In this document: one piece after another, positions 1 through 64,000 of the stretch
How positions within the stretch are numbered: the stretch's first letter is position 1
Layout: every line of letters begins with the position of its first letter
Assembly: GCA_029261055.1 (NCBI GenBank)
Contig: JAJDCA010000071.1
Location: forward strand, 25,778 to 89,777
DNA length: 64,000 nucleotides
Direction: 5' to 3'
Source of the DNA: Candidatus Omnitrophota bacterium
Lineage (GTDB): Bacteria > Omnitrophota > Gorgyraeia > Zapsychrales > Zapsychraceae
Notes under the pieces: model-generated
Told to the model about the DNA's origin: nothing
Databases searched by the model: none
Seen by the model: the letters and a program-made list of their open reading frames with translations, nothing else
Translations under genes and position numbers: made by a program

Positions 1-1566
1 AGCCAAATTCAATGGCAAGAAGTGCAAGAGGAAGAAAGGCGTGCGGATGAACCTGTTCGTAAGGTATTGTTGAGATTAGGGGTTATTTCTGAAGAAGATT
101 TGGTTAATTTTATATCCCAGCATATGAATATTCCAAGAATTGAATTAAATAATTATTTGATTGATTCGAAAGTGATTGAATTAATTCCGGAGGATTTAGC
201 CCGCAAACATCAATTAATTCCGATTCTTAAAATAGGTAAAAGCGTGACGTGTGCCATGGTGGATGTTTTTAATATTTATGCGATGGATGAAATATCTTTA
301 AAAACAGGTTTAACCATAGAACCTGCTGTCGCAACAGAAGAAGAAATTAAGAAAGCTCTCGATGAACAGTATACGGTGCAAGGAAGTATGAGTGATGTTA
401 TCAAAGGCCTTGATGAACATAAAATAGGGGTGAAAGAAGGGGAAGATATTGAGGTTGACCGACTAAAAGGAATAGGAGAAGAGCCTCCGGTTATTAAATT
501 GGTGAATATGATGGTGGCACAAGCTGTGCGTGAAGGGGCCTCTGATATTCACGTAGAGCCGGAAGAAAATTTATTAAAAGTGAGGTTTCGTATTGATGGG
601 ATTTTGCATGAAAAAGATTCACCCCCGAAGCATTTTCAATCGGCTATTATTTCACGCATAAAGATTTTGTCGGATATGAATATATCTGAACGAAGAAGGC
701 CGCAGGATGGACGGTTTCAAATGAAAATGGATAATAGGCAAATTGATGTGCGTGTATCCAGTGTGCCGACGGTGTATGGTGAGAATATGGTTATGCGACT
801 TTTAGATACAAGTAATATTATCTTGGGTCTTGATCAAATTGGTTTTCATAAAGATATATTAGAGACTTACAGAAATATTCTTAAAAAACCCAATGGCATA
901 ATTTTAGTAACCGGTCCAACGGGAAGTGGTAAAACGACGACGCTTTATGCATCTTTAAATTCTATTAATACGCCTGACAAGGGAATAGTTACCATAGAAG
1001 ATCCTGTGGAATATCGTCTGGCTGGGGTTCGTCAAATGCAAATTAATCCGGATGTGGATTTAACATTTGCAAATGGTTTACGCTCAATTTTAAGGCAGGA
1101 TCCGGATATTATTATGGTGGGTGAAATCAGAGATTTAGAAACAGCAGAAATTGCTATTCAAGCCGCCTTGACGGGGCATTTGGTTTTTGCAACCTTACAT
1201 ACAAACAATGCCTCAGGAGCTATGGCTCGTCTTATTGATTTAGGCGTTGAGCCATTTTTATTATCGTCATCCATTATTGGTGTTATTGCGCAAAGGTTAA
1301 TCCGAACATTATGTAAAGAATGTCAGGGGCAGGGATGTAAAGTTTGTTTAAATACAGGGTATAAGGGAAGAAATGGAATATATGAATTGTTGATACCAAA
1401 TGATGAAATACGGCAACTGACAATGAGTAAGTCCTCCGTCGAAGAAATTCAAAAGGCGGCGATTAATTCAGGAATGAAAACATTGAACGATGACGGAATG
1501 TCAAAGGTCGAGCAGGGGATGACTTCAAAAGAAGAGATTCTTCGTGTGACACAGGAGGAGGCATAA
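1..1566 (+). CDS. Type II secretion / type IV pilus assembly ATPase (GspE/PilB family); the 5' end is probably truncated by the window edge
   Basis: Reading frame is open to position 1. Has a T2SSE_N-like N-domain, Walker A GPTGSGKTTT, a tetracysteine motif CKECQGQGCKVC and the Asp/His boxes typical of GspE/PilB. Confidence 0.9.
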   Translation, partial: SQIQWQEVQEEERRADEPVRKVLLRLGVISEEDLVNFISQHMNIPRIELNNYLIDSKVIELIPEDLARKHQLIPILKIGKSVTCAMVDVFNIYAMDEISLKTGLTIEPAVATEEEIKKALDEQYTVQGSMSDVIKGLDEHKIGVKEGEDIEVDRLKGIGEEPPVIKLVNMMVAQAVREGASDIHVEPEENLLKVRFRIDGILHEKDSPPKHFQSAIISRIKILSDMNISERRRPQDGRFQMKMDNRQIDVRVSSVPTVYGENMVMRLLDTSNIILGLDQIGFHKDILETYRNILKKPNGIILVTGPTGSGKTTTLYASLNSINTPDKGIVTIEDPVEYRLAGVRQMQINPDVDLTFANGLRSILRQDPDIIMVGEIRDLETAEIAIQAALTGHLVFATLHTNNASGAMARLIDLGVEPFLLSSSIIGVIAQRLIRTLCKECQGQGCKVCLNTGYKGRNGIYELLIPNDEIRQLTMSKSSVEEIQKAAINSGMKTLNDDGMSKVEQGMTSKEEILRVTQEEA

Positions 1567-1567
1567 T

Positions 1568-2788
1568 ATGCCGACATTTGTTTATAAAGCGCGTGATGAG
1601 GTTGGAAAATCTATTGCCGGTATCATGGAGGCTGCTTCAGAAAATGAACTTATCAATAAATTGAGAAAATTAAGTTATATGCCGGTAAGTGTTGAGGAGT
1701 CTGTTCAAAAGATTGCAACGGAGGGTAAAAAATCAAGCCACTCTTTTAAAAAGATAAAATCTGAAGACAAGATTATGTTTAATATGCAGTTAGCAAGTAT
1801 GCTTGATGCCGGTATCACATTGCTCAGTGCATTAAATATAATATCAAAGCAAATACAGAATGAGAATTTTAAAAGTGTCATTGAGAAAATTACACAATCT
1901 GTTTCCGCAGGGGCTTCTCTTTCAGAATCTTTGGTGCAACACCCGACGGTTTTTTCCAGTTTGTTTGTAAGTATGGTGAGAGCTGGAGAGACGGGAGGAA
2001 AGCTTAATGAGATTTTAAACAGACTAGCTATTTACTTAGAGAAACAAGAAGAATTAAAGCAGAAAATTAATGGAGCACTTTTTTATCCAATGATATTGAT
2101 CGTCGCCGGTCTATTGGTTATTCTTGTGATCGTGACATTTGTCATACCAAAATTCATTGTGATTTTTGATAAAGCGGATGTTGTTCTTCCTTTACCAACG
2201 CAGATACTTTATGGATTTGGAATCGCGGTCAAAAAGTTTTGGTATTTAATGATTTTGGGTGGTTTTTTAGTAAGTTTGGCTATTAAATCTTTTATTAATT
2301 CGCCGAAGGGTAGGTTTAAATTTGATCAGTTAAAACTTAAAATACCGATTGTTGGATCAGTTGTACGAAAAGTTGTGGTGGCACGGTTTACCCGAACGCT
2401 GGCAACTTTAGTCGATAGCGGGGTATCTATGATGCAGTCTCTGGATATCATGCAGGATGTTGTGGGAAATGAAGTTTTTCGTCGTGTTATTGGGCAAGTG
2501 CGGAAAAGCGTTGAAAGAGGGGAACGATTAGATCAACCATTAAAAATGAGTGGTGAATTTCCTGATGATGCGGTTCATATGATTTCTGTAGGAGAGGAGA
2601 CAGGGAAGTTGGGGCCAATGTTAAACAAAATAGCAGATTTTTATGATACAAGTATTGACTATCAAGTTAGGAAATTAACAACTCTTATTGAACCAATTTT
2701 TATCACAATTATGGGGGGCGTGGTAGGATTTATTATGGCGTCAATGCTTATACCCATTTTTGATATGGTTAAAACAATACAAAGATAA
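1568..2788 (+). CDS. Type II secretion / type IV pilus inner-membrane platform protein (GspF/PilC family)
   Basis: 406 aa with two T2SSF-like repeats and 3 TM segments. Follows gspE immediately with a 1-nt gap. Confidence 0.88.
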   Translation: MPTFVYKARDEVGKSIAGIMEAASENELINKLRKLSYMPVSVEESVQKIATEGKKSSHSFKKIKSEDKIMFNMQLASMLDAGITLLSALNIISKQIQNENFKSVIEKITQSVSAGASLSESLVQHPTVFSSLFVSMVRAGETGGKLNEILNRLAIYLEKQEELKQKINGALFYPMILIVAGLLVILVIVTFVIPKFIVIFDKADVVLPLPTQILYGFGIAVKKFWYLMILGGFLVSLAIKSFINSPKGRFKFDQLKLKIPIVGSVVRKVVVARFTRTLATLVDSGVSMMQSLDIMQDVVGNEVFRRVIGQVRKSVERGERLDQPLKMSGEFPDDAVHMISVGEETGKLGPMLNKIADFYDTSIDYQVRKLTTLIEPIFITIMGGVVGFIMASMLIPIFDMVKTIQR

Positions 2789-2799
2789 AATTAACTTTA

Positions 2800-2920
2800 A
2801 GAAATGACGTTCCTCGGAGCAAGTACGCAAGGTATTGACTTAAAACATTACAACGAGGCAAGCCTCGGGGAATTGAACCCGTTTGAGATTGGCTAAATAA
2901 TTTGTTCAGCCAATCTCTTA
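2800..2920. repeat. Type B element copy 1, in reverse orientation
   Basis: Reverse complement reads TTAATTAAGAGATTGGCTGAACAAATTATTTAGCCAATCTCAAACGGGTTCAATTCCCCGAGGCTTGCCTCG.... Confidence 0.8.
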
Positions 2921-2945
2921 ATTAAATTAAAAAAGGAGAAGTTAA

Positions 2946-3392
2946 ATGAAGAGGAAAGGTTTTACAATTATTGAATTATTAGTCGTTATTGCTGTCATTT
3001 CGATCCTGATTGGAATCGCTGTGCCCCGAATTAAAGGTATGCAGGATCAGGCGAATATGACCAAAGCGGAAGCTGAAACAAAGACAATTAAGGTGGCCAT
3101 TGAATCTTATTACATAAACCAAACTCCAAATGCCTACCCAGCATCGTCTACGACAATTGTAAATACAACATTGGATAATCAAACGCCGCTGATTATTTCG
3201 GATATTTTATATGATCCATTCTTAACGACGAGTACGGAATATAATTATATCAAATCAAGTAATGGTCAGTATTATGTCATATTTTCTGTTGGCCCGGATG
3301 GGGTTGCGGATATTACAGGCATAAGTGATGCTGGTGTTTTAGCAGGGGCTGATGATGATGATCTTTATGCAACCAATGGGACAGGGTTCTAA
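2946..3392 (+). CDS. Major pseudopilin / pilin with prepilin-type N-terminus (GspG/PulG-like)
   Basis: N-terminus MKRKGFTIIELLVVIAVISIL carries the class III signal and the G|FTxxE methylation motif. An AAGGAG RBS lies upstream. Confidence 0.85.
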   Translation: MKRKGFTIIELLVVIAVISILIGIAVPRIKGMQDQANMTKAEAETKTIKVAIESYYINQTPNAYPASSTTIVNTTLDNQTPLIISDILYDPFLTTSTEYNYIKSSNGQYYVIFSVGPDGVADITGISDAGVLAGADDDDLYATNGTGF

Positions 3393-3753
3393 TAGAAAAG
3401 GTTTTTCTTTAATTGAAGTCATTATAACGATTGTTCTTTTGACGGTCGGTGTTATTTCGATCTTGCAGATGTTTAGCATCGGACTGTTTGCAGACGCAGA
3501 AACAGAGAATCAAACAACCGCTTTTTATTTGGCTCAAGAAAAGATGGAAGAAGTTCGTGACGCTTCATCTTACGCGAATATTGATTCTTTTGCGGCATCT
3601 AAAACAGCCCTAACCGGGAGTTTTATTGACTTTTCTCGTGAGGTTACTGTTTCTGGAACACCTAAGCAGGTCAATGTTATTGTTTATTGGAATGTTAAAG
3701 GGGCGGAGCAGAGTGTTGATTTGGTTTCATTATTTGCCGATTATAATTACTGA
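3376..3753 (+). CDS. Minor pseudopilin (GspI/PilV-like), prepilin-type N-terminus
   Basis: MGQGSNRKGFSLIEVIITIVLLTVGV contains the G|FSLIE prepilin motif. The longer ORF-track start at 3352 overlaps the upstream gene, so an internal ATG near 3376 is more plausible. Confidence 0.75.
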   Translation: MGQGSNRKGFSLIEVIITIVLLTVGVISILQMFSIGLFADAETENQTTAFYLAQEKMEEVRDASSYANIDSFAASKTALTGSFIDFSREVTVSGTPKQVNVIVYWNVKGAEQSVDLVSLFADYNY

Positions 3754-3789
3754 TGAAAAAACAAGGGTTTACCCCGTTAGAGATAAAAA

Positions 3790-4539
3790 ATGTACTTCAC
3801 GTATGTTATTAAAAGTAAAAAAGATAATAATTGGTATACAGGGTATACCAAGGATTTACGAAATCGGATTAAAGAGCATAATGAAGGAAATGTCTTTTCA
3901 ACAAAAACTAGAAGGCCTTTCGAGTTAATATATTATGAAGCATGTCTTAATGAAAAAGATGCTATAGCTAGAGAAAAATATTTAAAATCGGGGATGGGGA
4001 AAAGATACTTAAAAAATCGATTGAAGGTGTTTTTATCTCTAACGGGGTTTACCATATTAGAGATCCTCATCGTCATTCTCGCTTTAACGATTGTCGTTGG
4101 GGTGGTTAATAATGTGTATATCGTAGGGCTAGATTTGTGGAGTGAAGGAATTAGTCGTTCAAGTATTAGAACAGATCTTTCTCAAGCTTTAGAATTAGTC
4201 AGTAAAAATTTAAGAAGAGCAACAAGTATCGATGCCATAACAGCCAGCAGCATTACTTTTACAGCTGATTTAGGCGGTGGGAGTAGCTCATACCGCGTGT
4301 ATCTCTACAATGCATCTGATTCAGAGCCGAACCCTCCTTATTCACAAGATAATTATGATTTGCGTTGGGCGCAAGGAACAACGACTTACGGTTCCGGGGC
4401 TAATTTAGCAACAGATATTGCGCAGCCAATCAATACTCCTTTTACTCAAAATGGTAATGTGATCACTTTAGACTTAACGGCGACGCGAGGAGAAGAAACG
4501 GTAAGGTTGCGTTCAAACGTTAGGCCAAGGAATTTGTGA
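3790..4539 (+). CDS. In-frame fusion of a complete GIY-YIG nuclease domain (YhbQ/UPF0213-like, aa 1-~80) with a GspJ/PilW-like pseudopilin. The pseudopilin part could alternatively initiate at TTG 4021 or GTG 4027
   Basis: N-terminus YFTYVIKS..NWYTGYTKDLRNRIKEHN...AREKYLK matches the GIY-YIG signature. It reads without a stop into ...K-V-F-L-S-L-T-G|F-T-I-L-E-I-L (prepilin motif) and a C-terminal pseudopilin body. Confidence 0.7.
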   Translation: MYFTYVIKSKKDNNWYTGYTKDLRNRIKEHNEGNVFSTKTRRPFELIYYEACLNEKDAIAREKYLKSGMGKRYLKNRLKVFLSLTGFTILEILIVILALTIVVGVVNNVYIVGLDLWSEGISRSSIRTDLSQALELVSKNLRRATSIDAITASSITFTADLGGGSSSYRVYLYNASDSEPNPPYSQDNYDLRWAQGTTTYGSGANLATDIAQPINTPFTQNGNVITLDLTATRGEETVRLRSNVRPRNL

Positions 4540-5624
4540 AGATGTCCAGAAAGATCGGTTTTAATCAGCGTGGCGTTGTTCTTATTCTCACGTTTATTAT
4601 TATGGTGAGTTTAATCGTCGTGGCTTCTTCATATATTTTTTTGGTTACGTATGACACGAGGAATGTTGGGGGACAGAAAAGTAATGTATCTGCATTTTAT
4701 TTGGCAGAAGCGGGGCTCAATAAAGCTATTTATTATTTATTAAACACAGCCCCAGATAGTTCAACGGATAGTTCGTGGCGCACCACGGCTTATCCAGCCG
4801 TTCCTGGTGCTGGAAATACGGATCCGCAGCAAGAATCATTAGGAGGTGGGACGTACACAATGTGGGTTGAGACATCTGGAAGTGACGTTCAGATTACTGC
4901 CCGCGGGACCGCCAATGGCATTGAGCGAATCATTCGACAGGCTGTGTCGTATTCGGCGGGCGGGAGCGTCCCCGAAGCATTGACTTATGCAAATCATGCG
5001 GGGGGGAATGTTACCTTTGATGGCGCTCATAATGGAACAGTCACAGGGAATATCGGGGCGCAAGGAAACATTGAGGATTCCAGTAATATTACGGTCAACG
5101 GAACAGAGTCAGACAGTTCAAGTATTGTTACCCCGACGGTTGATTATAGTGAATATGAAAATATAGCGGATACCGTCGTTAACGGGAATAAAACATTTTC
5201 TAAAAACAATACGTATTCCGGGATTTGGTATGTGAAAGGGAATGCTATTATTGAAAAGAGTGTTACCATAAACGGGTCGTTGATTGTCGAGGGAGATATC
5301 GAAATAAAGAATGTGAATAATGTTGATATCACAGCTACGTCTCCTTACCCGGCGCTAGTAGCGCAAGGCAATATTGATTTAAGTGAGTCAAATAATATTA
5401 ATATTACCGGGCCTATTTTTTCTGAAGGGAATCTCGTTTTTAAGGATATTGTAAATGTCGGCGTCATCGGTAGCATGGTTGCCGATGGAAATATAGAATT
5501 TGGGGATTCAAATAATTTTAGTGTCACCTTTGCTTCAAGCGACCCTCCGTATTTTTCTGGTGGAGAAGTTGGAGGAGTCGGGGCTTCCATAAATGCAGTT
5601 GCCAACAATTGGGAAGAAATGTAA
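4536..5624 (+). CDS. Large minor pseudopilin (GspK/PilX-like) with parallel beta-helix-like N[IV]xxxG repeats
   Basis: An N-terminal hydrophobic helix follows the short leader MKMSRKIGFNQRG. It has repeated NITVNG / NIDLSESNNINITG segments and overlaps the upstream stop (GTGAAGATG). Confidence 0.7.
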   Translation: MKMSRKIGFNQRGVVLILTFIIMVSLIVVASSYIFLVTYDTRNVGGQKSNVSAFYLAEAGLNKAIYYLLNTAPDSSTDSSWRTTAYPAVPGAGNTDPQQESLGGGTYTMWVETSGSDVQITARGTANGIERIIRQAVSYSAGGSVPEALTYANHAGGNVTFDGAHNGTVTGNIGAQGNIEDSSNITVNGTESDSSSIVTPTVDYSEYENIADTVVNGNKTFSKNNTYSGIWYVKGNAIIEKSVTINGSLIVEGDIEIKNVNNVDITATSPYPALVAQGNIDLSESNNINITGPIFSEGNLVFKDIVNVGVIGSMVADGNIEFGDSNNFSVTFASSDPPYFSGGEVGGVGASINAVANNWEEM

Positions 5625-7318
5625 TGGCTGAAATTGATTTCAAAAAACTAAAGTTACAAAAAAAATTAGCTGCGGGAAAAACGACGATTGGCATTGATAT
5701 TGGAACAAGTTCAATCAATATTGCTCAAATGGCGAAATATAAAGGAAAGCCCACATTAATAAAAACAGCCATTGTTTGTATTGAAAAAAAAGTTGATGAA
5801 GATAAAGGGCAGACAACATTAAAAGCTTTGAACAAAGCCTTATCCAATTTTAATACAAAGAATGCAAAGTTGGCCTGTGTTGTGAATTGTCCACAAACAT
5901 GTGTTAGAAAAGTTATTACGCCTTATATGCCTAAGGATGAGCTTAAAGGAGCTGTTGGTCTGGAGGTCAAACAATCCATTCCGTTTCCATTCGAGGAAGC
6001 GGTTTTAGATTTTAATGTTATTGAGGACGTTCGGGATAAAGGTGTTGAAAAATTAAGTGTTATTGTGGCGGCTTCTCCAAAAGAAACGATTGCGCAATTG
6101 CTTTCTTATTTTATAAAGAAAAAGGCAAAGCCATTTACAGGAGCAATAAGTAAAAAATTTGAAGGCAAAGAGCTTGAGAATCCTTTAGGGATAAAACTTT
6201 CAGGGCTTTTGCCAATGTCGTTATGCATAGAAAATATTATTGAAAAATCAAATTTAAAAATGTCGGAGACTTTGGTTGCGGTTGAAATAGGGACGGTTGT
6301 TACGGAATTAAATATTTTTAAGAATTCACGATTACAATTTTCTCGGAAGATACCATTTTCAGGACAAGATATCACAAAAAGTTTAACAGGTGCATTAATG
6401 ACGGAGCAAGGAAAAGTTGAATTAACATTAGAAGAAGCCGAACAAATTAAAAGAAAATATGGGGTTCCGAGAGTCGAAGATAATCAAATTGTAGACGGTA
6501 AGATTACAACTAATCATATATTATCTTTGGTCCGACCGAAAGTCGAACAATTGGCGAATGAAATTGAACGGTCATTTGATTTTTATCGAGAAGAAATGCA
6601 TGGGGATAAGATTGACAGGATTGTATTGTTTGGAGGTGGGGCACAACTTAAAGGCTTGGATGAATTTTTAAGTAAGGAATTAGAACTCGAAGTTAACTTG
6701 GCTAATCCTTTGGAAGATATTGATATTTTAGATGATGAAGTGGTGGAAAATGCGATGGATGCGCATAAGTTAGTGTTAGCTATTGGAGCCGCTTCAAGCA
6801 GCATGAAAGGAATTAATCTTTTACCCGTGGAAACAAAGGGGGAATCAAATTCTTCGGTTCAAAAGGTTGCATTGAGTTCAGGTGTTTTTTCAGTGGCAAT
6901 ATTATTATTGGTAGCATATGGCGTTATAAAAAATAAAGAGATGTCCCTAAACAAGAGTTATCAATTGGACAATGCAGAATTGATGCAGTTGATGCCTCAA
7001 TTACAACAATTAAAAGAAAAGAAAAAGATTGATCAATTATTGGCAAGAAGGCCTTCTTGGAGTGCGGCTTTAAAAGAGATTAGCCATATTGTTCCGGTTA
7101 ATATGTATTTGATGGATATGGATTTAAATGATAATAGTTTGAGCTTAAAAGGTGTTATTGAGCATGGAGAAGTTTCACCCGAAAATTTAATTTCTCAATT
7201 TATGGTAAATTTAGAGCGCGGAATTTTTAATAATGTGAAATTAATTAAAATAGAAAAAAAAGAAGATAAGTTGTCTGCACTGCATTTTGAAATTAAATGT
7301 CAGGTGAATATTAAATGA
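5624..7318 (+). CDS. PilM-PilN fusion: an actin-like pilus assembly ATPase-fold protein fused to a PilN-like TM/coiled-coil module
   Basis: The N-terminal ~380 aa are PilM-like (IGIDIGTSSINIAQ...). A TM helix VALSSGVFSVAILLLVAYGVI and a coiled-coil periplasmic region typical of PilN follow. The ATG at 5624 overlaps the upstream TAA, and the ORF-track start at 5609 is TTG. Confidence 0.8.
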   Translation: MAEIDFKKLKLQKKLAAGKTTIGIDIGTSSINIAQMAKYKGKPTLIKTAIVCIEKKVDEDKGQTTLKALNKALSNFNTKNAKLACVVNCPQTCVRKVITPYMPKDELKGAVGLEVKQSIPFPFEEAVLDFNVIEDVRDKGVEKLSVIVAASPKETIAQLLSYFIKKKAKPFTGAISKKFEGKELENPLGIKLSGLLPMSLCIENIIEKSNLKMSETLVAVEIGTVVTELNIFKNSRLQFSRKIPFSGQDITKSLTGALMTEQGKVELTLEEAEQIKRKYGVPRVEDNQIVDGKITTNHILSLVRPKVEQLANEIERSFDFYREEMHGDKIDRIVLFGGGAQLKGLDEFLSKELELEVNLANPLEDIDILDDEVVENAMDAHKLVLAIGAASSSMKGINLLPVETKGESNSSVQKVALSSGVFSVAILLLVAYGVIKNKEMSLNKSYQLDNAELMQLMPQLQQLKEKKKIDQLLARRPSWSAALKEISHIVPVNMYLMDMDLNDNSLSLKGVIEHGEVSPENLISQFMVNLERGIFNNVKLIKIEKKEDKLSALHFEIKCQVNIK

Positions 7319-7833
7319 TGACTATTAATATAAGCAAAAAACAAAAAGTAGCTTTGATTCTTGGGGCTGTTTTTGTGGTCGGAACTCTATTAATCATATT
7401 TATTTATTTGCCAATATTGAACGAGTCGCAGAAGTTAATTTATAAATCTTTAGAAGTAGGTGAAAATGTTCAAGGTGTTAAAAATATTCTTAAAATTCAA
7501 AGCCAAAAAGAAAGGGTTGGTCGTCTTATTAATTATGATGGAGTTGCTTTGGCATTGAATGAAATAACAAGTGTCGGTCAGAAGAATCAAATAAATTTTA
7601 TTTTGATTAGGCCTAAAGATGTTCAAAAAATGGAGTCTTTCGAATACAATCAATTGCCGATTCAGATTAATTTAGAATCGACGTACAAAAATCTTGGCCG
7701 ATTTTTGCGAGATTTAGAACAATTAAAAGAAAGTTTTGTATTTGTGAAAAGTTTTAGAGTGAAACGCGATGAAAATATTTTGCCGTTAATTAAAACAAAT
7801 ATGGTTATTGAGGTTTTGTTAAAAGATGGATAA
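7315..7833 (+). CDS. PilO-like pilus assembly protein
   Basis: Single N-terminal TM. The C-terminal motif INLESTYKNLGRFLRDLEQL resembles the conserved PilO segment. Overlaps pilMN by 4 nt. Confidence 0.7.
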   Translation: MMTINISKKQKVALILGAVFVVGTLLIIFIYLPILNESQKLIYKSLEVGENVQGVKNILKIQSQKERVGRLINYDGVALALNEITSVGQKNQINFILIRPKDVQKMESFEYNQLPIQINLESTYKNLGRFLRDLEQLKESFVFVKSFRVKRDENILPLIKTNMVIEVLLKDG

Positions 7834-8365
7834 GGCTACCAAAGAAAAAAAATTAAAGATGCTGTTACCGATCCTGGGGCTTATTTCTATTTTTGTTTGG
7901 CTGCCAATGCTTAAAGGGTCTAACTCTAAAGGGAAACAATCGGCCAGTCAAATGAGCTATCCATCGATATCGGATATAAATGATTTATTTGTCTCGGTTC
8001 AGGCGATGGGTAAAGAAAAAGAAAAGACGTTGAGCAGATATAAAAATTGGGGACGAAGTCCTTTTGTTTCGATGCGTAGTTTAAAAAACTCTTCGGAAGG
8101 TTTTTCAGAAACTATTGTGGAAAAGCATTCAAATGATCCTGATCTGAAAGAAGAAAAGGTTTCTGTTTCTGATCCAGATGCAATTTTTGATGAATTGGTA
8201 TTAAATGGTATTGTTTGGAACAGCAAAAATCCTAGCGCAATAATTAATGATAACGTTGTTTGGGTTGGGGCAGATATAGATGGTTTTAAGGTTTTGGAAA
8301 TAAACTCTGACAGTGTCATCATCATAAATGATGGGGAGGATACCTATAAATTAGGACTCAAGTAA
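7826..8365 (+). CDS. PilP/GspC-like periplasmic pilus assembly protein
   Basis: N-terminal TM, a low-complexity linker, then a C-terminal beta domain (IVWNSKNPSAIINDNVVWVGADIDGFKVLEINSDSVIIINDGEDTYKLGL) like PilP. Confidence 0.55.
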   Translation: MDKATKEKKLKMLLPILGLISIFVWLPMLKGSNSKGKQSASQMSYPSISDINDLFVSVQAMGKEKEKTLSRYKNWGRSPFVSMRSLKNSSEGFSETIVEKHSNDPDLKEEKVSVSDPDAIFDELVLNGIVWNSKNPSAIINDNVVWVGADIDGFKVLEINSDSVIIINDGEDTYKLGLK

Positions 8366-8533
8366 ATCTAAGAATTTAACTATTAGTTATATTTTAAATA
8401 ATATATGATTTTCATTTAAAAAAACTTTTTGAGTATTTTATGTTTATGCTAACGACAAAATTCTTGACTTTAAAAATGGCTTATGGTAGGGTTTTGTAAA
8501 AATAAATCAGTGAACATCGGAGGAGGGAATTGT

Positions 8534-9145
8534 ATGCCTAAGAAATATTTAGGGTTTGCATCGCTAATTTTGTTAACAATGAGTGTTTTTGTCTTCAGCG
8601 GGTGTACGTTTATCTTTCAAAAGGGCCGCCGAGTTGACGTCGAAAAAATTTCTGTATTAAAAAACCAATTAAGTGAAATGGAACGGGCTAAGGCTGAATT
8701 AGAACGCCGGCTTCAGGATGAAATTGGCAATAATGAAGTGCGGATTGATATGCAAGACAAAGGATTGGTTATTACCTTTGTGGCCGAAGTTTTGTTTGCT
8801 TCGGGTAAAGATGCCTTGCGTGGGGGAGCGGCTGGTAAATTAAGTAAAGTCGCTAAAGTTTTGAATACCACGGTCAAGGATTATAATGTTGGAGTTGAGG
8901 GCCATACGGATAATATCCCGATTAAACATTCCGGATGGAAATCGAATTGGGAGCTTTCTTCAGCCAGGGCATTGAGTGTATTGCATTATCTTAAGGATAA
9001 GCACAGTGTCCCACCGCGTCGTTTGTCAGCTACGGGTTATGGTGAATTTCATCCTATTGATTCTAATGATGTAAAAGAAGGGCGACAAAGGAATCGTCGG
9101 GTTGAGATTGTTATTCTTCCCAAGGTAACAAAGAAGGGGCGTTAG
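8534..9145 (+). CDS. OmpA/MotB C-terminal domain lipoprotein (peptidoglycan-associated)
   Basis: A GGAGG RBS precedes the ATG at 8534. Has a lipoprotein signal ...VFVFSGC, a coiled-coil, then the OmpA_C motifs GHTDNIP...NWELSSARA...NRRVEIV. Confidence 0.85.
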   Translation: MPKKYLGFASLILLTMSVFVFSGCTFIFQKGRRVDVEKISVLKNQLSEMERAKAELERRLQDEIGNNEVRIDMQDKGLVITFVAEVLFASGKDALRGGAAGKLSKVAKVLNTTVKDYNVGVEGHTDNIPIKHSGWKSNWELSSARALSVLHYLKDKHSVPPRRLSATGYGEFHPIDSNDVKEGRQRNRRVEIVILPKVTKKGR

Positions 9146-9223
9146 TTGACAAATAATATTTAAGTTATAGGCGGACGACTTAAGCGTCTAGTCAATTTTA
9201 AGGGAGCAACCCGCAAGTTAAAT

Positions 9224-9619
9224 GTGGGTTGTCTATTAGACTTGAAAGTTTTTGTTACTATTTTTGTTATTGTTATTGCTGTTTTGAGCGTCGTATTTGT
9301 TTATAAGTTTAATAATAAAGCTTCTGTAGCCCGTCAAGAATTAAACCAGGAACGTTATTCCAGGATGATTGCTGAAGAGAATATTGAAAAGAATAAGGCT
9401 GCTTTGCAATCTCTCAGAGCTGAGTTGGCGAGGGCGAAAGCTAAAGTTAAAATGACAAAAGGCGTTTTAAAGCAATCAGTGACAGTGAATAAGGGGTTGA
9501 AGGAACGGTTAGAGACTGCAGATTTAGTTAGGGAAACATTGGAACAAAAAATTATCGAGTTAGAAGAAATTGCCACTGAAGATGATATGGCAGAAGCAGT
9601 TGTCGATGAAGTGTATTAG
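9224..9619 (+). CDS. Membrane-anchored coiled-coil protein, function unknown. The start is uncertain (GTG 9224 or TTG 9242)
   Basis: N-terminal TM helix VFVTIFVIVIAVLSVVFVY followed by ~100 aa of coiled coil. Confidence 0.45.
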   Translation: MGCLLDLKVFVTIFVIVIAVLSVVFVYKFNNKASVARQELNQERYSRMIAEENIEKNKAALQSLRAELARAKAKVKMTKGVLKQSVTVNKGLKERLETADLVRETLEQKIIELEEIATEDDMAEAVVDEVY

Positions 9620-9654
9620 TTAGGGGCAGTACTTAATACAGCGTTTTACTTGCT

Positions 9655-9683
9655 GGGGGATAAATAATCCCCCTTTTTATTTA
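9655..9683 (+). terminator. Rho-independent terminator
   Basis: Hairpin GGGGGAT-aaat-AATCCCCC followed by TTTTTATTT. The T-tract abuts the uppS start at 9684. Confidence 0.7.
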
Positions 9684-10400
9684 ATGGAATACATTGATAC
9701 AGCCAAATTACCTCAGCATATTGCCATTATTATGGATGGCAATGGACGTTGGGCTAAGTCTAGAGGGCTTTCCAGGACTCAAGGGCATAGAGAAGGTGTT
9801 AAGCGCGTTGAGGAAATTGTTGAAATAGCACGGATTATGGGGGTTAAAGTTTTAACCCTATTTACATTTTCAACGGAAAATTGGCAGCGTCCGAAAAAAG
9901 AAGTGATGTTACTGATGGCTATGATTACGTCGAAATTAAATAAGAAGATTGAGAAATTAAGAAAAGTAAACATTAGATTTCAAATTATGGGGCGTACAGA
10001 CCTTATTCCAAAGGAAGTTTTAAAGGCATTAAAGGCCGGCGAGAAGAAGACAAAAAATAATAGTGGGATGATTATGAACTTGGCTTTTAACTATGGTGGT
10101 AGGATAGAAATTATTGACGCGGTAAAAAATATTGCTAAATCAGTTCAAGAGGGCGCGTTAGATGTTGAAGATATTTGCGAAGAAACCATTTCGCAAAATC
10201 TTTACACGCAAGGGTTGCCTGATCCGGATTTATTGATACGTACATCAGGAGAGCAGCGGATCAGTAATTTTCTTTTGTGGCAGTTGTCGTATGCAGAATT
10301 ATATTTTACCGATAAAAATTGGCCTGAATTTAATAAAGATGAATTTGAAAAGGCTATTTTAGATTTTCAGAGACGTGAACGACGTTTTGGGAGTGTGTAA
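9684..10400 (+). CDS. uppS: Undecaprenyl diphosphate synthase (cis-prenyltransferase)
   Basis: HIAIIMDGNGRWA and RTSGEQRISNFLLWQ motifs. Confidence 0.93.
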   Translation: MEYIDTAKLPQHIAIIMDGNGRWAKSRGLSRTQGHREGVKRVEEIVEIARIMGVKVLTLFTFSTENWQRPKKEVMLLMAMITSKLNKKIEKLRKVNIRFQIMGRTDLIPKEVLKALKAGEKKTKNNSGMIMNLAFNYGGRIEIIDAVKNIAKSVQEGALDVEDICEETISQNLYTQGLPDPDLLIRTSGEQRISNFLLWQLSYAELYFTDKNWPEFNKDEFEKAILDFQRRERRFGSV

Positions 10401-11225
10401 GTGATTAGTAAAGACCGTCTTATTAGTTCAACCGTAATGATCAGTCTGACAATTTTTGCAATTTTGTCAGAGTGGGTTTTTATGGGGGTTCTTTTGGCTT
10501 TAATTATCGGAGGCCTTTACGAATTTTTTTACTTAATTAAGAAAAAAGGTATCCCCATTTATAGTTACACGGGAATCGTCATCGGTGCGATGATTCCGTT
10601 GGCTATTTTCTTTCGATTTGAATTAACCAGAAATTGGGAGCTTTTTTTCATTGTTTTAGTTTTGCTCTTAATATTTCTTTTGCAGCTTGGGCGTAAAGAT
10701 AATGAAAATGCTATTGTCGGTATATCGACAACTTTATTTGGCGTAATGTACGTCTCATGGTTTTTTAGTTTTTTGATAAAAATTAGATTTTTATTGCCGG
10801 GTGTAGCTGGTGTGAAGTTGTTGGCTTTTATTTTATTGATTACTAAAGCCGGTGACATTGGAGCTTTGATCATTGGTAGTCGTTTTGGAAAGCATCCACT
10901 CTTGTCCCATGTAAGTCCTAATAAGACAATTGAAGGAAGTATAGGAAGTGCTGTTTTTAGTGCTTTGGCGGCTGTTTCGGCTAAATCGTTTATTCCACCA
11001 GAACTTCATTTTTCAGTCGGGCACATGGTGCTTATTGGGATTTTCTTTGGTGGGCTTGGACAATTAGGCGATATGTCAGAATCTTTGATCAAGCGTGATT
11101 GTAATGTGAAAGATTCGGGGAAAATGCTTCCGGCTTTGGGGGGCGTATTAGACGCGATTGATAGCCTCTTATTTTCGACCCCTGCATTTTATTTTTACAT
11201 GAGCGCAGTGCTTGGGATGTCTTAG
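10401..11225 (+). CDS. cdsA: Phosphatidate cytidylyltransferase
   Basis: Polytopic membrane protein with the C-terminal CTP_transf_1 signature (SESLIKRDCNVKDSGKMLPALGGVLD). GTG start abuts the uppS stop. Confidence 0.85.
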   Translation: MISKDRLISSTVMISLTIFAILSEWVFMGVLLALIIGGLYEFFYLIKKKGIPIYSYTGIVIGAMIPLAIFFRFELTRNWELFFIVLVLLLIFLLQLGRKDNENAIVGISTTLFGVMYVSWFFSFLIKIRFLLPGVAGVKLLAFILLITKAGDIGALIIGSRFGKHPLLSHVSPNKTIEGSIGSAVFSALAAVSAKSFIPPELHFSVGHMVLIGIFFGGLGQLGDMSESLIKRDCNVKDSGKMLPALGGVLDAIDSLLFSTPAFYFYMSAVLGMS

Positions 11226-11241
11226 GAATAGTCAGAATTTT

Positions 11242-12390
11242 ATGGCTCATAAAAATATTGTCATTCTGGGTTCCACGGGTTCTATTGGCGTCAATACGTT
11301 AAAAGTCATTGAGAGGTTTTCAGATAAGTTTAAAGTTGTCGGTATAACGGCTAATAATAATGTTCGTTTGCTGGAAAAGCAGATACGTGATTTTTCACCT
11401 CAATATGCGGCTGTGGGAACCAAAAATATTTCTGTATTAAAGCGGAATATTAATACAAAAAAAATAAAAATTTTAGACGCGGCTTCTGATTTAGAATGGC
11501 TGGTAGGTTTAAAGTCTGTAGATATTGTGGTGATCGGTATGTCGGGCAGTGCTGCACTTTGTCCATTCTTAAGCGCATTGCGCGCTGGGAAAAGGGTGGC
11601 AACAGCTAATAAAGAAGCTCTTGTGATTGCCGGCCATTTGATTAGGCATACGGCTAAAAAGCATAAAGCGGAAATTATTCCCGTTGATAGTGAGCAGAGC
11701 GCAATTTTTCAATGTCTTGAGGGACAATGTCGTCAAGATTTGAAAAAAGTTTATTTAACGGCTTCCGGGGGGGCACTTTTAAATGTTCCTAAAAGTCGTT
11801 TTAATCAATTATCTGTTCAGCAGATTTTGAAACATCCTCGTTGGAAGATGGGAAAGAAGATTACAGTTGATTCTGCGACGTTGATGAATAAGGGTTTTGA
11901 AGTTATTGAAGCAAAGTGGCTCTTTGATTTGGAAATGAAAGATATTCAGGTGCTGGTTCATCCAGAAGCAATTATCCATTCGATGGTAGAATTTCGGGAT
12001 GGTTCAATTATCGCGCAGTTGGGGATGACAGATATGCGGTTGCCGATTCAATATGCCATGACCTATCCTGAGCGCTGGAAGGCACCTTTAAAGAGTCTTA
12101 ATTTTGCAAAGTTAAAACAGTTGAATTTTGCTAATCCGGATTTTAAAAAATTTCCAGCATTGGCTTTAGCCATTCATGTTGGCCAAAAAGGCGGGACATT
12201 GCCGAGCGTTCTCAACGCAGCCAATGAAGAAGTAGTAGAAAGTTTTATTAACGGGAAAGTTTCATTTTCAAAAATTTACACACTTGTAGAGCGGATAGTG
12301 TTAAGACATAAAATTATTGATAAACCAAATTTAAAAGATATTCTCGCTGCGGATCAATGGGCGAGGGAGGAGGTTCAACCTTATTTATGA
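11242..12390 (+). CDS. dxr: 1-deoxy-D-xylulose 5-phosphate reductoisomerase
   Basis: ILGSTGSIG NADPH-binding motif and LANKE / conserved Dxr core. Shares uppS-cdsA-dxr-rseP synteny. Confidence 0.92.
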   Translation: MAHKNIVILGSTGSIGVNTLKVIERFSDKFKVVGITANNNVRLLEKQIRDFSPQYAAVGTKNISVLKRNINTKKIKILDAASDLEWLVGLKSVDIVVIGMSGSAALCPFLSALRAGKRVATANKEALVIAGHLIRHTAKKHKAEIIPVDSEQSAIFQCLEGQCRQDLKKVYLTASGGALLNVPKSRFNQLSVQQILKHPRWKMGKKITVDSATLMNKGFEVIEAKWLFDLEMKDIQVLVHPEAIIHSMVEFRDGSIIAQLGMTDMRLPIQYAMTYPERWKAPLKSLNFAKLKQLNFANPDFKKFPALALAIHVGQKGGTLPSVLNAANEEVVESFINGKVSFSKIYTLVERIVLRHKIIDKPNLKDILAADQWAREEVQPYL

Positions 12391-13763
12391 TTGAACACAT
12401 ATTAGCTAATCTTCAGAGTATCGGCATATTTATTATTTTTCTTGGCATTCTTATTACAGTGCACGAGTGGGGTCATTTTATTACCGCCAAGAAATTAGGT
12501 ATTAACGTGGAAGAATTTGCTTTAGGTTTTGGTCCGACACTTTTAAGTAAGCCCTACAATGGCACGAATTACATGATTAAGCTTTTTCCGTTAGGTGGTT
12601 ATGTAAAAATGGCTGGAGATGAACGGGATCGATGTAAAGGTTTGCCCGAGGAGTTTCTTTCAAAGCCGCCGGGTCATCGGGCCTTAGTGGTCCTTAACGG
12701 GCCGGTAGTGAATTTTGTGTTGGCGTATGTTTGCCTTGTGTTGGTATTTATGCTGGGATTTTCTAATCCTTCGACCGTAGTGGTTGGTATGCGTCAAGGT
12801 CTGCCGGCTCAGGTATCAGGGGTTCAGTTAGGAGATAAAATTGTAGAGGTTGACGGGCAAAAGGTATTTTATTTAAAAGAAATAATATCCCATATTGCAC
12901 AATCCACGCAAGAACAGGTGCAATTAAAAATTTTAAGAAATGGTCAGGAAATTGTAAAAAATATTGAGTCCAGAGTCGTTCATGAAAAAAATATGATTGG
13001 TCAGTATGAAGATAAGAGAACCATTGGGTTAGATGCGAATTCAAGTAAAGTTGGAGGTTTTAGTAAGGATGGTCCGGCGGAAGTTGCGGGATTTCAGGTA
13101 GGTGATCGTATTGTAGAAATCAATGGTCATGAAGTTTTTGGTTGGCAAGATTTGCAGAAGACTGTGAGTGAATCAAAGGAAAAAGCAATTACAATCAAGA
13201 TTTTACGTGAAGGTCAGGAACTTACAAAAATTGTGGCACCGGAAATTAAAAAATTGAAAACACGATCCGGTGAGGAAAAAGAGAAACGGATGATTGGTGT
13301 CGGCGCTATGCCGGAAAAATGGGTGACGCACAAATTTAATTTGTGGACGGCATTAGGGCGAGGGTATCATGAATTTGTTGATATAACAACAATGACCTAC
13401 AAAGCGCTTTATGCTATGGTGACGGGATCGATGTCTGCCCGAGAGAGTGTTGGCGGACCAGTGCTCATATTTAATATTGTTAAAGAAGCCAGTGCTTTGG
13501 GTTTTTCACATTTTCTTTTTATTCTTGGTGTGATCAGCCTTAATTTAGCCATTTTTAATCTTTTGCCCATTATTCCTTTAGATGGGGGCCATTTATTTTT
13601 ATTGGCAATAGAAAAAATTCGGGGGCGAGCGCTTTCGCCCAAGGCAGATGATTTGATCTCCCGAGTTGGTTTAAGTTTGATGATCCTTTTGGCTTTGTAT
13701 GTGTTTTACATTGATTTTGAGAGAATTGGGCTAATTAGTAAAATTAAAGGAATTTTTCACTAA
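12387..13763 (+). CDS. rseP: RIP metalloprotease (site-2 protease) with two PDZ domains
   Basis: HEWGHF zinc motif, tandem PDZ domains, and a C-terminal LDGG motif. ATG overlaps the dxr TGA. Confidence 0.9.
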   Translation: MIEHILANLQSIGIFIIFLGILITVHEWGHFITAKKLGINVEEFALGFGPTLLSKPYNGTNYMIKLFPLGGYVKMAGDERDRCKGLPEEFLSKPPGHRALVVLNGPVVNFVLAYVCLVLVFMLGFSNPSTVVVGMRQGLPAQVSGVQLGDKIVEVDGQKVFYLKEIISHIAQSTQEQVQLKILRNGQEIVKNIESRVVHEKNMIGQYEDKRTIGLDANSSKVGGFSKDGPAEVAGFQVGDRIVEINGHEVFGWQDLQKTVSESKEKAITIKILREGQELTKIVAPEIKKLKTRSGEEKEKRMIGVGAMPEKWVTHKFNLWTALGRGYHEFVDITTMTYKALYAMVTGSMSARESVGGPVLIFNIVKEASALGFSHFLFILGVISLNLAIFNLLPIIPLDGGHLFLLAIEKIRGRALSPKADDLISRVGLSLMILLALYVFYIDFERIGLISKIKGIFH

Positions 13764-13820
13764 TTAAGAGATTGGCTTAACAAATTATTTTGCCAATCTC
13801 CAACGGGTTTAATTTCCCGA
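13761..13820. repeat. Type B element copy 2, truncated, between rseP and the cpaF-like gene
   Basis: TAATTAAGAGATTGGCTTAACAAATTATTTTGCCAATCTCCAACGGGTTTAATTTCCCGA. Confidence 0.8.
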
Positions 13821-13842
13821 AAATTTTTATTGGAGAATAATC

Positions 13843-15108
13843 ATGGATGAACAATTACGAGAGAAAATTAATCGTTATTTGATTAAAGATACAGATTTTC
13901 TTAAAGTTAAAGATACCATGAACGAAGATCAGTTACGTTTGTTTGTTAATCAAGCCATTGATGATTTTAGCGCTGAGGAAACTTTGGAGTTGGATCTTGC
14001 TCAACGGATGGGATTCATCCAGGAGTTAGTCAGTGCCGTTGTGAGCATGGGGCCTATCAAATCGCTTATGGAAGACAAAACCATCACGGAAATTATGATT
14101 AATGGTGCTAAAAAAGTGTACATTCAAAGGGACGGACGGATTATCAAAACAGATATTGTATTTGAGGATGATCAGCAGCTTTTACATACGATTCAGAAAA
14201 TTCTTATTGGATCCGGATCGAATAAGCGTGTGGATGAATCATCGCCGTATGTTGATTTTTCTCTTACGGATGGCTCGCGAGTCAATGTGATTATTTCACC
14301 TTGTTCAATGGTTGGGCCGGTTATGACGATTCGTAAATTTCAAGATAATATTGCGACGGTGGATGATTTGTTGGAATTGGAAGAATTAGATAAAAGTATT
14401 GCGACTTTATTAATTGGGGCAATGAAAGCAAAATTGAATGTGATTTTTTGCGGGGCGACAGGGAGTGGTAAAACAACGGCTTTAAATGTTTTTTCTCGTC
14501 ATATCCCATCCCATGAACGTATTGTAACGATAGAAGATACTCCGGAATTAGGTTTACTTCAAGAGCACGTGGTTACGTTGGTTTCCAAGGCTTCAAACAT
14601 TGAGGGTAAAGGGGAAATTACAATTAGAGAGCTTTTTGTTAACTCTTTGCGTATGCGCCCGGATCGTATCATTATTGGAGAAATTCGTGGTGAAGAAATG
14701 TTGGATTTGATTCAATCTATTTCCAGTGGGCACAGCGGCTCGTTAGCTATTGTTCATGCTGAGAGCCCTGAAGATTGTTTTAACCGGATGGTGACGATGA
14801 TTTTGATGACAGGTATTCGCTTGAGTAATGAGGAAATTCGAAAACAAGTCGTCAAAGCCATTGATTTGATTGTGCATGTAGAGTTATTTATGGATGGAAA
14901 ACGTCGCGTGACAGCGGTCACAGAATTAGCTTATGATGAGTCAACAGGAAAAGTTACCCAGCATGATATTTTTCGATTTCAACAAAATGAAGTCAAAGAA
15001 GATGGAAACATTATTGGTGAATGGATCATGGATAAACGAAGACCTTCTTTTATTGAAAAGTATGAAAAAAGAAGAGTTATTTTACCGGAAGGTTTTTTTG
15101 AGGCATAA
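13843..15108 (+). CDS. CpaF/TadA-family secretion ATPase (VirB11 superfamily), orphan
   Basis: Walker A GATGSGKTT, IVTIEDTPEL, and RPDRIIIGEIRGEE His/Asp box typical of CpaF. Confidence 0.8.
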   Translation: MDEQLREKINRYLIKDTDFLKVKDTMNEDQLRLFVNQAIDDFSAEETLELDLAQRMGFIQELVSAVVSMGPIKSLMEDKTITEIMINGAKKVYIQRDGRIIKTDIVFEDDQQLLHTIQKILIGSGSNKRVDESSPYVDFSLTDGSRVNVIISPCSMVGPVMTIRKFQDNIATVDDLLELEELDKSIATLLIGAMKAKLNVIFCGATGSGKTTALNVFSRHIPSHERIVTIEDTPELGLLQEHVVTLVSKASNIEGKGEITIRELFVNSLRMRPDRIIIGEIRGEEMLDLIQSISSGHSGSLAIVHAESPEDCFNRMVTMILMTGIRLSNEEIRKQVVKAIDLIVHVELFMDGKRRVTAVTELAYDESTGKVTQHDIFRFQQNEVKEDGNIIGEWIMDKRRPSFIEKYEKRRVILPEGFFEA

Positions 15109-15110
15109 GC

Positions 15111-16376
15111 ATGTATTGGTCTAATTATTTTATCCCAACATTAAAAGAAATCCCGATAGGCACAGAAGCTGTCAGTCATCAGCTATCGTTGCGTGCTGGA
15201 TTAGTGCATATGCTGACTTCAGGGGTGTATTCTTATTTACCATTAGGTTTGCGTGTATTGAAACGTATTGAGGATATTATTCGTGAAGAAATGAATGCTG
15301 CCGGAGCGAGTGAGCTTTTTTTACCTTGCCTGCATCCTATGGAATTGTGGAAACAAACAGGACGTGATGAAGTTTTAAAGGATGTTATGTTCAAATTTCA
15401 AGATGGCCGTAAACGTCCGATGTGTTTAGGCCCCACGCATGAAGAAGTCATTACAGACTTGGTAAAAGGTTTTGTGCAGTCTTATCGGCAATTGCCGATT
15501 GTTTTGTATCAAATTCAGACGAAGTTTCGAGATGAATTGCGTACACGTTTTGGCATTGTGCGCGCCTGTGAATTTATTATGAAAGATGCTTACAGCTTTG
15601 ATCGTGATAAGGCAGGGTTGGAAAAAAATTATCAACGTATGTTTGAGGCGTACAAAATTATTTTTAAACGATGCGGATTAGAAACCGTTATTTTGGAAGC
15701 TGACAGCGGGGCAATGGGGGGAGATGTTTCTCACGAGTTTATGGTTCCGGCGCCTATTGGGGAAGATGCGATTGTGTCGTGCGCATCATGTGAATTTCAT
15801 GGGGGTATTAAAGAGGGGCAAGATGAAGGGGCAAATTGTCCGAAGTGTCAAAAAGGTTCCTTGCAAAAGCAGGTGACCATTGAATTAGGGCATATTTTTC
15901 AACTTGGAACCAAATACAGTGAGGCCCAGAAAGCTGTATTCTTAGATGAAGATGGGAAACAAAAACCCATGATTATGGGCTGTTACGGTATTGGGGTCAG
16001 CCGCGTGATTGCTGCCATTATCGAAAAACATAATGATGATAAAGGGATTATTTGGCCGAGTGGTGTGGCCCCTTTTGATGTAGAGATTTTACCCCTTTCT
16101 TCAAAGGACGGTGGTGAGGCCATCAAAGGATTAACGGATCAATATTATGCAGAGTTAACTAAATCTGGATGTGATGTCTTGGTTGATGATCGTCCTGAGA
16201 GCGCGGGGCGGAAGTTTAATGACGCTGATCTTATCGGGATTCCTTATCGTTTGACTATCGGGCAACGAAATTTGGCTCAAGGTAAAGTGGAAATCAAAAT
16301 ACGGGAAACAGGCGAAATGATTTTGGTAGATAAAAATGAGGCCAAACAAAAATTATTGGAAATGTTGGGTAAATAA
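15111..16376 (+). CDS. proS: Prolyl-tRNA synthetase, short form lacking the INS editing domain; a CxxC...CxxC insert is present
   Basis: Class II aaRS motifs (FRDELRTRFGIVRACEF, GCYGIGVSR) and an anticodon-binding C-terminus. Insert VSCASCEFHG...ANCPKCQKG. Confidence 0.88.
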   Translation: MYWSNYFIPTLKEIPIGTEAVSHQLSLRAGLVHMLTSGVYSYLPLGLRVLKRIEDIIREEMNAAGASELFLPCLHPMELWKQTGRDEVLKDVMFKFQDGRKRPMCLGPTHEEVITDLVKGFVQSYRQLPIVLYQIQTKFRDELRTRFGIVRACEFIMKDAYSFDRDKAGLEKNYQRMFEAYKIIFKRCGLETVILEADSGAMGGDVSHEFMVPAPIGEDAIVSCASCEFHGGIKEGQDEGANCPKCQKGSLQKQVTIELGHIFQLGTKYSEAQKAVFLDEDGKQKPMIMGCYGIGVSRVIAAIIEKHNDDKGIIWPSGVAPFDVEILPLSSKDGGEAIKGLTDQYYAELTKSGCDVLVDDRPESAGRKFNDADLIGIPYRLTIGQRNLAQGKVEIKIRETGEMILVDKNEAKQKLLEMLGK

Positions 16377-16381
16377 TAACC

Positions 16382-16840
16382 ATGGCTTGTGAGGAAATAT
16401 CTAAAATTATTGAATCTATTTTGACGCCGTTACTTGATGAATATGATCTTGAACTTTTTGAATTAAATATCAATACACATAATAAGTTTACGATGGTTGA
16501 AGTTATTGCCGATAAGGCTCGCGGCGGGGTTAATATGGGGGAGTGTGGCCGTATTAATAAAGCTCTTTCCAGAGAGATTGAAGAAAAAGAATTGATTGAA
16601 GGTAACTTTAGTGTTGATGTGTGCTCTCCAGGATTAGATCGACCTATGAAAGTTCAGAAAGATTTTGTGCGCGTTATTGGTCGAAATGCAAAATTTCATC
16701 TCACCGAACCTGTGGCAGGTAAATTGGAGCATGATGGTACAATTGAAGATGTTGAACAGGATGATGTTATTATTAAGACAAAATCTGAATCATTAAAAAT
16801 ACCGTTAGCAAAAATTAATAAAGCAGTACAAATTATTTAA
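16382..16840 (+). CDS. rimP: Ribosome maturation factor RimP
   Basis: 152 aa immediately upstream of nusA-infB, with a RimP-like N-domain. Confidence 0.75.
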   Translation: MACEEISKIIESILTPLLDEYDLELFELNINTHNKFTMVEVIADKARGGVNMGECGRINKALSREIEEKELIEGNFSVDVCSPGLDRPMKVQKDFVRVIGRNAKFHLTEPVAGKLEHDGTIEDVEQDDVIIKTKSESLKIPLAKINKAVQII

Positions 16841-16847
16841 TATTAAG

Positions 16848-16896
16848 TGACGCGTCACTAGCGACGCGACACATGAGTCGCCGCCGAAGGCGGCTT
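16848..16896. repeat. GC-rich palindromic leader element (family C, copy 1) containing GTGACGCGTCAC and GCCGCC-gaa-GGCGGC hairpins
   Basis: Shares motifs with the copies at 22461-22522 and 30856-30950. Lies in the rimP-nusA intergenic region / 5' leader. Confidence 0.6.
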
Positions 16897-16917
16897 AATT
16901 TGAGGAAGGATAGAATT

Positions 16918-18183
16918 ATGGGAAACAATGAATTATTAACAATACTGGAACAATTAGAACGTGATAAAGGCATCGAGAAAGAAATTCTTATTGAAGCTGT
17001 TGAAACAGCGGTTGCTTCTGCGGCAAGGAAACTTTGGACGGTGGATAAAGAAGAGGATATTAAGGTTGTTCTTAATCCAAAAACAGGAAAACTTACAGCG
17101 TATGCCGGGGATCAAGAAATTCGATCGACTGAGTTTGGCCGTATTGCTGCTCAAACAGCTAAACAGGTGGTGATTCAGAAAATTCGTGAGGCTGAAAAAG
17201 ATGTGGTTTTTGCGGAGTATCAGGTTAAAATCGGTGAAATTATTTCCGGGAGTGTTTATCGTTTTGATAAAGGCAATATTATTGTTGATTTAGGTAAAGC
17301 TGAGGCCTGCATTCCACGAAGAGAGCAATCAAGTCGGGAAGAATTCCGTCAAGGAGACCGTGTTCGTGTTTATGTTTTGGATGTCAGTCGGGAACACAGA
17401 GGGTCTCAGATTATTTTGTCCCGGGCACATCCTAACTTTGTTAAACGTCTTTTTGAACTGGAGGTGCCGGAAATTTATGAAGGTATCGTGGAAATAAAGT
17501 CGATAGCACGGGATGTGGGAGAGCGGACAAAGATTGCTGTTTATTCTAAGGATGAAAAGGTTGATTGTGTGGGAGCCTGTGTTGGCATGCGTGGATCGCG
17601 TGTTAAAAATATTGTTTCAGAAGTTCAGGGGGAGAAAATAGATATCGTGCGTTATTCATCAGATATCAAAGAATTTATTCAAGCGGCTTTGTCTCCTGCT
17701 GAAATTTCGCAAATTCAGCTCGATTTTGATGTCAAAAAAGCCAATATTATTGTGGATAATGATCAGTTATCTTTAGCCATTGGAAAGCACGGACAGAATG
17801 TTCGTCTTGCCAGCCAATTGGTTGGTTGGGAACTTGATCTATTTTCTTTTGAGCAATGGGAAGAAATCCAGAAGCAGCAGGCAGAAGAAGATGCTAAAGA
17901 AGAGGAAGAAAAAGCAGCAGAAGTTGTAGAGGGTGATGTAGAGGTAGAGGAAGGTTCAGAGGAAGAGGAGAATTCAGAGAGGGCTGATGAGGTTGAGGCA
18001 AATACATTGCAGGATTTGTCAGGTGTTGGAAAAAAAATGGTTGATCAATTGCAAGAGGCTGGTTTTGATTCATTAGAAAAAATTGCCGAGGCAGACACGT
18101 CGGGTTTGACACAGGTCAAAGGTTTAGGTAAAATCAAAGCTGAAAAAATGATTGGAGAAGCTAAATCATTGCTTGAGAAATAA
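16918..18183 (+). CDS. nusA: Transcription termination/antitermination factor NusA with an acidic C-terminal extension
   Basis: S1 + KH domains (GACVGMRGSRV) and HhH repeats. The ATG at 16918 follows a GGAAGGA RBS, so the ORF-track start at 16873 is upstream of the likely start. Confidence 0.92.
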   Translation: MGNNELLTILEQLERDKGIEKEILIEAVETAVASAARKLWTVDKEEDIKVVLNPKTGKLTAYAGDQEIRSTEFGRIAAQTAKQVVIQKIREAEKDVVFAEYQVKIGEIISGSVYRFDKGNIIVDLGKAEACIPRREQSSREEFRQGDRVRVYVLDVSREHRGSQIILSRAHPNFVKRLFELEVPEIYEGIVEIKSIARDVGERTKIAVYSKDEKVDCVGACVGMRGSRVKNIVSEVQGEKIDIVRYSSDIKEFIQAALSPAEISQIQLDFDVKKANIIVDNDQLSLAIGKHGQNVRLASQLVGWELDLFSFEQWEEIQKQQAEEDAKEEEEKAAEVVEGDVEVEEGSEEEENSERADEVEANTLQDLSGVGKKMVDQLQEAGFDSLEKIAEADTSGLTQVKGLGKIKAEKMIGEAKSLLEK

Positions 18184-18241
18184 TTTTGAGTCAAGGGGTA
18201 AGGTTCTATCAATCTGTGTCCCTTTAAATAAGGAATAATTT

Positions 18242-20728
18242 ATGACGGTTACGGAAATTGCAAAAATATACAATACAACGGATGATTACGTTTTAAAGAC
18301 ATTAAAGTCTTTGAAGTTAAAAGCTAAAGGTACTCAACAAGAACTTAATGCCGTGGTTGCGTCTGTTTTAAAAAGTGAATTAAATAAACATAAAGATACT
18401 ATGCCTAAGAAAGGCGAGGAAAAATCGGAAAAAGAAACGACGACTAAGAAAAAGGCTGTAAAAAAGAAGGCTGTAAAAAAAGAAAAAGAAGATTCTGAGA
18501 CAAGCAAAGAAAAGCCTGTTAAAGAAAAGGTAACGAAAGTCAAAGAAACGAAAGTCAAAGAAACGAAGGTCAAAGAATCCAAGGTCAAAGAAACAAAAGT
18601 TAAGAAATCAAAGGTTACAGAAGTCGAAGCTAAAAAGACTGAAAAGCCGGAAGCAACTACGACAAAAAAGAAAGCCACTACTACGAAAAAAGTTGTTACA
18701 AAAGAGCCTGTTAAGGCAAAAGTAAGGATTAGTAATGCCCCCGTTATTACTTTAAAACCTTTGAGTCGTAAAAGACGAAAACCTACAGGACCAGGATCAT
18801 CTGATGCCAGTAAGACAGCTCTTAAACATCAGGCAGAAAAAAGTAATGTGCCAACTGTTCCTGAAGGTGGTTTGGCCGCAGCGATAAAAGAAGCTTCGGC
18901 TGCATCTTTGGCAAATAAAGAATCTTCGGAACAAGAGGCTGTTCCAGAAAAATGGATAAGAGATGAATCCTTGCCGGATTTAGAAATCAATCTTCCTGTT
19001 ACGGTAAAAGAATTAGCGATTAAAATGCAACAGAAACCAAGCTTTGTTTTGAAAGAGTTGATGAAATTGGGTATTCTTGCGCATATTAATCAAAATCTTG
19101 ATGGAGATATTGTTAGTCGATTGACGATTAAGTTTGGATATAACTTAGCAAAGATTAAGACACAAGAAGAGCAGCTTATTGATATTCATAAACATGAAGA
19201 AGAAGATCCAAAACTTTTAAAGTCACGGGCTCCGGTTGTAACGTTTATGGGGCATGTTGATCATGGGAAAACTACCCTTGTAGATAGAATCAGGAAAACA
19301 AAAGTTGCCGATGCTGAGCATGGAGGTATTACGCAGCACATGGGAGCCTATTCTGTTGATCTTAAGAAAGGACGGATTACCTTTTTAGATACACCCGGAC
19401 ACGAAGCGTTTACATCGATGAGAGCGCGTGGCGCACACATTACAGATTTAGTTGTTCTTGTTGTCGCTGCTGATGATGGTATTATGCCGCAGACACAAGA
19501 GGCCATTGATCATGCCCGTGCGGCTAATGTTCCTATTGTTGTGGCGTTGACAAAAATTGACTTGCCCAATGCAGATTGTGATCGTGTTAAAAAACAGTTG
19601 GCTGAAATAAATTTGGCTGCAGAAGACTGGGGTGGAAAAACGGTGACTATCGGTGTATCTGCCATTACCGGAGAAGGGGTTGATGAATTGTTGGAATTGA
19701 TTCTTCTTGAGTCTGAAATGTTAGAGCTAAAAGCTAATACTCAGAAAAAAGCTTCGGGTATTGTCGTTGAAGCCCATATGAGCCAGGGCAAAGGTGCTGT
19801 AACAACGATGATTGTGCAAAGTGGAACATTAAATGCCGGTGAATTTGTTGTTGTAGGTCCTTATTATGGCAAAGTAAGAGCCATGTTTGATGATCACGCT
19901 CGCTCTGTAACAGCAGCTGGACCTTCTATGCCGGTAGAGGTGTTAGGTTTGTCTGATGTGCCTGAGGCAGGCGACATGTTTTATGTTGTGGAGGACGAAA
20001 AGCGAGCCAGAGATATTTCTTTTAAACGGCAGGAGCAGTTAAAAGATAAAAGATTGCATGAAAATCAGAAGCTTACACTTGAAGACCTTCATGCACAGCT
20101 CCAGGAAGGTGCTGTTAAAGAGCTTAATGTAGTGTTGAAGTCAGACGTGCAAGGATCATTAGAGGCGCTAAAAGATTCTTTATCCAAAATTCCTAGTGAT
20201 AAGGTCAAAATAAAATTTATTCATGTTGGCGTCGGTGAAATTAATACATCAGATGTTCTTTTAGCCGCAGCTTCCAAAGCAATTATTATTGCATTTCATG
20301 TTGGGACAGATGTGCGGGCTAAAGAAGAGGTGAGGCGCCAGCCGGTTGAAATACGGGAATACCGTATTATTTATGATGCGGTAACAGATATTAAACAAGC
20401 CCTAGAAGGATTGTTGGAAGCAAAAACAAAGAAAAACTTTTTAGGGCGAGCAGAAATACGTCAGGTTTTTAAACTTTCTAAACACGGTATTGTTGCTGGT
20501 TGTTATTTGATGAAAGGGAAAGTCCATCGCAAAGCTCATGCGGATGTTATTCGGAATGAAGAGGTTGTTTTTTCCGGTAAACTTTCATCTTTAAAGAGAT
20601 TTAAGGATGATGTTAAGGAAGTGACAGAAGGAATGGAATGCGGTATTGTTGTTTCCAATTTTGATAAATATCAATCCGGCGATATTATTGAGATGTATGA
20701 ATTAGAATCGGTAGCTCAAAAATTATGA
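18242..20728 (+). CDS. infB: Translation initiation factor IF-2
   Basis: G-domain [18 protein letters not shown], and NKID motifs. The N-terminus is Lys-rich with KVKETKVKE tandem repeats. Confidence 0.95.
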
Positions 20729-21705
20729 CAAAGACTGTTTTTAGTGCGATGCGTCCGACAGGTAAGCTTCATTTGGGGCATCTTGTTGGTGCTTTAACAA
20801 ATTGGCTTGACCTTCAAGAAAAGTATTCCTGCCTATTCTCCATTGTTGATTGGCATGCCTTGATGGGAGAGTATGAACAAAGTAAGACAATTCACGAGAA
20901 TGTGATTGATATGGCGATTGATTGGATGGCTTGTGGTATTGATCCATCAAAATCCATTCTTTTTGTTCAGTCTCATGTGCCGGAACATTTAGAACTGCAG
21001 ATGATTTTTTCCTGCATAACGCCTTTAGGTTGGTTAGAGCGTAATCCCACTTACAAAGAGCAACTGCGTGAGATTAAGACGCGTGATTTGCAAACTTATG
21101 GTTTTTTAGGGTATCCTGTTTTACAGGCGGCGGATATTTTACTTTACAAAGCTAATGCTGTGCCTATTGGTGAAGACCAATTGCCTCATCTTGAATTATC
21201 CCGCGAAATTTCTCGACGATTCAATCATATTTTTAAAAATGAGTATTTTCCTGATTGCGAAGCCATATTGACTAAGACTCCTCGTCTTTTAGGGATTGAT
21301 GGTCGGAAAATGAGCAAGAGTTATCAGAATGCAATCCATCTTTCAGATTCTAAAGAGGACGTGACAAAGAAAGTAAAAAATATGTTTACCGATCCGAAAC
21401 GGATTAGGCTTTCTGATCCAGGTCATCCTGATGAATGTAATGTGTGTGAGTATTACAAGGTTTTTGCACCAGAAAAAACTGAAGAAGTTCAGGAATGGTG
21501 TACGAAAGCTCAAAAGGGATGTACGGACTGTAAGCAAATTTTAACAGATGAATTGATGCGGCATTTAGAACCTATTCAAGAAAAAAGGGAAGCATTAAGC
21601 AAAAATAAAGACCGAGTGAAAGATATTTTGTATGGTGGTCAAAAACGCGCTAAACAGATAGCCCAAGAAACCATGGGGCAGGTCAAGGAGATCGTATTCG
21701 GATGA
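20725..21705 (+). CDS. trpS: Tryptophanyl-tRNA synthetase
   Basis: Class I HIGH-like motif (GKLHLGHLVG) and KMSKS (KMSKS at aa ~196). ATGA overlap with infB. Confidence 0.93.
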   Translation: MTKTVFSAMRPTGKLHLGHLVGALTNWLDLQEKYSCLFSIVDWHALMGEYEQSKTIHENVIDMAIDWMACGIDPSKSILFVQSHVPEHLELQMIFSCITPLGWLERNPTYKEQLREIKTRDLQTYGFLGYPVLQAADILLYKANAVPIGEDQLPHLELSREISRRFNHIFKNEYFPDCEAILTKTPRLLGIDGRKMSKSYQNAIHLSDSKEDVTKKVKNMFTDPKRIRLSDPGHPDECNVCEYYKVFAPEKTEEVQEWCTKAQKGCTDCKQILTDELMRHLEPIQEKREALSKNKDRVKDILYGGQKRAKQIAQETMGQVKEIVFG

Positions 21706-22445
21706 CTTACAAATTAAAGCTCGATGTTTTTGAGGGACCACTAGATTTACTTCTTTATCTTATTAAGAAGGATGATATTGATATTACGGATATTCCTATT
21801 GCTGAGGTAACAGATCAATATTTGCAGTACATAGAAATGATGAAAATTTTGGATTTAAATGTTGTTGGGGATTTTTTGGTTATGGCAGCCACCTTGATGC
21901 ATATTAAATCTAAAATGCTTCTGCCTCCCGATCCAAATGCTGAAGAAGGGGAAGAAGAGGATCCACGCGATGAATTAGTGAGACGTCTTCATGAATACAA
22001 AAAGTTTAAAGAAGTTGCTGGTGTTTTGAAAACGCGGGAAGAAGATCGTCAAGATTTGTTTCCACGTGTGGTTGATGAGCAGACAACAGAGAAATTAAAA
22101 GAAGATTCTAAAGAAATTTATTTTGAGGCTAATCTTTTTGATTTGATTAATGCCTTAAGTGATGCTTTAAAGAAAGTTCCGGAAGAAGTTATTCATGAAA
22201 TCATCCAGGAAGAGTTTACTATTGAACAGAAAATTCATGATATTTTGCATTGTCTTTTGGAACAGGATAGTACGAAGTTAAAAACTGTATTTGAAAAGGC
22301 TAGGAATAAGGTTGAAATGATTGTGACTTTTCTTGCAGTACTGGAACTTATCAGGTTAAAAGAAATTAAAGCTGTCCAGAAAAACGTATTTGGTGATATT
22401 GAAATTTTGCGGAATAAGGATAACATGGTTCCAGCAGATAATTAG
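21702..22445 (+). CDS. scpA: Segregation and condensation protein A
   Basis: FEGPLDLLLYLIKK N-terminal signature. ATGA overlap with trpS. Confidence 0.88.
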   Translation: MTYKLKLDVFEGPLDLLLYLIKKDDIDITDIPIAEVTDQYLQYIEMMKILDLNVVGDFLVMAATLMHIKSKMLLPPDPNAEEGEEEDPRDELVRRLHEYKKFKEVAGVLKTREEDRQDLFPRVVDEQTTEKLKEDSKEIYFEANLFDLINALSDALKKVPEEVIHEIIQEEFTIEQKIHDILHCLLEQDSTKLKTVFEKARNKVEMIVTFLAVLELIRLKEIKAVQKNVFGDIEILRNKDNMVPADN

Positions 22446-22460
22446 AGATTAAATAATTTT

Positions 22461-22522
22461 AAGGTGACTCGTCGCTCGTGGCGCGTCGCTCGTAAAAAAT
22501 GAGTCACTCGCCACGAGCGACG
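22461..22522. repeat. GC-rich palindromic leader element (family C, copy 2), ending 5 nt before the ruvB ATG
   Basis: TTTTAAGGTGACTCGTCGCTCGTGGCGCGTCGCTCGTAAAAAATGAGTCACTCGCCACGAGCGACG is homologous to the 30856-30950 copy. Confidence 0.65.
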
Positions 22523-22527
22523 ATAAA

Positions 22528-23592
22528 ATGAACGAAAAACGTAAAATTATTTTCAATCAAGAAAATTCTTCCGCATCTGAAAGTAAAAACAGTTCCGGCC
22601 GAGATTCATTGCACCAGCAGGAAACTGAAGAAGATCAAGTTTACAGTCTATCCTTACGCCCTTCCCGTATTGAAGAATTCATTGGACAACAAGAACTAAA
22701 AGATAACTTACAGGTTGCTCTTCAGGCGGCGCAACAACGTAAAGAGCCTATTGAGCATATGCTTTTTTCCGGCCCTCCGGGTTTGGGAAAGACTTCCCTT
22801 GCTAATATTGTGGCCAATCATATGGGAGCACGTCTAACCACAACATCCGGTCCATCTATTACACGGGCTGGTGACTTGATTGGTATTTTGACAAATTTAG
22901 AACATGGCGATGTTTTATTTATTGATGAAATCCATCGCATGTCCAAAACGGTTGAAGAGTTTTTGTATCCGGCCATGGAAAATTTTAAAATTGATTTTAT
23001 TGTCGATAAAGGCCCATATGCGAAAACGATTAATTTTAATTTAAAACCATTCACACTCATTGGCGCTACAACACGCAGTGGGCTTTTAGCTGCTCCTTTA
23101 CGCGATCGTTTCGGCATATTTTATCATTTAGGATTTTACCAGCCGGAAGAGTTAAGCACGATTGTAACAAAGTCTGCAGAGAAATTGAATGTGACCATTA
23201 TGCCGGAAGCTTCTTTAGAGATTGCCCGTCGGGCTCGTGGGACTCCACGTATTGCTAACAGGCTCCTGCGTCGCGTCCGTGATTATGCTCAAGTTAAGAC
23301 CTCAGGAGAAACGATTGGAAAGCACGTTGTAGATGAGGCGATGGGTACGCTCAGAATTGATGTTGCAGGTCTGGATGACTTAGATCGAAGATTAATGCAA
23401 GTCGTCAACGATCATTACAAAGGTGGCCCAGTGGGTATCGAAACCCTAGCCGCCACCCTTAACGAAGAACTCGATACAATCGTCGACGTGGTAGAGCCAT
23501 ATCTTTTGAAAATCGGTTTTCTTAATCGAACCCCCCGCGGTCGGGAATTAACAGATGCAGCCGTGCAGCATATTTTGGTGAATAAAGTGTAA
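22528..23592 (+). CDS. ruvB: Holliday junction branch migration helicase RuvB (with ~45-aa N-terminal extension)
   Basis: GPPGLGKTSLA Walker A, DEIHR Walker B, and RGTPRIANRLLRRVRD sensor / winged-helix region. Confidence 0.93.
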   Translation: MNEKRKIIFNQENSSASESKNSSGRDSLHQQETEEDQVYSLSLRPSRIEEFIGQQELKDNLQVALQAAQQRKEPIEHMLFSGPPGLGKTSLANIVANHMGARLTTTSGPSITRAGDLIGILTNLEHGDVLFIDEIHRMSKTVEEFLYPAMENFKIDFIVDKGPYAKTINFNLKPFTLIGATTRSGLLAAPLRDRFGIFYHLGFYQPEELSTIVTKSAEKLNVTIMPEASLEIARRARGTPRIANRLLRRVRDYAQVKTSGETIGKHVVDEAMGTLRIDVAGLDDLDRRLMQVVNDHYKGGPVGIETLAATLNEELDTIVDVVEPYLLKIGFLNRTPRGRELTDAAVQHILVNKV

Positions 23593-23697
23593 TACCAAAT
23601 CCATTAAATAATTTCTCTTTTGGTAGTGGCTATTCTTGTAGAAGCATTCGAGAAAAGCCAAATGGATTATGGTCATTATTTAATGGAATTGGTATAA

Positions 23698-23904
23698 ATG
23701 GCCAAGACATTAATTTTTGTTGGTATTGTTTTTATCCTCATTGGGATTTGTTTTCAGGTTTTTGGGAAGATTCCTGGAGTTGGCAGGCTGCCTGGGGATA
23801 TTTTTGTTAAACGGGATAACTTTAATTTTTATTTTCCTCTTACAACCTGTATTCTTATCAGTACCATCCTGAGTTTTATTTTCTTCTTATGGAATCAAAA
23901 GTAA
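23698..23904 (+). CDS. DUF2905 family small membrane protein
   Basis: 68 aa with the ...LPGDIFVKRDNFNFYFPLTT... signature. Confidence 0.7.
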   Translation: MAKTLIFVGIVFILIGICFQVFGKIPGVGRLPGDIFVKRDNFNFYFPLTTCILISTILSFIFFLWNQK

Positions 23905-25073
23905 ACAAAAAATCGTACCGCAAGCTTCCAAGGTTTGTTTGGGGTATTTTGTTGTGTTTTTTGATGGTGTATTCATCACCGTATGTCTTAGGTCGAGGTG
24001 AAGAAAAATTCATCCGGGTGGCAATTTTAAAGAATGTTAATAATTTTGTAATATCCGTCAGAGGAAAATACACGATTATTGATCCCAAGACCCAGGAAGT
24101 TTTGAGTCACGGTCGACGTTTGAGCCGATCACGGGTCATCCTGCGTGACGGAGGGATTCATATTGGGCTTAGTTTTTATGCACGGAAAGAGCTTCGGTTG
24201 TTATTGCAGAAAGATGCAACTCTTGAACGTACTGGAAAGAAGAAACGATATCGTGGTGCCATAGATATTTCTGTGAATAAAAAAGGACAATTGTTGGTTA
24301 TCAATGCGGTAGAGTTGGAAGCGTACATTAGGGGTGTTTTGTATCATGAAGTTTCGCACCGTTGGCCTTTGGAAGCTATTAAGGCACAGGCCGTAGCCGC
24401 ACGGACATATGCTTTGTATCAAGCTGAGGTGAATAAAGAAGGGCCGTATGATGTGACCAGCGATATTTATTCGCAGGTCTATGGTGGCCGAAGTGCAGAA
24501 CGGTACCGGACCAATATGGCAGCTGAACGGACTAAGGGGCAGGTACTGCTTTACAATGGTAAAATTCTTCCGGCATATTTTCATGCTTCCTGTGGCGGTC
24601 ATACCGAGAATGTGAAAGAATTGTGGAAGCATGATCTGGCGCCGTTACGGGGACAAAAATGTGTTTATTGCCAGTTAACACCACATTATGCATGGAAGAA
24701 AAACTTTCAGTCTAAGAGCGTCCAAGATAAATTGAATAAACATGGTTACACGTTAGAATTAATTAAAGAAATCCGTATTCTTAGTCGAGCAAAGAGTGGA
24801 CGGATAAAAGATTTGCAAATTACGACGAGGGATGGTAAAACAGTGACCCTTGCCGGAAAGACATTTAGGCATATTATTGGTCCTAATGAATTAAAAAGTA
24901 ATTTTTATGATATTGAGATGAACGGGTATTATTTCGATGTCCATGGGCATGGTTGGGGGCATGGAGTCGGTATGTGCCAATGGGGCGCGTATGCCATGTC
25001 ACAGCAACGGAAGAATTACAAAGAAATTTTAACGTATTATTACCCCGGAGTGAAAATAACATCATGGAAATAG
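23889..25073 (+). CDS. SpoIID/LytB-domain protein (lytic transglycosylase-like cell wall amidase enhancer)
   Basis: Signal peptide plus the SpoIID domain (EAIKAQAVAARTYA..., CGGHTE). Confidence 0.8.
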   Translation: MESKVNKKSYRKLPRFVWGILLCFLMVYSSPYVLGRGEEKFIRVAILKNVNNFVISVRGKYTIIDPKTQEVLSHGRRLSRSRVILRDGGIHIGLSFYARKELRLLLQKDATLERTGKKKRYRGAIDISVNKKGQLLVINAVELEAYIRGVLYHEVSHRWPLEAIKAQAVAARTYALYQAEVNKEGPYDVTSDIYSQVYGGRSAERYRTNMAAERTKGQVLLYNGKILPAYFHASCGGHTENVKELWKHDLAPLRGQKCVYCQLTPHYAWKKNFQSKSVQDKLNKHGYTLELIKEIRILSRAKSGRIKDLQITTRDGKTVTLAGKTFRHIIGPNELKSNFYDIEMNGYYFDVHGHGWGHGVGMCQWGAYAMSQQRKNYKEILTYYYPGVKITSWK

Positions 25074-26137
25074 GAATTGTCGGATTGCCGAATGTTGGAA
25101 AATCAACTTTGTTTAATGCTTTAACAGGGGCAGGGGCCCAGGCAGAAAATTTTCCGTTTACAACGATTGAACCAAATGTCGGTATTGTGCCGTTACCGGA
25201 TGAAAGACTTAATCGATTAGCTGAAGAATTTAAAAGTCAGAAAGTGACACCTGCGGGTATTCGTTTTGTAGATATTGCCGGTCTTGTCAAAGGGGCAAGT
25301 AAAGGCGAGGGGTTGGGTAATAAATTTTTGGCTAATATTCGTGCTGTGGATGCCATTGCCCATGTGGTGCGTTGTTTCCGAGATGAAAATGTCGTTAATG
25401 TAGCAGGCGATCTTAATCCTCTTGAGGCTGTTGAAACGATAGATACGGAACTTTTGTTGGCAGATTTGCAACAAGTTGAGAAGGCTTTGAACAAAATTGA
25501 GGGAGCAGCACGTGCTGGCGATAAGGTGGCGAGAGAAAAACAAGTTATTCTTAAGGAATTAAGTGAAGGTTTTAATGAGGGAAAATCTGCTCGAGTTTTA
25601 GATGTTGATGAAGATGTTGTGAGTGAATTTCAATTTCTTACGGGAAAGCCATTGTTGTATGTGGCTAATACAGATGAAGGAGAACTGGATTCCGGTTTGT
25701 TTGACCCTTTAAAATCGCGTGCTACTCAAGATCAGGCAGAGTTGGTGAGTTTGTCGACCAAATTAGAAACTGAAATTTTAGAATTACCTGAAGCGGATCG
25801 TCGAATATATTATGAAGAAGCGGGTATTACTTCACCGGGGCTGACGCGATTAGCGCGCGCCGGACAGGACCTTTTAAAACTTGTTTGTTTTTTTACGGCT
25901 GGGCCGAAAGAGACCCGGGCCTGGCTTATTCCTCGGGGCACCAAGGCTGCTAAGGCGGCCGGTAAAATTCATAGCGATATTGAGCGTGGATTCATTCGTG
26001 CTGAAATTTATCCTTACAAAGAACTCATGCAATTAGGTTCTTACAAGGCTGTCCAGGAAAAAGGCCTTGTTCGTCTTGAAGGAAAGGATTATCAAATTCA
26101 GGACGGGGATGTCGTTTATTTTCGTTTTAGTGTTTAA
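25064..26137 (+). CDS. ychF: Ribosome-binding ATPase YchF (Obg family GTPase)
   Basis: IGIVGLPNVGKST G1 motif, DIAGLVKGAS, and a TGS domain at the C-terminus. The ATG at 25064 overlaps the upstream gene by 10 nt. Confidence 0.92.
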   Translation: MEIGIVGLPNVGKSTLFNALTGAGAQAENFPFTTIEPNVGIVPLPDERLNRLAEEFKSQKVTPAGIRFVDIAGLVKGASKGEGLGNKFLANIRAVDAIAHVVRCFRDENVVNVAGDLNPLEAVETIDTELLLADLQQVEKALNKIEGAARAGDKVAREKQVILKELSEGFNEGKSARVLDVDEDVVSEFQFLTGKPLLYVANTDEGELDSGLFDPLKSRATQDQAELVSLSTKLETEILELPEADRRIYYEEAGITSPGLTRLARAGQDLLKLVCFFTAGPKETRAWLIPRGTKAAKAAGKIHSDIERGFIRAEIYPYKELMQLGSYKAVQEKGLVRLEGKDYQIQDGDVVYFRFSV

Positions 26138-26167
26138 GTCTTTAATTTATGATGAGGAGGTAAAATA

Positions 26168-26422
26168 ATGTTTGTGTTTATTGCTGGATTTTTTCTTTTG
26201 GCGGCATTGATGTTTCAAATAATAGAATTAAGAAATTTGTCACTTTTGCGGGATGTTTCTGCAACGTCGTATGTCATTTTTACAATAGGATTCTTTTTGT
26301 GGGGTATTTACGGAATTAATACCCATTTAATAGCTTTTTCGGTGGTGGGTTTTTCAGGTGTACTTTTGTGTGCTTTGGCGATTAGTTTAAAGCTTATGGA
26401 TCAAGGCGATGACGGCGAATAA
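26168..26422 (+). CDS. Small membrane protein (3 predicted TM), unknown function
   Basis: 84 aa, hydrophobic, with a GAGG RBS. Confidence 0.5.
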   Translation: MFVFIAGFFLLAALMFQIIELRNLSLLRDVSATSYVIFTIGFFLWGIYGINTHLIAFSVVGFSGVLLCALAISLKLMDQGDDGE

Positions 26423-27224
26423 CATTACGAGTTTGACGAATCCACGGATTAAATCTGTGGTTCGGCTAAGGAATCGACGGCAAAGGGATCAGGATGGATT
26501 AACAATTGTCGAAGGTCTTCGTGAGGTTCAATGTGCGTTGGCTGCAGGAGTTTTGTTGCAAGAATGTTTTGTGGTGCAAGAAGAGATTACGAGCCCTAGG
26601 GCTCAGAATCTCAAGGATTTGATTTTAAAAGAAATTAGTAAACTAAAGATTCCAATCGTTACAACACCTCCAGCTGTTTTTCAAAAAATATCTTACGGTG
26701 ATCGTCATGAAGGTGTCTTAGCTGTTTGTAAAGTGCCCGTGGATTCATTTGAACAGTTTAAGGGGGAATTGAAGTCTTTATTTGTTGTCGTTGAACATGT
26801 GGAAAAGCCGGGAAACTTGGGGGCGATTTTAAGGACGTGTGATGCTGCAGGCGTTGGAGGTGTTATTGTGTGTGATCCTAAGACAGACCTTTACAATCCT
26901 AATGTCATTCGTGCAAGTTTGGGCACAGTCTTTACGAATAAAGTTGTGGTAGCATCCAATGAAGAGGTTTTAGCATTTTTAAAAAAGAAGAAGGTTAAAA
27001 TATGTGCAGCTTTACCGCAGGGGAATGCGGTGTACACAGAATCGCCGTTGACAGGTCCGTTAGCTATTGTTGTAGGAAGTGAGGAAAGTGGATTAAGCGA
27101 TTTCTGGCCACAGTATGCTGATTGGCAAGTTCGTATTCCTATGCACGGAGAGGCCGATTCTCTTAATGTTTCTACTTCGACAGCTATTTTGCTGTATGAA
27201 GCATTGAGGCAGAGGAAATTCTAG
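26409..27224 (+). CDS. TrmH/SpoU-family RNA 2'-O-methyltransferase
   Basis: SPOUT fold motifs (VVEHVEKPGNLGAILRTCDAAG, VVGSEESGLS, IPMHGEADSLNVS). Confidence 0.85.
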   Translation: MTANNITSLTNPRIKSVVRLRNRRQRDQDGLTIVEGLREVQCALAAGVLLQECFVVQEEITSPRAQNLKDLILKEISKLKIPIVTTPPAVFQKISYGDRHEGVLAVCKVPVDSFEQFKGELKSLFVVVEHVEKPGNLGAILRTCDAAGVGGVIVCDPKTDLYNPNVIRASLGTVFTNKVVVASNEEVLAFLKKKKVKICAALPQGNAVYTESPLTGPLAIVVGSEESGLSDFWPQYADWQVRIPMHGEADSLNVSTSTAILLYEALRQRKF

Positions 27225-27338
27225 CTTTCAGACGTCAGCAATCAGACGTCAGTCATAATTAAATGATTTTAAAAGCTGAAGGCTGCAGACTGATTGCTGA
27301 TGTCTGAAAATTGCCGAGCAAAGCGAGGTTTAACTAAA

Positions 27339-28052
27339 ATGCGTTTACAAGTATTTTTATCTAGAAATGGGGTTTGTTCCCGTCGGAACGCTATGGATTT
27401 GATCAAAGCCGGACATGTTACGGTCAATGATCGATGTGTCCGTGAGCCATCAACGGGTATTGATTCTGACACAGACAGAGTTCATGTTGATGGTCAGAGG
27501 GTTAAGGATAAAGTGTACACTTACGTTTTGTTACATAAGCCAACCGGGTATGTGACGACAAAGACTGATCGATTTGCAGAAAAAACAGTGTTTGAATTAT
27601 TACCCAAGCAGTATGCCCATTTGAGTCCGGTTGGCCGGTTAGATAAAAATACGGAGGGGCTTTTACTTTTTACTAATGACGGGGATATGATTTTTAAATT
27701 GACCCATCCCAAATTTCATGTCGACAAAACATATTTTGTTAAGGTTGCCGGGAAGCTTGATGGCGAAACTAAACTAAAAGTAGAAAAAGGTGTTTGGCTT
27801 AAAGGATGGAAAACAGCGCCGGCTAAAATTAAAAATATTCGGCGATTAAAAGACGAAACGATGCTTAATATTACCATTCATGAAGGACGTAAACGACAAA
27901 TTCGTCTTATGTTTGCTAAGGTTAAACATAAAGTGATGTACTTACAGCGTGTTTCTCAAGGTCCATTGCAATTGGGCGTATTGAAAAAAGGGCGTTTTAG
28001 AGTATTGAAAGGAAAAGAAATAGAAAGATTAAGTCTTGCTGTCTCTCAATGA
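27339..28052 (+). CDS. Pseudouridine synthase, RsuA/RluB family (S4 domain + catalytic domain)
   Basis: S4 domain (RLQVFLSRNGVCSRR) and a catalytic Asp in GRLDKNTEGLLLFTNDG. The ATG at 27339 has a GAGG RBS, and the longer ORF-track start at 27294 would run through an inverted repeat. Confidence 0.85.
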   Translation: MRLQVFLSRNGVCSRRNAMDLIKAGHVTVNDRCVREPSTGIDSDTDRVHVDGQRVKDKVYTYVLLHKPTGYVTTKTDRFAEKTVFELLPKQYAHLSPVGRLDKNTEGLLLFTNDGDMIFKLTHPKFHVDKTYFVKVAGKLDGETKLKVEKGVWLKGWKTAPAKIKNIRRLKDETMLNITIHEGRKRQIRLMFAKVKHKVMYLQRVSQGPLQLGVLKKGRFRVLKGKEIERLSLAVSQ

Positions 28053-28061
28053 TTTTTATTT

Positions 28062-28136
28062 TTAATTAGGAATTTCTAGCTTTAAAGAAATTCCAAAAGG
28101 GTCTAATTCCCCGAGGCTTGCCCCGAGGAGATTCAT
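28062..28136. repeat. Modular intergenic palindromic element, type A copy 1 (hairpin GGAATTTCT-agctttaa-AGAAATTCC + gggtctaattccCCGAGGcttgCCCCGagg module)
   Basis: Near-identical copy at 33227-33300 and a half copy at 31777-31810. The 3' module is shared with the type B elements. Confidence 0.8.
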
Positions 28137-28151
28137 TTTCTTTTACAACAT

Positions 28152-30113
28152 ATGATTACTATTACAGATTTAACTATGGGGTTTTCTCAACGGACGTTGT
28201 TTAAAGATGTCGGTTTGAGTATTTTTCCAAATGAAAAAATTGGTCTAACCGGGCCGAATGGAGCTGGTAAAACAACGCTTTTTTCTATTATTTTGGGGAG
28301 TACGGAACCTGTCAGTGGGCAAGTCCAGATTCAGAAAAATATTAATATTGGATATCTACCACAGGAAGCTCATTTCACGTCCAAAAAAACTGTTCTCGAT
28401 GAGCTGACAGAAGGGGACCAACGCATACGTGATTTGAAAAATGAAAAACGGAAATTAGAAGATGCCCATAAGGCGGATTCTCATCGTTACGGAGATATTT
28501 TGCATGAATTAGAGCAATTAGGCATTTATGACATTGAGCATAAAGCTGAAAAAATTTTAATGGGATTAGGTTTTAAAGAAGAGGATTTTGAAAAGCCCAT
28601 TGTGGAATTAAGCGGCGGCTGGCAGATGAGGACGCTTTTAGCAAAATTGTTGACCTATCCGTATGATGTGATCCTTTTGGATGAGCCGACGAACTATTTA
28701 GATTTATCGGCAACGCTTTGGTTAAAAAGTTTTTTGCATGCATACAAAGGCGCTTTTATTCTTATTTCACATGATAGGCTTTTTTTAAATGATGTGACAA
28801 ATTACACCATTATTCTCGAAGGCGCGCAGATGTTGAAAGTGAAAGGGAATTACGAGGAATTTGAACGGCAGAGAGAAATGACTCAAAAGACTCTGGAAAA
28901 AAAGCAAAAGGTGATTGAGAAAAAGCGTAAGCAATTAGAGCGTTTTGCGCAAAGATTTCATGCCCAACCGAATAAAGCTGCTTCTGTGCGTAATAAGCGC
29001 AGGATGATTGATCGCCTTGAAGACGTGCAATTAAGTACGGAAAATAAAAGTGTTGGTGTTTTTGAGTTTTCAAATGTCCCATCTAGTGGTTACCTTGTAG
29101 CCCATTTAGAAAAAGTGAGTAAGGCTTATGGGCCTAAACAAGTGTACAAAGATGTAGATTTAGAAATTACACGTGGACAAAAAGTTTGTTTAGTTGGACC
29201 TAATGGGGCTGGAAAGTCAACGCTTTTAAAAATGTTGGCCAAGGCCCTTGAGCCGGACACTGGAAAACTTAAATACGGGCATAATGTTGAATACGGATAT
29301 TTTTCTCAAACAAGGCTCGATGTTCTGCAACCGCATCGCAGTGCTTTTGATGAAGTTATTACGTCTGGTCCGCCCGGTACCCCAGCTTTAAAAGTAAGGG
29401 CTTTGTTAGGTTTATTCAATTTTCATGGGGATGATGTTTTTAAACAAGTAAAGGTTTTATCCGGTGGGGAGAAGAGTCGGTTAATCCTTGCTAAGCTTCT
29501 CATCAATCCTCCAAATTTTATGTTGTTAGATGAGCCAACAACGCATTTAGATCTTGATGGTGTAAAGGCTTTGACCTCAGCTTTGCAAGGATATGAGGGG
29601 ACGGTATGTTTTATTAGTCATGATTTGTATTTTATTCAGGAAGTGGCCGATTGTATTATTGATGTTAATGGCGGAAAGTTAAAGACGTATCTTGGTGGAT
29701 TAGATTATTATTTAGAAAAAAGCGGACAAAAAACTTTAGGGGGATCTAAGCAGGCGAGTGGAAAAGTGTCGCAAGATAAGGCTCAGGTGGCGTCATTAAC
29801 TCAGGGGAAGAAGGGGAAGAAATTAAAGCAAAAAGGCGGTTCAAAATTAGATGCCTTGCATGATCAGCATAAACAAGCCCTTAAGCGTATTACACAGATT
29901 AAAAATGAAATAAAGAAATTAGAGCAAGAGCAAAAAGATTTAGAGATGGAAAGTTATGTAAAGTCACGGCATTTATCGAAATCTTTTGATAAACAAGATT
30001 CGGGAACACTTAAAGAATATGGACAGCGTCTGAAATGGATTCAAGGACGGCAGAGAGACATTGAGAGTACGATTAAAAGTTTAGAAGAAGAAAAAACTAG
30101 AATTAGTAAATAA
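28152..30113 (+). CDS. ABC-F family ATPase (tandem ABC domains, no TMD; ribosome-associated type) with a C-terminal coiled-coil tail
   Basis: Two Walker A boxes (GPNGAGKTT; GPNGAGKST), two LSGG signatures, an inter-domain linker and a K/E-rich tail. Confidence 0.88.
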   Translation: MITITDLTMGFSQRTLFKDVGLSIFPNEKIGLTGPNGAGKTTLFSIILGSTEPVSGQVQIQKNINIGYLPQEAHFTSKKTVLDELTEGDQRIRDLKNEKRKLEDAHKADSHRYGDILHELEQLGIYDIEHKAEKILMGLGFKEEDFEKPIVELSGGWQMRTLLAKLLTYPYDVILLDEPTNYLDLSATLWLKSFLHAYKGAFILISHDRLFLNDVTNYTIILEGAQMLKVKGNYEEFERQREMTQKTLEKKQKVIEKKRKQLERFAQRFHAQPNKAASVRNKRRMIDRLEDVQLSTENKSVGVFEFSNVPSSGYLVAHLEKVSKAYGPKQVYKDVDLEITRGQKVCLVGPNGAGKSTLLKMLAKALEPDTGKLKYGHNVEYGYFSQTRLDVLQPHRSAFDEVITSGPPGTPALKVRALLGLFNFHGDDVFKQVKVLSGGEKSRLILAKLLINPPNFMLLDEPTTHLDLDGVKALTSALQGYEGTVCFISHDLYFIQEVADCIIDVNGGKLKTYLGGLDYYLEKSGQKTLGGSKQASGKVSQDKAQVASLTQGKKGKKLKQKGGSKLDALHDQHKQALKRITQIKNEIKKLEQEQKDLEMESYVKSRHLSKSFDKQDSGTLKEYGQRLKWIQGRQRDIESTIKSLEEEKTRISK

Positions 30114-30118
30114 TTTTT

Positions 30119-30376
30119 ATGAAGCTTAAATTAGACATGCATGATATTTATTCTGAGGGTAAGAAGCTTGAATCAGCGTTGGCGGGTATTATGCAAGAAG
30201 CACAGACGAAAAAGGCTAAGTTGGTTGAGATTATTCCCGGGAAGGGAAGCGGACAGTTGAAGAAATATGTTTTACGTACTCTTGAAAAAAAGTATAAAGG
30301 CATTTATCATAGGATTGAAAAAGATGATAAAAATTGGGGTCGGATTTTTGTTCATTTCCGTTGGAATAAATCTTGA
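30119..30376 (+). CDS. Smr (small MutS-related) domain protein
   Basis: LDMHD...EIIPGKGSGQLKKYV matches the Smr domain core (LDLHG...IHGKGTG). Confidence 0.7.
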   Translation: MKLKLDMHDIYSEGKKLESALAGIMQEAQTKKAKLVEIIPGKGSGQLKKYVLRTLEKKYKGIYHRIEKDDKNWGRIFVHFRWNKS

Positions 30377-30385
30377 GGGATAGCT

Positions 30386-30847
30386 ATGAAGCGACTGAGT
30401 GTTCTTTTTTTGCCGTATAGGAAATTATATAATTTCCTATCGGCACCAAAAATACGCCTCAAGTTATTGATGAATGCAATTTTCTTGAGTGTTTTATTTT
30501 TATCGAGTTGTACTAAATTAAAGTACCTTCCGCAGCTTTTAACTCTAAAAGATCTGGCTAATGAGCAGGAACAACTTAATCAGCATGTTGAGGAGGCTGA
30601 TAAAAAATTCCAGAATCTTTTACAGGCCATTAAAACAGACACCATTCGTGTGTATGCTAATCAAAAAGGTATTATTGAGGCTTTCGGTGATCCGGTTCTT
30701 ATTGAGGATGTCGTAGGTCATACGAAGGCTTCAGTAGAATGGATGTATCGTTACTCCACGCAGTTTTTTACTTCAGAAAAAGTCTACCTGTATTTTGATT
30801 CTTCTAAAAATCTTATTGAATGGGAATATGTGCCTGGGAAGGGATAG
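30386..30847 (+). CDS. Putative lipoprotein, unknown function
   Basis: Lipobox LFLSSC; no recognizable domain. Confidence 0.4.
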   Translation: MKRLSVLFLPYRKLYNFLSAPKIRLKLLMNAIFLSVLFLSSCTKLKYLPQLLTLKDLANEQEQLNQHVEEADKKFQNLLQAIKTDTIRVYANQKGIIEAFGDPVLIEDVVGHTKASVEWMYRYSTQFFTSEKVYLYFDSSKNLIEWEYVPGKG

Positions 30848-30855
30848 AAATTTTA

Positions 30856-30950
30856 AGGTAGATCGTCGATCGTGACGCGTGGCTCTTAAAAAACGAGTCA
30901 CTAGTCACGAGCGACGAGCCACTAAAAGTCGCCGAGCGAAAGCGAGGACT
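30856..30950. repeat. GC-rich palindromic element (family C, copy 3) in the convergent gap before greA
   Basis: TTTTAAGGTAGATCGTCGATCGTGACGCGTGGCTCTTAAAAAACGAGTCACTAGTCACGAGCGACGAGCC... is homologous to the ruvB-leader copy. Confidence 0.65.
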
Positions 30951-30953
30951 AAT

Positions 30954-31430
30954 TCATTTCGGTCGTTTAATCTTAAGAATTTTGTATGTGAGTGTGCCCG
31001 CAGGAACCTGGAGATTTACTTCTTCCCCTTCGGTATGCCCGAGAAGCCCTTTGCCAATAGGAGAGTGAATAGAGATTTTACCGGCGTCAAAGTCAGCTTC
31101 CTCAGGAGAAAGGAGTTGATATTTCAACTCTTCTCCGGTATCGACGTCTTTTAACGTTGCAATGGCTCCGATAAAAATTTTATCAGATGGAATATCCTCA
31201 TCTTCGATAATTCGGGTTTTGGCTAATTTGTCTTCCAAGCTGGTAGATCGGGCTACGTTGTGAGCTTGAGCCTCTTTGGCTGCATCATATTCGGCATTCT
31301 CGGAAAGGTCACCTTGAAGCCTGGCTTCTTCAATAGCACCGGAAATTTTGATGCGGTCTTTTTTAAGGTCTTCTAACTCACCGAGTAATCTTTCAAAACC
31401 CGCACGTGTTAAATAAATTTCATCAGACAT
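30954..31430 (-). CDS. greA: Transcription elongation factor GreA
   Basis: N-terminal coiled coil (MSDEIYLTRAGFERLLGELEDLK...) and a C-terminal FKBP-like domain. Confidence 0.92.
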   Translation of the reverse strand: MSDEIYLTRAGFERLLGELEDLKKDRIKISGAIEEARLQGDLSENAEYDAAKEAQAHNVARSTSLEDKLAKTRIIEDEDIPSDKIFIGAIATLKDVDTGEELKYQLLSPEEADFDAGKISIHSPIGKGLLGHTEGEEVNLQVPAGTLTYKILKIKRPK

Positions 31431-31450
31431 GTTTCTCTCCTTTGGGGTGA

Positions 31451-31711
31451 TTACATTTGTTCAACAGCTTTCATCATCACAGGAATAACTTCTTTGGCTT
31501 CTTCTTTATTCATGCGGCCTAATTTAGCAAAGCGCCATTCTTCTTCCGCATTTTTATTTTCTCGTGTTACTTGAAGTTTTTTGATCCCGTTGTTGTAGCA
31601 ATAGACCCCAACAGAAATTCGTGTTTCTTCAAACTCTTTGATTTCTTTGAAGGATTCAACATCTAATGATTTGTCGTATGGCATTTTTTTCTCCTTTGAG
31701 AGATTGTCCAA
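31451..31711 (-). CDS. Small conserved protein, possibly PC4/YdbC-like ssDNA-binding fold
   Basis: 86 aa; the pattern KEIKEF..TRISVGVYCYNNG.KKLQV.REN.....EWRFAKLGRM.KEE resembles YdbC-like proteins. This is a weak assignment from memory. Confidence 0.35.
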   Translation of the reverse strand: MDNLSKEKKMPYDKSLDVESFKEIKEFEETRISVGVYCYNNGIKKLQVTRENKNAEEEWRFAKLGRMNKEEAKEVIPVMMKAVEQM

Positions 31712-31776
31712 AAATTACTTGGACAATTGTTTGATTTTGATCAACGTACTTTTACGTTAATTTAAGAAAATTTGTT

Positions 31777-31810
31777 TAATTAGGAATTTCTAGCTTTAAA
31801 GAAATTCCAA
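31777..31810. repeat. Type A element, truncated copy (first hairpin only)
   Basis: TTAATTAGGAATTTCTAGCTTTAAAGAAATTCCAA is identical to the 5' half of the 28062 copy. Confidence 0.75.
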
Positions 31811-31828
31811 TTTTGGACAACTCCTCAT

Positions 31829-32122
31829 TTAAAGTCCTGGAAATCCTCCGGGTAAAACTGATTTCATTTTTTGTGCGGCTACGTTTTGTGATTTTTTAAC
31901 GGCGCCATTGATACTGCGTAGAAGTTCAGACTCTAATTTAGTTTTGCGGTCTGGAGTAAGAAGATCTTCATTTACTTCAATGGATTGAAAATATTGTGCC
32001 CCATTAATGGTGATCTTAATCCCACGGCCTTCATCAGATTCTGTAATTGAGGCATCTAACTCACGTTTGATTTTGTCAGCCTGCTTTTTCATTTCCATGA
32101 GTTGTTTCATTTTGTCAAACAT
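31829..32122 (-). CDS. ybaB: Nucleoid-associated protein YbaB/EbfC
   Basis: 97 aa with the N-terminal MKQLMEMKKQ..., the central segment I.I.G and the terminal PGGFPGL. Confidence 0.88.
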   Translation of the reverse strand: MFDKMKQLMEMKKQADKIKRELDASITESDEGRGIKITINGAQYFQSIEVNEDLLTPDRKTKLESELLRSINGAVKKSQNVAAQKMKSVLPGGFPGL

Positions 32123-32136
32123 CTAAAACTCCTTAA

Positions 32137-32532
32137 TTAAAATAAATCATTTGTTTGTTTATATTCATTTGGGGAAGATTCATGATGAATTGAATATGTT
32201 GAATTTTCTATTTTGGGTTTACCCAAATTGCCAATATTATCCGCTAGTTTGTGTAAAGAGGTAACCAAAAATATTTGTAAGAAAATGATCATAAGATAAA
32301 CGATAAATGGGGAAAAGTCAAGCCCCATGGGGGGAATAATTCTTCGAATACGGGTCAGAACAGGTTCGGTTACCAGATGAAGAAAATGAATAATGGATCT
32401 GATAATTTCGTTATGCGGGCTTGGCTTGAGCCAGCTAACTATGACGTAGAATAAAATTATCCAACCATATAAATCTAAGAGTATTCTTAATATTTCTGCA
32501 ATAGCATGAAGAAAATTTTCAAATATAAACAT
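32137..32532 (-). CDS. YggT family membrane protein
   Basis: Motif W...P...N....I...TEPVL.RIRRIIPPMGLDFSP typical of YggT (Pfam YGGT). Confidence 0.7.
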   Translation of the reverse strand: MFIFENFLHAIAEILRILLDLYGWIILFYVIVSWLKPSPHNEIIRSIIHFLHLVTEPVLTRIRRIIPPMGLDFSPFIVYLMIIFLQIFLVTSLHKLADNIGNLGKPKIENSTYSIHHESSPNEYKQTNDLF

Positions 32533-32546
32533 TTTTGGTCCTTTCG

Positions 32547-33221
32547 TTAAAAAACTTTAAACAAATTGCCATCAATAATTTTTTGTTCGACACGATCAAA
32601 GAGGCGTTTGGCTTTTTGAGTAATATCGTCCATTTCACCCATAATAGAATTAAGGCCTTCGGCGGTGCCTAAAAGCGCTTTGGAGGATTCGATCATGACT
32701 TCGGATAATTCCAACATATTAATTTTACTCATTTCTTCGGATGTCTTTGTGAAAGAGGCGGCTGCATGGGAAAATTGCTCTGCTATGTCTTGCACATCAA
32801 GTGGGTCTTCGCCGATGACCGGTTGGGTTAAGTTAAGTACCCCGCCTTGGTCTACAGTGTAGATTTCAATCAATTTTTCCCCTAGGATGCCTTCCGTTTT
32901 AATAACAAAACGGGCATTTGTTTGGAGTTGATTTTTGTATTTTTCAAAGATGTTGAGGATAACTTTTACTTTGCGTCCTTTGATAGCTTTTTCAAGAAAG
33001 TCAATACTAGCGACATTTCCAACACTGACGCCAGAAAGACGGGTGGGAGCGCCTTCCGTAAGGCCACCGACATTACGAAAAAGCACCGTGACTTGAAATT
33101 TTGCTTTTGCCAATCCTTTATCTTTACTGATGGCAAAAATAAAACTACCAATCAGGAAGAGACCGATAAGAAAGAATATTCCAGCAGATAAATATTTGAT
33201 AAATTCTTTTTGTTCGTTCAT
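32547..33221 (-). CDS. mlaD: MCE-domain protein MlaD (phospholipid ABC transport periplasmic subunit)
   Basis: N-terminal TM plus the MCE domain (VLFRNVGGLTEGAPTRLSGVSVGNV). Clustered with mlaE/mlaF. Confidence 0.85.
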   Translation of the reverse strand: MNEQKEFIKYLSAGIFFLIGLFLIGSFIFAISKDKGLAKAKFQVTVLFRNVGGLTEGAPTRLSGVSVGNVASIDFLEKAIKGRKVKVILNIFEKYKNQLQTNARFVIKTEGILGEKLIEIYTVDQGGVLNLTQPVIGEDPLDVQDIAEQFSHAAASFTKTSEEMSKINMLELSEVMIESSKALLGTAEGLNSIMGEMDDITQKAKRLFDRVEQKIIDGNLFKVF

Positions 33222-33226
33222 TGTAT

Positions 33227-33300
33227 TAATTAAGGAATTTCTAGTTTTAAAGAAATTCCAAAAGGGTCTAATTCCCCGAGGCTTGCCTCGAGGAGATTCA
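33227..33300. repeat. Type A element copy 2, inserted between mlaF and mlaD inside the mla operon
   Basis: 74 bp with ~96% identity to the 28062-28136 copy. Confidence 0.8.
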
Positions 33301-34017
33301 ATTCATCAAGAAATCTTTAACAAAAGGATCTTGTGATTTTCTTAATTCAGATTCTGTGCCTTGAGCCGTAATTTTTCCGCCGTGCATTAAGACGACGCGG
33401 TCGGCAATACGAAAAGAATTGCGAATGTCGTGCGAAGTAATCACGGTCGTGCAGTTGAGTTTTCTGGATGCATCATGGATTAAATCTGAGATATCCCGGC
33501 TTCGTATGGGGTCTAACCCGGAAGTCGGTTCATCGCAAAAAAGAATTTTTGAATCTAGGATAATAGCACGGGCTAAGGCCACACGTTTACGCATTCCGCC
33601 ACTTAACTCAGAAGGGTAAACTTTCTCAATACCTTTTAAATCTACGATTTCTAGAATTTCTGTGACCTTTTGGGCAATAATTTTTTTGCTAAATTGTGTA
33701 TGTTCGTGCAGAGGAAAAGCAATATTTTCAGCCACGTTCATAAAATCATACAAGGCCCCTTCTTGAAAAAGATAACCAATATTGGATCTGATTTTTAACA
33801 ATTCTTTTTCAGAGAGGCAAGTAATATCTTTGGCATTGATATGGATTGCCCCTTGATCTGGTTTTAAAAGTCCGATTAAATGTTTTAAAAGAACGCTTTT
33901 GCCTGTGCCGCTTTGGCCAAGAACTACAAGAATTTCTCCTTCTTTGATCTCTAAATTAATGTTATCCAGGACAGATTTTCCAGAAAATGTCTTTGAAAGA
34001 TTTTCAATTTTGATCAT
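33298..34017 (-). CDS. mlaF: ABC transporter ATP-binding protein MlaF
   Basis: MIKIENLSKTF..., Walker A GQSGTGKS, LSGGMRKRV, Walker B ILFCDEPTSGLD. The start at 34017 is an internal ATG of the longer ORF 33298..34131. Confidence 0.88.
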   Translation of the reverse strand: MIKIENLSKTFSGKSVLDNINLEIKEGEILVVLGQSGTGKSVLLKHLIGLLKPDQGAIHINAKDITCLSEKELLKIRSNIGYLFQEGALYDFMNVAENIAFPLHEHTQFSKKIIAQKVTEILEIVDLKGIEKVYPSELSGGMRKRVALARAIILDSKILFCDEPTSGLDPIRSRDISDLIHDASRKLNCTTVITSHDIRNSFRIADRVVLMHGGKITAQGTESELRKSQDPFVKDFLMN

Positions 34018-34381
34018 GATCTTTTTTTTTAAAATAACGAAATTTATTTTTGTCAAACTTTGTGTACAAGCGTTCATAAGGGCGAACGTCGACCTTATCC
34101 GCAAAATATTGAACACCTCGGTATTCTCCAAGAATGTAAACTTCAGAATCGGTCAGACTTTCCACGCCATCAGCTGGATACCATAGGTTGCCTTCAAATT
34201 CAATCGGTTCGCCATGACGTATCCATTCAGCTTCTGTAGACAAGAGAGGATAATTTTGTATACGGCCAGCATTGCCTTTCGTTGTTTGGCAAGCTGGAAG
34301 AAAGCAAAGGCAAAGTAGCAAAGGACATAGGGCTAATAGTTTAGAACTTAAAAGCGAAAATGTTGTTTGTTTTTTATTCAT
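34004..34381 (-). CDS. Small lipoprotein embedded in the mla operon, function unknown
   Basis: Signal peptide with lipobox LPAC. Lies between mlaE and mlaF. Confidence 0.5.
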   Translation of the reverse strand: MNKKQTTFSLLSSKLLALCPLLLCLCFLPACQTTKGNAGRIQNYPLLSTEAEWIRHGEPIEFEGNLWYPADGVESLTDSEVYILGEYRGVQYFADKVDVRPYERLYTKFDKNKFRYFKKKDHDQN

Positions 34382-34622
34382 AATGTTTATTTATGTAGAC
34401 ACGAAATCGCTTTTGAACAAAAATTAATACATTCGGCTCAGAAGAGGCCTCGTTCTGCTCGGCCTCTAATTCGCCGTATGCATTAATTTTTGTTTTGCGC
34501 GATTACGAATCTAAATTCTTAATTTGTAAACCCTCGGCCAGCCCATCTTAACATAAGCTCCAATAGACGGATTGACTAACGCTTCCGTAATTTGAGCAGT
34601 TGTAATGTTCCCTAGTGTAGCA

Positions 34623-35393
34623 CTATCCCCAAAAAGTCAAAATGATTTTTGTCAATATCGTATTGGAAACAATAATAAAGATGTAAGAGTAAGCTACAGC
34701 CTTAGTTGTAAATTTTCCTACACCCAAAGATCCGCCTTTGGTTGTAAATCCTTGGTAGCAGCAAACCCAGCCAATAAGAATAGAAAAAAAGAAAGATTTA
34801 ATGAAGCCACTAAAAAAGTCTACGTATTGAATGGCCTTAATTGTTTGATTAATGTAAAAAGGGCCTGGGATATGAGCTTCACCAACACCTACCATGTAGC
34901 CGCCTGCAATGCCCACCATTTCTGAAATGACGGTTAATATGGGTAGCACAAGAAAACAGGCCAAAATGCGAGGGACAACAAGAAATTCAATAGGGTCTAC
35001 GCCCATTGTTCGGGTGGCCAGGAGTTGATCGTTAACATTCATGGTGCCTAATTCAGCCGTTATACGAGCCCCGGCTTTTCCGGAAAAAATAAGGGCCGTA
35101 AAGACAGGTCCAAGTTCTCTAACCAGTGAAAGGGCTACTAAATGGGAAATGTATTCTTTAGCACCAAATCGGGCCATGGCGACATATCCCTGCAAGGCCA
35201 GGACAAGGCCGGAGGCCAATGAGGTCATCATAATAATAATGACAGATTGTAACCCTTGCGCGTACATTTGTTTAAGGACTTCACCTAATCGAATGCGGCC
35301 ACAGACAATATGCCGCATAATATCACCCAAAAAGCAGAGTGCTCGTCCAAGATTTGTGATCATATTTATGAAATATTGAAAAAGTGGTTTCAT
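34623..35393 (-). CDS. mlaE: ABC transporter permease MlaE
   Basis: 256 aa polytopic, MlaE family (YrbE-like) with the motif ...ELGPVFTALIFSGKAGARITAELGTM... Confidence 0.85.
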   Translation of the reverse strand: MKPLFQYFINMITNLGRALCFLGDIMRHIVCGRIRLGEVLKQMYAQGLQSVIIIMMTSLASGLVLALQGYVAMARFGAKEYISHLVALSLVRELGPVFTALIFSGKAGARITAELGTMNVNDQLLATRTMGVDPIEFLVVPRILACFLVLPILTVISEMVGIAGGYMVGVGEAHIPGPFYINQTIKAIQYVDFFSGFIKSFFFSILIGWVCCYQGFTTKGGSLGVGKFTTKAVAYSYIFIIVSNTILTKIILTFWG

Positions 35394-35394
35394 G

Positions 35395-35919
35395 TTATTT
35401 ATCTTTATTCACCCAAATATCTTTAAGTTCCGAAGTGATTTGCATTTCTATATTTTTAGGCATATTTTTTGAGATTTCTTTGTGTTTACGATTTTTGTTT
35501 GTTGTAGCATTTTTTTGTTGAACAGGCTGCATTTTTTTTAAAAATTGGGCCACAGGGACAACTTGGGCGCCTAAGGCTTTGACGGCATATTGTATGTCTC
35601 TGTCATCTGTTACGACTTTGATATTTTTTTTATTGGCGGCCAAGGACACTATTTTCTTTATTTTGTCATCGGCTGATTCTCCTTTGGAATAAACGATTTT
35701 TATCCCGCTCAATGGCAATGGATCAAAATTAATGATACCGGCTTGACCATCAAAAATTAATGTAACCTCGTTGCGTAGACTTCCTTGAGGTTTGTATCGT
35801 CCAATCACATTAATGAGATGTTTGCGTTGTTCCTCAAGATTGCCCGGGGGCAGAGGTGTCATTTGATAGATGATGTTGTACCCGTCCAGGAGATAATGTA
35901 GTGACATAAATAATTCCAC
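35395..35919 (-). CDS. NYN/PIN-like domain protein (YacP/Rae1-like predicted RNA-binding nuclease)
   Basis: LLDGYNIIYQ N-terminal signature and KNIKVVTDDRDIQYAV C-terminal block. A later ATG is possible. Confidence 0.6.
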   Translation of the reverse strand: MELFMSLHYLLDGYNIIYQMTPLPPGNLEEQRKHLINVIGRYKPQGSLRNEVTLIFDGQAGIINFDPLPLSGIKIVYSKGESADDKIKKIVSLAANKKNIKVVTDDRDIQYAVKALGAQVVPVAQFLKKMQPVQQKNATTNKNRKHKEISKNMPKNIEMQITSELKDIWVNKDK

Positions 35920-36832
35920 CGATAATGCCTATGGCAATCATAAAAAAATAATTGATTAAAGAAATGCTGACAGCGATACCTGAATCAACGCCTATTTTAC
36001 CTAATAAATAGGCTGCTCCGGTTTCTCTGACGCCAAGTCCTCCTATGGAAGGGAAAGAAGAGGCAACACAAAGTAAAGGGACAAAAATGAGAAAATAAAT
36101 GATGGGAATATCTTGATGCAAAGCCTTGGCCACAAGATACCAGCTAAATCCAAAAATAACTTGATTGATGCATGCCAATCCAAGAGCTTTGAATCCTTGG
36201 GCACGGTTGTTTTTGAGTAAGGCAATGTCGTAATGCATTTCCATGAGTTTATTTTTAAACTTTGGGAAGTAATTAAAAAGTTTACATCCAAAGCTATAAA
36301 TTTTTTCGTTAAATAAAACTAGGGCTATGGAACCGGCGACCAAGGCAATAATAGATATGGCAATCAGGAGGGTAACATCCTGAATAAACCGATATCCAAA
36401 AATAAAAGCACAGACGGCCACAATGACAATACTGGCAAAGCCGCTTAAGCGGTCCAGGAGAACGGAGGCCACCACTTTTGTTTTTTGATCATGGTTTGTG
36501 CATAATCCAACCGTTTTTAGGACGTCGCCCCCAATAGCGGAGGGTAAAAAAAGGTTGCCGAATAAGCCGACACCAAAATGGCGGAGGGCATTCCAAAATC
36601 CCACGGATAGATTTAAAGCCTTCATAAAGATCATCCATCGCCAAAGAATGAGACCATTAATAAAAACAAATATACAAAAGGCCAGGGTAACAAAAAATGG
36701 ATCAGTCGTTTTTAAGACTTCTAGGGTATTGTCTATGTCAATTTTTGAAAAGACATACCATAGAAGTAAGCCGCTTAATCCGATACGGAGACAGAAAGAA
36801 AATATATTTTTTATTTTTGTGTTGAGAGACAT
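35834..36832 (-). CDS. UPF0104 / lysylphosphatidylglycerol-synthase-TM-region-like flippase-type membrane protein
   Basis: ~8 TM protein. FGNLFLPSAIGGDVLK and GGLGVRE motifs are typical of the LPG_synthase_TM family. Confidence 0.65.
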   Translation of the reverse strand: MSLNTKIKNIFSFCLRIGLSGLLLWYVFSKIDIDNTLEVLKTTDPFFVTLAFCIFVFINGLILWRWMIFMKALNLSVGFWNALRHFGVGLFGNLFLPSAIGGDVLKTVGLCTNHDQKTKVVASVLLDRLSGFASIVIVAVCAFIFGYRFIQDVTLLIAISIIALVAGSIALVLFNEKIYSFGCKLFNYFPKFKNKLMEMHYDIALLKNNRAQGFKALGLACINQVIFGFSWYLVAKALHQDIPIIYFLIFVPLLCVASSFPSIGGLGVRETGAAYLLGKIGVDSGIAVSISLINYFFMIAIGIIGGIIYVTTLSPGRVQHHLSNDTSAPGQS

Positions 36833-37755
36833 TTTTGGTAGCCTTTCTCTGCGATAAAAGAACTGCGTGTTAAAGGGGAGCTTTGTACATGCTTAAATCC
36901 CATGTTTAATCCAATGGTGCGATATTCTTCAAATTCTTTTGGGGTAATAAATCGGGTGACTTTAAAATGACGACGTGAGGTTGAGGGGGCTAAATATTGC
37001 CCAATGGTGAGCATAGAGCATCCTGTTTCATGCAGGTCTTGCATGAGTTGTAGAATTTCTGCATAGGTTTCTCCAAATCCGACCATGAATCCCGATTTAA
37101 TAATAGATGCAGGGGCAAGCTGGTGGCAGGTTTTTAATACGGCTAAAGAACGGGCATAATCAGCTTTGGAACGAACATCCGGTGAAAGGCGTTTTACTGT
37201 TTCTAGATTGTGGCTAATAACTTCGGGGCGTGCGTCAGTCAGTTTTTTGAGAAGATGCATTTTATTAGAAAAGTCTGGAATGAGCACTTCGATTTTTGTT
37301 TGCGGCGTAAGAGCCCGAATTGCGTGGATGGTGCGGACAAATTGATCGACGCCTTCATCCGGAAGGTCATCACGCGCTACAGATGTGATAACAACGTATT
37401 TTAAATTTAATTCTTTGATGGCAAGGGCGGTATGATGCGGTTCATGCAGATCAACCTCTAAAGGACGGCCAGATTTGACGGCACAAAAACGGCAGGCACG
37501 GGTGCATATTTCTCCGAGGATCATAAATGTGGCAATCCCTTGTTCCCAGCATTGTCCGAGATTAGGACAGCGGGCACTTTCACAGACGGTATGAAGAGAA
37601 GATGTACGGACAAGGTTTTTAATTTTTCGTACTTTGGTTATGTCCGGTATGTTTTGACGGAACCAAGAAGGGAGAGGAAGGGGTTTATTTGTTGTGATTG
37701 GAGGCATTATTGTTTGGTTTCTTGATCCGTCATTTTGTCTAATTTTTTTTCCCAT
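36811..37755 (-). CDS. lipA: Lipoyl synthase
   Basis: Cysteine clusters CESARCPNLGQCW and CTRACRFCAV (radical SAM). Confidence 0.93.
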   Translation of the reverse strand: MGKKIRQNDGSRNQTIMPPITTNKPLPLPSWFRQNIPDITKVRKIKNLVRTSSLHTVCESARCPNLGQCWEQGIATFMILGEICTRACRFCAVKSGRPLEVDLHEPHHTALAIKELNLKYVVITSVARDDLPDEGVDQFVRTIHAIRALTPQTKIEVLIPDFSNKMHLLKKLTDARPEVISHNLETVKRLSPDVRSKADYARSLAVLKTCHQLAPASIIKSGFMVGFGETYAEILQLMQDLHETGCSMLTIGQYLAPSTSRRHFKVTRFITPKEFEEYRTIGLNMGFKHVQSSPLTRSSFIAEKGYQKCLSTQK

Positions 37756-38213
37756 TTACGTTTTTCAGCTGGCGTCGCATAGTCTGTAATCAGGTTTCCA
37801 TCTAGATGGTCTGTTTCATGAAGAATAACCCTGGCCATAAGATCGTCATGTATTCTTTCTATGAGGTTATTGTGTTCATCAAGATATTGAATCCAAATTT
37901 TTTTAGCACGTTTTACGTTTATGGTGACTTCAGGAATGCTTAAACAGCCTTCTTCCTGAACGGCAGAGCCGGATTCTTTGATGATAAGGGGGTTAATAAT
38001 GGCAATAGGACCATCTCCGACATCAACGACAAAAATACGACGGTTGACACCAATTTGTGGGGCAGCTAGGCCAATACCCTGATTGTGGTTCATGGTATGG
38101 ATCATAGAATGAATGAGTATGCGTTCTCCTGGACCAATTTCGTTAACAGGTTCGGATTTTTTACGAAGGCAAGGATCGCCATAAATCCTGATTTTTAAAA
38201 GAGGAGGGTTCAT
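37707..38213 (-). CDS. def: Peptide deformylase
   Basis: GIGLAAPQIG, EGCLS and HETDHLDG motifs. Confidence 0.93.
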   Translation of the reverse strand: MNPPLLKIRIYGDPCLRKKSEPVNEIGPGERILIHSMIHTMNHNQGIGLAAPQIGVNRRIFVVDVGDGPIAIINPLIIKESGSAVQEEGCLSIPEVTINVKRAKKIWIQYLDEHNNLIERIHDDLMARVILHETDHLDGNLITDYATPAEKRKWEKKLDKMTDQETKQ

Positions 38214-38237
38214 GGATGGACGTAAGGAAAAAACCTT

Positions 38238-38600
38238 TTACTTTTTTTCCTTTGAATGTATTCGATTATTTTCGTCTAAGTGAATAATTTTGGGTTTAAA
38301 TTCGCGTGCTTCTTTTTGTTCCAAAAGGGCGTAGCTTAAAATGATGATTTGATCTCCGACAAGACCAAGACGAGCCGCTGGTCCATTGAGACAAATTATG
38401 CCGGAACCAGCTTCGCCTAAAATAGTGTAGGTGTTAAAGCGGTTGCCATTATTGACATTAAGCACTTCAACCTTTTCACCCGGAATAATATCAACAGCTT
38501 TCATCAGGTCTTCATCAATGGTAATACTACCTTCATAGAAGAGTTCTGCTTCTGTTATGCGGCCGTAAGCAATTTTAGATTTGCAAAATTCAATAAACAT
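38238..38600 (-). CDS. panD: Aspartate 1-decarboxylase
   Basis: [19 protein letters not shown] with the self-processing G-S site and an ADC fold. Confidence 0.88.
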
Positions 38601-38601
38601 T

Positions 38602-38922
38602 TTATAGTTGAGGATTTATTTTTTCTAAGAGTTGATCTTTAGACATAGCGCCGACAATTTGCTCTACAGCTTCGCCACCTTTGAAAATTAAAAGGGTAGG
38701 GATCGACATGACATTAAATTTTCCAGCTAGATCCTGAGCTTCGTCGACATTTATTTTAGTCACCTTAAGTTTACCATCCAATTCATTCGAAATTTCATCT
38801 ACGATAGGACTGATAGCTTTGCACGGTCCACACCATTCGGCCCAAAAATCTACCAGCACAGGTAAGTCAGACTTAATAACTTCCCCTTCAAAATTTTTAT
38901 CCGTAACATTAATTACAGCCAT
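38602..38922 (-). CDS. trxA: Thioredoxin
   Basis: WAEWCGPCK active site; 106 aa. Confidence 0.93.
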
Positions 38923-39063
38923 TGAAAACTCCTTCTTTTGAATAGATTAACATTGCATCCCGCCCCATCGAGCAGAATTCAAATTTGGGCTGTATTATAT
39001 ACATACCTTAGGGGGATAGCAAGGGGATTTTGAGGCAATGGCCAGGCAATGGCCTGGAAAAGT

Positions 39064-40413
39064 TTAAGTTTTTTCTAACAGAAACGGTAAGTGGTGGAGG
39101 AGGTAGAAGGGGATTGTAAGTAATGTGTAATTTTTGCTATTGGGTATTTTTATCGTCTCTAAGGCGCATGTATTCGCACATACGCGGATAGCCAGATGGT
39201 GTGGGCATTGGGTCATAAAGTTGTGAAGAGATTTGAGATGTCCTACTTTTCCGGATTTTACTTCAATAGGGATGACCTTATTTTGAAAAGGTAAGATAAA
39301 ATCAACTTTAGAGACGGACCCTTTCTTTTCCCGGCACCAATAGGAAAGAGACATTTGTTTAGAAAAGGATAATGATGTTAGGGCCTGGCCTACGGCTTGT
39401 TCAGCCATGCGTCCCTTGGCAAGGTTGTTGAAATCATGTGTATTAAGAATGTCACTTCGTAACCCAAGGTAATAATTCATTAGGCCGATATCCAGAAAAA
39501 GCAGTTTAGGAGACTTACGGAGTTTATTGATGATGGGCAGGTCGCTGGACGAAGAGGCATAAATACGGTTTATCAGCATTGATTTATCCAGGATATCAAA
39601 AGCTTCTTTCATTTCCCGACTACGAAATCCTGATTCTCCAAATTTTTCATAGGTTACGGTTTGTCCGGCATATTGAGGGCTGTGCTCAATAACATGCTGG
39701 ATGTATCTGGCCTTGATTTTAGTTGCGTACTTAAAGACATCGTCTTTAAATCCTGTCAGGATTGATGTATAGATTTTGTCATTGTCGATAAGGCTTTTTG
39801 TTTCGACATATTGAGCCACGGCCTCCGGCATGCCACCGACGAGTAAATATTCACCATATTTTTTTATAAGCAGGTTATGCATTTCATCGGGGATGAGGGA
39901 ATGGGGTGTGAGTTTATGGATGTATTCATGCGTGAATTCATCGTGGTTGGCGATTAAAAATTCATCGAATGTCACTGGATACATGTAAGCATATTCCACA
40001 CGTCCCACCGGAAAGGAAAAACCTTCTTTTTTCATTTTTACTTCCAGTAAAGATCCGGCTGCCATAACATGCAGGGCAGGCATATCTTCATAAAAATAGC
40101 GCAACTGCATCATAGCGGTTGCAGAATTCTGAATTTCGTCAATAAATAGAAGGGTCTGTTTAGGAATGATTTTTTTACCCATTTTTAATTCTATGAGTTG
40201 AATCAAATCAGGCATAGATAAGGTTTTTTGAAATAGGGCTAAATGGTCTTCTTTATCCAGATTTAGATAGATTAACTCTTTAAAATGTGTTTGCGCAAAC
40301 ATCTGAATAGCTACTGTCTTTCCAACTTGCCTTGCCCCACGGATAATTAAAGGCTTTCGGTGATCAGAGTTGCTCCATTTTTTGAAATAATCATGAATTT
40401 TTCGTTTGAACAT
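39064..40413 (-). CDS. AAA-family ATPase with C-terminal DUF4143 domain
   Basis: Walker A GARQVGKT, Walker B LLFIDEIQ, and a C-terminal DUF4143-like region. Confidence 0.75.
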   Translation of the reverse strand: MFKRKIHDYFKKWSNSDHRKPLIIRGARQVGKTVAIQMFAQTHFKELIYLNLDKEDHLALFQKTLSMPDLIQLIELKMGKKIIPKQTLLFIDEIQNSATAMMQLRYFYEDMPALHVMAAGSLLEVKMKKEGFSFPVGRVEYAYMYPVTFDEFLIANHDEFTHEYIHKLTPHSLIPDEMHNLLIKKYGEYLLVGGMPEAVAQYVETKSLIDNDKIYTSILTGFKDDVFKYATKIKARYIQHVIEHSPQYAGQTVTYEKFGESGFRSREMKEAFDILDKSMLINRIYASSSSDLPIINKLRKSPKLLFLDIGLMNYYLGLRSDILNTHDFNNLAKGRMAEQAVGQALTSLSFSKQMSLSYWCREKKGSVSKVDFILPFQNKVIPIEVKSGKVGHLKSLHNFMTQCPHHLAIRVCANTCALETIKIPNSKNYTLLTIPFYLLHHLPFLLEKT

Positions 40414-40667
40414 ACTAAAATTGTAACATTTTATGGGTAAATATCAATGGATATTGTATTATTTTAGGGGTAATTATTATGTGATATTGTATGAAAGAAT
40501 AAGATTGTCTTAATTCATCTAGTTTTTTAATCTTAATTTTTCAAACTGGTCGTAGTGTTTTATGTTTTCTGAATTCAGATAGATATGCTTGGTCGTATTG
40601 AGATTATATGCTTTATGAAGTTTGTATAAATATCAAGTATTTTTCAGGGGGATTTACGGAAGGAGAT

Positions 40668-41012
40668 ATGGAGCTAACGATGAGTGCACCCCTAAAGAAG
40701 GATGGGGTGGATGCTTCTAAGGCTGGAGATAACTATACTTTAGAGATACGCATAGAATCCCAGAAAAAAAATAGGGGGGAATACTCTGAGGATAACGGAG
40801 GCACGATGGGTCGGTGGGAATACAAAAGCACAACCCTTGCTAAGGATGGTGCCTTGACCCTGCATAATGCTACGCGTATTCCGAGGAAAGATGGTGTTGT
40901 CGAAGTAGAATTTTTAATTGATGAGGAAAATGCACCAAGAGATATTGTTCTTCAAACAAGAGGGCTGAATAATGCGGAGAAAAATAAAATCAAAGGAATA
41001 AAAAAAAATTGA
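40668..41012 (+). CDS. Hypothetical protein (114 aa), no recognizable domain
   Basis: The ATG at 40668 is preceded by a GGAAGGAG RBS, and the longer ORF-track start at 40608 lacks an RBS. Hydrophilic, no signal peptide. Confidence 0.5.
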   Translation: MELTMSAPLKKDGVDASKAGDNYTLEIRIESQKKNRGEYSEDNGGTMGRWEYKSTTLAKDGALTLHNATRIPRKDGVVEVEFLIDEENAPRDIVLQTRGLNNAEKNKIKGIKKN

Positions 41013-41491
41013 GGATGAGTGAAACTCTTCGAGTTCTTGTCAGAGATGAAGCCGCAATTAAAAATAGAATATACGGAATTGCGGCAAACGGTATTCCTTT
41101 TATTCGAGAGGACATCATATCAGAAGGAAATCGAGATCAAATTAAGGAAGCCATTGATCATGAGCGAAGAGAGTTAACCGCAGAAGATCACGATAATATT
41201 AGGGCTGAACAATATCAAGGTGGCTTACGAAATTTTATTACGGAACTATCGGACAAAGATAAGTCTGATTTGGTTGGTGGTATTAATTTGAATGAAATCC
41301 AAGTTGACCGACAAGGTTCTGGTGTTAATATTCATTTCGACCCAGCCACAATCCAGCCAATTCTTGATTTGGGTGTGGATGGCTATGCCCCAGTGTTTAT
41401 TAATTTTACCCCCATCACCAGCATTTTACCGCTTTTAGGGCTTGAGCCTCGCAGAAAAGAAAAAGAGTATGAGATTTTTAGTGTGAATTAA
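41009..41491 (+). CDS. Hypothetical protein (160 aa), translationally coupled to the upstream ORF
   Basis: ATGA start-stop overlap with the upstream ORF; no recognizable domain. Confidence 0.5.
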   Translation: MRMSETLRVLVRDEAAIKNRIYGIAANGIPFIREDIISEGNRDQIKEAIDHERRELTAEDHDNIRAEQYQGGLRNFITELSDKDKSDLVGGINLNEIQVDRQGSGVNIHFDPATIQPILDLGVDGYAPVFINFTPITSILPLLGLEPRRKEKEYEIFSVN

Positions 41492-41569
41492 AAGTGTAAT
41501 TCATGTAGTATCCGTTGCATTTTGCACGATTTTATACCAACTCCATTAAATGATTCCCCTTTTTACCTT

Positions 41570-41600
41570 GGTTATTCTCGTTAAAGCATCGAGAATAACC
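41570..41600 (+). terminator. Perfect 11-bp stem hairpin (GGTTATTCTCG-ttaaagcat-CGAGAATAACC), a candidate terminator
   Basis: Directly downstream of the two-gene unit. Followed by an A/T-rich tract but no clean U-run. Confidence 0.4.
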
Positions 41601-41620
41601 GAATTAATTTTGGCAATTAT

Positions 41621-41745
41621 TTAATTAAGAGATTGGCTGAACAAATTATTTAGCCAATCTCCAACGGGTTTAATTCCTCGAGGCTTGCCTCGTATTTAGG
41701 AATTCCGTTTGATACCTCGTGGGCTTGCCCCGGGGAGACTTCATT
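41621..41745. repeat. Modular intergenic palindromic element, type B copy 3 (hairpin GAGATTGGC-loop-GCCAATCTC + ccaacgggtttaattcc + CGAGGcttgCCTCG, plus a further degenerate module)
   Basis: Other copies: 13761-13820 (same orientation, truncated) and 2800-2920 (reverse orientation, with an extra module). Confidence 0.8.
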
Positions 41746-41819
41746 GGGTTTGATATTACCTTCAATTTATACAAGGCAGGATAGGGGTAGACGAAATATG
41801 CCTTTAGATACATATGTAT

Positions 41820-41848
41820 TTGACAACATAATTAAAATATGGTATATT
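41820..41848 (+). promoter_or_regulatory. Sigma-70-like promoter (TTGACA-17 nt-TATATT) in front of the higB remnant/higA
   Basis: TTGACA at 41820-41825 and TATATT at 41843-41848; ATG at 41853. Confidence 0.5.
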
Positions 41849-41852
41849 TATT

Positions 41853-42089
41853 ATGAGAGATTGGAAAGTTGAGAAACATCCATTACTTGCGGAAGAATTT
41901 GAGGACTTTTCTGAATCTGTGCAAGATGAATTATTAGCCGAAATCGTGCTATTAGAAAAATATGGACCACATTTGAAAAGACCTCATGCAGATACGCTCA
42001 AAAATTCTAAAACGGTTTTATAAGCAGTTGATCAAAAAGGCTGATAGGCGATTTGATGAGCATTTAGCCAAATTGAAGGAGAAAGAATA
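41853..42089 (+). pseudogene. Decayed HigB/RelE-family (phage Gp49-like) toxin gene
   Basis: The N-terminal 56 codons (MRDWKVEKHPLLAEEFEDFSESVQDELLAEIVLLEKYGPHLKRPHADTLKNSKTVL*) then a stop. A C-terminal tail (…KKADRRFDEHLAKLKEKE*) survives in another frame; the central ~40 codons are missing. Confidence 0.6.
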
Positions 42090-42434
42090 ATGAGCAAAGG
42101 GCCAATATTACAAAAAACTTGGGATAATTTATCTGAAGCAAGAAAAAAACGCATAATAAAAAGAGCTGCGGAACTTGAATCTGAATATTTGAGTCTGCAG
42201 GAAGTGCGGAAAGAAGCAGGTTTATCACAAGCTAGTGTTTCTAAGAAATTACATATGGATCAAGGTAATATTTCCCGTATAGAAAGAAATTCTGATATGT
42301 TGCTTTCGACATTGCAAGGGTATATTGAAGCTATTGGTGGAAAATTAAAACTAACCGTGAAACTTCCAAACAAACCGGCTATTGTTTTAACAGGGTTGGG
42401 TGATTTAATAGAATCATCGAATTCAAAAAAATAA
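42090..42434 (+). CDS. HigA-like XRE-family HTH antitoxin
   Basis: LSLQEVRKEAGLSQASVSKKLHMDQGNISRIERNSDMLLSTLQGYIEAIGGKLKL matches HigA-type antitoxins paired with Gp49-like toxins. Confidence 0.7.
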   Translation: MSKGPILQKTWDNLSEARKKRIIKRAAELESEYLSLQEVRKEAGLSQASVSKKLHMDQGNISRIERNSDMLLSTLQGYIEAIGGKLKLTVKLPNKPAIVLTGLGDLIESSNSKK

Positions 42435-42681
42435 AGTATTAATTTATAAAGACAAATGTGCTTTTCATGATCAGTATCAATTTATTCGGCATATATGAAG
42501 CTTAGTAATTTTCTAACCACCCGCCTTTGTTAAACGCTACCCGCTTCAATATTTTCTTACATAATTTTTAGCAGATTCCTACCGTTTTAATTTGGACTGA
42601 GCATAATGCGTGGAATATTTTTTGATTTACCGGGAAAAAAATAATCGTAACAGCAGTAAATTAAGGTATAATATTTTTCAA

Positions 42682-43584
42682 ATGAAAATATTTTTTACAT
42701 TTCTTTTTTTAGTAATACTTTCCCCATTTGCTTATGCTGATGGTCCTCCAATCTTTGTCATAGGCCAAGAGGTACAATCCATTCATGATTATATGGAAGC
42801 AACAAAGAGAAATGCAGATCAACCGGATGGGTTTATGGTATACACAGCCATAAACGATATTCGCGGGTTATGGGAGCCTGTGGACCAAGGTGCCGGAATT
42901 AATTATGCAGACCAATTACTTAAAGAGTACCCTAAAATATCCGTTATTCAGATTGGTCTATATATGCGCTATATGCTTAAAGAGACTCTAAATGGAAGTT
43001 TTGATAAAACTATAGATCAATTAGGAGAATGGATTAAAAAGACCGACAAACAAGTTTATTTGCGTATTGGTTATGAATTCGATAACCTAGAAAATCAATA
43101 TAACCCCGAAGATTATAAGCAGGCCTATCGGTATATTGTTGATCGTCTTCGATCTAGAGACATCAGTAATATCGATTTTGTTTGGCATACGATAGCGTGG
43201 AGGGATAAGGATTGGCCAGCATATGATCCTTTAAAATGGTATCCGGGAGATGAATATATTGATTGGGTAGGCATATCTTTTTTTGATTCTAAACAAGATA
43301 AGGAGCGGATAAAAGCGGCGGAAATTGCTCATCAAATTAATAAGCCATTAATGATTGCAGAAAGTTCTCCATTTTTTCAATATACCAATGACGAAAAATT
43401 GGAATGGATGAACAAACTCTTTGAGTATATGAAGACATATCGTGTTAATTTCTTGAGTTACATTAATGTTAATTGGGATCATTTACCGATGTTTAAAAAT
43501 CAAAAATGGGGTGATAGTCGCTTACAGATTGAGCCCGTTATAATGAGTAAATGGTTAGAAGAAATTAAGGAATTCAAGCGATAA
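42682..43584 (+). CDS. Secreted glycoside hydrolase, GH26-like (clan GH-A, beta-mannanase-type)
   Basis: Signal peptide MKIFFTFLFLVILSPFAYA; LRIGYEFDN (acid/base Glu), WYPGDEYIDWVGISFFD and KPLMIAESSP (nucleophile Glu) match GH26 signatures. Confidence 0.6.
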   Translation: MKIFFTFLFLVILSPFAYADGPPIFVIGQEVQSIHDYMEATKRNADQPDGFMVYTAINDIRGLWEPVDQGAGINYADQLLKEYPKISVIQIGLYMRYMLKETLNGSFDKTIDQLGEWIKKTDKQVYLRIGYEFDNLENQYNPEDYKQAYRYIVDRLRSRDISNIDFVWHTIAWRDKDWPAYDPLKWYPGDEYIDWVGISFFDSKQDKERIKAAEIAHQINKPLMIAESSPFFQYTNDEKLEWMNKLFEYMKTYRVNFLSYINVNWDHLPMFKNQKWGDSRLQIEPVIMSKWLEEIKEFKR

Positions 43585-43842
43585 GAAATTTCCTGACTTC
43601 GCCATTTTTTACTTCTAGGTTTTTTCATTGTACCACAGGTCAAGGACACGCTTACGCTTGCAAGTGGCCTCTTGTTCTTAGTTTTGTCGGCCATCCTTGA
43701 TTTGTCTGTGGTCTTACGGAATTATTACAACAGGACTGTTTGGGATATGAAATTCAGATTGATGAAGGAGGATTTATCGATTATTTGGTCGGAAGTTTGG
43801 CTGTAATACATCAGGTGACGGGGTACTCGGTATGGTCACTGA

Positions 43843-44214
43843 TTAAGTCAATCGATGCCAATGTTTCCAGATAAATAGTCCGATGAGCACAGGTACTACG
43901 AACAGTGTGACTAGCACAGCAGGCTGTGTGTAAAGAACTAATATTTCGTCGTTTGGAGGAATGAGAAAAAAGCTTGCGGTGCCAACTGTGAACCCTCCAA
44001 AATATAGATAGACGGCCCATCTACGTAGGCGAAGGAAGCCGATGCCTGCGACAACCGCTAGGGTCTTCAATAGGCCGTTCCAGATTCCTCGCGTAAATCC
44101 GAAGTCGCTTCCACTTATGATAATCTTCAAGACAAACACTAAACCTCCAAGTATCAAGAACCAACCAAGAATCTGTAGCGGTAGCGGGGATTTTTCATTA
44201 ACTTCATTGCTCAT
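43843..44214 (-). CDS. Small membrane protein (3-4 TM), unknown
   Basis: 123 aa, hydrophobic. Confidence 0.4.
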   Translation of the reverse strand: MSNEVNEKSPLPLQILGWFLILGGLVFVLKIIISGSDFGFTRGIWNGLLKTLAVVAGIGFLRLRRWAVYLYFGGFTVGTASFFLIPPNDEILVLYTQPAVLVTLFVVPVLIGLFIWKHWHRLT

Positions 44215-44556
44215 ACCTCAGACTCCATCGTGACCAAAAATTAATACATGAAAGTTTATTTTTCCGGGGGAAGGGAAATGATACTTAATAAAAGTATAAA
44301 GTATTTTCTAAGAAAATTCTATATTTTCCGATTTTTTAGTCAGGATTGAGAATTACTTAATTTATTACGTAATTCTTTTAAAAGTATCATTTTTGACATT
44401 GATATGAAAAGTTTGTCGAGGAGCTCTTTGTACAAATATCCAGGCTCCGCGGAGCCTAGATATTTGTACAAAACTAGTTAGTGCTTCGACTAGATTGAAA
44501 TTATCTGTTGCTAATTTCAATTTCGCTCAGCACACGCTCCGATTCATGTGAAGATA

Positions 44557-45516
44557 TTAGAACATTTGTGGGTTGATGATGGTGTTTTGGTAGGGGGTTG
44601 GGGCTTTGGCTTTGTTGATGGCTGAGCCTTTTAAGAGCATTTGCGTGGCGGCGGTTTCTTGGTTCATGGCTTTGAGGGACAGGCTTAAATAATAGTAGGT
44701 GTCTGAATATTCAGGATTTTCCTTGAGGGCTTTATCGAAATAAAAAATGGCTTGGCCGTATTGTTTGAGTTCGTAGGCGGCTAAGCCGGCAAAATAGTAA
44801 AAGAAGTCTAATTCATCGATTTTTAAATAGATGGCATAGTTAGTGATATTGAGGAGTTCTTTGTAGTTTTTTAAGTGTAAGTTGCTGAGGACTAATAATT
44901 TGTAACAGTTTTGTGTGCCAGTGCCCAGATGGGTGGACATTGTTTTTCCCAGTCCGGATAATCCTACAAATAATCTGCGATAAATTTCTGAAGTACTGAG
45001 TAATGTGAGGGTATGTGTGAGGTTTGTGGTCAGGGCTTTGTTAAGAGGTTCAATGGCATCGGCATACCGGCCATCCTTAAAGTTAATCACCCCAAGATTG
45101 TAATAAAACCAGAAAAATTGAGGGTGCAATTCTGTGGCTTTTTGGAAGTATTCAATGGCTTTGTTTTGATCGTCGGCATGATAATACGCGAATCCCAACA
45201 TGCCATGAGCTGTTGGATTTTGAGGAAAAAATTCTGTAATTTTTTTGTAATAGGTAATGTTTCTTTGCAATTCTGCTTTATTAAAGGGGCCTTGATTTTC
45301 TTCGTATTTTACGAAATAGGATAGATCGGGTTTAAGATCGTTCAATGCTTTGAGCATATTTTTATCCTGGACTTTTGTGTAATCAATCACATGGCCGAGA
45401 AGAAAATAGATCAATACATACATTAAAGCGAGACGCTTGCAAAGCCAAACTACGGAGTGCAGGATAATTTTTAGCACGGATCGGTCGCCGGTTCTATTTG
45501 TTTTTGTTTCATCCAT
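44557..45516 (-). CDS. TPR-repeat protein with N-terminal membrane anchor
   Basis: TM helix VLKIILHSVVWLC... followed by several TPR-like units (AHGMLGFAYY..., AIEYFQKATEL..., YYNLGVINFKDGRYADAIE...). Confidence 0.65.
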   Translation of the reverse strand: MDETKTNRTGDRSVLKIILHSVVWLCKRLALMYVLIYFLLGHVIDYTKVQDKNMLKALNDLKPDLSYFVKYEENQGPFNKAELQRNITYYKKITEFFPQNPTAHGMLGFAYYHADDQNKAIEYFQKATELHPQFFWFYYNLGVINFKDGRYADAIEPLNKALTTNLTHTLTLLSTSEIYRRLFVGLSGLGKTMSTHLGTGTQNCYKLLVLSNLHLKNYKELLNITNYAIYLKIDELDFFYYFAGLAAYELKQYGQAIFYFDKALKENPEYSDTYYYLSLSLKAMNQETAATQMLLKGSAINKAKAPTPYQNTIINPQMF

Positions 45517-47702
45517 AGGGATATTAAGTAAAAAAGTATAAAATTAAACAGTCCTAATAAAAAGTAGTTTAAAGAATAATGCCACCAGGTGCCATAACGA
45601 AAGGTGACCGTATTTTCACCTGCCGGAAGCCAGACACCTTTGAAAGCGATGTTTGCCTGCCAGAGAGGAGTTTCTTTCCCATTGAGAAAAGCTTTCCAGT
45701 CTTTATGAAAGTTATCATTGTAGACGAGGAATTTTTGTGTATCAAAGTGTGTTTTAACCTTTATGGCGTTAGGATTAAATTTTAGAACCTGAAATTGTTG
45801 TGAATTTTCTGTGATAAGTTGATAGGTTTTTGGATGATTTTTTTCTGCGATAGGGGTAATCGTTTTTTTATTGAAATCAGGTGAAGAAATGAGGGCCAGG
45901 TTCTTTTTTTCTTTTAATAAGCGCTGGAGGTGGTTTAAATCGGTTATGTCATTATTGATCCATTGAACATCATCATAAAGAATAAATTTGTGTCGTGCAT
46001 AGGCGTCCAAAATGTTTGGGTTAATATTGTTATGAAGAAGGTTGTGCCATTTTGTCGTAATGTACAGTATGGAAGGTTTTTGGATTAAGGCGGTATTTTC
46101 TTCTGACGTATTAGTAAGGTCCTGTTTTTGAGATTCGCCCCATCGTGTAAAAGTAAAATTTTCATGAGGGGCGTCATACCTATTTGAATCTTTAGATATG
46201 AATGCATTTTGATTGATGTAGTGAAAAACTTCCATGGATTGTGTTGCTGTAAGGATAAAGAGGAAGAGGGGCACATATCGTGCCGCCTTTTGATGGAGCT
46301 TTGATGCCAGGAAGAAATGATAAACAAAAAATAAAAAGCTGAAGCCGATAACAGCATAAGAAGTGATGATGGCATTGTTGAGTTTATGAAGAAAAATAAA
46401 GGCGGCAAGGTGGACAAGGATTAAATAAAGAAAAAGACCATATTTTGTCGTTATTGTATTGGTTTGGATGTTTAAGAATGCGCGTAATTGGTCGACAATA
46501 AATAAAATAAAGACAGGTAAAAGAAATATCCATAAAAAATTGGTTGAATTGCGAAAATATTTAAAGAAAAATACATGTTGATACAAAAAATGATAAATAG
46601 GCCCCTCTGTCGATAAAATAAGAAAAAGGCTGACACCGCAGAGTAAAAAGAAAAAGTTTCGTTTATGCAAAGCTGTAAAAGCTCCCAGCAAAAGCAGTAA
46701 ATAGCCAAAAATCGGGATATGAAATAACTCTAACCCTGTTTTACGAAAATCAGGAAAAAGTTTGTCAAATTGAAGTCGTGTAATAATGCCCTGTTCACCA
46801 CCTTCAATAACAGCAAGATCAACGCTTAGGGTATTTTCGGACGAAGAGTTTGCGTGCCGCATGGGGAGAACGATGTCGTTTTGTTGTCCTTCTAAATAGA
46901 AGAAGAGTCCGGGGAGGAGAGATAGAATAAGACAAAATGTGCAAAAACTAACAAAAATTTTGTGTTTTTGAAGGAATTGATAATAGCGAAGGCAAATCGT
47001 TTTTAAGCATCGAAAATAGAGAAGAATAAAACATAATAGAGAAATTAGAAGGATAGTCAGAAAATAAAATGGGATGTACGTTGTTAAGATGATCATTAAT
47101 GTAAAAGTTATTCCCAGGCCATACAGTTTTTTTGGTTCTTGCGAAAAGGACAGTAAGAAATAAAAAAACCAGGCAATAGGGGTAAATAAGAAAATAATGT
47201 AATTAAAGAATAAAAGTGTGCCAAGCGATGAAAATAATAAGAGAAGGAAGGCGGCCAGTGCCATGGTCGTATCTTGAAATATCCGTTTAGCTAATAAATA
47301 GAAACCGCTCATCCCCAAGAAAAAATAAGCAGAGAGAAATATGAGGTAGGACGACACGTAGGGAAGCCCGGCTTTATGCAGGATCATAATGAAAAAGTAA
47401 AAGGGATTAAACGCTCCGATGCGTCGTAAGAAAAACTCATTGGGGAGGCCTGTCTGCCAGAAATGATCCCATAAAGGATAGACGCCATGACCAATATTGT
47501 CGATGTAAAATTTGATATGATCATAATAAGATACAGCATCGACAATGAGGCGCAGTTTTCCTGATAAGAAATCTTTAAAAGCAAATAGCCATAAAGCTGA
47601 TGAGATAAAAAGTAAAATAGGGATAGTTTTACGATAATTCATAGAGATAAATTGAGGCTCCTTTGCGTTCCAAATATTGTATTCGTTTTCCTTGTTTATC
47701 AA
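45471..47702 (-). CDS. YfhO-family-like GT-C membrane glycosyltransferase (polytopic, with C-terminal extracytoplasmic domain)
   Basis: ~13 TM helices. The C-terminal block FLVYNDNFHKDWKAFLNGKETPLWQANIAFKGVWLPAGENTVTFRYGTW + terminal TM matches the YfhO family C-terminus. Confidence 0.6.
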   Translation of the reverse strand: MINKENEYNIWNAKEPQFISMNYRKTIPILLFISSALWLFAFKDFLSGKLRLIVDAVSYYDHIKFYIDNIGHGVYPLWDHFWQTGLPNEFFLRRIGAFNPFYFFIMILHKAGLPYVSSYLIFLSAYFFLGMSGFYLLAKRIFQDTTMALAAFLLLLFSSLGTLLFFNYIIFLFTPIAWFFYFLLSFSQEPKKLYGLGITFTLMIILTTYIPFYFLTILLISLLCFILLYFRCLKTICLRYYQFLQKHKIFVSFCTFCLILSLLPGLFFYLEGQQNDIVLPMRHANSSSENTLSVDLAVIEGGEQGIITRLQFDKLFPDFRKTGLELFHIPIFGYLLLLLGAFTALHKRNFFFLLCGVSLFLILSTEGPIYHFLYQHVFFFKYFRNSTNFLWIFLLPVFILFIVDQLRAFLNIQTNTITTKYGLFLYLILVHLAAFIFLHKLNNAIITSYAVIGFSFLFFVYHFFLASKLHQKAARYVPLFLFILTATQSMEVFHYINQNAFISKDSNRYDAPHENFTFTRWGESQKQDLTNTSEENTALIQKPSILYITTKWHNLLHNNINPNILDAYARHKFILYDDVQWINNDITDLNHLQRLLKEKKNLALISSPDFNKKTITPIAEKNHPKTYQLITENSQQFQVLKFNPNAIKVKTHFDTQKFLVYNDNFHKDWKAFLNGKETPLWQANIAFKGVWLPAGENTVTFRYGTWWHYSLNYFLLGLFNFILFYLISLWMKQKQIEPATDPC

Positions 47703-49308
47703 ATCCGCTTAAGATGATTGCTTTGAGTTTGTCGTTATTAGCGGAAACGGTTGAGAAAAAAAGCCATACTCTTCCTTTAAGTGCGAAAGGAAGCCGTTTA
47801 TTTTCAATAACGATATTTTTGTTGTCGCCATTATTGAGGACAACAGATTCTCTAAAATATCCTGCCGTATTGTAAAGGTGGTAGACATATCGGAAAGGAA
47901 CGTAGTTAATCCCTTGATGTTCGCTGGGGGAAAAAGGGAATTGTGCGATTTTATGGCCTTCTAATAGGGAGCTGTTTCGTTTACCCAGGTTTTCTTTAGG
48001 GAGCGTGTGGCTGAAATTCATCTGGCTGGCATAGTACCAGTAGGAGAATTGCGCAGAAGAGTCAAGGAATAAAGAATCTCCGGGTTGAAAATGTTTTTTA
48101 AAGGCTTCAAGAACAAAGCGGTTATCTTCAATAACACGGGGGATGAAAAGATTTGTTAATGTTATTTCAACCGGTTTGTAGAGTAATAATGCAAAAAGGG
48201 TTAGGCCAATTAAGAACGGAGAAGATTTTCCTAAATTACTTTTATGGATAAGCTTTATTAAAAATACAATACCTTGGGCCATAAAAATGAATATGGCAGG
48301 TAATAAGAAAAGAAGTAGTCGGCTACGAAAGGGGTATTTTTGTAAGATGGCGGCCAATAGGGTTAAGACAATAGGTAATAAGAGTAGAAAAAATATTTTT
48401 CGATTTTTTTTAAATAAAGAAAGGCTGCCAAGGATAAAGAAAAATGCTGTGAGGTAAAGAGGGCGAAAACCTCCAGGGTCGCGCAGGGCATTCAGGCAAG
48501 AAGATTTTAACCATATCAGGTTTTTCCAGGCCAAGAGTGGTTGCGGCATGAGGGCGCCTTGCCATGTTACTAAAATTGTTTGGTTGTCAACCATATGAGA
48601 GAGGGATACCTTGTACAGACTGAGGAAACTTATCCCCCAAAGGGCAAAGGCTGGTAAGAGCATTAAGAGTCTGGTCCATTGTTTTTTTAGACAGCAGTAA
48701 CCCGTCAAAATTATTCCTAATCCGGCGAGAATAAAGAGGCAAGAACTAGATAGCCATATGGCTAATGCCCCTGTAATGCTCAATACAAAGATATTGAGGG
48801 GGCGTAGTTTTTCATGGTTCATTTTTGTAAAAATAAGACATAAAAGTAAGCTGACAAAAACATCGGAAGAGTATTGTTTCACTTCGGCAGAGTAGTAGAT
48901 GAGGCGTTCGGAAATGGCAAATAAGGCCAGGGCGAGCGTTAAAGTTTTTGGCCCAACAGTGTTTTTAAGAAAAAAATAAAATAAAATCAGAGATCCAAGG
49001 CCGCATAAAAGTGGGAACAGACGAAGAGCTAATTCATGATTTCCCAATAGGGTCACCATAAATTTCTCGATGAATAGAAAAATTAAAGGGGCTTTGGCGA
49101 GTTCAGGAAATATTTCGACATTCTGCCATATTTCTGAAAAGGAACGGTTCACAATAGCAATGGCCAGACAAGATTCATCCGTCCAGAGGGAGCGGTTTTC
49201 GAAATAAAACTTGAGCCGGAGAATCATTCCAAACAGGATGAGGCCAATATGGAAGACAGGGCTAATAAAGAAATTAGGTAGACGTCGGGTCATTTTTAAA
49301 ACAAACAT
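47629..49308 (-). CDS. GT-C glycosyltransferase, family 39/83-like (PMT/ArnT-type)
   Basis: Polytopic, with LWTDESCLAIAI (DE motif in first extracytoplasmic loop) and a C-terminal soluble domain. Confidence 0.55.
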   Translation of the reverse strand: MFVLKMTRRLPNFFISPVFHIGLILFGMILRLKFYFENRSLWTDESCLAIAIVNRSFSEIWQNVEIFPELAKAPLIFLFIEKFMVTLLGNHELALRLFPLLCGLGSLILFYFFLKNTVGPKTLTLALALFAISERLIYYSAEVKQYSSDVFVSLLLCLIFTKMNHEKLRPLNIFVLSITGALAIWLSSSCLFILAGLGIILTGYCCLKKQWTRLLMLLPAFALWGISFLSLYKVSLSHMVDNQTILVTWQGALMPQPLLAWKNLIWLKSSCLNALRDPGGFRPLYLTAFFFILGSLSLFKKNRKIFFLLLLPIVLTLLAAILQKYPFRSRLLLFLLPAIFIFMAQGIVFLIKLIHKSNLGKSSPFLIGLTLFALLLYKPVEITLTNLFIPRVIEDNRFVLEAFKKHFQPGDSLFLDSSAQFSYWYYASQMNFSHTLPKENLGKRNSSLLEGHKIAQFPFSPSEHQGINYVPFRYVYHLYNTAGYFRESVVLNNGDNKNIVIENKRLPFALKGRVWLFFSTVSANNDKLKAIILSGFDKQGKRIQYLERKGASIYLYELS

Positions 49309-50647
49309 AACAACAGAAAAATAAAATCGAGGGTAATAAATAAAAATAAATTCGGCTCAAAGTGCTTCTGAGCCTCCAGGATAAGTCAAAATTAATGGTT
49401 GTCAGGTAAATAAAGATTAAAATACAAAAATATGTCAGAAAAAAGAATGTAATCACTTTATTTTCTTTTTGAAAAAATTCAGAAAACCGCGGCAGGACCA
49501 TAAACAAAATCAGGCACCAGATCAGTCCCCACTTGAGGTTTACAATTTCCGCAATGACGGCTGATAATGTAATGGTTAAACCTTTTAAATTCAAGAATTC
49601 AAAGTTTTTTATTCCAGTGCCGGGAAGAATGTCTGGATTAGGCGGCGCCAGAAAAAGTTTGAAGATGAGGCAGGCCGAAAAAGTGACAATCAATCCGATA
49701 AAAAATCGGGATAATAACCTACGCAGACCCCCGAGGTCTGTTTGGTTTTTGATTTTCTCAAAAACAAGATAAAGGCAAATCATGCCTGTAAGGAGGATGG
49801 CCATGACAATGCCTTCATTTTTTGTAAAGGTTAATAGCCCCATAACAAGACCCGCTAAGATGGCGATAGAATCGTTTTTTTCACGGATTGTGAGCATGGT
49901 CAGGATTGTTGCCGCACAGAGATAAAAGGCTAAAAGGATGTCGGCATATTGGGATGAGCCTAAGAGAATAAAATGGGGTATGAGGAGTAATAGAAATGAA
50001 GCCAGGAAGGCGATTCTTTTTCGGGTAAATTGGTACAAACCGGCAAAGATTAAAAATCCACTATTGAGAGTAAATACAAACGCAGTTGCCAGGGTAATGT
50101 GATGAATAGGGCCGGGGGCAACGGCATAGATCCAGGTATTAATAAAGGGAAGGAGCAAAGGGTAATCTGGTTGCGTGTAGGGATGGAGTTTATCAAAAAT
50201 TACTGTCCAATCAGCGCCGTTGAGGATAAGGAATTTTGTTTTTGTATTGTACAAGGCCCAGGCATCCCATCCGCCAAAAGGGTATCTTTGAAACAAGAAA
50301 TAGAGGCATCCGGAAAGGATTGCGCCACCTAAAATCAGGCCGATGGAAGAAGGGCGAAAAATATTTTTTGTAAAGAAATTTTCAAACGACGGAAGTTTTT
50401 TTTTGGAATAACAAAAAAAAGATAAGGCCAGTAAGCAAACTATGTTTATGCCGATAACGGTAAATCGGTGGAAACCATTAAACATAAGAAATGAAAAAAA
50501 TGTCAGTATGGAAGAAATACCTAGGCCAAGGCCGAGGCTGAGAGATAGACGTAGCGGGGCCTTCATCATTTTGGAATCTTGAAGGATCGCATGGATTGTT
50601 AAGAATCCGATAAAGAATGAGATGAGATAAGCTAATAAAATGGTCAT
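49274..50647 (-). CDS. Polytopic membrane protein, GT-C-like putative glycosyltransferase
   Basis: 457 aa, ~11 TM, and a GGWDAW loop motif. Family not assignable by eye. Confidence 0.4.
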   Translation of the reverse strand: MTILLAYLISFFIGFLTIHAILQDSKMMKAPLRLSLSLGLGLGISSILTFFSFLMFNGFHRFTVIGINIVCLLALSFFCYSKKKLPSFENFFTKNIFRPSSIGLILGGAILSGCLYFLFQRYPFGGWDAWALYNTKTKFLILNGADWTVIFDKLHPYTQPDYPLLLPFINTWIYAVAPGPIHHITLATAFVFTLNSGFLIFAGLYQFTRKRIAFLASFLLLLIPHFILLGSSQYADILLAFYLCAATILTMLTIREKNDSIAILAGLVMGLLTFTKNEGIVMAILLTGMICLYLVFEKIKNQTDLGGLRRLLSRFFIGLIVTFSACLIFKLFLAPPNPDILPGTGIKNFEFLNLKGLTITLSAVIAEIVNLKWGLIWCLILFMVLPRFSEFFQKENKVITFFFLTYFCILIFIYLTTINFDLSWRLRSTLSRIYFYLLPSILFFCCYVCFKNDPTST

Positions 50648-51126
50648 GGTTTTTTTACAGCTAATACCTTGCCGTAGCGATTAGCATAAATCGGTACAGC
50701 GCCTATTTTATCTAATGTGTAAAGGACAAAAGATTCATGGGTGTAATTTAAAATGGTCCATGGGTGATCTGCATTATTGAAATCTAAAATTGTTGGAGCG
50801 AGCATGTTTTGAGCGCGTAAAAATTCTCCGTCATTATGTTCAGGCGACATATCTTTATTGGTTAGATAGCCGACATGTTTTACTTTGCGGAGTTTTTCTT
50901 TCAAATCAGCATAGGGAAATCCCGGTGCTATGATAGGTTTATGGAGTTTTTGGATTTGAACCAAGGTATTCACGCCCACAAAGAACATGTTGATGGCAAG
51001 AAGTACGGCCGCGAAGCCAATAATAATATTATTGTGCCGGAAAATTTTTTTCATTGATTGAGGTTTGATGCATTTTAAGAAAAGTAAGATATTTGGGTAA
51101 CCATTGTTCATGGATTTTCTTTCCAT
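50644..51126 (-). CDS. Membrane-anchored hypothetical protein (start possibly at the internal Met, MKKIF..., codon 51054-51052)
   Basis: Single N-terminal TM with 4-nt overlaps to both neighbours. Confidence 0.4.
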   Translation of the reverse strand: MERKSMNNGYPNILLFLKCIKPQSMKKIFRHNNIIIGFAAVLLAINMFFVGVNTLVQIQKLHKPIIAPGFPYADLKEKLRKVKHVGYLTNKDMSPEHNDGEFLRAQNMLAPTILDFNNADHPWTILNYTHESFVLYTLDKIGAVPIYANRYGKVLAVKKP

Positions 51127-52756
51127 CTAAAATCCATACAAATCCTTTTTGGCGGTCTTCCTTGCTGATTTGTCCTAACATGAGATCCCGGTAAGTGCAA
51201 ACTTCTTGCTCCTGTGTCCAGACAGGACTAGAAGAAAGAGTTGGAAAACGGGCAACGACATATTTTTTGAATTCTCCAGATTGATAAAGAGCTGTCAATA
51301 CAGGATCATCATTAAAATCTTTCTCCATGCAGGAGTTCCAGATGGTTTTTCCTGTTATGGGTGGCACAAGGATGTACCCTTCTGTGACTTGGGCAATTGT
51401 TTGAATGCCTCCAAATTTTAAATCGCCGGTCTCTTTGGGGTTTCGTAGAAACATGATAACATTTTTATTGCGTGCATGATTTTTGTATGTGTAAATACGA
51501 TGAATGTCATTTTTCATGAGCCAATCGTAGATGTGGGTGTTGGCCATGCGTGAGGGAAGAATGTCATTAAAAAAGATAAAACCATTAAATAATAAGTGAC
51601 CTGCAAAAATACTGGCCAGGCTAAACGCAATTATTTTTTGTTTTCGTGGAGACCACGCGGGCCATTCTTCTTTAAGGGTGTAAACGGCTATCGCAATTCC
51701 CAGGATAATACCTATGATCCATGAAAAGTAATTTCGCCCAAATTGGGCTACTTTAACAATTTCTACACAGACAGGCGTTGAAATACTGAGCAAAATAATA
51801 GCGAATATCCAAGGCCTTTTTACAGATTTTTTCGCCAAATACACGAGGCTGACAAGATAAGTAATAAACATAATGGGTGTGATGAAAAAGAAATATTTAA
51901 TAATCCATGCCCAGCCGCCCCCTCTAAACCCTTCAGGAATAGGGAAATATTCAACCAGTGCTTTCTTCCAGAGGATAAAATCATTACCCTTTTGGCTAAA
52001 CGCCAGAAAATCTATAAAAGTTTTGATGTAGGTAACAGGATCAGGCAAGGTGAAATACAAAAGGATAAGGATGGATCCTAAAAGTACGAAGACTAAATGG
52101 AGGAGGGTTGTCTTTAAATTAAATTTTTTAAAGGGGATAATAAAGTGATAAATAGCAAATGCCATATAATAGGGAAGATAGATCGGTGATGTGGGTGAAG
52201 AAAAGATCATGAAGCCTAAAAATAATCCAGATAAAAAAGAAAAGAATTTGCGAAGGCGTCCATATTGGAGAAAAAAGATGGCTACCAAACAATTCATAAG
52301 CACCAATGGAGGATGAGCGCCCTGAAGGATGTACAAATAAGGCCAGGCGGACGTAGCGAAGAGTAGAGCGGCCACAAATCCTGTCGCGGCGTTAAAAAGC
52401 TTTTTAAAAATAAAATAAAATAAAACAGTCGATATGTTTACGGCAATGATCAATACGAGGACATTAGGAAACAACGTGGTGAAATCATTGAGGAGGCGTT
52501 GCATCACAGCAATCCCTAATATCAGAGATTCTTTAAAGCGCATGATAAGCTTAAACCCGACGAGCTCATGAATTTCAGAAACATACGGCTGATTAAAAAG
52601 CCGCGTTGCCGCTGGAATGTAAGGATGATGCGAATCGGTAGGCCAGTAATTGATGTAGTAGGTGGATATGCATAAAAAAATAGTTGCTGCTAGAGAAAAG
52701 ATAAGAATGCCGCTCAGATAATACTTGGAGAAATTTGGTCGGTTCACAATAGCCAA
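51029..52756 (-). CDS. Polytopic membrane protein, GT-C-like putative glycosyltransferase (PMT_2-like architecture)
   Basis: 575 aa, ~12 TM, and a C-terminal soluble domain. First gene of the minus-strand array. Confidence 0.45.
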   Translation of the reverse strand: MAIVNRPNFSKYYLSGILIFSLAATIFLCISTYYINYWPTDSHHPYIPAATRLFNQPYVSEIHELVGFKLIMRFKESLILGIAVMQRLLNDFTTLFPNVLVLIIAVNISTVLFYFIFKKLFNAATGFVAALLFATSAWPYLYILQGAHPPLVLMNCLVAIFFLQYGRLRKFFSFLSGLFLGFMIFSSPTSPIYLPYYMAFAIYHFIIPFKKFNLKTTLLHLVFVLLGSILILLYFTLPDPVTYIKTFIDFLAFSQKGNDFILWKKALVEYFPIPEGFRGGGWAWIIKYFFFITPIMFITYLVSLVYLAKKSVKRPWIFAIILLSISTPVCVEIVKVAQFGRNYFSWIIGIILGIAIAVYTLKEEWPAWSPRKQKIIAFSLASIFAGHLLFNGFIFFNDILPSRMANTHIYDWLMKNDIHRIYTYKNHARNKNVIMFLRNPKETGDLKFGGIQTIAQVTEGYILVPPITGKTIWNSCMEKDFNDDPVLTALYQSGEFKKYVVARFPTLSSSPVWTQEQEVCTYRDLMLGQISKEDRQKGFVWILDGKKIHEQWLPKYLTFLKMHQTSINEKNFPAQ

Positions 52757-52877
52757 CTATATCTTAACTGTATGGGATAATCAACTTAAATAAAAAACTT
52801 CCTTAAATTTTGTTTTGTAGTATATAATGATTTTTATTATTTTATCTTTTTAAGAGAATAAGAAAAAAGGAGAGGTC

Positions 52878-53150
52878 ATGGTAAAAAAATTGCTTTTACT
52901 TTTTGTTGCAATTGCATTAATTGGGTGTGCCTACGAAGGGCAAGAATTAAAAACATACATTAAAAATCCACGCTGGTTTATTAAGGATCCCCATTTTGCC
53001 AACTACAAAGATAAGCGTAATGCTTTGGAAAGTTCTTATTTAAACAAAGAATTGACCTACGCGGAATATGTGGAAGAGATGAATGGGTTGGATGAGACAT
53101 ATGCGAAAGAAGTTCAGGAAAGAGATGCGAAGATTGCAGAATCGTATTAG
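52878..53150 (+). CDS. Small lipoprotein
   Basis: Lipobox LIGC, with an AAGGAGAGG RBS. Confidence 0.5.
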   Translation: MVKKLLLLFVAIALIGCAYEGQELKTYIKNPRWFIKDPHFANYKDKRNALESSYLNKELTYAEYVEEMNGLDETYAKEVQERDAKIAESY

Positions 53151-53162
53151 GGAAATGTAATA

Positions 53163-53894
53163 ATGAAACTTTTTGGTAAAAATTCGGTTATTGAACGGCT
53201 ACGGTCTAATCCTTCCAGTATTATTAAAATTTTTATTGAGCAGGGTTACAAGGATTCAGCCTACATTCATAAAAAAGCAAAACAAAGAAACATTCCTATC
53301 TTTGTCGTGCCTTCGTCTAAGATGCGGAAGGTGGGGCGAGATAAAAATACGCAAGGGGTTATCATTGATGTTGAAAATTTTCCTTACGTTCTTTATGAGG
53401 ATTTGATTCAAACAGCATTGAAAAAGAAGGTTTGCCTTGTTTTTCTTGATGGCCTTAATGATCCTCAGAATCTGGGGGCGATCATGCGTAGTTTGGGATG
53501 TTTGGGGAAGTTTGCGATAGTTCTTCCTACGCATGATTCTGTGCATGTTAATGAGACTGTTGTACGGGTGGCCTCCGGGGGGGATAATTATGTGCCGGTA
53601 GCGCAGGTATCGAATTTAAATAAAGCCATTCAGCAGGCTAAAGAGGCTGGATTCTGGATTGCCGGTTCTGTTGTGAAGGATGGCAAATCGTTGTATGAGG
53701 CTGAGTTGTCATTTCCTCTTGGACTTGTCGTTGGGTCAGAGCAGAAAGGTGTTCGGCAGAGTGTTCAAAAAAATTTAGATTTGGAAATCACAATTCCTAT
53801 GCCGGTGCACACATTATCTTTAAATGTCGCGCATGCGACGTCAATAATATGTTATGAAATCAAAAGACAATCCTTCAATAAAAGCCGCCGTTAA
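53163..53894 (+). CDS. rlmB: 23S rRNA (Gm2251) 2'-O-methyltransferase RlmB-like (TrmH family)
   Basis: N-terminal SpoU_sub_bind (NSVIERLRSNPSSI), SPOUT motifs LDGLNDPQNLGAIMRS, and VVGSEQKGVR. Confidence 0.8.
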   Translation: MKLFGKNSVIERLRSNPSSIIKIFIEQGYKDSAYIHKKAKQRNIPIFVVPSSKMRKVGRDKNTQGVIIDVENFPYVLYEDLIQTALKKKVCLVFLDGLNDPQNLGAIMRSLGCLGKFAIVLPTHDSVHVNETVVRVASGGDNYVPVAQVSNLNKAIQQAKEAGFWIAGSVVKDGKSLYEAELSFPLGLVVGSEQKGVRQSVQKNLDLEITIPMPVHTLSLNVAHATSIICYEIKRQSFNKSRR

Positions 53895-54447
53895 TTTTTT
53901 TGCAGAGACAGGCCTTCTTAAACACATCAAGCGTAGTGGATGGTGGGTGGCGGGTATTAAAGACCCGGAGAGTGTGGCTGAACATTGTTTTCGTTGCGCT
54001 GTGATGGGGTATTATTTGGCCCATTTAGAAAAAGTAGATCCTTTAAAAGTGCTTGTGATGACACTTTTTAATGATGTGCACGAAGCTAGAATTAATGATC
54101 TTCATAAAATGGGGCATCATTACATCGATTTTAGAGAAGCCGAAAAAAAAGTATTTCATGATCAGGTTAAGAATTTAGATAAGGGTGTTAAGAAAGAAAT
54201 GACGTATTTTCGCGCCGAGTATGATGATCAAGAAACCAAAGAAAGTGTGGTGGCGCGCGATGCGGATATTTTAGAATGTCTGCTTCAAGCTAAAGAATAT
54301 TATGATAACGGGCATACAAAGGCGAAGAAATTTTTTAAAAGAGCTCCGGAGCATTTAAAAACGAAGTCGGCTCAGAAAATGTGGGCCCAAATAAAATCCT
54401 GGGATAGTGGTCAGTGGTGGGAGGATGTGGTAAAGTTTGAGAGATAA
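53854..54447 (+). CDS. HD-domain phosphohydrolase (YfbR-like 5'-deoxynucleotidase family)
   Basis: ESVAEH...H...LFNDVHEARINDL gives an H..HD..D metal-binding pattern. Confidence 0.65.
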   Translation: MKSKDNPSIKAAVNFFAETGLLKHIKRSGWWVAGIKDPESVAEHCFRCAVMGYYLAHLEKVDPLKVLVMTLFNDVHEARINDLHKMGHHYIDFREAEKKVFHDQVKNLDKGVKKEMTYFRAEYDDQETKESVVARDADILECLLQAKEYYDNGHTKAKKFFKRAPEHLKTKSAQKMWAQIKSWDSGQWWEDVVKFER

Positions 54448-55207
54448 GATTCTAAGCCTATTCTTAATTTTATTTCTTACAGGGTGCAGCTCTTTAGGGA
54501 CCTACAATGCAGCTACGGGGCGAAGTGAACTTATTTTTATCCCGACTTCCGAAGAAGTGACGATGGGACGGGATGTTCATGGTAATATTATCCGCCAATA
54601 TGAATTATCTTCACAAACAGAAAAAATAGAACGTATTGAAAAGATTGGTCAGCGACTGGCGCAAATTTCAGATCGTCAAGATTATCAATACCATTTTTAT
54701 TTAATCGAAAAAGAAGAAATGAATGCCTTTACCACGCCGGGAGGAAATATTTATTTAAATACCGGCCTTGTGGATAAATTAAAAACAGATGATCAAATCG
54801 CTGCAGTTGTAGCGCATGAAATAGGCCATTGTGCGGCCAGGCATACGATCAAAAAATTTCAAGCAGCACTTGGATATAATCTTATTGGTAATATAATAAT
54901 AAATCAAGTAGAGATGGGCGATCAGGTAAAAGGTATGGCTTCTTTGGGCTCTAATGCGTTGATGACTTTGGTTTTTTCGTCTTATGGGCGCAAAGATGAG
55001 TATGAAGCTGATCGACTTGGGGTTAAGTATATGCAGTTGGCCGGGTATGATCTTCAAGCCATGGTGGAAACACTCACAATACTTAAAAAAGAGTCAAAGG
55101 GGGCGAAGACACCACTTATTTTGAGAAGCCACCCTTATTTAGATGACCGTGTGCAAGCGGTGAAAGAAATGATTGCACAAACAAACAAGCAAAGAGACAT
55201 CTTATGA
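54437..55207 (+). CDS. M48-family zinc metalloprotease lipoprotein (BepA/LoiP-like)
   Basis: Lipobox LTGCSS, HEIGH zinc motif (VAHEIGHCAARH), and a downstream E...D. Confidence 0.8.
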   Translation: MRDKILSLFLILFLTGCSSLGTYNAATGRSELIFIPTSEEVTMGRDVHGNIIRQYELSSQTEKIERIEKIGQRLAQISDRQDYQYHFYLIEKEEMNAFTTPGGNIYLNTGLVDKLKTDDQIAAVVAHEIGHCAARHTIKKFQAALGYNLIGNIIINQVEMGDQVKGMASLGSNALMTLVFSSYGRKDEYEADRLGVKYMQLAGYDLQAMVETLTILKKESKGAKTPLILRSHPYLDDRVQAVKEMIAQTNKQRDIL

Positions 55208-55497
55208 AGCGCATCGGAATAGCCGCCAGTAAGATTGCAAAAGGCAATCTTCTTCTCTATAATAGTTACGTTGTACTCATTGCTTTTTTGTTTTCTTTAT
55301 TTGTTTTTATTGTTTCCGGGGCAACAGTGGTGTTTGCGTTTGTGATTATTGCCTATCTTAGTAATGAAGTTATTCCTTCCGAAATGGAAAGGAATTGGTC
55401 TTCTGTTCGCATGGTGTGTATGGTTGTTTTAACCGTAGTTATTGGTATATTTAATCTTTTAGCTATCTCTCAAAATATAAAAATTCAAAATAAGTAA
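55204..55497 (+). CDS. Small membrane protein, unknown
   Basis: 97 aa, 3 TM. Confidence 0.35.
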   Translation: MKRIGIAASKIAKGNLLLYNSYVVLIAFLFSLFVFIVSGATVVFAFVIIAYLSNEVIPSEMERNWSSVRMVCMVVLTVVIGIFNLLAISQNIKIQNK

Positions 55498-55502
55498 ATA
55501 TT

Positions 55503-57824
55503 ATGGCCGCTCAACATATTGAATTTAAAGATTTAGTAAATAATCTTCAGATAGGGGTTATGCGTTGTTCTTCCAGCGCACAGTCAAAGTGTGTGTATGT
55601 TAATGCCGCCTTTCGGGAGATGTTTGGTTTTAATGTTAAAGACATTTCAGGATTACATTTAGCTAGTATTTTTGTGGAGCATCGGAAATATCAATTATTA
55701 AAGAAAACAGTGTCTGAGGAAGGTTGTGTTAAAAATTTTGAAGCACGTTTAAGGGGGAAGGAACAAAAAATTTTATGGTGTTCTGTAGCGGTGGTAACGG
55801 TTAAAGATGTAAAGGGGAAGGTGGAGTTTTTTGATGTGACCCTGGCCGATATAACGGCACGAAAACAGTATGAGCGGGAAATATTAGAGTCGAAAGAATT
55901 ATTCCATACGGTTTTTGATAATACAGCCGCAGCTATTACGGTGACCGATAAGGACGAAAGAATTATCGCATGGAATCCCTTTGCTGAGAAAATGTTGGGG
56001 ATGGATAAAGAAGGTCTTTTTAATAAATCCATTAAAGATTTTTACCCTTCAAAGGAGTGGCGGAGATTGCGTGCTCTAAAGCTTCGTCAAAATGGTTTGC
56101 ATGCTGATGTGGAGACTCAAATTTATAAAAAAGATGGAGGTCTTATTGAGATTAGTCTTTCGATATCAATGTTAAAAAATTTGAATGGTAAGATTATCGG
56201 TGCCATCGGTATTATGCGGGATATCACAAATCAGAAAATAGCTGAACGAAAAATTAAAGAATCAGAAAATAAAATTCGGATTATTTTAGATAATTCTGCT
56301 GCAGCGATGATGTTGAGCGATAGTCAAGAGAGGATCGTTTCCTGGAATAAATTTGCGGAACAACTCCTTGGAATGAAGAAAAAAGATTTATATCTCAAGT
56401 CTGTAAGTTCTTTATATCCTGAAGAGGAATGGCAAAAAATTCGGGATGCCAATATTCGAAAAGTCGGTTCCAGGCATCATTTGCATACAAAAATTATCAA
56501 TAAAAAAGGAAATATTATTGATGTAGACCTTTCGGTGAACGTTTTGAGAGATTCGGAAGGTAAAGTAACAGGGTCCGTCGGTATCATGCAGGATATTACT
56601 GAACAAAAGCGTTTTCAAGAAATGCTTGTTCAGGCCAAATTGTCTGCAGAAGAGGCGAACAGTGCGAAATCATTATTTTTGGCCAATATGTCGCATGAAG
56701 TACGTACGCCGATGAATACTATTATGGGAATGATTGATTTAACGCTGGATACATCTATGAACGAAGAGCAAAAAGATAATCTCGTTGTTGCTAAAGAGGC
56801 TGCCGATAATTTATTGGGTCTTTTGAATGATATTTTAGACCTTTCGCGTGTTGAGGCCGGTAAGATTACGCTTGAGAATATTGAATTCAATTTACATAAT
56901 GTTATTCGCAGTGTCTGTAAGGGGTTATCGGTTATTGCACGTAATAAAAATTTAGAATTAGTGGTGGATATATTGCCTAAAGTGCCTGAAGAAATTTTAG
57001 GAGATCCTGTCCGGTTACGTCAAATTCTTATTAATCTGATTAATAATGCTATTAAATTTACACATAAAGGGAAGGTTACCACGCAGGTTAAAGTGGCCTC
57101 ATCTCTTTCAGAAGATGAAATCGTATTATTATTTTCTGTCATTGATGAGGGGATTGGTATTCCGAAGGATAGGCACGAACAAGTTTTTGAAATATTTACT
57201 CAAGCAGATGATACGACAACACGACGTTTTGGTGGGACAGGTTTGGGGTTAGCTATTTCCAAACGTCTTTCTGAGATGATGGGGGGGCGTATTTGGGTTG
57301 AAAGTGAAGAGGGTAAGGGAAGCACGTTTAGTTTTACGGGAACTTTTAAAATTGTGGAAGTAAATAAAACAGGGAGTACACCTTCCATAGGGGCTGGGGG
57401 AGAGAATTTTGATGTAGATGGTTTTAAAGAAGATTTGAAGGGGCTACGTATTTTATTAGCAGAAGATAATATTGTTAATCAAAAAATTGCTTGTCGGTTG
57501 CTTGAAAAGCAAGGGTGGATTGTTACAGCTGTTGATAATGGTCAGGCTGTTCTCGATCAGATTCATAAGGAGCCGTTTGACGTTGTTCTTATGGATGCGC
57601 ACATGCCAATTCTTGATGGTTTGGAAGCGACGAATCTTATAAGAGAGAATGAAAAGACGACAGGAAATCATATTCCTATTATTGCGTTAACAGCGAGAGC
57701 TATGCAAGAAGATCGAAAAAAATGTATCGATGCCGGCATGGATGGGTATGTTTCTAAACCGATAGACCGTAAAAAATTGTTTGAAGAAATTTGGATTTTA
57801 TTAAAAGATAAAATGAAAAAATAA
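55503..57824 (+). CDS. Hybrid sensor histidine kinase (3x PAS - HisKA - HATPase_c - REC)
   Basis: Three PAS repeats, H-box MSHEVRTPMN, N/G boxes (NLINNAIKFT; GGTGLGLAI), and a receiver domain with VVLMDAHMP. Confidence 0.88.
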   Translation: MAAQHIEFKDLVNNLQIGVMRCSSSAQSKCVYVNAAFREMFGFNVKDISGLHLASIFVEHRKYQLLKKTVSEEGCVKNFEARLRGKEQKILWCSVAVVTVKDVKGKVEFFDVTLADITARKQYEREILESKELFHTVFDNTAAAITVTDKDERIIAWNPFAEKMLGMDKEGLFNKSIKDFYPSKEWRRLRALKLRQNGLHADVETQIYKKDGGLIEISLSISMLKNLNGKIIGAIGIMRDITNQKIAERKIKESENKIRIILDNSAAAMMLSDSQERIVSWNKFAEQLLGMKKKDLYLKSVSSLYPEEEWQKIRDANIRKVGSRHHLHTKIINKKGNIIDVDLSVNVLRDSEGKVTGSVGIMQDITEQKRFQEMLVQAKLSAEEANSAKSLFLANMSHEVRTPMNTIMGMIDLTLDTSMNEEQKDNLVVAKEAADNLLGLLNDILDLSRVEAGKITLENIEFNLHNVIRSVCKGLSVIARNKNLELVVDILPKVPEEILGDPVRLRQILINLINNAIKFTHKGKVTTQVKVASSLSEDEIVLLFSVIDEGIGIPKDRHEQVFEIFTQADDTTTRRFGGTGLGLAISKRLSEMMGGRIWVESEEGKGSTFSFTGTFKIVEVNKTGSTPSIGAGGENFDVDGFKEDLKGLRILLAEDNIVNQKIACRLLEKQGWIVTAVDNGQAVLDQIHKEPFDVVLMDAHMPILDGLEATNLIRENEKTTGNHIPIIALTARAMQEDRKKCIDAGMDGYVSKPIDRKKLFEEIWILLKDKMKK

Positions 57825-57835
57825 AGAGAGGTTTT

Positions 57836-58324
57836 ATGTCAGGATTTTTAGATAAATTTCGAAAAAAAATAATTACCTCAGTTTTCTCTGGTGAGCCACA
57901 GGCAATCCAAGATGTTAAGGTTGATGATAAAATTGCTTTAGGGGTTTTATTGTGGATTGTGGCTCAGGCGGATAAGAAATTTCTTCCTGAAGAGAAAGGT
58001 GCTATAAAAAATATTCTAAGAAAACATAATCAGCTTTCCGATCAAGATTTGGCGGTGGTTTTAGAATCTATTAAAACAGCGGCAGAAGAGCGGATTGATT
58101 TATATTCTTTTACACATGAAGTTAGTCAGGGGCTTTCACGCGATATGAAAATAGGCATTCTTGAAAACATTTTTCGCGTAGCGTGTGTCGATAATGATCT
58201 GGATCATGAGGAGCATGAGATAATTCGGAAAATTTCCGGTTTGTTTAGGTTGGACCATAAAGAATTTATTGATACAAAAATAAAGATTAAAAAAGAATTT
58301 GGACTGGACACAGCCGGATTATAA
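57836..58324 (+). CDS. TerB-like domain protein
   Basis: Paired amphipathic helices with conserved acidic positions (…AQADKKFLPEEKGAIKNIL…; …ACVDNDLDHEEHEIIRKI…), resembling the TerB / DjlA N-domain. Confidence 0.45.
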   Translation: MSGFLDKFRKKIITSVFSGEPQAIQDVKVDDKIALGVLLWIVAQADKKFLPEEKGAIKNILRKHNQLSDQDLAVVLESIKTAAEERIDLYSFTHEVSQGLSRDMKIGILENIFRVACVDNDLDHEEHEIIRKISGLFRLDHKEFIDTKIKIKKEFGLDTAGL

Positions 58325-58339
58325 AAAGGGAGGGGTAGT

Positions 58340-58531
58340 ATGGGGCATATTGGTTGGCCTGAAATTATTATTATTGCATTGTTTGTTATTGTATTATTCG
58401 GTGCAAAAAAATTACCCGAAATAGGAAGCTCTTTAGGCAAAGCTATTCGAGAATTTAGAAACGCTGGTAAAGAGATTCAGGATGAAGTGAAGAGTTCTAT
58501 CGAAGATAAGAATGATGAAAAAAAAGGATAA
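58340..58531 (+). CDS. tatA: Twin-arginine translocase subunit TatA/E
   Basis: WPEIIIIALFVIVLFGAKKLPEIGSSLGKAIREFR canonical TatA N-terminus. Confidence 0.9.
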   Translation: MGHIGWPEIIIIALFVIVLFGAKKLPEIGSSLGKAIREFRNAGKEIQDEVKSSIEDKNDEKKG

Positions 58532-59216
58532 TGAACTCGGTTTTGTCGGGCATTTGGATGAATTAAGAGGACGGCTAGTTAAAATTGTAATTGCTGTTAT
58601 TATTGCAGCTTGTATTTTTTATGCTTTCATTGATTCTGTTTTCATCGCTATTATTCAGCCAGTTGGGAAGCTTGTATTTACATCTCCAGCTGATGCCTTT
58701 ATTGCTCGGCTGACATTGACAATTTTTGGAGGCCTATTTTTGGCGCTTCCTGTTACGCTTTATCAGATTTGGCAGTTTGTTGCGGCTGGACTTAGAAAGG
58801 AAGAAAGACGGTATATTATTTTTTTCGCTCCTTTTTCTTTTTTTCTTTTTCTTATGGGTGGTTTATTTGCGTATTACATTACAGTCCCCGTAGCTCTTCG
58901 TTTTCTTTTAAGTTTTTCCTCAGACGTTATCGTCCCGATGATTACGATCAAAAATTATATATCTTTTTTAGGAACGCTTATTTTAGCATTTGGCGTTGTG
59001 TTTGAGCTTCCGTTAGTCCTTATGTTTTTAACAAAAATTGGAATAGCTACGCCTGATTTTTTTGCTAACAAAAGAAGGTATGCGATTGTTTTGATATTGA
59101 TTGTAAGTGCAATCATAACGCCACCGGATGTGATTACGCAACTTATGCTGTCTGGTCCGCTTATTGTTTTGTATGAAATTGGAATAATAGCTTCACGATT
59201 TACTTATAGAAAGTAA
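58512..59216 (+). CDS. tatC: Twin-arginine translocase subunit TatC
   Basis: 6-TM protein with HLDELRGRL N-terminal motif. Confidence 0.88.
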   Translation: MMKKKDNELGFVGHLDELRGRLVKIVIAVIIAACIFYAFIDSVFIAIIQPVGKLVFTSPADAFIARLTLTIFGGLFLALPVTLYQIWQFVAAGLRKEERRYIIFFAPFSFFLFLMGGLFAYYITVPVALRFLLSFSSDVIVPMITIKNYISFLGTLILAFGVVFELPLVLMFLTKIGIATPDFFANKRRYAIVLILIVSAIITPPDVITQLMLSGPLIVLYEIGIIASRFTYRK

Positions 59217-59226
59217 AGGAGAGAAT

Positions 59227-59439
59227 ATGCAAATGCCCGAAGCAGATGAATTATTAAAAGATCAAAGAGTTGTTGAAGAGGTTAATAAGCATCTTTGGAT
59301 TGAAAGTCAAAAGGCAGGGTATAGCATTGGGATTGAACGTGCAACGGATGAATGGCTTAGGCTTCATGCTGAAGATTGGTTTAAGTATAATCAACCTGAA
59401 AAATTTCAAAAGTTAAACAAGAAAAGAAAGCGAAAATAA
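59227..59439 (+). CDS. Small conserved hypothetical protein
   Basis: 70 aa with a K/R-rich tail and GAGA RBS. Confidence 0.4.
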   Translation: MQMPEADELLKDQRVVEEVNKHLWIESQKAGYSIGIERATDEWLRLHAEDWFKYNQPEKFQKLNKKRKRK

Positions 59440-59454
59440 TATTTTTTACATAAA

Positions 59455-59495
59455 ATAAAAACCCTCCGAAATTAATCAGAGGGTTTTTATTTTAT
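59455..59495. terminator. Bidirectional rho-independent terminator
   Basis: AAAACCCTC-cgaaattaatca-GAGGGTTTTTATTTT; A-run and T-run flank the stem, so it serves both convergent genes. Confidence 0.8.
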
Positions 59496-59510
59496 ATCCG
59501 ACGGAAAATC

Positions 59511-59735
59511 TTATCGTCTTTTCTTTGCTGCTTTCTTTTTTGTCGCTTTTTTCTTTACAGCTTTTTTCTTTGTTACCGCTTTTTTTGTTGCTTTTTTCTT
59601 TACGGTTTTTTTCTTTGTCACTGCTTTCTTTACAGCTTTTTTCTTTGTTACAGCCTTTTTCTTTGTTACGGCTTTTTTCTTTGTTACCTTTTTCTTTACG
59701 GCTTTTTTCTTTGTTGCTTTCTTTTTGACTGCCAT
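59511..59735 (-). CDS. Lysine/alanine-rich histone H1-like small basic protein built of tandem (A/V)(V/T)KKK(A) repeats
   Basis: 74 aa [21 protein letters not shown].... Strong AGGAGG RBS 7 nt upstream, and a terminator downstream. Confidence 0.75.
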   Translation of the reverse strand: MAVKKKATKKKAVKKKVTKKKAVTKKKAVTKKKAVKKAVTKKKTVKKKATKKAVTKKKAVKKKATKKKAAKKRR

Positions 59736-59964
59736 ATGATTCCTCCTTTGGTTAGGTTTTTTCTAACGTTTATATTTTCATAGTAGCATACTGTTTTGCA
59801 TATGCAAAAATAATCTGAGGTTTTTTGAGAAGAATTTTATTAAATTTTTAAAAAAAGCGTTTTTTGTCGACGAGAAATATGGTAAGTGGTTTAAAGAAAT
59901 AAAATAAAGTAAAGTTTATTTATAAATATAAAGAATAAAAATAATTTTTTAAAAAAATTAAATA

Positions 59965-61074
59965 ATGAGCCTATACATTCACATTCCTTTTTGTAAGCGA
60001 AAATGTTTTTATTGCTCATTTGTCGTCGTGGTTAGTCAAGAACAACGAATAGATTTGTATTTAGAGTGTTTGGCAAAAGAAGCAAAAAAATACAAAGGTT
60101 ATAAAATTAATTCAATTTTTATCGGTGGAGGGACTCCAACTTTATTAAATAATAATCAGTTTAAAAAACTTTTTAAAATCATCTTTGATAATTTTGAAGT
60201 TAGTGATTCTGCGGAATGTACGGTTGAAGCTAATCCCGAAGGGCTTTACTCGTCGAGAATAAGACTATTAAAGAGTTTAGGAGTTACGCGTATTAGCTTA
60301 GGCGTGCAAACTTTTAATAATACGTATTTAAAAGCTCTTGGACGTAATCATGATTGTAAAACAGCAGTAAAAACTTTTCGTAAAATAAAACAAAATGGTT
60401 TTGATAATGTTAGCATTGATCTTATGTATGGATTTCCCGAACAAACTTTTGAAGAATTAAAACAAGACTTAAAGTGTTTTACGCAATTAGGAGCAGAACA
60501 TATATCTATTTATACATTGACTCTAGAAAAGAATAGCCGATTTTATACGAAGAAAATTTCTTTACCGGATAGTCAAGTGTTAGCAGAGCAATATGTTGTG
60601 GTGGCAGAGTTTCTTGAGGCTGCAGGATATAGTCAATATGAGATTAGCAATTTTGCCAAATCAAAAAAAGTTTCAGCGCATAATATTAATTATTGGAGAG
60701 GTGGAGAGTATGTTGGTCTTGGTGTTGCTGCACATTCTTATCTTCGTGGAAGGCGTTCCTGGAATGTTTGTAAATTTAAAGAATACTTAGCAGCGTTTGC
60801 TCAAACTAAAAAGTGTCCTAATGTTTGTAAAGGGTTTGAAGATTTATCGGCGTATGAACAGTTTAAAGATGTGGTGTTATTTGGATTGCGTATGAATAAA
60901 GGTGTTAATTTAAATAAAGAAGAAGATAGATTTGGATGCTCTTTATCTCCGAACCAACAAAAAAAGATAGACACCTTCATTAAGGAAGGTTGGCTTATAT
61001 TGGAGAAGGGGTATTTAAAAACAAGTGCCAGGGGTAGATTAGTTTTGGATGAGTTATGCGCCCAGCTTGTGTGA
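59965..61074 (+). CDS. hemW: Radical SAM heme chaperone HemW (HemN-like oxygen-independent coproporphyrinogen oxidase family)
   Basis: LYIHIPFCKRKCFYCSF (CxxxCxxC) and a HemN_C-like C-terminus. Confidence 0.85.
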   Translation: MSLYIHIPFCKRKCFYCSFVVVVSQEQRIDLYLECLAKEAKKYKGYKINSIFIGGGTPTLLNNNQFKKLFKIIFDNFEVSDSAECTVEANPEGLYSSRIRLLKSLGVTRISLGVQTFNNTYLKALGRNHDCKTAVKTFRKIKQNGFDNVSIDLMYGFPEQTFEELKQDLKCFTQLGAEHISIYTLTLEKNSRFYTKKISLPDSQVLAEQYVVVAEFLEAAGYSQYEISNFAKSKKVSAHNINYWRGGEYVGLGVAAHSYLRGRRSWNVCKFKEYLAAFAQTKKCPNVCKGFEDLSAYEQFKDVVLFGLRMNKGVNLNKEEDRFGCSLSPNQQKKIDTFIKEGWLILEKGYLKTSARGRLVLDELCAQLV

Positions 61075-62148
61075 AATGTTGTTTTGATGGGCTATGCGGT
61101 TGCTGTGATCAAATAATTGGAAGAGGGCTTCTTCGATAATATTTTTGTAAGGGCTGCGCATTTTTAAACTAGCCAAAATTTTTAAAGTTTTCTTCAAGCG
61201 GCTATCTATGTGTTTGAGGCAGTAAGGCAGGCTTCCTGCATCAATAAATATTTTTCGGACCGCTACGAGATCTTTGTATGTTTTTTTAGGCTTGTTAAAA
61301 ATATCCGTAAATTGTTTCTTTTTTGTCCCCTTTAAATGTTCATATGCATGCGCCACGAGTAAAGTTTTTTTGGATTCAGCCAAATCACTTAGGATGGATT
61401 TGCCAATATTCTTTTCGGAATCAAATATGCCGATAATATCATCTTGAATTTGAAATGCCTGCCCGATCATAATGCCTAATTCAGAAAGTTTTTTGATGTC
61501 TTTGTTGTCCGCACCTGCCAGTATGGCCCCCGTGACTAAAGGACAATCAAACGTGTAGCGCGCCGTCTTAAGCGTGTAATTAAGAAAAACATCTTTTTCT
61601 TTTATTTTCTTTAATGGTTCCATGCCATGAATGGTATCAATGAACTCACCCATCGCTGTAAAAGCGGCTGTTTGAACAAAATATTTTAAAGCTCTCTCTT
61701 TGCGCTCCGCAGGCTCCTTAATTGATAGGAAGGCATCAATCGCAAAGGCATACACAATATCTCCGGCAATGATTCCTAGATCACGTCCAAGCTTATCCTG
61801 TGATTTAGTTTTTACAATTTTACCCAGGAGTTTGTGAAGTGTTGGTTTGCCGCGCCGTAAATTGGAACAGTCGATAATATCATCATGGATCAACATAAAA
61901 TTGTGCAGAAGTTCAATGCAAGTTGATGCATTATATAGAGAAGGCGTGGTTCTTTTATTTTTTGGGGAGTATCCTTTGTAGCTGAGGATCAACAAAAGCG
62001 GGCGGATGCGCTTGCCTTTGCGCAAAGAAAATTCTTTGATGCTTTCAAATAGAATAGGACTCACCAAATGGAGTTTATAGTCCTTTTTGACCCGTTCCAT
62101 AAAAGAAGCAAGGCTTGAATCAATTTGTTTCCGAATTTCTTCGATCAT
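61054..62148 (-). CDS. Polyprenyl diphosphate synthase (trans-IPPS, IspA/IspB family)
   Basis: First DDxxD in LIHDDIIDC and second in FQIQDDIIG. Confidence 0.85.
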   Translation of the reverse strand: MIEEIRKQIDSSLASFMERVKKDYKLHLVSPILFESIKEFSLRKGKRIRPLLLILSYKGYSPKNKRTTPSLYNASTCIELLHNFMLIHDDIIDCSNLRRGKPTLHKLLGKIVKTKSQDKLGRDLGIIAGDIVYAFAIDAFLSIKEPAERKERALKYFVQTAAFTAMGEFIDTIHGMEPLKKIKEKDVFLNYTLKTARYTFDCPLVTGAILAGADNKDIKKLSELGIMIGQAFQIQDDIIGIFDSEKNIGKSILSDLAESKKTLLVAHAYEHLKGTKKKQFTDIFNKPKKTYKDLVAVRKIFIDAGSLPYCLKHIDSRLKKTLKILASLKMRSPYKNIIEEALFQLFDHSNRIAHQNNISHKLGA

Positions 62149-62220
62149 AAGGCGATCATGGTAGCATACAACCTGTTTTCATTCAAGGGTTTTGCCTAAG
62201 AAAAATGTGTAATTTCCTCC

Positions 62221-62282
62221 TTGACATGGTTTTCTTTTTTGATATAATCCTCAACTTAGCATTCAGGGGTTTAGAGTGCTAA
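62221..62282 (+). promoter_or_regulatory. Sigma-70 promoter (TTGACA-16 nt-TATAAT) followed by a CIRCE operator (TTAGCATTC-N9-GAGTGCTAA) for the hrcA-grpE-dnaK operon
   Basis: TTGACA at 62221-62226, TATAAT at 62243-62248, and a CIRCE inverted repeat at 62256-62282 (one mismatch from the consensus TTAGCACTC-N9-GAGTGCTAA). Confidence 0.8.
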
Positions 62283-62335
62283 ATTTTAATAGGGCAGTAA
62301 CTTATTAACATTAATAAAGATAATAATAAAAGACT

Positions 62336-63073
62336 ATGACACCTCGTTGGACAAATATTCAGGCGCGCAAAGATCGTATTTTAAGTATTACGATTGGTCG
62401 TTATATTGAAACGATCGTACCGGTGAGTTCAAATTGTATTGCAAAAGAATCTCATATGGACTTAAGTTCGGCTACAATTCGTAATGTTTTGGCCGAATTA
62501 GAGCAGGAAGGTTTTTTGACCCATCCGCACACTTCAGCCGGTCGCATACCTACAGAAAAAGGTTATCGTTATTATGTAGATCATTTGATGAATGAGATTC
62601 AACTTTTGGAGGAAGAAAAACAACGTATTAAATATGAATATACCCGGGAAGCTAAAGAATTAGAGGTATTGCTGGATAAAACATCGCGCGTGATTTCGGA
62701 CATGACCCATTATACAAGCATTATTTCCGTTGACGGTTGGGGAAATAAATTATTCTGCCGGGGTACAAATTTTGTTGTGGGATATCCGGATGAACAGGAT
62801 CTGAGTAAAATTAAGACAATTTTATATGCTTTGGAGGAAAAAAAAGGTTTGTTGGAAGTTATTAATCAGGAACTAAAAGAGCGTATTAATATTTTTATCG
62901 GTCAAGAAATTCTTTACGAAGAAGTGGATAGTTGTTCATTGGTGATTTCAAAATATAAATCCAAAAAAGGTCCGAGCGGGCGTATTGCCATTTTAGGGCC
63001 AAAACGTATGAATTATGAAAAGGTTGTCTCAACCATAGATTATTTTTCTCAATTAATGGAGGAGCTTTTGTAG
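62336..63073 (+). CDS. hrcA: Heat-inducible transcription repressor HrcA
   Basis: N-terminal winged helix (IRNVLAELEQEGFL..H.SAGRIPTEKGYRYYVD) with a CIRCE element upstream. Short (245 aa) for HrcA. Confidence 0.8.
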   Translation: MTPRWTNIQARKDRILSITIGRYIETIVPVSSNCIAKESHMDLSSATIRNVLAELEQEGFLTHPHTSAGRIPTEKGYRYYVDHLMNEIQLLEEEKQRIKYEYTREAKELEVLLDKTSRVISDMTHYTSIISVDGWGNKLFCRGTNFVVGYPDEQDLSKIKTILYALEEKKGLLEVINQELKERINIFIGQEILYEEVDSCSLVISKYKSKKGPSGRIAILGPKRMNYEKVVSTIDYFSQLMEELL

Positions 63074-63095
63074 GAAAGAGGAGAGGTTTTGTAGC

Positions 63096-63692
63096 ATGAT
63101 TAAAAAACAAAAAAATAAAGAACAAGTTGTCACTGAAGAAACGGCAGAGCCTATAGATCCTATTATAGAGAAGGCAGATGCTGTTGTTGAAGATAAGATA
63201 ATAGAAATCAAAGAGTCTGAGTATAAACGTCTTGTGGCTGAGGCGGCAGAATATAAAGATAAACATGTTCGTCTTTATGCGGAGTTTGAAAATACGCGTA
63301 AACGTTTGGAACGTGACAAGCAAGAATTTATCAAATACGCCAATGAAAGTGTTATCGTCGAGTTTTTAGGAGTTTTAGACAATCTGGAGCGTTCTGTTGA
63401 AGCAGCGCAGACAAAGCATGAAGATTATACAGCCTTCTTGAAGGGGGTAGAGATGGTCATGGCCCAGACGTATGATATGTTATCCAAAAATGGAGTGAAA
63501 TCTATTGAGGCTAAGGGAAAAATGTTTGATCCGCATTGTCATGAAATTCTCATGCAAGAAGAAACGGATGAAATAGAAGAAGGAATGGTTATTGAAGAAT
63601 TTCAAAAAGGTTATTATTTGTGGGACCGTATTGTCCGCACAGTAAAAGTTAAAGTAGCTAAAAAGAAAGAAAATCATAAAGAAGGAGATTAG
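63096..63692 (+). CDS. grpE: Nucleotide exchange factor GrpE
   Basis: Coiled-coil N-terminus plus LAEFENTRKRLERD and a C-terminal beta domain. Confidence 0.9.
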   Translation: MIKKQKNKEQVVTEETAEPIDPIIEKADAVVEDKIIEIKESEYKRLVAEAAEYKDKHVRLYAEFENTRKRLERDKQEFIKYANESVIVEFLGVLDNLERSVEAAQTKHEDYTAFLKGVEMVMAQTYDMLSKNGVKSIEAKGKMFDPHCHEILMQEETDEIEEGMVIEEFQKGYYLWDRIVRTVKVKVAKKKENHKEGD

Positions 63693-63695
63693 AAA

Positions 63696-64000
63696 ATGGC
63701 AAAAGCAATAGGAATTGATTTAGGAACATCAAACTCAGCAGCGGCGGTTATGGAAGCTGGACGTCCGACAATTATTCCTTCGGCCGAAGGGGCGGGGGTT
63801 GCATCGGGTAAGGCATTTCCATCATTTGTGGCGTTTACGAAAGACGGACAGCGTTTAGTTGGAGAGCCGGCCAAGCGTCAGGCACCAATGAACTCGGAAG
63901 GCACGATTTATGCGGCCAAACGAAAAATGGGCACCAGTGAAAAATTTAAGGCTGGGGGTAAAGAGTTTACACCGCAGCAAATTAGCTCGTTTATTTTACA
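63696..64000 (+). CDS. dnaK: Chaperone DnaK (Hsp70), 5' part only (runs off window end)
   Basis: [32 protein letters not shown]... canonical DnaK N-terminus. Confidence 0.92.

What the first reader, a model, noticed from the sequence alone, without database searches (positions are those of the whole stretch)
3790..4539. Complete GIY-YIG nuclease domain fused in-frame to a pseudopilin inside the pilus/T2SS-like operon
The first ~80 codons of this ORF form a complete small GIY-YIG domain of the YhbQ/UPF0213 type (YFTYVIKS..NWYTGYTKDL..R..EHN...AREKYLK).

With no intervening stop the frame continues into ...RLKVFLSLTG|FTILEILIVILALT..., a textbook prepilin cleavage/methylation motif, followed by a GspJ/PilW-like pseudopilin body.

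The pseudopilin has no ATG of its own. It could start only at TTG 4021 (MKVFLSLTG|FT..) or GTG 4027.

Possible explanations:
- A small mobile GIY-YIG gene landed upstream of the pseudopilin and lost its stop.
- A genuine fusion in which the prepilin peptidase would release an ~86-aa cytoplasmic GIY-YIG 'leader'. This would be an unprecedented leader length.
- A sequencing or assembly indel.

To my knowledge none of these has been described for pilin loci.
Basis: partly seen in the sequence, partly recalled or inferred. Interest (0 to 1): 0.7.

Follow-up and report, generated by a model that had tools for sequence, protein, structure and literature searches.

The report
Mobile nuclease gene inside pilin leader
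A tiny mobile element that carries only an 86-codon GIY-YIG nuclease gene has jumped into the start of a pilus-subunit gene, and it rebuilds the site where the cell's pilin-processing protease cuts, so the host protein can probably still be made; the same trick recurs in many unrelated pilin genes from uncultured bacteria.

Summary
ORF 3790-4539 encodes a complete UPF0213/Slx1-type GIY-YIG domain (aa 1-82) that runs without a stop into ...LSLTG|FTILEIL... and a pseudopilin body.

It is not an artefact or a chance adjacency. It is a 272-bp mobile element (3774-4045) with 16-18-bp terminal inverted repeats and an 8-bp target duplication (GGTTTACC). The element sits between the pseudopilin's own start/leader and its mature part. 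The severed start and leader survive as relic ORF 3753-3812, MKKQGFTPLEI.... Syntenic Omnitrophota loci (L081-L083) show the empty site.

The same 86-codon cassette and inverted repeats occur at 567 or more loci across many phyla. There the cassette usually stops right after ...LSLTG, just upstream of a co-oriented host gene. In at least 30 different pilin genes it is fused exactly at G|F. ORF-less miniature derivatives occupy the same site, almost always in frame with the pilin's own start.

My best reading is that the insert is translated as an oversized prepilin leader and cut off by prepilin peptidase, which releases the nuclease. This step is inferred, not shown. The rivals are an internal TTG/GTG start and a dead pseudopilin.

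I found no prior description. Interest is high.

The parts
3352..3753 (+). Upstream minor pseudopilin gene (133-aa ORF). Its TGA stop (3751-3753) overlaps the original start codon of the interrupted pseudopilin.
   Evidence: Pfam N_methyl at aa 13-37. The same gene order is seen in L081-L083.
3753..3812 (+). Relic of the pseudopilin's own start codon and leader. It is a 19-codon ORF, MKKQGFTPLEIKNVLHVCY*. MKKQG|FT is host sequence and PLEI... is the left inverted repeat read in frame. It is out of frame with the 3790 ORF.
   Evidence: Read directly from the sequence. Orthologue leaders are MKKTAFT (P0007) and MSKASFT (P0002).
3766..3773 (.). Left copy of the target-site duplication GGTTTACC. 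This is the maximal reading; the minimal reading is TTTA or TTTAC.
   Evidence: direct repeat D1. (TSD = GGTTTACC). The sequence is present only once in empty-site orthologues L081/L082.
3774..3789 (.). Left terminal inverted repeat CCGTTAGAGATAAAAA. The perfect complementarity runs over 3772-3789.
   Evidence: inverted repeat I1: 24 nt at 92%, of which 18 are perfect. The family-wide inverted repeat is [C/T]CCCGTTAGAGA[T/C/A], with covariation at both of its edges.
3790..4047 (+). The 86-codon GIY-YIG cassette (UPF0213/Slx1-like minimal nuclease). Its last codons ...F L S L T G are encoded by the right inverted repeat.
   Evidence: dN/dS is about 0.13 across 64 copies.
4021..4029 (+). Possible internal starts: TTG 4021 (codon 78) and GTG 4027 (codon 80). 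The GTG comes from a window-specific R80V change. No well-spaced Shine-Dalgarno sequence lies upstream.
   Evidence: R80 is conserved in at least 90% of 40 cassettes. The start-capable codon at position 78 is not significantly enriched in fused copies.
4030..4045 (.). Right terminal inverted repeat TTTTTATCTCTAACGG. The perfect complementarity runs over 4030-4047.
   Evidence: The two arms pair as an 18-bp panhandle when folded as RNA.
4046..4053 (.). Right copy of the target-site duplication GGTTTACC. It supplies the end of the Gly-86 codon and the Phe+1 and Thr+2 codons of the mature pseudopilin.
4048..4539 (+). Mature pseudopilin (163 aa plus stop), FTILEILIVILALT.... It is orthologous to 160-190-aa Omnitrophota prepilin-type proteins and sits at the third-pilin (PilW/GspJ-like) position in the operon.
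   Evidence: P0002-P0059, up to 73% identity, none with a GIY-YIG domain. (synteny). (helix plus sheet fold).

Best explanation
What it is (shown):
- Bases 3774-4045 are a recently inserted 272-bp autonomous mobile element.
- Its only gene is an 86-codon minimal GIY-YIG nuclease of the UPF0213/Slx1 type.
- The element is bounded by a 13-bp family inverted repeat, [C/T]CCCGTTAGAGA[T/C/A]. In this copy 16-18 bp are perfectly complementary.
- The last five codons of the nuclease (LSLTG) lie inside the right repeat.
- The element entered the third pilin gene of a type IV pilus / T2SS-like operon at GGTTTACC, the codons for Gly(-1)-Phe(+1)-Thr(+2), and duplicated those 8 bp.

Consequences (shown):
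- The host start codon and leader (MKKQG|FT) are cut off and left as a 19-codon relic ORF.
- The element's ORF has no stop at this kind of target, so it reads straight into the mature pseudopilin.
- The junction recreates a canonical prepilin-peptidase site, ...KNRLKVFLSLTG|FTILE.

How it most likely works (inferred):
- The 249-aa protein is made from ATG 3790. Ribosomes finishing the upstream gene and the overlapping relic ORF may help initiation.
- The hydrophobic pilin helix inserts into the membrane with the nuclease domain on the cytoplasmic side.
- Prepilin peptidase cuts after Gly-86. This frees a normal mature pseudopilin and a soluble nuclease.
- The insertion is therefore phenotypically near-silent, and the element borrows the host's expression signals.
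- The pilin G-F-T codons match the element's preferred target and are present in every pilin gene. That explains the repeated hits and the stacked inserts.

How the nuclease moves the element is unknown. Candidates are staggered cleavage followed by host repair or copying, possibly through a single-stranded panhandle formed by the two repeats.
For: That it is an insertion:
- Inverted and direct repeats exactly bracket the ORF.
- Syntenic Omnitrophota loci L081-L083 carry the uninterrupted gene (..ATGAAAAAAACAGCTTTTACTATTCTTGAA = MKKTAFTILE), with the duplicated segment present only once.
- None of the orthologues P0002-P0059 has a GIY-YIG domain.

That it belongs to a mobile family:
- At least 567 loci in one-genome-per-species contigs, spread over many phyla, share 64-77% amino-acid identity.
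- 68 of 81 copies have the paired repeats, and element length is 270-281 bp in 67 of the 68 (L072 is 301).
- The repeat arms covary at positions -2 and +10: 63/68 and 66/68 Watson-Crick pairs against about 28 in shuffles.
- Direct repeats of 5-8 nt flank about 12 copies.
- dN/dS is about 0.13 with synonymous sites saturated.
- There are 8030 cluster representatives at E<=1e-3.

Host-sparing habit:
- 42 of 68 copies stop immediately after G86 (p about 1e-38 against chance).
- 33 of 42 such copies have a co-oriented host ORF starting within 80 nt.
- 19 of 42 have an exact ATGA overlap of stop and start.

Pilin junction:
- The identical ...[KR]xLSLTG|FT junction occurs in 35 fusion proteins. Most of their partners are pilins of different types (T2SSG, PulJ, DUF1559, GspH-like, TadE-like G|Q); a few are not pilins at all.
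- The partner parts are mostly unrelated to each other, while the cassettes are 63-78% identical.

Read-through is needed in some copies:
- In L024 the cassette has lost its own ATG and is in frame with the host pilin start.
- In L047 and L064, codon 78 is CTG and CTC, which are not usable starts.

ORF-less derivatives with the same ends sit at the same G|FT site of 27 pilin genes:
- 16-17 of the 19 inserts where a left repeat was found have lengths that are multiples of 3, although lengths range from 33 to 126 bp.
- The comparison is 44/83 in frame in non-pilin contexts (Fisher p = 0.0025-0.01) and p = 6e-7 against one third.
- Stacked inserts (P0075, P0078, P0099, L088, L177) fit a target that is regenerated by each insertion.

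Structure: the AF2 model shows two well-folded domains joined by a low-confidence hinge exactly at the junction.
Against: - No expression, proteomic or cleavage data exist. Prepilin-peptidase processing of an 86-aa folded leader has no precedent that I know of; known leaders reach about 30 aa (from memory).
- The in-frame fusion follows automatically from the geometry of the element and its target, so the fusion itself does not prove selection.
- This copy looks young (perfect repeats and perfect duplication). An intact downstream ORF therefore says little about whether it still functions.
- In this copy the relic leader is out of frame with the cassette. ATG 3790 has only a weak Shine-Dalgarno-like AGAGA upstream.
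- The cassette also occurs fused in frame to non-pilin proteins (L009, L063, P0096, P0098, P0107, P0117), where no peptidase site can rescue the host protein.
- No prepilin peptidase gene was found in the 64-kb window, which is expected for a fragment.
- GIY-YIG enzymes are hydrolytic nucleases with no known strand-transfer chemistry, so the transposition step is unexplained. Many copies with longer inverted repeats show no direct repeat.
Confidence: 0.7

Rival explanations
1. Same insertion, but the pseudopilin is translated separately from an internal start inside the element's right end. TTG 4021 would give MKVFLSLTG|FT... and GTG 4027 would give MFLSLTG|FT.... The element would then act as a portable start codon plus short leader, and the 249-aa read-through product would be an irrelevant by-product.
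For: - M/L-K-R-F-L-S-L-T-G is an ideal short basic prepilin leader.
- Some pilin-fused cassettes have ATG at codon 78 (P0071, P0075, P0090, P0092, P0104, L025, L058). That is 8/45 fused copies against 2/42 unfused (p = 0.056).
- The window copy has a unique R80V change that creates the GTG.
Against: - No well-spaced Shine-Dalgarno sequence precedes TTG 4021 or GTG 4027, whereas neighbouring genes have clear AAGGAG-type sites.
- Codon 78 is CTG or CTC in L047 and L064. In L024 the cassette's only start is the host start far upstream.
- Codon-78 usage in DNA does not differ significantly between fused and unfused copies.
- ORF-less inserts keep the frame with the upstream host start. That would be unnecessary if internal starts were the rule.
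Confidence: 0.2
2. The insertion simply inactivated this minor pseudopilin. The fusion protein is not processed, or not made, and the gene is a young pseudogene that has not yet decayed.
For: - The insertion is recent: perfect 18-bp repeats, a perfect 8-bp duplication, and absence from all detected orthologues.
- The in-frame junction is automatic.
- The cassette is also found in frame inside non-pilin proteins.
Against: - Older pilin-inserted copies, with a decayed duplication or repeat mismatches (for example L047), still have full-length pilin ORFs.
- At least 30 different pilin genes, including major-pilin-type T2SSG proteins (P0067/L024, P0075, P0083, P0104), carry it with intact ORFs.
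- The frame is preserved in 16-17 of 19 miniature inserts at the same site.
Confidence: 0.1
3. Sequencing or assembly artefact: a missing base or stop, or a chimeric join, creates a false fusion of two separate genes.
For: The window comes from a metagenome-type assembly. I could not inspect any reads.
Against: - The same codon-exact junction occurs in dozens of independent assemblies from different sources.
- Both flanks are collinear with L081-L083.
- The segment has the full anatomy of an element: inverted repeats, target duplication and an intact ORF.
- The identical 249-aa protein is recorded from two sources, NCBI and Logan.
Confidence: 0.01

Closest known systems
Ssn nucleases with NTS/SRM hairpin repeats (Chenal et al. 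2025, PMC11893778)
   Same: - A small single-domain GIY-YIG protein flanked on both sides by conserved repeats, an architecture those authors called IS-like.
- Related repeats are dispersed in the genome. The window also holds five hairpin repeats, and the three of one type (A-C) carry a motif 14/17 identical to the element's left end.
   Different: - Ssn is the cd10448 clade. This cassette is closest to UPF0213/Slx1 (1ZG2, 1YWL, 7CQ3).
- The published SRM motif is absent from the window.
- Here the two flanking repeats are inverted copies of each other rather than self-contained hairpins.
- Filled and empty sites with a target duplication show mobility here. Mobility was not shown for Ssn.
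- Ssn repeats are rarely inside genes.
Free-standing GIY-YIG homing endonuclease genes (I-TevI, Seg proteins), including cases where such a gene splits a host gene that stays functional (the split-gene cases are from memory)
   Same: A selfish GIY-YIG nuclease gene that inserts into conserved host sequences in a way that spares host function.
   Different: - Homing enzymes have a C-terminal DNA-binding domain and are 200-250 aa. This one is 86 aa with none, and the TIGR01453 model scores 20 bits against a cutoff of 56.
- Homing leaves no inverted repeats or target duplications.
- Those genes are mainly found in phages and organelles. This family is chromosomal, with only 6 distant hits in viral contigs.
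Insertion sequences and MITEs (elements with terminal inverted repeats and target duplications)
   Same: Terminal inverted repeats, a short target duplication, autonomous and ORF-less copies that share the same ends, and many genomic contexts.
   Different: - There is no DDE, HUH, serine or tyrosine transposase. The only ORF is a hydrolytic GIY-YIG nuclease.
- The ORF extends into the right repeat.
- There is a strong bias toward the 5' ends of co-oriented genes.
Rickettsia palindromic elements and other repeats inserted in frame within protein-coding genes (from memory)
   Same: Short palindromic mobile DNA that is tolerated in frame within ORFs. The miniature derivatives here behave the same way.
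   Different: Here the insert sits at a protease-processing site, so it need not remain in the mature protein. An autonomous nuclease-encoding copy is also identified.
Inteins and self-splicing introns
   Same: The logic is the same: a selfish element inside a coding gene that is removed before the host protein functions.
   Different: - There is no Hint/intein domain, and no intron structure or Rfam hit.
- Removal would be done by a host enzyme (prepilin peptidase), not by the element itself. This step is inferred.
Ordinary class III (prepilin) signal peptides, including long type IVb leaders (about 15-30 aa, from memory)
   Same: G at -1, a hydrophobic +1 residue, E at +5, a basic leader on the cytoplasmic side, and a pilus operon context.
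   Different: The leader would be 86 aa and a folded enzyme. The miniature inserts give leaders of about 16-49 aa.

Membership tests
GIY-YIG nuclease superfamily, Slx1/UPF0213 (YhbQ-like) branch | Match to the GIY-YIG domain profile above the curated threshold | tested here: met
   PF01541 at 63.1 bits against a cutoff of 22.6, covering aa 1-68.
GIY-YIG nuclease superfamily, Slx1/UPF0213 (YhbQ-like) branch | Conserved catalytic and structural residues: Tyr of 'GIY', Tyr-x-Gly of 'YIG', Arg, His and Glu | tested here: met
   Y5, Y16/G18, R26, H30 and E62 are invariant or nearly so in 40 cassettes and are present in the window copy. Assigning catalytic roles to them rests on general knowledge of the superfamily.
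GIY-YIG nuclease superfamily, Slx1/UPF0213 (YhbQ-like) branch | The closest solved structures are UPF0213/Slx1 rather than UvrC or I-TevI | tested here: met
   Sequence profile: 1ZG2 at E = 2.5e-9 and 1YWL at E = 6e-4. Fold search: 1ZG2, then Slx1 7CQ3.
GIY-YIG nuclease superfamily, Slx1/UPF0213 (YhbQ-like) branch | Nuclease activity | not testable with these tools
   Supported only indirectly, by purifying selection (dN/dS about 0.13).
Type IV pilin-like proteins (class III signal peptide; pseudopilins) | Cleavage motif G(-1)|F(+1), E(+5), followed by a hydrophobic helix of about 20 aa | tested here: met
   ...SLTG|FTILEILIVILALTIVVGVV.
Type IV pilin-like proteins (class III signal peptide; pseudopilins) | Pfam N_methyl (PF07963) match | tested here: inconclusive
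   Not reported at E<=0.1 for this ORF. Many orthologues carry a precomputed PF07963 hit and are named prepilin-type proteins by NCBI/JGI.
Type IV pilin-like proteins (class III signal peptide; pseudopilins) | Short basic leader of about 5-30 aa | tested here: not met
   The leader of the ORF as it stands is 86 aa. It would be met only if TTG 4021 is the start (9 aa). The original 5-aa leader MKKQG is severed.
Type IV pilin-like proteins (class III signal peptide; pseudopilins) | Pilin fold (long N-terminal helix packed on a beta-sheet) and a pilus/T2SS operon context | tested here: met
   AF2 gives helix 89-142 and sheet 144-244 at pLDDT above 90. The operon has PilB, PilC, pilins, PilX_N, PilM/N and PilO. 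The Foldseek hit to the XcpGHIJK pseudopilus is weak.
Type IV pilin-like proteins (class III signal peptide; pseudopilins) | Processing and N-methylation by prepilin peptidase | not testable with these tools
   No peptidase gene was found in the window. No expression data are available.
Ssn / NTS system (cd10448) | Flanked by hairpin repeats that match the published SRM degenerate motif | tested here: not met
   Zero SRM matches on either strand of the 64-kb window.
Ssn / NTS system (cd10448) | Membership of the cd10448 clade and ssDNA-specific cleavage | not tested
   No Ssn sequence or CDD model was available. The nearest structures are UPF0213/Slx1, which that paper lists as a separate family.
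GIY-YIG homing endonucleases (I-TevI/Seg type) | N-terminal GIY-YIG domain plus a linker and a C-terminal DNA-binding domain | tested here: not met
   The cassette is 86 aa with no extra domain. TIGR01453 scores 20.4 bits against a cutoff of 56.
Transposable elements with terminal inverted repeats (IS/MITE type) | Terminal inverted repeats | tested here: met
   18 nt are perfect in the window. The family has a 13-bp repeat with covariation at its edges.
Transposable elements with terminal inverted repeats (IS/MITE type) | A target-site duplication, and filled versus empty sites at orthologous loci | tested here: met
   GGTTTACC occurs twice in the window and once in L081/L082. Direct repeats of 5-8 nt flank about 12 other copies. 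Many copies have none.
Transposable elements with terminal inverted repeats (IS/MITE type) | Encodes a recognised transposase (DDE, HUH, Ser or Tyr) | tested here: not met
   The only ORF is the GIY-YIG nuclease.
Inteins / self-splicing introns | A Hint/intein domain or a group I/II intron RNA structure | tested here: not met
   Pfam shows only GIY-YIG. There is no Rfam match in 2700-4700 at E<=1.

The most novel reading that the evidence does not exclude
The window copy represents a previously unrecognised class of prokaryotic mobile element.
- It is about 272 bp, has terminal inverted repeats, and carries only an 86-aa GIY-YIG nuclease as its mobility gene.
- It has miniature ORF-less derivatives.
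- It specialises in the 5' ends of host genes. Some copies overlap start codons. Others sit at the prepilin cleavage site, where the host's own prepilin peptidase would excise the element's product from the host protein.
- This would be a third route, beside introns and inteins, by which a selfish element can sit inside a coding gene without destroying it.
Probability: 0.45. Interest if true: 0.9.

Novelty: new variant of a known kind. Interest (0 to 1): 0.8.

Why it matters
If correct, several things follow.
- The 'minimal, vertically inherited' bacterial Slx1/UPF0213 GIY-YIG proteins would include a large horizontally mobile selfish family. No function has been established for these proteins as far as I know.
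- A nuclease outside the known transposase classes would be implicated in an element that has inverted repeats and target duplications.
- A host signal-peptidase site would be exploited as a safe landing pad. The same reasoning predicts that prepilin peptidases tolerate very long, folded leaders, which could be useful as a cleavable-tag system.
- Automated annotation of pilins in Omnitrophota, Patescibacteria and other uncultured phyla is affected. Public records already label such fusions 'GspG' or 'GIY-YIG nuclease family protein'.
- A compact, sequence-specific nuclease and target pair becomes available for biochemical study.

Tried and rejected
- Other copies of the GIY-YIG gene in the window: none found by tblastn.
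- Rfam on 2700-4700: no family.
- Promoter and terminator scan: nothing above the shuffled expectation that bears on the element.
- Prepilin peptidase (GxGD motif) in the window: none.
- The Ssn SRM motif: absent.
- Phage carriage: only 6 distant relatives in viral contigs, so a phage vector is not supported.
- Exact-protein look-up of the 249-aa ORF for its source contig: not on record. The cluster look-up gave no name.
- Enrichment of start-capable codons at cassette position 78 in fused copies: not significant at DNA level and borderline at protein level (p = 0.056). I therefore do not use it as an argument.
- A single clean target-duplication rule for the whole family: failed. Copies with longer inverted repeats (TTYACCCCG...CGGGGTRAA) mostly show no direct repeat, and the boundary between repeat and duplication is ambiguous (4 versus 8 bp) in the CCCCG subfamily.
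- Literature searches found no description of the element or the fusion. I searched GIY-YIG with pilin, GIY-YIG with terminal inverted repeats or Patescibacteria, YhbQ/UPF0213/COG2827, the repeat sequence itself, prepilin with MITE, and GIY-YIG with Omnitrophota or CPR.
- The PDB fold search did not assign the pseudopilin to a specific GspH/I/J/K type.
Full report
**1. The observation**

ORF 3790-4539 (+, 249 aa) is present as described.
- Residues 1-68 match Pfam GIY-YIG at 63 bits against a cutoff of 22.6.
- A profile of the cassette finds the UPF0213 structures 1ZG2 and 1YWL.
- A fold search with the AlphaFold2 model returns 1ZG2 and Slx1 first.
- The frame runs without a stop into ...KNRLKVFLSLTG|FTILEILIVILALTIVVGVV.... 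The model shows a GIY-YIG fold (1-82), a low-confidence hinge at 81-90, a helix at 89-142 and a beta-sheet at 144-244, which is a pilin shape.
- TTG 4021 and GTG 4027 are codons 78 and 80 of the ORF.
- The surrounding genes are PilB, PilC, a T2SSG-type major pilin, a second pilin, this gene, a PilX_N protein, a PilM/N fusion and PilO.

**2.

- Immediately upstream, ATG 3753 overlaps the TGA of the preceding pilin gene. It opens a 19-codon ORF, MKKQGFTPLEIKNVLHVCY*, in a different frame. This is a prepilin leader and cleavage motif with nothing behind it.
- The GIY-YIG ORF is bracketed by an inverted repeat, 3772-3789 CCCCGTTAGAGATAAAAA and 4030-4047 TTTTTATCTCTAACGGGG.
- It is also bracketed by a direct repeat, GGTTTACC at 3766-3773 and 4046-4053.

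**3. The empty site**

- The closest orthologues (P0002-P0059, up to 73% identity, named Omnitrophota/Omnitrophica where named at all) are 150-210 aa. They have ordinary short leaders and no GIY-YIG domain.
- Three contigs carrying P0007 have the same operon order. The gene begins ..TACGAATGAAAAAAACAGCTTTTACTATTCTTGAA (MKKTAFTILE) and overlaps the stop of the upstream gene.
- The window matches this sequence up to TTTAC, then carries the extra DNA, then resumes at GTTTACCATATTAGAG.
- So 272 bp plus an 8-bp duplication were inserted between the leader and the mature part of the pseudopilin. This disposes of the artefact hypothesis and of 'trivial adjacency'.

**4. The insert belongs to a large mobile family**

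- Forty proteins from the first search contain an 86-aa cassette, M[FY]YTYV...REKYLKSGMGKRYLKNR[LM]KRFLSLTG, with mean column identity of 80%.
At least 567 loci were confirmed at 64-77% identity. They come from Patescibacteria (most), Omnitrophota, Planctomycetota, Elusimicrobiota, Nitrospirota, Desulfobacterota, Bdellovibrionota and others.
- Sixty-eight of 81 copies show the paired ends, and element length is 270-281 bp in 67 of the 68 (L072 is 301).
- The arms are complementary from -2 to +10, [C/T]CCCGTTAGAGA[T/C/A]. At the two variable edge positions they covary: 63/68 and 66/68 Watson-Crick pairs against about 28 in shuffles.
- Direct repeats of 5-8 nt flank about a dozen copies.
- The cassette is under strong purifying selection (median dN/dS 0.13, with dS saturated at about 1.8).
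- A full-library search gives 8030 cluster representatives at E<=1e-3. Most are 85-130 aa.
- Only six distant relatives occur in viral contigs.

**5. The family's habit**

- In 42 of 68 copies the ORF stops immediately after ...LSLTG (TGA 25, TAA 15, TAG 2). The stop lies just outside the 13-bp repeat.
- Thirty-three of those 42 have a co-oriented host ORF starting within 80 nt. In 19 the element's TGA overlaps the host ATG (GGA TGA / ATG).
- In the Patescibacteria subfamily the duplication includes the host start codon (ATGAAT, ATGAGT, ATGAT).
- Several of those copies have lost their own ATG and read from the duplicated host start as MNPVRDNK....
- The element therefore takes over the translation start of a host gene and hands translation back. 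The pilin case is a variant of this habit.

**6. The pilin junction recurs**

- Thirty-five fusion proteins carry the cassette joined to a downstream partner at the same point. In most of them it is fused at ...SLTG|FT[LIV][LIV]E to a pilin.
- The Pfam types differ: T2SSG, N_methyl only, PulJ and DUF1559. Some partners are TadE-like with G|QAxLE.
- The mature parts are mostly unrelated to one another (9 homologous pairs at 27-42% identity), whereas the cassettes are 63-78% identical.
- Among the 80 genome loci, which were retrieved with the cassette alone as the query, five are pilin fusions: L024, L025, L047, L058 and L064.
- The left junctions read ...G-F-T-P-L-E-I, that is, host G-F-T followed by the left repeat. 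The duplication is TTTAC or GGTTTACC.
- GGN-TTT-ACC (Gly-Phe-Thr) fits the GG-TNNA-CC-like sites duplicated elsewhere in this subfamily: GGTTAACC in L026 and GGAAACC in L007. A DNA-level target preference therefore plausibly explains why pilin genes are hit.

**7. Is the fusion used?**

Three observations say that pilins behind such inserts are still expressed through the insert.
- First, in L024 (a T2SSG-type pilin) the cassette has no ATG of its own and is in frame with the host's start and leader. In L047 and L064, codon 78 is CTG and CTC, so no internal start exists.
- Second, a metagenome scan for the right junction (CTCTAACGGGGTTTAC) reached its limit at 120 contigs.
  - Nearly all hits are ORF-less miniature elements with the same ends.
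  - Twenty-seven sit at G|FT of pilin-like ORFs (at least 90 aa, or cut by a contig end). Examples are L134, MNRRGFTPLEKAYPVRGRSSLTG|FTLIELL, and L170, which carries a 21-bp footprint.
- Third, a left repeat was recognisable in 19 of these.
  - In 16 (17 after correcting L134) the insert length is a multiple of three, and 15 have no stop. Lengths range from 33 to 126 bp.
  - The comparison is 44/83 in frame in non-pilin contexts (Fisher p = 0.0025-0.01) and p = 6e-7 against one third.

Stacked inserts fit a target that each insertion regenerates. P0075, P0078 and P0099 have a cassette, then a miniature element, then the pilin. L088 and L177 have stacked miniature elements.

These facts favour translation of the insert as an extended leader that is cut off at the regenerated G|F. 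They do not prove it for the 86-aa folded domain.

**8. Caveats**

- The in-frame fusion is automatic given the geometry of the element and its target.
- This copy is young.
- Its relic leader is out of frame with the cassette, and ATG 3790 has a weak ribosome-binding site.
- The cassette is also found in frame in non-pilin proteins (L009 after codon 2 of a membrane protein, P0117 internally).
- GIY-YIG enzymes have no known strand-transfer chemistry, so the movement mechanism is open.
- An internal start (TTG 4021 or GTG 4027, the latter created by a window-specific R80V change) remains possible here. M at position 78 is only marginally enriched in fused copies (p = 0.056).

**9. Comparison with what is known**

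- The nuclease is a member of the Slx1/UPF0213 branch. Dunin-Horkawicz et al. 2006 (PMC1564403) described the bacterial members of this branch as the minimal standalone form, mostly vertically inherited.
- The nearest described system in architecture is Ssn/NTS (PMC11893778). It is also a small GIY-YIG protein flanked by repeats and was noted as IS-like, but it is a different clade. Its SRM motif is absent here.
- This is not a homing endonuclease of the I-TevI type, because it has no DNA-binding domain.
- It is not an intein or an intron.
- It has the ends of an IS/MITE but no known transposase.
- Seven literature searches found no description of the fusion, the element or its repeats.

**10. 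Verdict**

- The finding is real.
- I regard it as a new variant of a known kind: a selfish GIY-YIG element with transposon-like ends and host-sparing insertion sites.
- There is a substantial chance (about 0.45) that it represents a new element class with host-peptidase-mediated removal of the insert from the protein.
- Interest: 0.8.

Noticed in passing
window 2853-2925 (+), 41619-41693 (-), 13761-13820 (-); variant copies near 33235-33300 (-) and 28065-28130 (-): A second, intergenic repeat family of about 75 nt with two hairpins.
- Consensus of the first three copies: CGAGGCAAGCCTCG-GGGAATTAAACCCGTTGGAGATTGGCT-loop-AGCCAATCTCTTAATTAA.
- It carries AAACCCGTT[G/T]GAGAT, which is 14/17 identical to the left end of the GIY-YIG element.
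- The two variant copies replace the second stem with a different but still complementary pair of arms.
- The copy at 2853-2925 makes the pilC-pilin spacer 157 nt, against 30 nt in the syntenic locus L081, so it is itself an insertion.
- There is no Rfam hit.
- These may be non-autonomous partners or extra substrates of the nuclease.
   Followed up: partly
L016, L020, L032, L046, L053, L059, L066, L074, L075, L078 (around positions 2960-3270 of each locus): A Patescibacteria subfamily of the element inserts at host start codons.
- The duplication is ATGAAT, ATGAGT or ATGAT.
- The element's TGA stop overlaps the host ATG.
- Some copies have no ATG of their own and read from the duplicated host start (MNPVRDNK...).
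   Followed up: partly
L084-L203 (metagenome contigs), for example L118, L141, L143, L139: Hundreds of ORF-less miniature elements (about 21-180 bp) share the ends TTTACCCCGTTAGAG...CTCTAACGGGGTTTAC. Recurrent length classes are 117, 69, 63 and 51 bp. Even outside pilin genes, 44 of 83 are multiples of three, which is more than the one third expected.
   Followed up: partly
P0075, P0078, P0099; L088 (2357-2498), L177: Stacked inserts lie in front of a single pilin gene: a cassette followed by a miniature element, or several miniature elements in tandem. Each ends in ...SLTG|FT. This is what would be expected if every insertion regenerates the target.
   Followed up: no
P0090 (Omnitrophica CG07 MAG), cassette residues about 52-69: The GIY-YIG cassette of this pilin fusion is itself interrupted by a 17-aa in-frame segment, PVRNDRYRWHLISNGAC. 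Its ends read like the family's repeats in another frame (CCCGTTAGA...TCTAACGGG, inferred from the protein sequence). It looks like a miniature element inside the nuclease gene.
   Followed up: no
L009 (3001-3860), L063, and proteins P0096, P0098, P0107, P0117: The cassette also occurs in frame within non-pilin proteins. In L009 it follows codon 2 of a membrane protein (duplication TCAA). In P0117 it lies inside a CxxCxxCC-domain protein.
   Followed up: no
L044, L055, L071, L072, L080, L023, L034: These are variant copies. The C-terminus of the ORF differs (...KFFFEIES......KFFFDDLNEG...), and a CCCGTTAGAAAT-like repeat follows the ORF in direct rather than inverted orientation. They may be a different subfamily or rearranged ends.
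   Followed up: no
window 5609-7318 (+) and 4536-5624 (+): PilM and PilN are fused in one 569-aa ORF, as they are in L081. The PilX_N gene more likely starts at ATG 4542, which is preceded by AAGGAA, than at the listed GTG 4536.
   Followed up: no

Follow-up and report, generated by a model that had tools for sequence, protein, structure and literature searches.

Three GC-rich blocks in an Omnitrophota genome, all lying in a single window (the whole 64,000-nucleotide stretch of DNA that was analyzed), are arrays of a degenerate 7-nt unit, and two of them are homologous palindromes with the potential to fold into long hairpins. We interpret the blocks as a MITE/REP-like palindromic dispersed repeat built of heptamer arrays, represented by two complete copies and one degenerate partial copy, with a probability of roughly 0.7; the consequences for RNA discussed below are those that such a repeat would be predicted to have. 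Its sequence places the element in a broad class of heptamer arrays that Planctomycetota carry in abundance and that also occurs in Omnitrophota. Pfam supports the rimP, nusA, scpA, ruvB, and greA assignments, and these genes and the blocks are arranged as follows.

16382..16840, plus strand: rimP (Pfam), 5' neighbor of the nusA block.
16843..16879, plus strand: degenerate partial copy in the rimP-nusA gap, its units forming a direct array (AAGTGAC GCGTCAC TAGCGAC GCGACAC ATGAGTC).
16880..16900, plus strand: GC hairpin GCCGCCGAAGGCGGC followed by TTAATT, terminator-like, with 6 GC pairs and a loop of 3.
16918..18183, plus strand: nusA (Pfam), starting at ATG 16918 with an SD before it.
21702..22445, plus strand: scpA (PF02616, E = 2e-42), with its stop 9 nt before copy 1.
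22455..22529, plus strand: copy 1, a complete palindromic element at the scpA|ruvB junction.
22461..22467, plus strand: AAGGTGA, an SD-like sequence that sits at the 5' foot of the hairpin of copy 1, as read from the sequence.
22528..23592, plus strand: ruvB (Pfam), 3' neighbor of copy 1.
30849..30927, plus strand: copy 2, likewise complete, in the convergent gap that separates ORF 30386-30847 from greA.
30928..30950, no strand assigned: GC-rich tail module GTCGCCGAGCGAAAGCGAGGACT, adjoining copy 2.
30954..31430, minus strand: greA (Pfam), convergent with ORF 30386-30847; its 3' region holds copy 2 and the tail.

The initial annotation had described GC-rich blocks before nusA, ruvB, and greA, and all three are present. 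Their contrast with the genome (GC of 38% genome-wide and 34% in non-ORF DNA) was borne out, but the proposed range of about 65 to 70% GC was not, the measured values being 65%, 60%, and 54%. GC content alone is not distinctive here, because GC-rich 40-mers are frequent within genes; many 40-mers from coding DNA have 62% GC or more, and the GC-rich island was dropped as a criterion. In the ruvB region, an independent assembly (Logan) matches the window exactly, which makes it unlikely that the hairpins are an assembly artifact. The ruvB start at ATG 22528 is consistent with the N termini of homologues in an alignment with relatives.

What the initial annotation had missed is that all three blocks consist of the same degenerate heptamer, which reads GTNNCTC in the 5' arm and GAGNNAC in the 3' arm, or ACGAGNN in register. 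The regular expression (NNGNNAC)x3 matches exactly these three loci in the 64 kb, compared with 0.1 expected. TRF at usable thresholds did not report the window arrays because their units are degenerate and few, and detection relied instead on the regular expression and a lag-7 approach. In copy 1, the 5' arm (22464-22493) runs GTGACTC GTCGCTC GTGGCGC GTCGCTC GT, the loop (22494-22500) is AAAAAAT, and the 3' arm (22501-22523) runs GAGTCAC TCGCCAC GAGCGAC GA, with a terminus TAAAA(T) that overlaps the initial bases of the ruvB ATG; the outer stem is a perfect 15 bp, 22469-22483 with 22509-22523. Copy 2 has the 5' arm GTAGATC GTCGATC GTGACGC GTGGCTC TT (30858-30887), the loop AAAAAAC (30888-30894), and the 3' arm GAGTCAC TAGTCAC GAGCGAC GAGCCAC (30895-30922), followed by TAAAA. 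The 5' end of both copies is AATTTTAAG. The whole element is a palindrome with the ends TTTTA...TAAAA, which can also be written TTTTAAGG...TAAAA.

The two full copies are related well beyond a common repeat unit. An alignment of about 65 bp had been proposed between them, and it proved to be gapless over 69 nt at 86% identity (22455-22523 versus 30849-30917); past an indel of 5 to 6 nt, it runs on into the common TAAAA. Shared features include the non-repeat 5' flank AATTTTAAGGT, the A6 loop, the TAAAA terminus, and the order of unit variants. The 20-mer CGCCACGAGCGACGAGTCAC, on the minus strand at 22464-22483, recurs with 3 mismatches at 30903-30922 and was matched in 0 of 100 shuffles. The indel is GCCAC, present in copy 2 and missing in copy 1, whose 3' arm is consequently one heptamer short; this comparison involves two copies only, the sole other assembly (Logan) being identical to the window. 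A covariance model built from the two copies recovered copy 1 with 102 bits (E = 6e-25) and copy 2 with 112 bits (E = 2e-27), each on both strands, and at full sensitivity it found no further copies in the 64-kb window. Between the copies, one pair changes from G-C to A-U in a compensatory manner and one G-U is conserved; with n = 2 sequences, these may hint at selection on the plus-strand RNA and would slightly favor function over junk.

The nusA block had been put forward as a copy of the same family, and here relationship stood while full membership did not, as the block is a weak, degenerate, and partial copy. It was the best nonsignificant match to the two-copy covariance model (E = 2), and its pairwise alignment scores of 50 to 51 compare with shuffle means of 20 to 24, with 1 of 300 shuffles reaching 49. 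The proposed GCCGCC/GGCGGC pairing lies at 16880-94, in the GC hairpin (16880..16900) upstream of the nusA SD (GAGGAAGGA). An in-frame ATG at 16873 falls within the repeat and is a spurious nusA start, the true start being 16918. The tail module of copy 2 aligns with 16873-16900, in the 3' part of the nusA block, which it resembles.

Both copies have strong folding potential. Their RNA folds reach -40.7 and -40.4 kcal/mol for copies 1 and 2, with z = -6.3 and -4.1 against dinucleotide shuffles, and the four DNA strand folds give z between -6.4 and -3.6, so that both strands fold about equally well. In copy 1, two previously proposed pairings were recovered, GTGACTC/GAGTCAC (22464-70 with 22501-07) and TCGCTCGTGGCG (22472-83) with CGCCACGAGCGA (22510-21). 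Several alternative pairings can be drawn because the arms are made of near-identical 7-nt units, and these alternatives are a by-product of the repeated units rather than a riboswitch. An H-type pseudoknot combining GTGACTC/GAGTCAC with the long stem was rejected, because only 1 and 2 nt would be left for its connecting loops and the pairing is not conserved in copy 2. The orientation of the hairpins relative to the genes was dropped as a variable, being meaningless for a palindrome.

Comparison with syntenic relatives shows the direction of change. The operon order rimP-nusA-infB-trpS-scpA-ruvB is kept in L097, L098/L099, and L100 (trpS was not called in L100), and in none of these three does the orthologous rimP|nusA or scpA|ruvB junction contain the element. 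The rimP|nusA gaps are 1, 13, and 5 nt, respectively, versus 77 nt in the window, and the scpA|ruvB gaps are 21, 4, and 8 nt versus 82 nt, among relatives that are distant (RuvB 73 to 79% identical). From these gaps of 1 to 21 nt, we conclude that the blocks are lineage-specific insertions and not conserved leaders. Empty orthologous sites in three relatives, together with 2 to 3 homologous non-coding copies bearing terminal inverted repeats within 64 kb, are features of a MITE. The suggestion of a distinct MITE family was essentially right, given the common flanks and A6 loop in unrelated contexts and the insertions relative to three relatives. Reading of the sequence revealed no direct repeat indicative of a target-site duplication in the flanks of the two copies, and neither copy has a REP-type GTAG head. 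A JGI metagenome scan with the family-specific 5' pattern TTAAGGTNNNTCGTCGNTCGTG returned 4 matches, all of them chance matches without heptamer hairpins.

The other possibility raised at the outset was that the blocks are gene-specific switchable leaders, in which mutually exclusive helices would control nusA and ruvB as in a riboswitch, attenuator, or thermosensor. The position of blocks immediately 5' of both genes, the stable alternative helices, and the compensatory pair that differs between the two copies would all fit such a role. We nevertheless abandoned it as very unlikely. Rfam gave 0 matches over the whole window at the gathering threshold, and a permissive scan (E <= 10) of 22380-22600 returned only subthreshold hairpins resembling eukaryotic miRNAs and snoRNAs; the element is missing from the same junctions of the three relatives, it also occupies a convergent gap with no downstream gene, and its two strands fold alike. 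Copy 2, with GTAGATC as its 5' unit, no longer allows the GTGACTC/GAGTCAC pairing, and the 7-nt periodicity by itself accounts for the degeneracy of the pairing. In annotation, the blocks should accordingly be treated neither as riboswitches nor as nusA and ruvB leaders. That they are remnants of a GC-rich foreign protein-coding gene has almost nothing to recommend it apart from their GC of 54 to 65% against 34% in non-ORF DNA: the blocks are about 75 nt long and palindromic, with a period of 7 that is not a multiple of 3, their arms are reverse complements of each other, and intergenic arrays across Planctomycetota contain identical units.

Two further explanations each appear unlikely to us. 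Each block could be an independent simple sequence repeat (SSR) that polymerase slippage generated locally, nothing having been copied from one locus to another; related phyla are rich in heptamer SSRs with diverse units, the 5- to 6-nt indel leaves one arm a heptamer short, and an excess of heptamers has been attributed to slippage (Mrazek 2007, as cited in Rehm 2015, PMC4692102). Independent slippage would not, however, yield two copies with the same AATTTTAAGGT flank, A6 loop, TAAAA terminus, and unit order and with 86% identity across 69 nt, nor the 20-mer that no shuffle matched. Alternatively, the blocks might be selected transcription terminators or insulators, with the element stopping minus-strand transcription (of greA or an antisense RNA) and the nusA block partly terminating after rimP. 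Minus-strand terminator-like hairpins followed by TTTTTT do lie inside both copies (22521-22503 and 30915-30897), the A6/T6 loop is the same in both, the minus strand of the tail module adds a small terminator-like hairpin (30945-30929) followed by CTTTTAG directly past the greA stop, and GCCGCCGAAGGCGGC+TTAATTT follows rimP. Yet terminator-like sites in the region show no excess (18 versus 14.5 +/- 4.7 in shuffles), the minus-strand stems are weak (5 to 8 pairs including G-T) with a TCG or TCA spacer before the T-run, and in the full fold that T-run forms the loop of the long hairpin. The plus strand has no U-tract after the hairpin, and the relatives do without any element at these junctions.

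The dispersed palindromic repeat that we favor over these alternatives shares its unit with a much wider set of loci. A 19-base seed from the 3' arm, GAGTCACNNNNCACGAGCGACGA, occurs at 91 places in GTDB genomes compared with about 4 to 8 expected by chance, and among the 80 matches with titles, 64 are from Planctomycetota and 3 from Omnitrophota. The NNNN positions of the seed are nearly always GAGN or GGGN, so the matches are tandem heptamers. Seeded loci are single arrays or inverted pairs that form hairpins (MFE pairing of the 91 arrays, computed without a control, is used here qualitatively only), and one lies inside a 5-copy MITE-like repeat of ~250 nt that carries a heptamer hairpin in one Pirellulales MAG. 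The ACGAGNN arrays contain 3 to 9 units, with one of 17, and about 60% of seeded arrays look non-coding. Farther than 250 nt from the seeds, 66 period-7 tandem repeats were found, versus at most 16 for any other period; 55 of 72 unseeded period-7 arrays lie outside long ORFs, and they adjoin gene ends or starts 3 to 4 times more often than control intergenic segments do. An exact head-to-tail period of 7 nt and recurrence at many, mostly intergenic, loci of related genomes are also properties of STRR sequences. The two-copy model matches analogous hairpins in L043, L049, L087, L007, L029, and others, and heptamer hairpins stand at operon junctions of other Omnitrophota, namely ybeY|recO (L034), rmlB|rmlD (L029), and trmD|rplS (L100). 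Viral contigs yielded one match to the seed, inside a coding region, and the motif is not phage-associated. The persistence of the unit across two phyla is ill explained by slippage alone and suggests a trans-acting factor.

In Planctomycetota, we also observed genes for four-helix-bundle (Avd/S23p-like, PF05635) proteins bracketed by ACGAGNN heptamer arrays, the gene sitting in the loop of the stem formed by the arrays. The 3' array at these loci always begins at the stop codon with (C/T)GAGTCAC and ends 2 to 17 nt before the next ATG (3 to 4 nt in three unseeded contexts), with no SD. Gene callers extend the ORFs into the arrays, so that the proteins are called at 125 to 135 aa versus a true 117 aa. 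By analogy with these loci, whose stems the window stems resemble, the window hairpins might be gene-less miniatures of a mobile IVS-like Avd/S23p cassette widespread in the PVC superphylum, in which ACGAGNN is conserved through a trans-acting factor, an idea we regard as doubtful. Six-frame translation of the 64-kb window revealed no PF05635-like gene or S-I-P-S-N-I-A-E-G-type ORF, and the window hairpins have loops of 7 to 9 nt in place of one containing an ORF. If the cassette idea held, the factor could be the four-helix-bundle protein itself, RNase III, or the ribosome; the arrays would be a portable intercistronic module that allows an insertion to be processed out and the downstream cistron to be translated, and nearly all PF05635 genes would have CGAGTCAC arrays at their stop codons. 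The tight linkage to PF05635 and the arrays or stems that end 2 to 4 nt before an SD-less AUG offer testable handles on heptamer-repeat function.

For the dispersed repeat itself, the following course of events is proposed. Copies would have been inserted in this lineage into previously tight rimP|nusA and scpA|ruvB junctions and into the convergent gap, the whole palindrome probably being copied to new intergenic sites by a DNA-level mechanism, and the arrays may expand and contract by slippage in 7-nt steps. Once transcribed, a copy is predicted to form a helix of ~20 to 25 bp (about -40 kcal/mol) within the polycistronic mRNA. Its effects would most likely be post-transcriptional, as an intercistronic barrier or a processing site; like REP/BIME, Correia, and IVS stems, the helix could block 3' exonucleases or be an RNase III substrate, and in either case downstream cistrons would become uncoupled from those upstream. 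Other genes in the window have GGAG- or AAGGA-type SDs 6 to 10 nt before the ATG, and ruvB has none at that position. Translation of ruvB should depend on the state of the helix, because just 4 nt, without an SD, separate the AUG from the end of the main stem at 22523. The helix could occlude ruvB translation, as had been supposed initially, cleavage could release it, or the AAGGTGA brought near by the stem could serve it. In the folded state, the distance from AAGGTGA to the AUG would be 1 nt plus 4 nt, and folding of copy 1 would place this sequence beside the start codon, predicting the opposite of occlusion. More generally, heptamer arrays can be packed as a dispersed palindrome that enters the tight junctions between essential genes of an operon.

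Split ribosome-binding sites bridged by a hairpin are known from genes 38 and 25 of phage T4. Copy 1 resembles them in that a stem-loop separates an SD-like sequence (here AAGGTGA) from the AUG and folding would restore the spacing, but its stem (about -40 kcal/mol) greatly exceeds those of T4 in length and stability, and the same 5' end occurs in copy 2, where no gene follows. REP/BIME, Correia/NEMIS, ERIC, RUP, Rickettsia RPE, and cyanobacterial Nezha elements are GC-rich imperfect palindromes of 35 to 150 nt in intergenic regions and operon junctions. Small palindromic MITEs form stable transcribed hairpins capable of protecting upstream mRNA, of being cut by RNase III (Correia), or of altering the expression of neighbors. 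The window copies are, like these elements, lineage-specific insertions; unlike them, they have no GTAG head and no target-site duplication, and their arms are periodic in 7 nt.

Intervening sequences (IVS) with an S23p ORF in the 23S rRNA of Coxiella and Leptospira likewise have terminal inverted repeats and a stem of ~25 to 30 bp that is cleaved by RNase III (PMC4990558); cutting by RNase III is documented for an IVS stem of 28 bp (Warrier 2016, PMC4990558). The window copies differ in having a loop of 7 to 9 nt without an ORF and in lying in mRNA spacers rather than rRNA; with the Planctomycetota PF05635 loci, they share a 3' arm that begins (C/T)GAGTCAC.

The closest comparison is with bacterial heptamer SSRs, which are overrepresented, lie between genes, vary in their unit, comprise about 4 units, and are inverted in some cases (Rehm 2015, PMC4692102). 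Examples are GGGAATC in Xanthomonas and GGGGAYT in Nostoc (Rehm 2015, PMC4692102), the STRR heptamers of Calothrix and Nostoc (Mazel 1990, as cited in Rehm 2015, PMC4692102), GATAGRA in Chloroflexus (PMC6749651), the TAACTGA heptamers of Beggiatoaceae, Cyanobacteria, and Bacteroidetes just 5' of SD-less start codons (MacGregor 2015, PMC4679880), and Nostoc heptamers that abut the recO start codon (bioRxiv 10.1101/2022.06.06.494920). Proposals to account for them invoke slippage or a binding protein. A literature search for heptamer repeats in Planctomycetes returned nothing specific, and neither the ACGAGNN unit nor its hosts in Planctomycetota and Omnitrophota were found in the literature on heptamer repeats that we searched; our results thus extend the excess of such repeats, described in cyanobacteria, Xanthomonas, Beggiatoaceae, and Chloroflexus, to these two phyla with a new unit. 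Known heptamer SSRs and the window arrays have in common a 7-nt unit with fixed and free positions, about 3 to 6 units per array, a mostly intergenic location, occasional inverted arrays that give stem-loops, and placement, often, a few nucleotides from SD-less starts. What sets the window copies apart is that they are two homologous full palindromes with common non-repeat ends and a common loop, and hence dispersed.

The GC-rich element beside nusA, ruvB and greA is a dispersed repeat, palindromic and made of heptamer SSRs. All three blocks lie where the initial annotation placed them, and the arms parse as heptamers, a periodicity that it had missed:

22455-22529, between scpA and ruvB, copy 1: 5' arm GTGACTC GTCGCTC GTGGCGC GTCGCTC; 3' arm GAGTCAC TCGCCAC GAGCGAC
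30849-30927, convergent gap beside greA, copy 2: 5' arm GTAGATC GTCGATC GTGACGC GTGGCTC; 3' arm GAGTCAC TAGTCAC GAGCGAC GAGCCAC
16843-16879, between rimP and nusA, direct array: AAGTGAC GCGTCAC TAGCGAC GCGACAC ATGAGTC; no 3' arm

Across the 64 kb, the pattern (NNGNNAC)x3 matches at these three loci and nowhere else, where 0.1 matches would be expected. As had been proposed, copies 1 and 2 are homologous, with 86% identity over 69 ungapped nt (22455-22523 against 30849-30917), and beyond one indel of 5-6 nt they match on into a common TAAAA. The 20-mer proposed for a genome-wide search has one exact occurrence and another with 3 mismatches, and was found in 0 of 100 shuffles. The nusA block had been counted as a third copy; it is related, but weakly, with an E-value of 2 under a covariance model built from copies 1 and 2 and pairwise scores that are well over the shuffle means and were nearly equalled once in 300 shuffles. 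The blocks are indeed GC-rich against the genome (38%) and non-ORF DNA (34%), but the 65-70% first quoted was somewhat too high, the measured values for the blocks as first delimited being 65%, 60% and 54%.

For the ruvB region, an independent Logan assembly reproduces the window sequence exactly, and Pfam confirmed rimP, nusA, scpA, ruvB and greA. The ruvB start at 22528 agrees with homologue N termini (MNEKRKIIFN versus MDEKRKIVFN and MEEHRKIVFN). For nusA, mechanical ORF calling selects an in-frame ATG within the repeat (16873, 436 aa); the ATG at 16918 (421 aa) has a Shine-Dalgarno sequence (SD) in front and fits NusA N termini.

Copies 1 and 2 form long hairpins of -40.7 and -40.4 kcal/mol (z-scores -6.3 and -4.1). 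The two DNA strands fold equally well, with a palindrome that reaches out to TTTTA/TAAAA. Because the 7-nt units are nearly alike, the arms can pair in several registers, which accounts for the "mutually exclusive pairing options" described earlier; copy 2, with GTAGATC as its 5' unit, does not keep the GTGACTC/GAGTCAC alternative. The copies show a single compensatory change, from G-C to A-U, and keep one G-U pair; from two sequences, this is too little to argue for selected RNA structure.

The nearest non-self protein to the window's RuvB is 76-79% identical, and the best named matches are from Candidatus Omnitrophica/Omnitrophota. Three relatives (L097, L098/L099 and L100) have in common the gene order dxr-rseP-T2SSE-aaRS-rimP-nusA-infB-(trpS)-scpA-ruvB-spoIID-queA, with gaps that are tight beside the window's:

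rimP to nusA: 1, 13 and 5 nt in L097, L098 and L100; 77 nt in the window
scpA to ruvB: 21, 4 and 8 nt in L097, L098 and L100; 82 nt in the window

Parsimony makes the blocks insertions in the window's lineage. Heptamer hairpins also occupy operon junctions, different ones, in other Omnitrophota:

L034, about 1225-1299, between ybeY and recO, stopping 2 nt short of the recO ATG
L029, 2609-2685, between rmlB and rmlD, overlapping the rmlB stop codon
L100, 15715-15860, between trmD and rplS, with the related unit ACAAGNN

Two homologous copies that are insertions relative to syntenic relatives support the MITE-like family put forward in the initial annotation, and no target-site duplication was seen at either copy. 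Its other suggestion, a switchable RNA leader, is not supported: the blocks have no match in Rfam at the gathering threshold, and a leader confined to one lineage, with a copy in a convergent gap as well, is no conserved riboswitch or attenuator. Nor is the element a piece of a coding gene, being palindromic with a period of 7. As a + strand transcription terminator it is unconvincing, since that strand has no U-tract. On the - strand, copies 1 and 2 each carry a weak stem with T6 behind it, and in the tail that follows greA a small hairpin precedes CTTTT, but terminator-like sites in the region are not above shuffles.

The dispersed palindrome has relatives well beyond this genome. A seed from the 3' arm, GAGTCACNNNNCACGAGCGACGA, with 19 specified bases, matched 91 times in 596 Gb of GTDB genomes, against about 4-8 expected by chance on our own arithmetic. 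Tallied by title, 64 of 80 titled matches are Planctomycetota (Pirellulales, Sedimentisphaerales, Phycisphaerae) and 3 are Omnitrophota. The free positions of the seed (NNNN) nearly always read GAGN or GGGN, which makes the matches tandem heptamers of unit ACGAGNN, a unit conserved across the PVC superphylum. Arrays at the matches span 3-9 units, with one of 17, and a substantial minority adjoin an inverted array. The covariance model recovers these as hairpins that share the architecture of copies 1 and 2 (L043, L049, L087, L007, L025, L011, L079, L027, L029, L039 and L012), where seed selection biases the 3' arm and not the 5' arm. Seeded arrays end within 10 nt before the ATG of a same-strand ORF of at least 100 aa in 9/91 cases, against 1/91 in the opposite orientation.

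Several further arrangements were observed. The Pirellulales MAG CAZFLY01 holds five copies of a ~250-nt MITE-like dispersed repeat (L006, L015, L039, L052, L072), with a heptamer-array hairpin as its 5' module and, as its 3' module, another long hairpin that holds a variable insert. ACGAGNN arrays also lie in frame within apparent CDSs (L004 and L058; L021 and L075; L116 4105-4135), in an RHS/YD-like protein, a ribD-like protein and a viral contig ORF, so that orthologous sites of different MAGs carry short inserts of the SHEPRATS/TSHGSRATSDE type. In three Pirellulales MAGs (L003, L017, L090), TGGTGGCA(C/T)TGGCAC...TAT(A/G)ACTGGGT follows 10-40 nt downstream of arrays and may be a conserved gene start or promoter-like element.

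Among tandem repeats of at least three copies more than 250 nt from a seed (L002-L092), period 7 accounts for 66 arrays, versus 16 of period 8, 4 of period 6 and 3 of period 9. Their units are many and unrelated (e.g., TGATTAT, GACGATG, GTTCATA, ATTTTGC, GGCAGTC, AAATCCT), and this dominance points to a general excess of heptamer SSRs in which ACGAGNN is one abundant unit. Different period-7 arrays often adjoin one another. Of the unseeded period-7 arrays, 25% are no more than 10 nt from a stop codon, compared with 5.6% of control intergenic segments, and 27% are no more than 30 nt from a start codon, compared with 9.4%.

The window holds other repeats as well, the first two families presumably being families A and B of the initial annotation:

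28056-28138, 33221-33303 and 31770-31852: dispersed repeat family
2853-2927, 13761-13820 and 41619-41693: second dispersed repeat family
59519-59761 and 18443-18616: 15-nt (5-codon) tandem repeats inside coding regions

Both families have a 9-12 bp AT-rich hairpin and then a common GGGT(C/T)TAATT(C/T)CCCGAGG-type tail, with copies 90-96% identical in either orientation. The 15-nt repeats, AAG/AAA-rich on one strand, encode lysine-rich low-complexity stretches; the two loci, one of them in the N-terminal part of infB, are similar as reverse complements.

In Planctomycetota, ACGAGNN arrays accompany four-helix-bundle genes (PF05635, Avd/S23p-like; bAvd-like):

L022, 1819-2175
L059, 4356-4709
L035, L064 and L074, reverse strand
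L101, L105 and L115, 401-754

An array follows the gene in 8/8 cases, which are all such genes in the fetched Planctomycetota loci; four are independent of the seed (L064 and the three contexts fetched via the protein, L101, L105 and L115). It starts -1 to +6 nt from the stop codon, opens with (C/T)GAGTCAC and ends 2-17 nt before the next gene's ATG. In 5/8 cases an inverted array lies just upstream, placing the gene in the loop between the arms of a stem (-29 to -55 kcal/mol). These cassettes break into operons, with examples between the genes of V-ATPase subunits C and F and in front of hypC. Gene callers lengthen the proteins to 125-135 aa by reading through upstream arrays. Gene-less hairpins like the window's may, by analogy, be miniature derivatives of the cassettes; no PF05635-like gene was found within the 64-kb window, so its own link to them is hypothetical.

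Alongside the observed anatomy, homology, insertion polarity and class distribution, a mechanism can be proposed. Arrays would grow and shrink by slippage, 7 nt per step, and the whole palindrome would be copied from locus to locus. In polycistronic mRNA, a helix of ~20-25 bp would act like REP/BIME, Correia or IVS stems, uncoupling cistrons as a 3'-exonuclease barrier or RNase III site; the Coxiella IVS, a 28-bp stem enclosing an S23p ORF, is cleaved by RNase III (PMC4990558). The stem ends 4 nt from the ruvB AUG, and ruvB's usual SD window contains no SD, although most neighboring genes have one, so ruvB initiation must cope with the helix. The helix may occlude initiation, as the initial annotation proposed; its cleavage may release initiation; or the folded stem may bring a putative SD-like AAGGTGA (22461-22467) within 1+4 nt of the AUG.

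Heptamer SSRs are recognized but unexplained in bacteria. According to Rehm 2015 (PMC4692102, with reference to Mrazek 2007 and Mazel 1990), they are over-represented among bacterial SSRs, with heterogeneous units, typically about four per array, and are intergenic, sometimes as inverted-array pairs. TAACTGA repeats lie a few nt from start codons in spacers without an SD (MacGregor 2015, PMC4679880), heptamers of Nostoc run into the start codon of recO (bioRxiv 10.1101/2022.06.06.494920), and Chloroflexus has GATAGRA repeats (PMC6749651). Heptamer repeats of Planctomycetes or Omnitrophota were not described in the literature searched, whose coverage is incomplete. The Planctomycetota cassettes resemble an rRNA IVS moved into mRNA, and, compared with known heptamer SSRs, the window's element brings a unit and host phyla that are both new, in the form of a dispersed palindrome.

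Follow-up and report, generated by a model that had tools for sequence, protein, structure and literature searches.

Six intergenic repeats lie within the 64,000-nt stretch of DNA analyzed here (the window), namely three copies of type B, two copies of type A and one half copy of type A, and they are very probably non-autonomous derivatives of the IS200 group (IS200/IS605 family), that is, PATEs. PATEs are defined as elements that have near-terminal palindromes, no inverted terminal repeats and no target duplication and that are too short for a transposase (Dyall-Smith et al. 2011, PMC3119063). The window elements, which are 76–125 nt long, show all of these properties. The evidence consists of the anatomy of the copies, full-length relatives with the same two ends that encode a transposase, and a covariation between the tetranucleotide preceding the right-end hairpin and the last four bases of the element.

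The positions given for the copies in a preliminary description of this DNA were right or off by a few bases in every case, and the extents determined here are listed in Table 1. Shuffled versions of the window with preserved dinucleotide composition served to evaluate the recurrence of the individual modules. The 33-nt type B hairpin occurred three times at up to two mismatches, the 26-nt type A hairpin three times at up to one mismatch, and the module AATTCCCCGAGGCTTGCCTCG four times at up to one mismatch, each against an expectation of 0.00. These counts bear out two earlier claims, that the three type B copies share a hairpin and that types A and B have a downstream module in common. In a repeat finder comparison, the identities were 96% over 75 nt between B1 and B3, 93% over 60 nt between B2 and B3, and 90% over 83 nt between A1 and A2. 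All six copies were intergenic, and approximately 91% of the window is coding. Their orientation was independent of the neighboring genes, with B1, A2 and the type A half copy antisense to their own operons. Two copies extend up to or into the adjacent genes. The TAA stop of an M50 peptidase gene falls within the TAAT of B2, and the final codon and the stop codon of the MlaF-like ATPase ORF lie within the right tail of A2, the TTAAT of which is 4 nt from the start codon of mlaD. A2 therefore makes up the entire mlaF-mlaD spacer, in line with the earlier placement of one copy within the mla operon. No tnpA was found within the 64-kb window.

Table 1. Positions of the repeat copies and of their component parts in the window.
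Feature	Position	Strand	Remarks
B3, type B	41621–41745	+	Two-ended, complete; from the flanking TTAAT through the final CATT
B1, type B	2803–2925	−	Intergenic between T2SS-F-like and pseudopilin genes; outline complete, right hairpin decayed
B2, type B remnant	13761–13820	+	Linker hairpin and start of the left end; both end hairpins gone
A1, type A	28062–28137	+	TTAAT, linker hairpin, AATT, single hairpin, tail to CATT
A2, type A	33226–33303	+	Occupies the spacer of the MlaF-like and MlaD genes
Type A half copy	31776–31810	+	TTAAT and linker hairpin, nothing more
TTAAT of B3	41621–41625	+	Followed by TAA
TAAT of B3, putative target and left cleavage tetranucleotide	41622–41625	+	Predicted from left guide AATT
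Type B linker hairpin GAGATTGGCTGAACAAATTATTTAGCCAATCTC of B3	41629–41661	+	Perfect, 33 nt; lies between cleavage site and left guide
CAACGGGTTT of B3		+	Separates the linker hairpin from AATT
Left guide AATT of B3	41672–41675	+	Precedes the left-end hairpin
Left-end hairpin CCTCGAGGC-TT-GCCTCG of B3	41676–41692	+	The same 21-mer opens the tnpA-bearing elements
Stem extension AGGAATT of the B3 left end	41698–41704	+	Lengthens the stem in B3
Right guide GATA of B3	41711–41714	+	Predicts CATT
Right-end hairpin CCTCG(T)GGGC-TT-GCCCCGGGG of B3	41715–41735	+	Bulged T
Tail AGACTTCATT of B3	Ends at 41745	+	10 nt; final CATT at 41742–41745
Flanks of B3		+	Left flank ...ATTATTTAAT (ends in TAAT); right flank starts GGGTTTGATATT
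Type A linker hairpin of A1	28069–28094	+	26 nt; unlike the type B linker
Guide AATT of A1	28105–28108	+	Only guide in type A; end CATT

When folded as single-stranded DNA (ssDNA), B3 formed exactly the three hairpins listed in Table 1 with a free energy of −25.9 kcal/mol (z = −5.9), and none of 200 shuffled sequences folded as well. The second small hairpin reported previously for this copy exists and corresponds to the left-end hairpin, but the third, right-end hairpin had not been separated out from it. B1 had the same layout as B3 (z = −3.0 for its ssDNA fold) with a decayed right hairpin. The “extra degenerate module” ascribed to B1 is thus present, but it is this decayed right-end hairpin, the homologue of positions 41712–41735 of B3. 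B2, which lacks both end hairpins, is truncated as had been described.

The boundaries of the elements and the lack of target duplication were judged by copy-to-copy comparison. No terminal inverted repeats were detected in any copy, the termini being TTAAT... and ...TTCATT, and the search for target-site duplications called for in the preliminary description yielded no direct duplication flanking B1, B3, A1 or A2. TAAT adjoined all six window copies and nearly all of two sets of 122 and 31 copies found elsewhere, and the sequence upstream of it was variable. This tetranucleotide presumably represents the target and is not itself the start of the element.

A scan for the 21-mer AATTCCYCGAGGCTTGCCYCG, performed with one genome per species, identified at least 117 loci. 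Among the matches listed, most were in Bacteroidota and one was in a complete Rickettsiales chromosome; metagenome-assembled genomes (MAGs) labeled Neomarinimicrobiota, Bdellovibrionales, Cloacimonadota, Deinococcales, UBP11 and Planctomycetales also carried it. In the oriented loci, the 21-mer was always located a short, variable distance 3' of a conserved TTAAT, and it opened three kinds of element: one-hairpin forms of approximately 46 nt, gene-less forms of approximately 135–150 nt, and forms of approximately 560 nt with a Y1 HUH transposase gene. A second hairpin, ATACCTCG-GGGCTTGCCC-CGAGG, was found 40–540 nt 3' of the 21-mer, and the tail after it terminated in TTCATT, TTGATT, TTTATT or TTTACT. 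Sixteen copies in a Flavobacteriaceae chromosome (OZ252001.1) were aligned; 15 of them were similar from TTAATC to GTTCATT, a unit of approximately 135 nt, and the remaining one (L106) diverged within the element. Versions of approximately 560 nt with the same two ends were present at 11 loci among the matches listed, including three copies in the Rickettsiales chromosome and two in Gillisia limnaea that were 100% identical to each other within each genome.

The 560-nt elements contain a single ORF of approximately 150 amino acids with the motifs YHLV, KYR and HVHFLIQS. Its product scored 115–129 bits against the Pfam model Y1_Tnp, which passes the cut-off, and 117–125 bits against the NCBIfam IS200/IS605 transposase equivalog (cut-off, 55 bits), and it failed the model of the REP-associated tyrosine transposase (RAYT) with 24.9 bits (cut-off, 80 bits). 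It also matched the solved structures of the ISDra2 and IS608 TnpA proteins in the PDB with E values of approximately 1e-14. Because the same ends are found on these tnpA-bearing elements, the “3' module” of the preliminary description is the left-end subterminal hairpin of an IS200-group IS. The shared module is thus a hairpin common to one IS200-group lineage and provides no evidence for recombination between two repeat families; types A and B differ in a hypervariable linker. This linker, which runs from the cleavage site to the guide, ranged from 6 to 46 nt across the loci, and the hairpin-bearing versions in the window were 38–46 nt. One copy (L069) was a perfect 50-nt palindrome.

Several further searches were carried out with these sequences. 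No viral contig contained the 21-mer, and phage carriage was set aside as a spreading route on that ground. A plasmid search with the full-length element gave matches at the tnpA level only, which were 65–75% identical over at most approximately 65% of the query and were annotated as IS200/IS605. A search with the TnpA of a full-length relative gave thousands of homologues, most of them on very small contigs, and the best 120 included no Omnitrophota label. A search of a literature library for the hairpin sequence found nothing relevant.

For IS608 and ISDra2, it is known that the hairpins are bound by the transposase and that the cut sites are selected by a guide tetranucleotide located just 5' of the hairpin foot, through base interactions with the left-flanking target tetranucleotide and with the four bases that end the element on the right (PMC6006769, PMC3597680). 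In the right ends collected here, a guide of the form X-A-T-Y precedes the hairpin and the element ends in X'-A-Y'-T 8–11 nt after it (primes denote complements). Five guide/end classes were observed: GATA/CATT, CATA/GATT, AATA/TATT, AATG/TACT and GATG/CACT. In a register-free test, 67 of the 78 distinct guide/tail combinations, which are not independent events, conformed to this rule, compared with 18.7 on average and 34 at most when the guides were shuffled; none of 5000 shuffles reached 67. The five consistent classes indicate several compensatory switches. Such a compensatory pair was seen within type B, in which B3 has GATA/CATT and the copies of a related organism have AATA/TATT. When the rule was applied to the left guide AATT, it gave TAAT, the conserved left flank; AATT was fixed by the search pattern, and this result is therefore an agreement and not a covariation. 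It nevertheless supports the reading of TAAT as the target and left cleavage site.

Exceptions to the rule were B1, in which the guide AATA does not match its own end CATT, and type A, which has only AATT together with a CATT end. Based on these mismatches and the decayed right hairpin of B1, most of the window copies may be fossils. Judged by the guide/end rule, B3 alone among the window copies looks competent. We put its present-day activity at perhaps even odds and consider the likelihood of such activity low for the other window copies.

The single end hairpin of type A was composed of parts of both ends. In A1 and A2, its 5' arm, CCCCGAGGC, is the left-end arm, and in A1, its 3' arm, GCCCCGAGG, is the right-end arm and is followed by the right-end tail. 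The type A hairpin therefore looks like a left-end/right-end fusion. Such a fusion is the expected product of recombination between left and right hairpins that are nearly identical and share the loop GGCTTGCC. Among the type B copies of the relative, L120, L127 and L141 also carry left/right fusion deletions, which are independent of each other and have different end points. Recombination thus seems to have played a part, although not the one proposed in the preliminary description, in the fusion of left and right hairpins in type A and in these three copies. A Paludibacteraceae MAG contained six diverged copies of the 46-nt one-hairpin form TTTAATCAAAAGAATTCCTCGAGGCTTGCCTCGGGGTTATTCATT, which was also found in Neomarinimicrobiota MAGs. 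An echo of the type A hairpin previously reported at approximately 27213–27232 proved to be weak, with more than three mismatches in the tested register, and is either a relic or due to chance.

We also considered whether the one-hairpin forms (type A and the 46-nt TTTAATCAAAAGAATTCCTCGAGGCTTGCCTCGGGGTTATTCATT) may be mobile themselves, which we regard as unlikely. These forms retain the right-end tetranucleotide class of the local two-hairpin relatives (CATT, TACT or TATT) without a matching guide, and several of them have unique deletion end points. Both observations favor recurrent deletion over one-hairpin mobility. If such mobility were real, a Y1 transposase would move an element with one hairpin and one guide that is mismatched to the right cleavage site, and the large perfect linker hairpins might then be selected modules that restore the geometry between cleavage site and guide.

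A metagenome scan for the type B linker hairpin detected at least 31 copies in 30 contigs, all of which derived from the metagenome VAPK01. The MAG CAZIRV01 carried the same type B variant, and its flanks were partly shared with VAPK01 contigs (e.g., L017 with L147); we therefore took VAPK01 and CAZIRV01 as one population. The VAPK01 type B copies were located at unrelated loci and were mostly two-ended, and four of them were interrupted by a different palindromic unit. No tnpA was found in the 30 metagenomic type B loci of VAPK01. According to the preliminary description, a dispersed mobile-element interpretation would be weakened if the repeats were confined to the window. At least 31 type B copies in a related population and at least 117 loci of the module across phyla were found outside it, and these numbers agree with the view of a modular, dispersed, non-coding and mobile-element-derived family that the description had favored.

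By its IF-2 protein, the organism of the window groups with Candidatus Omnitrophota; the best matches had identities of 56–72%, and several of them carried an Omnitrophica or Omnitrophota label. One contig of the relative (L133) was syntenic with positions 27294–30847 of the window, with protein identities of 60% (rluB), 72% (abcF), 85% and 48%. In L133, rluB and abcF share an ATGA overlap, whereas they are separated by a 99-nt spacer in the window, 76 nt of which is A1. Since the two proteins are only 60–72% identical, this difference represents a gain or a loss and is not a precise empty site.

The orientation of the copies relative to base composition was also determined. The plus strand of the window is G-rich throughout (skew, +0.07 to +0.26), which indicates that it has the sequence of the lagging-strand template. 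The top strand of the element was on the G-rich strand in five of the six window copies and in 15 of the 22 scorable copies of the relative, a combined ratio of 20:8 with a binomial estimate of p ~0.04. The ratio over all loci was 58:35 and is confounded. The Flavobacteriaceae chromosome gave no clear orientation signal against local GC skew, which is a poor guide there. Taken together, the bias toward the G-rich strand is only suggestive and is in the direction expected for the IS200/IS605 family (PMC6006769).

We propose the following mechanism. At the replication fork, where the top strand becomes single-stranded, both hairpins would be bound by a Y1 HUH TnpA, the source of which presumably lies elsewhere in the genome. 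Recognition of the cleavage tetranucleotides would depend on base interactions with the guides, with no reading by the protein itself. Cleavage by TnpA immediately 3' of TAAT and of CATT would release a single-stranded circle, and this circle would be reinserted 3' of another TAAT without target duplication. IS608 is sensitive to the length of the linker (PMC3597680), and folding of the linker hairpin may keep the effective distance between cleavage site and guide short. Type A would have acquired its present form with a different linker hairpin and by loss of the core through recombination of the left and right hairpins, which would leave one fused hairpin, and B2 and the type A half copy would be dead fragments.

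Three other explanations of the repeats were weighed. The first is a structured RNA selected by the host, such as a 3'-UTR stabilizer, a terminator or a small RNA, with a G(CUUG)C tetraloop and the T-loop-like GGGTTCAATTCCC as its functional parts. The hairpins are indeed stable and have a CUUG loop, and copies in the gspF/gspG and mlaF/mlaD operon spacers would be co-transcribed with the adjacent genes; nevertheless, we consider this explanation very unlikely. The orientation of the copies does not follow the flanking genes, and three of them are antisense as described above. No Rfam family reached the gathering score in the whole window, and at the E-value threshold, the only matches were spurious, sub-threshold hits to eukaryotic miRNA-like families on a neighboring palindrome. 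The syntenic site in L133 has no spacer. Furthermore, the guide covaries not with a helix partner but with a terminal tetranucleotide that is unpaired, which is the pattern of ssDNA transposition. A side effect of the elements on mRNA is possible. Related proposals were also rejected. No terminator-like site was found at B1, and the earlier suggestion that this copy may act as the terminator after gspF is unsupported. A tRNA-derived origin of the T-arm-like GGGTTCAATTCCC was discarded, as ARAGORN found no tRNA in the window and this stretch consists of linker, AATT guide and stem. An end belonging to a TnpB/IscB omega-RNA or a bridge RNA was likewise dismissed, the full-length relatives carrying tnpA only and Rfam giving no match.

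Less probable still is the second explanation, in which the copies are REP/BIME-type repeats maintained by a domesticated, single-copy RAYT and are not IS derivatives. Like REPs, they consist of short hairpins between genes, have a guide 5' of the stem and occur in many copies and in mosaic arrangement; RAYTs are related to the TnpA of IS200 (PMC6006769), and some homologues of the TnpA from the full-length elements are labeled “RayT” by JGI. On the other hand, the transposase enclosed by these ends scores above the cut-off of the IS200/IS605 equivalog and below that of the RAYT model, as given above. Its gene lies between the left and right hairpins in direct order, and identical 560-nt elements occur in multiple copies. 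In addition, the guides are AATT and GATA and not GT[AG]G, and conservation of the hairpin extends across phyla, in contrast to the species specificity of REPs (PMC6006769). The third explanation, classical MITEs moved by a DDE transposase via terminal inverted repeats, is next to negligible: the copies are small, gene-less, multi-copy and intergenic, and L069 is perfectly palindromic, but the termini do not form inverted repeats, B1, B3, A1 and A2 lack flanking direct duplications, and the enzyme encoded by the full-length relatives is a Y1 HUH transposase and not a DDE enzyme. Thus, of the earlier designation “MITE/REP-like”, the origin from a mobile element is retained, and neither the assignment to MITEs in the strict sense nor that to REPs is.

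The assignment to the IS200/IS605 family agrees with the features of its characterized members. B3 resembles IS608, ISDra2 and members of the IS200 group (IS200 of Salmonella, with tnpA only) in having subterminal imperfect hairpins at both ends on one strand, no inverted repeats, no target duplication and a short conserved target at the left flank; it also has a guide tetranucleotide 5' of each hairpin foot, and its full-length relatives encode a Y1 HUH TnpA (PMC6006769, PMC3597680). In contrast to those elements, the window copies have no transposase. The hairpin sequence, the TAAT target and the CATT or TATT right ends are specific to the present lineage. Compared with IS608, the left linker contains an extra perfect hairpin of 26 or 33 nt and is 38–46 nt in length versus 19 nt (PMC3597680).

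The PATEs of Haloquadratum walsbyi have palindromes related to IS605-type transposons and include 52-bp “terminal-only” forms (PMC3119063). These forms arise by repeat-mediated deletion between the two palindromes, and the sequence outside the palindrome is heterogeneous (PMC3119063). A similar loss of the core between similar palindromes, which leaves one palindrome, is seen here in type A, L120, L127 and L141. The present elements differ from those of Haloquadratum walsbyi in that the host is bacterial (Omnitrophota-like) and not haloarchaeal, the sequences are unrelated, and the parent is of the IS200 type with tnpA only and not of the IS1341/tnpB type. REP/BIME sequences with RAYT share with them the hairpin with a 5' guide tetranucleotide, the intergenic location, the high copy number and the mosaic structure, and are distinguished by the GTAG guide; the present elements have distinct left and right ends, and multi-copy autonomous insertion sequences with these ends exist. 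The end design of the IS200/IS605 family and the PATE class were already known, and what is added here is a further example in an Omnitrophota-like bacterium.

What had appeared to be a “modular repeat system” can now be replaced by a precise and testable anatomy, and each of the six stretches may be labeled as a PATE derived from IS200/IS605, a type that is hereby recorded in an uncultured Omnitrophota-like lineage. The natural code X-A-T-Y to X'-A-Y'-T, with its five variants, provides a set of substrates with which site recognition by Y1 transposases can be examined. In practical terms, these repeats break short-read assemblies, as illustrated by the Logan contig of the same genome, which ends within B1. 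Judging from their positions in operon spacers, the repeats may supply stop codons and displace ribosome-binding regions. The hairpin is conserved to the base in Bacteroidota, Rickettsiales, Bdellovibrionales, Neomarinimicrobiota and Omnitrophota-like genomes, and this identity across phyla would fit the horizontal spread of a single IS200 clade.

The type B element B3 (41621-41745, plus strand), one of the gene-less IS200/IS605-derived hairpin elements of the window, is adjoined on its 5' side by an imperfect palindrome (Table). Because this palindrome terminates in ATTTAAT, the TAAT adjoining B3 comes from it. In the related organism, taken to be one population represented by metagenome VAPK01 and MAG CAZIRV01, the same palindrome module was found 5' of type B copies (L017, L147, L008, and L094), and several of the copies in that organism also had the right flank GGAATTGGTATTA in common. 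The module looks like a distinct repeat family that would serve type B as an insertion site or a travelling companion.

Rearranged copies were observed at other loci. In four type B copies (L057, L119, L136, and L139), the right part was swapped out or broken into after ...GCTTAGG by a unit that is itself another palindrome, AACCTCGACAA...TTGTCGAGGT. This arrangement suggests either a second small element nested in type B or a composite that proliferates. At three further loci (L067, L089, and L111), the left-end unit TTTAATC-N9-GGG was tandemly duplicated 5' of otherwise normal elements, and an internal TAAT immediately preceded the start of the second unit. These tandem left ends may have arisen by slippage or by insertion 3' of the TAAT within another left end; the remainder of the outer element, expected 3' of the right end, was not found there. 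Two further copies were located on the Flavobacteriaceae chromosome OZ252001.1. The first (L069, minus strand) was a perfect 50-nt palindrome, TTAATCTAAAGAATTCCCCGAGGC-TT-GCCTCGGGGAATTCTTTAGATTAA, which amounts to a left end joined to its own reverse complement. The second (L098, 2.216 Mb) was a gene-less copy with a direct duplication of approximately 30 nt, GTTCTGTTTTTAGTCAATTTTCTTTGTTTTAAT, on both sides, which is atypical of this IS200-type element family.

The preliminary description placed an echo of the linker hairpin of type A elements at the stop codon of the 26409-27224 ORF. This sequence (GGAAATTCTAGCTTT, 27213-27232) overlaps the stop codon; it matches at 16 of 19 positions in the register used there and carries more than three mismatches in the register searched here. 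It could be a relic or a chance similarity.

Other repeats of the window are also listed in the Table. In the two copies of the GC-rich repeat, the arm pairs TCGTCGCTCGTGGCG / CGCCACGAGCGACGA and GTGACTC / GAGTCAC cross each other in a manner resembling a pseudoknot; this repeat shows no relation to the IS200-type ends. In L133, a contig of the related organism syntenic with window 27294-30847, the gene corresponding to the one that precedes the second copy is followed, approximately 180 nt downstream, by a type B element.

Repeats and palindromes in the window
Feature	Position	Characteristics
Imperfect palindrome adjoining B3	41545-41625	~80 nt; core TTATTCTCG-N9-CGAGAATAA
GC-rich intergenic repeat, copy 1	22455-22523	immediately 3' of stop codon; copies 86% identical
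GC-rich intergenic repeat, copy 2	30849-30917	immediately 3' of stop codon
Long intergenic inverted repeat	27226-27309	arms 27 nt, 85%
Long intergenic inverted repeat	34416-34494	arms 34 nt, 82%
Long intergenic inverted repeat	44427-44472	arms 23 nt, 96%, without spacer
15-nt tandem repeat	59519-59761	lysine-rich repeat apparently encoded on minus strand
15-nt tandem repeat	18512-18616	within N-terminal part of IF-2 gene

L118, a contig assembled from short reads of the window's own genome (Logan SRR15505515), terminates within the type B copy B1, 78 nt past gspF (approximately window position 2866), which is consistent with the breaking of the short-read assembly by this repeat. The GC skew was positive in all 8-kb windows of positions 1-64000 (+0.07 to +0.26), which is unusually strong, and was lower at 28-40 kb, coinciding with the strand switch of the genes. 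Palindromic spacers of several kinds seem to be abundant in the host genome.
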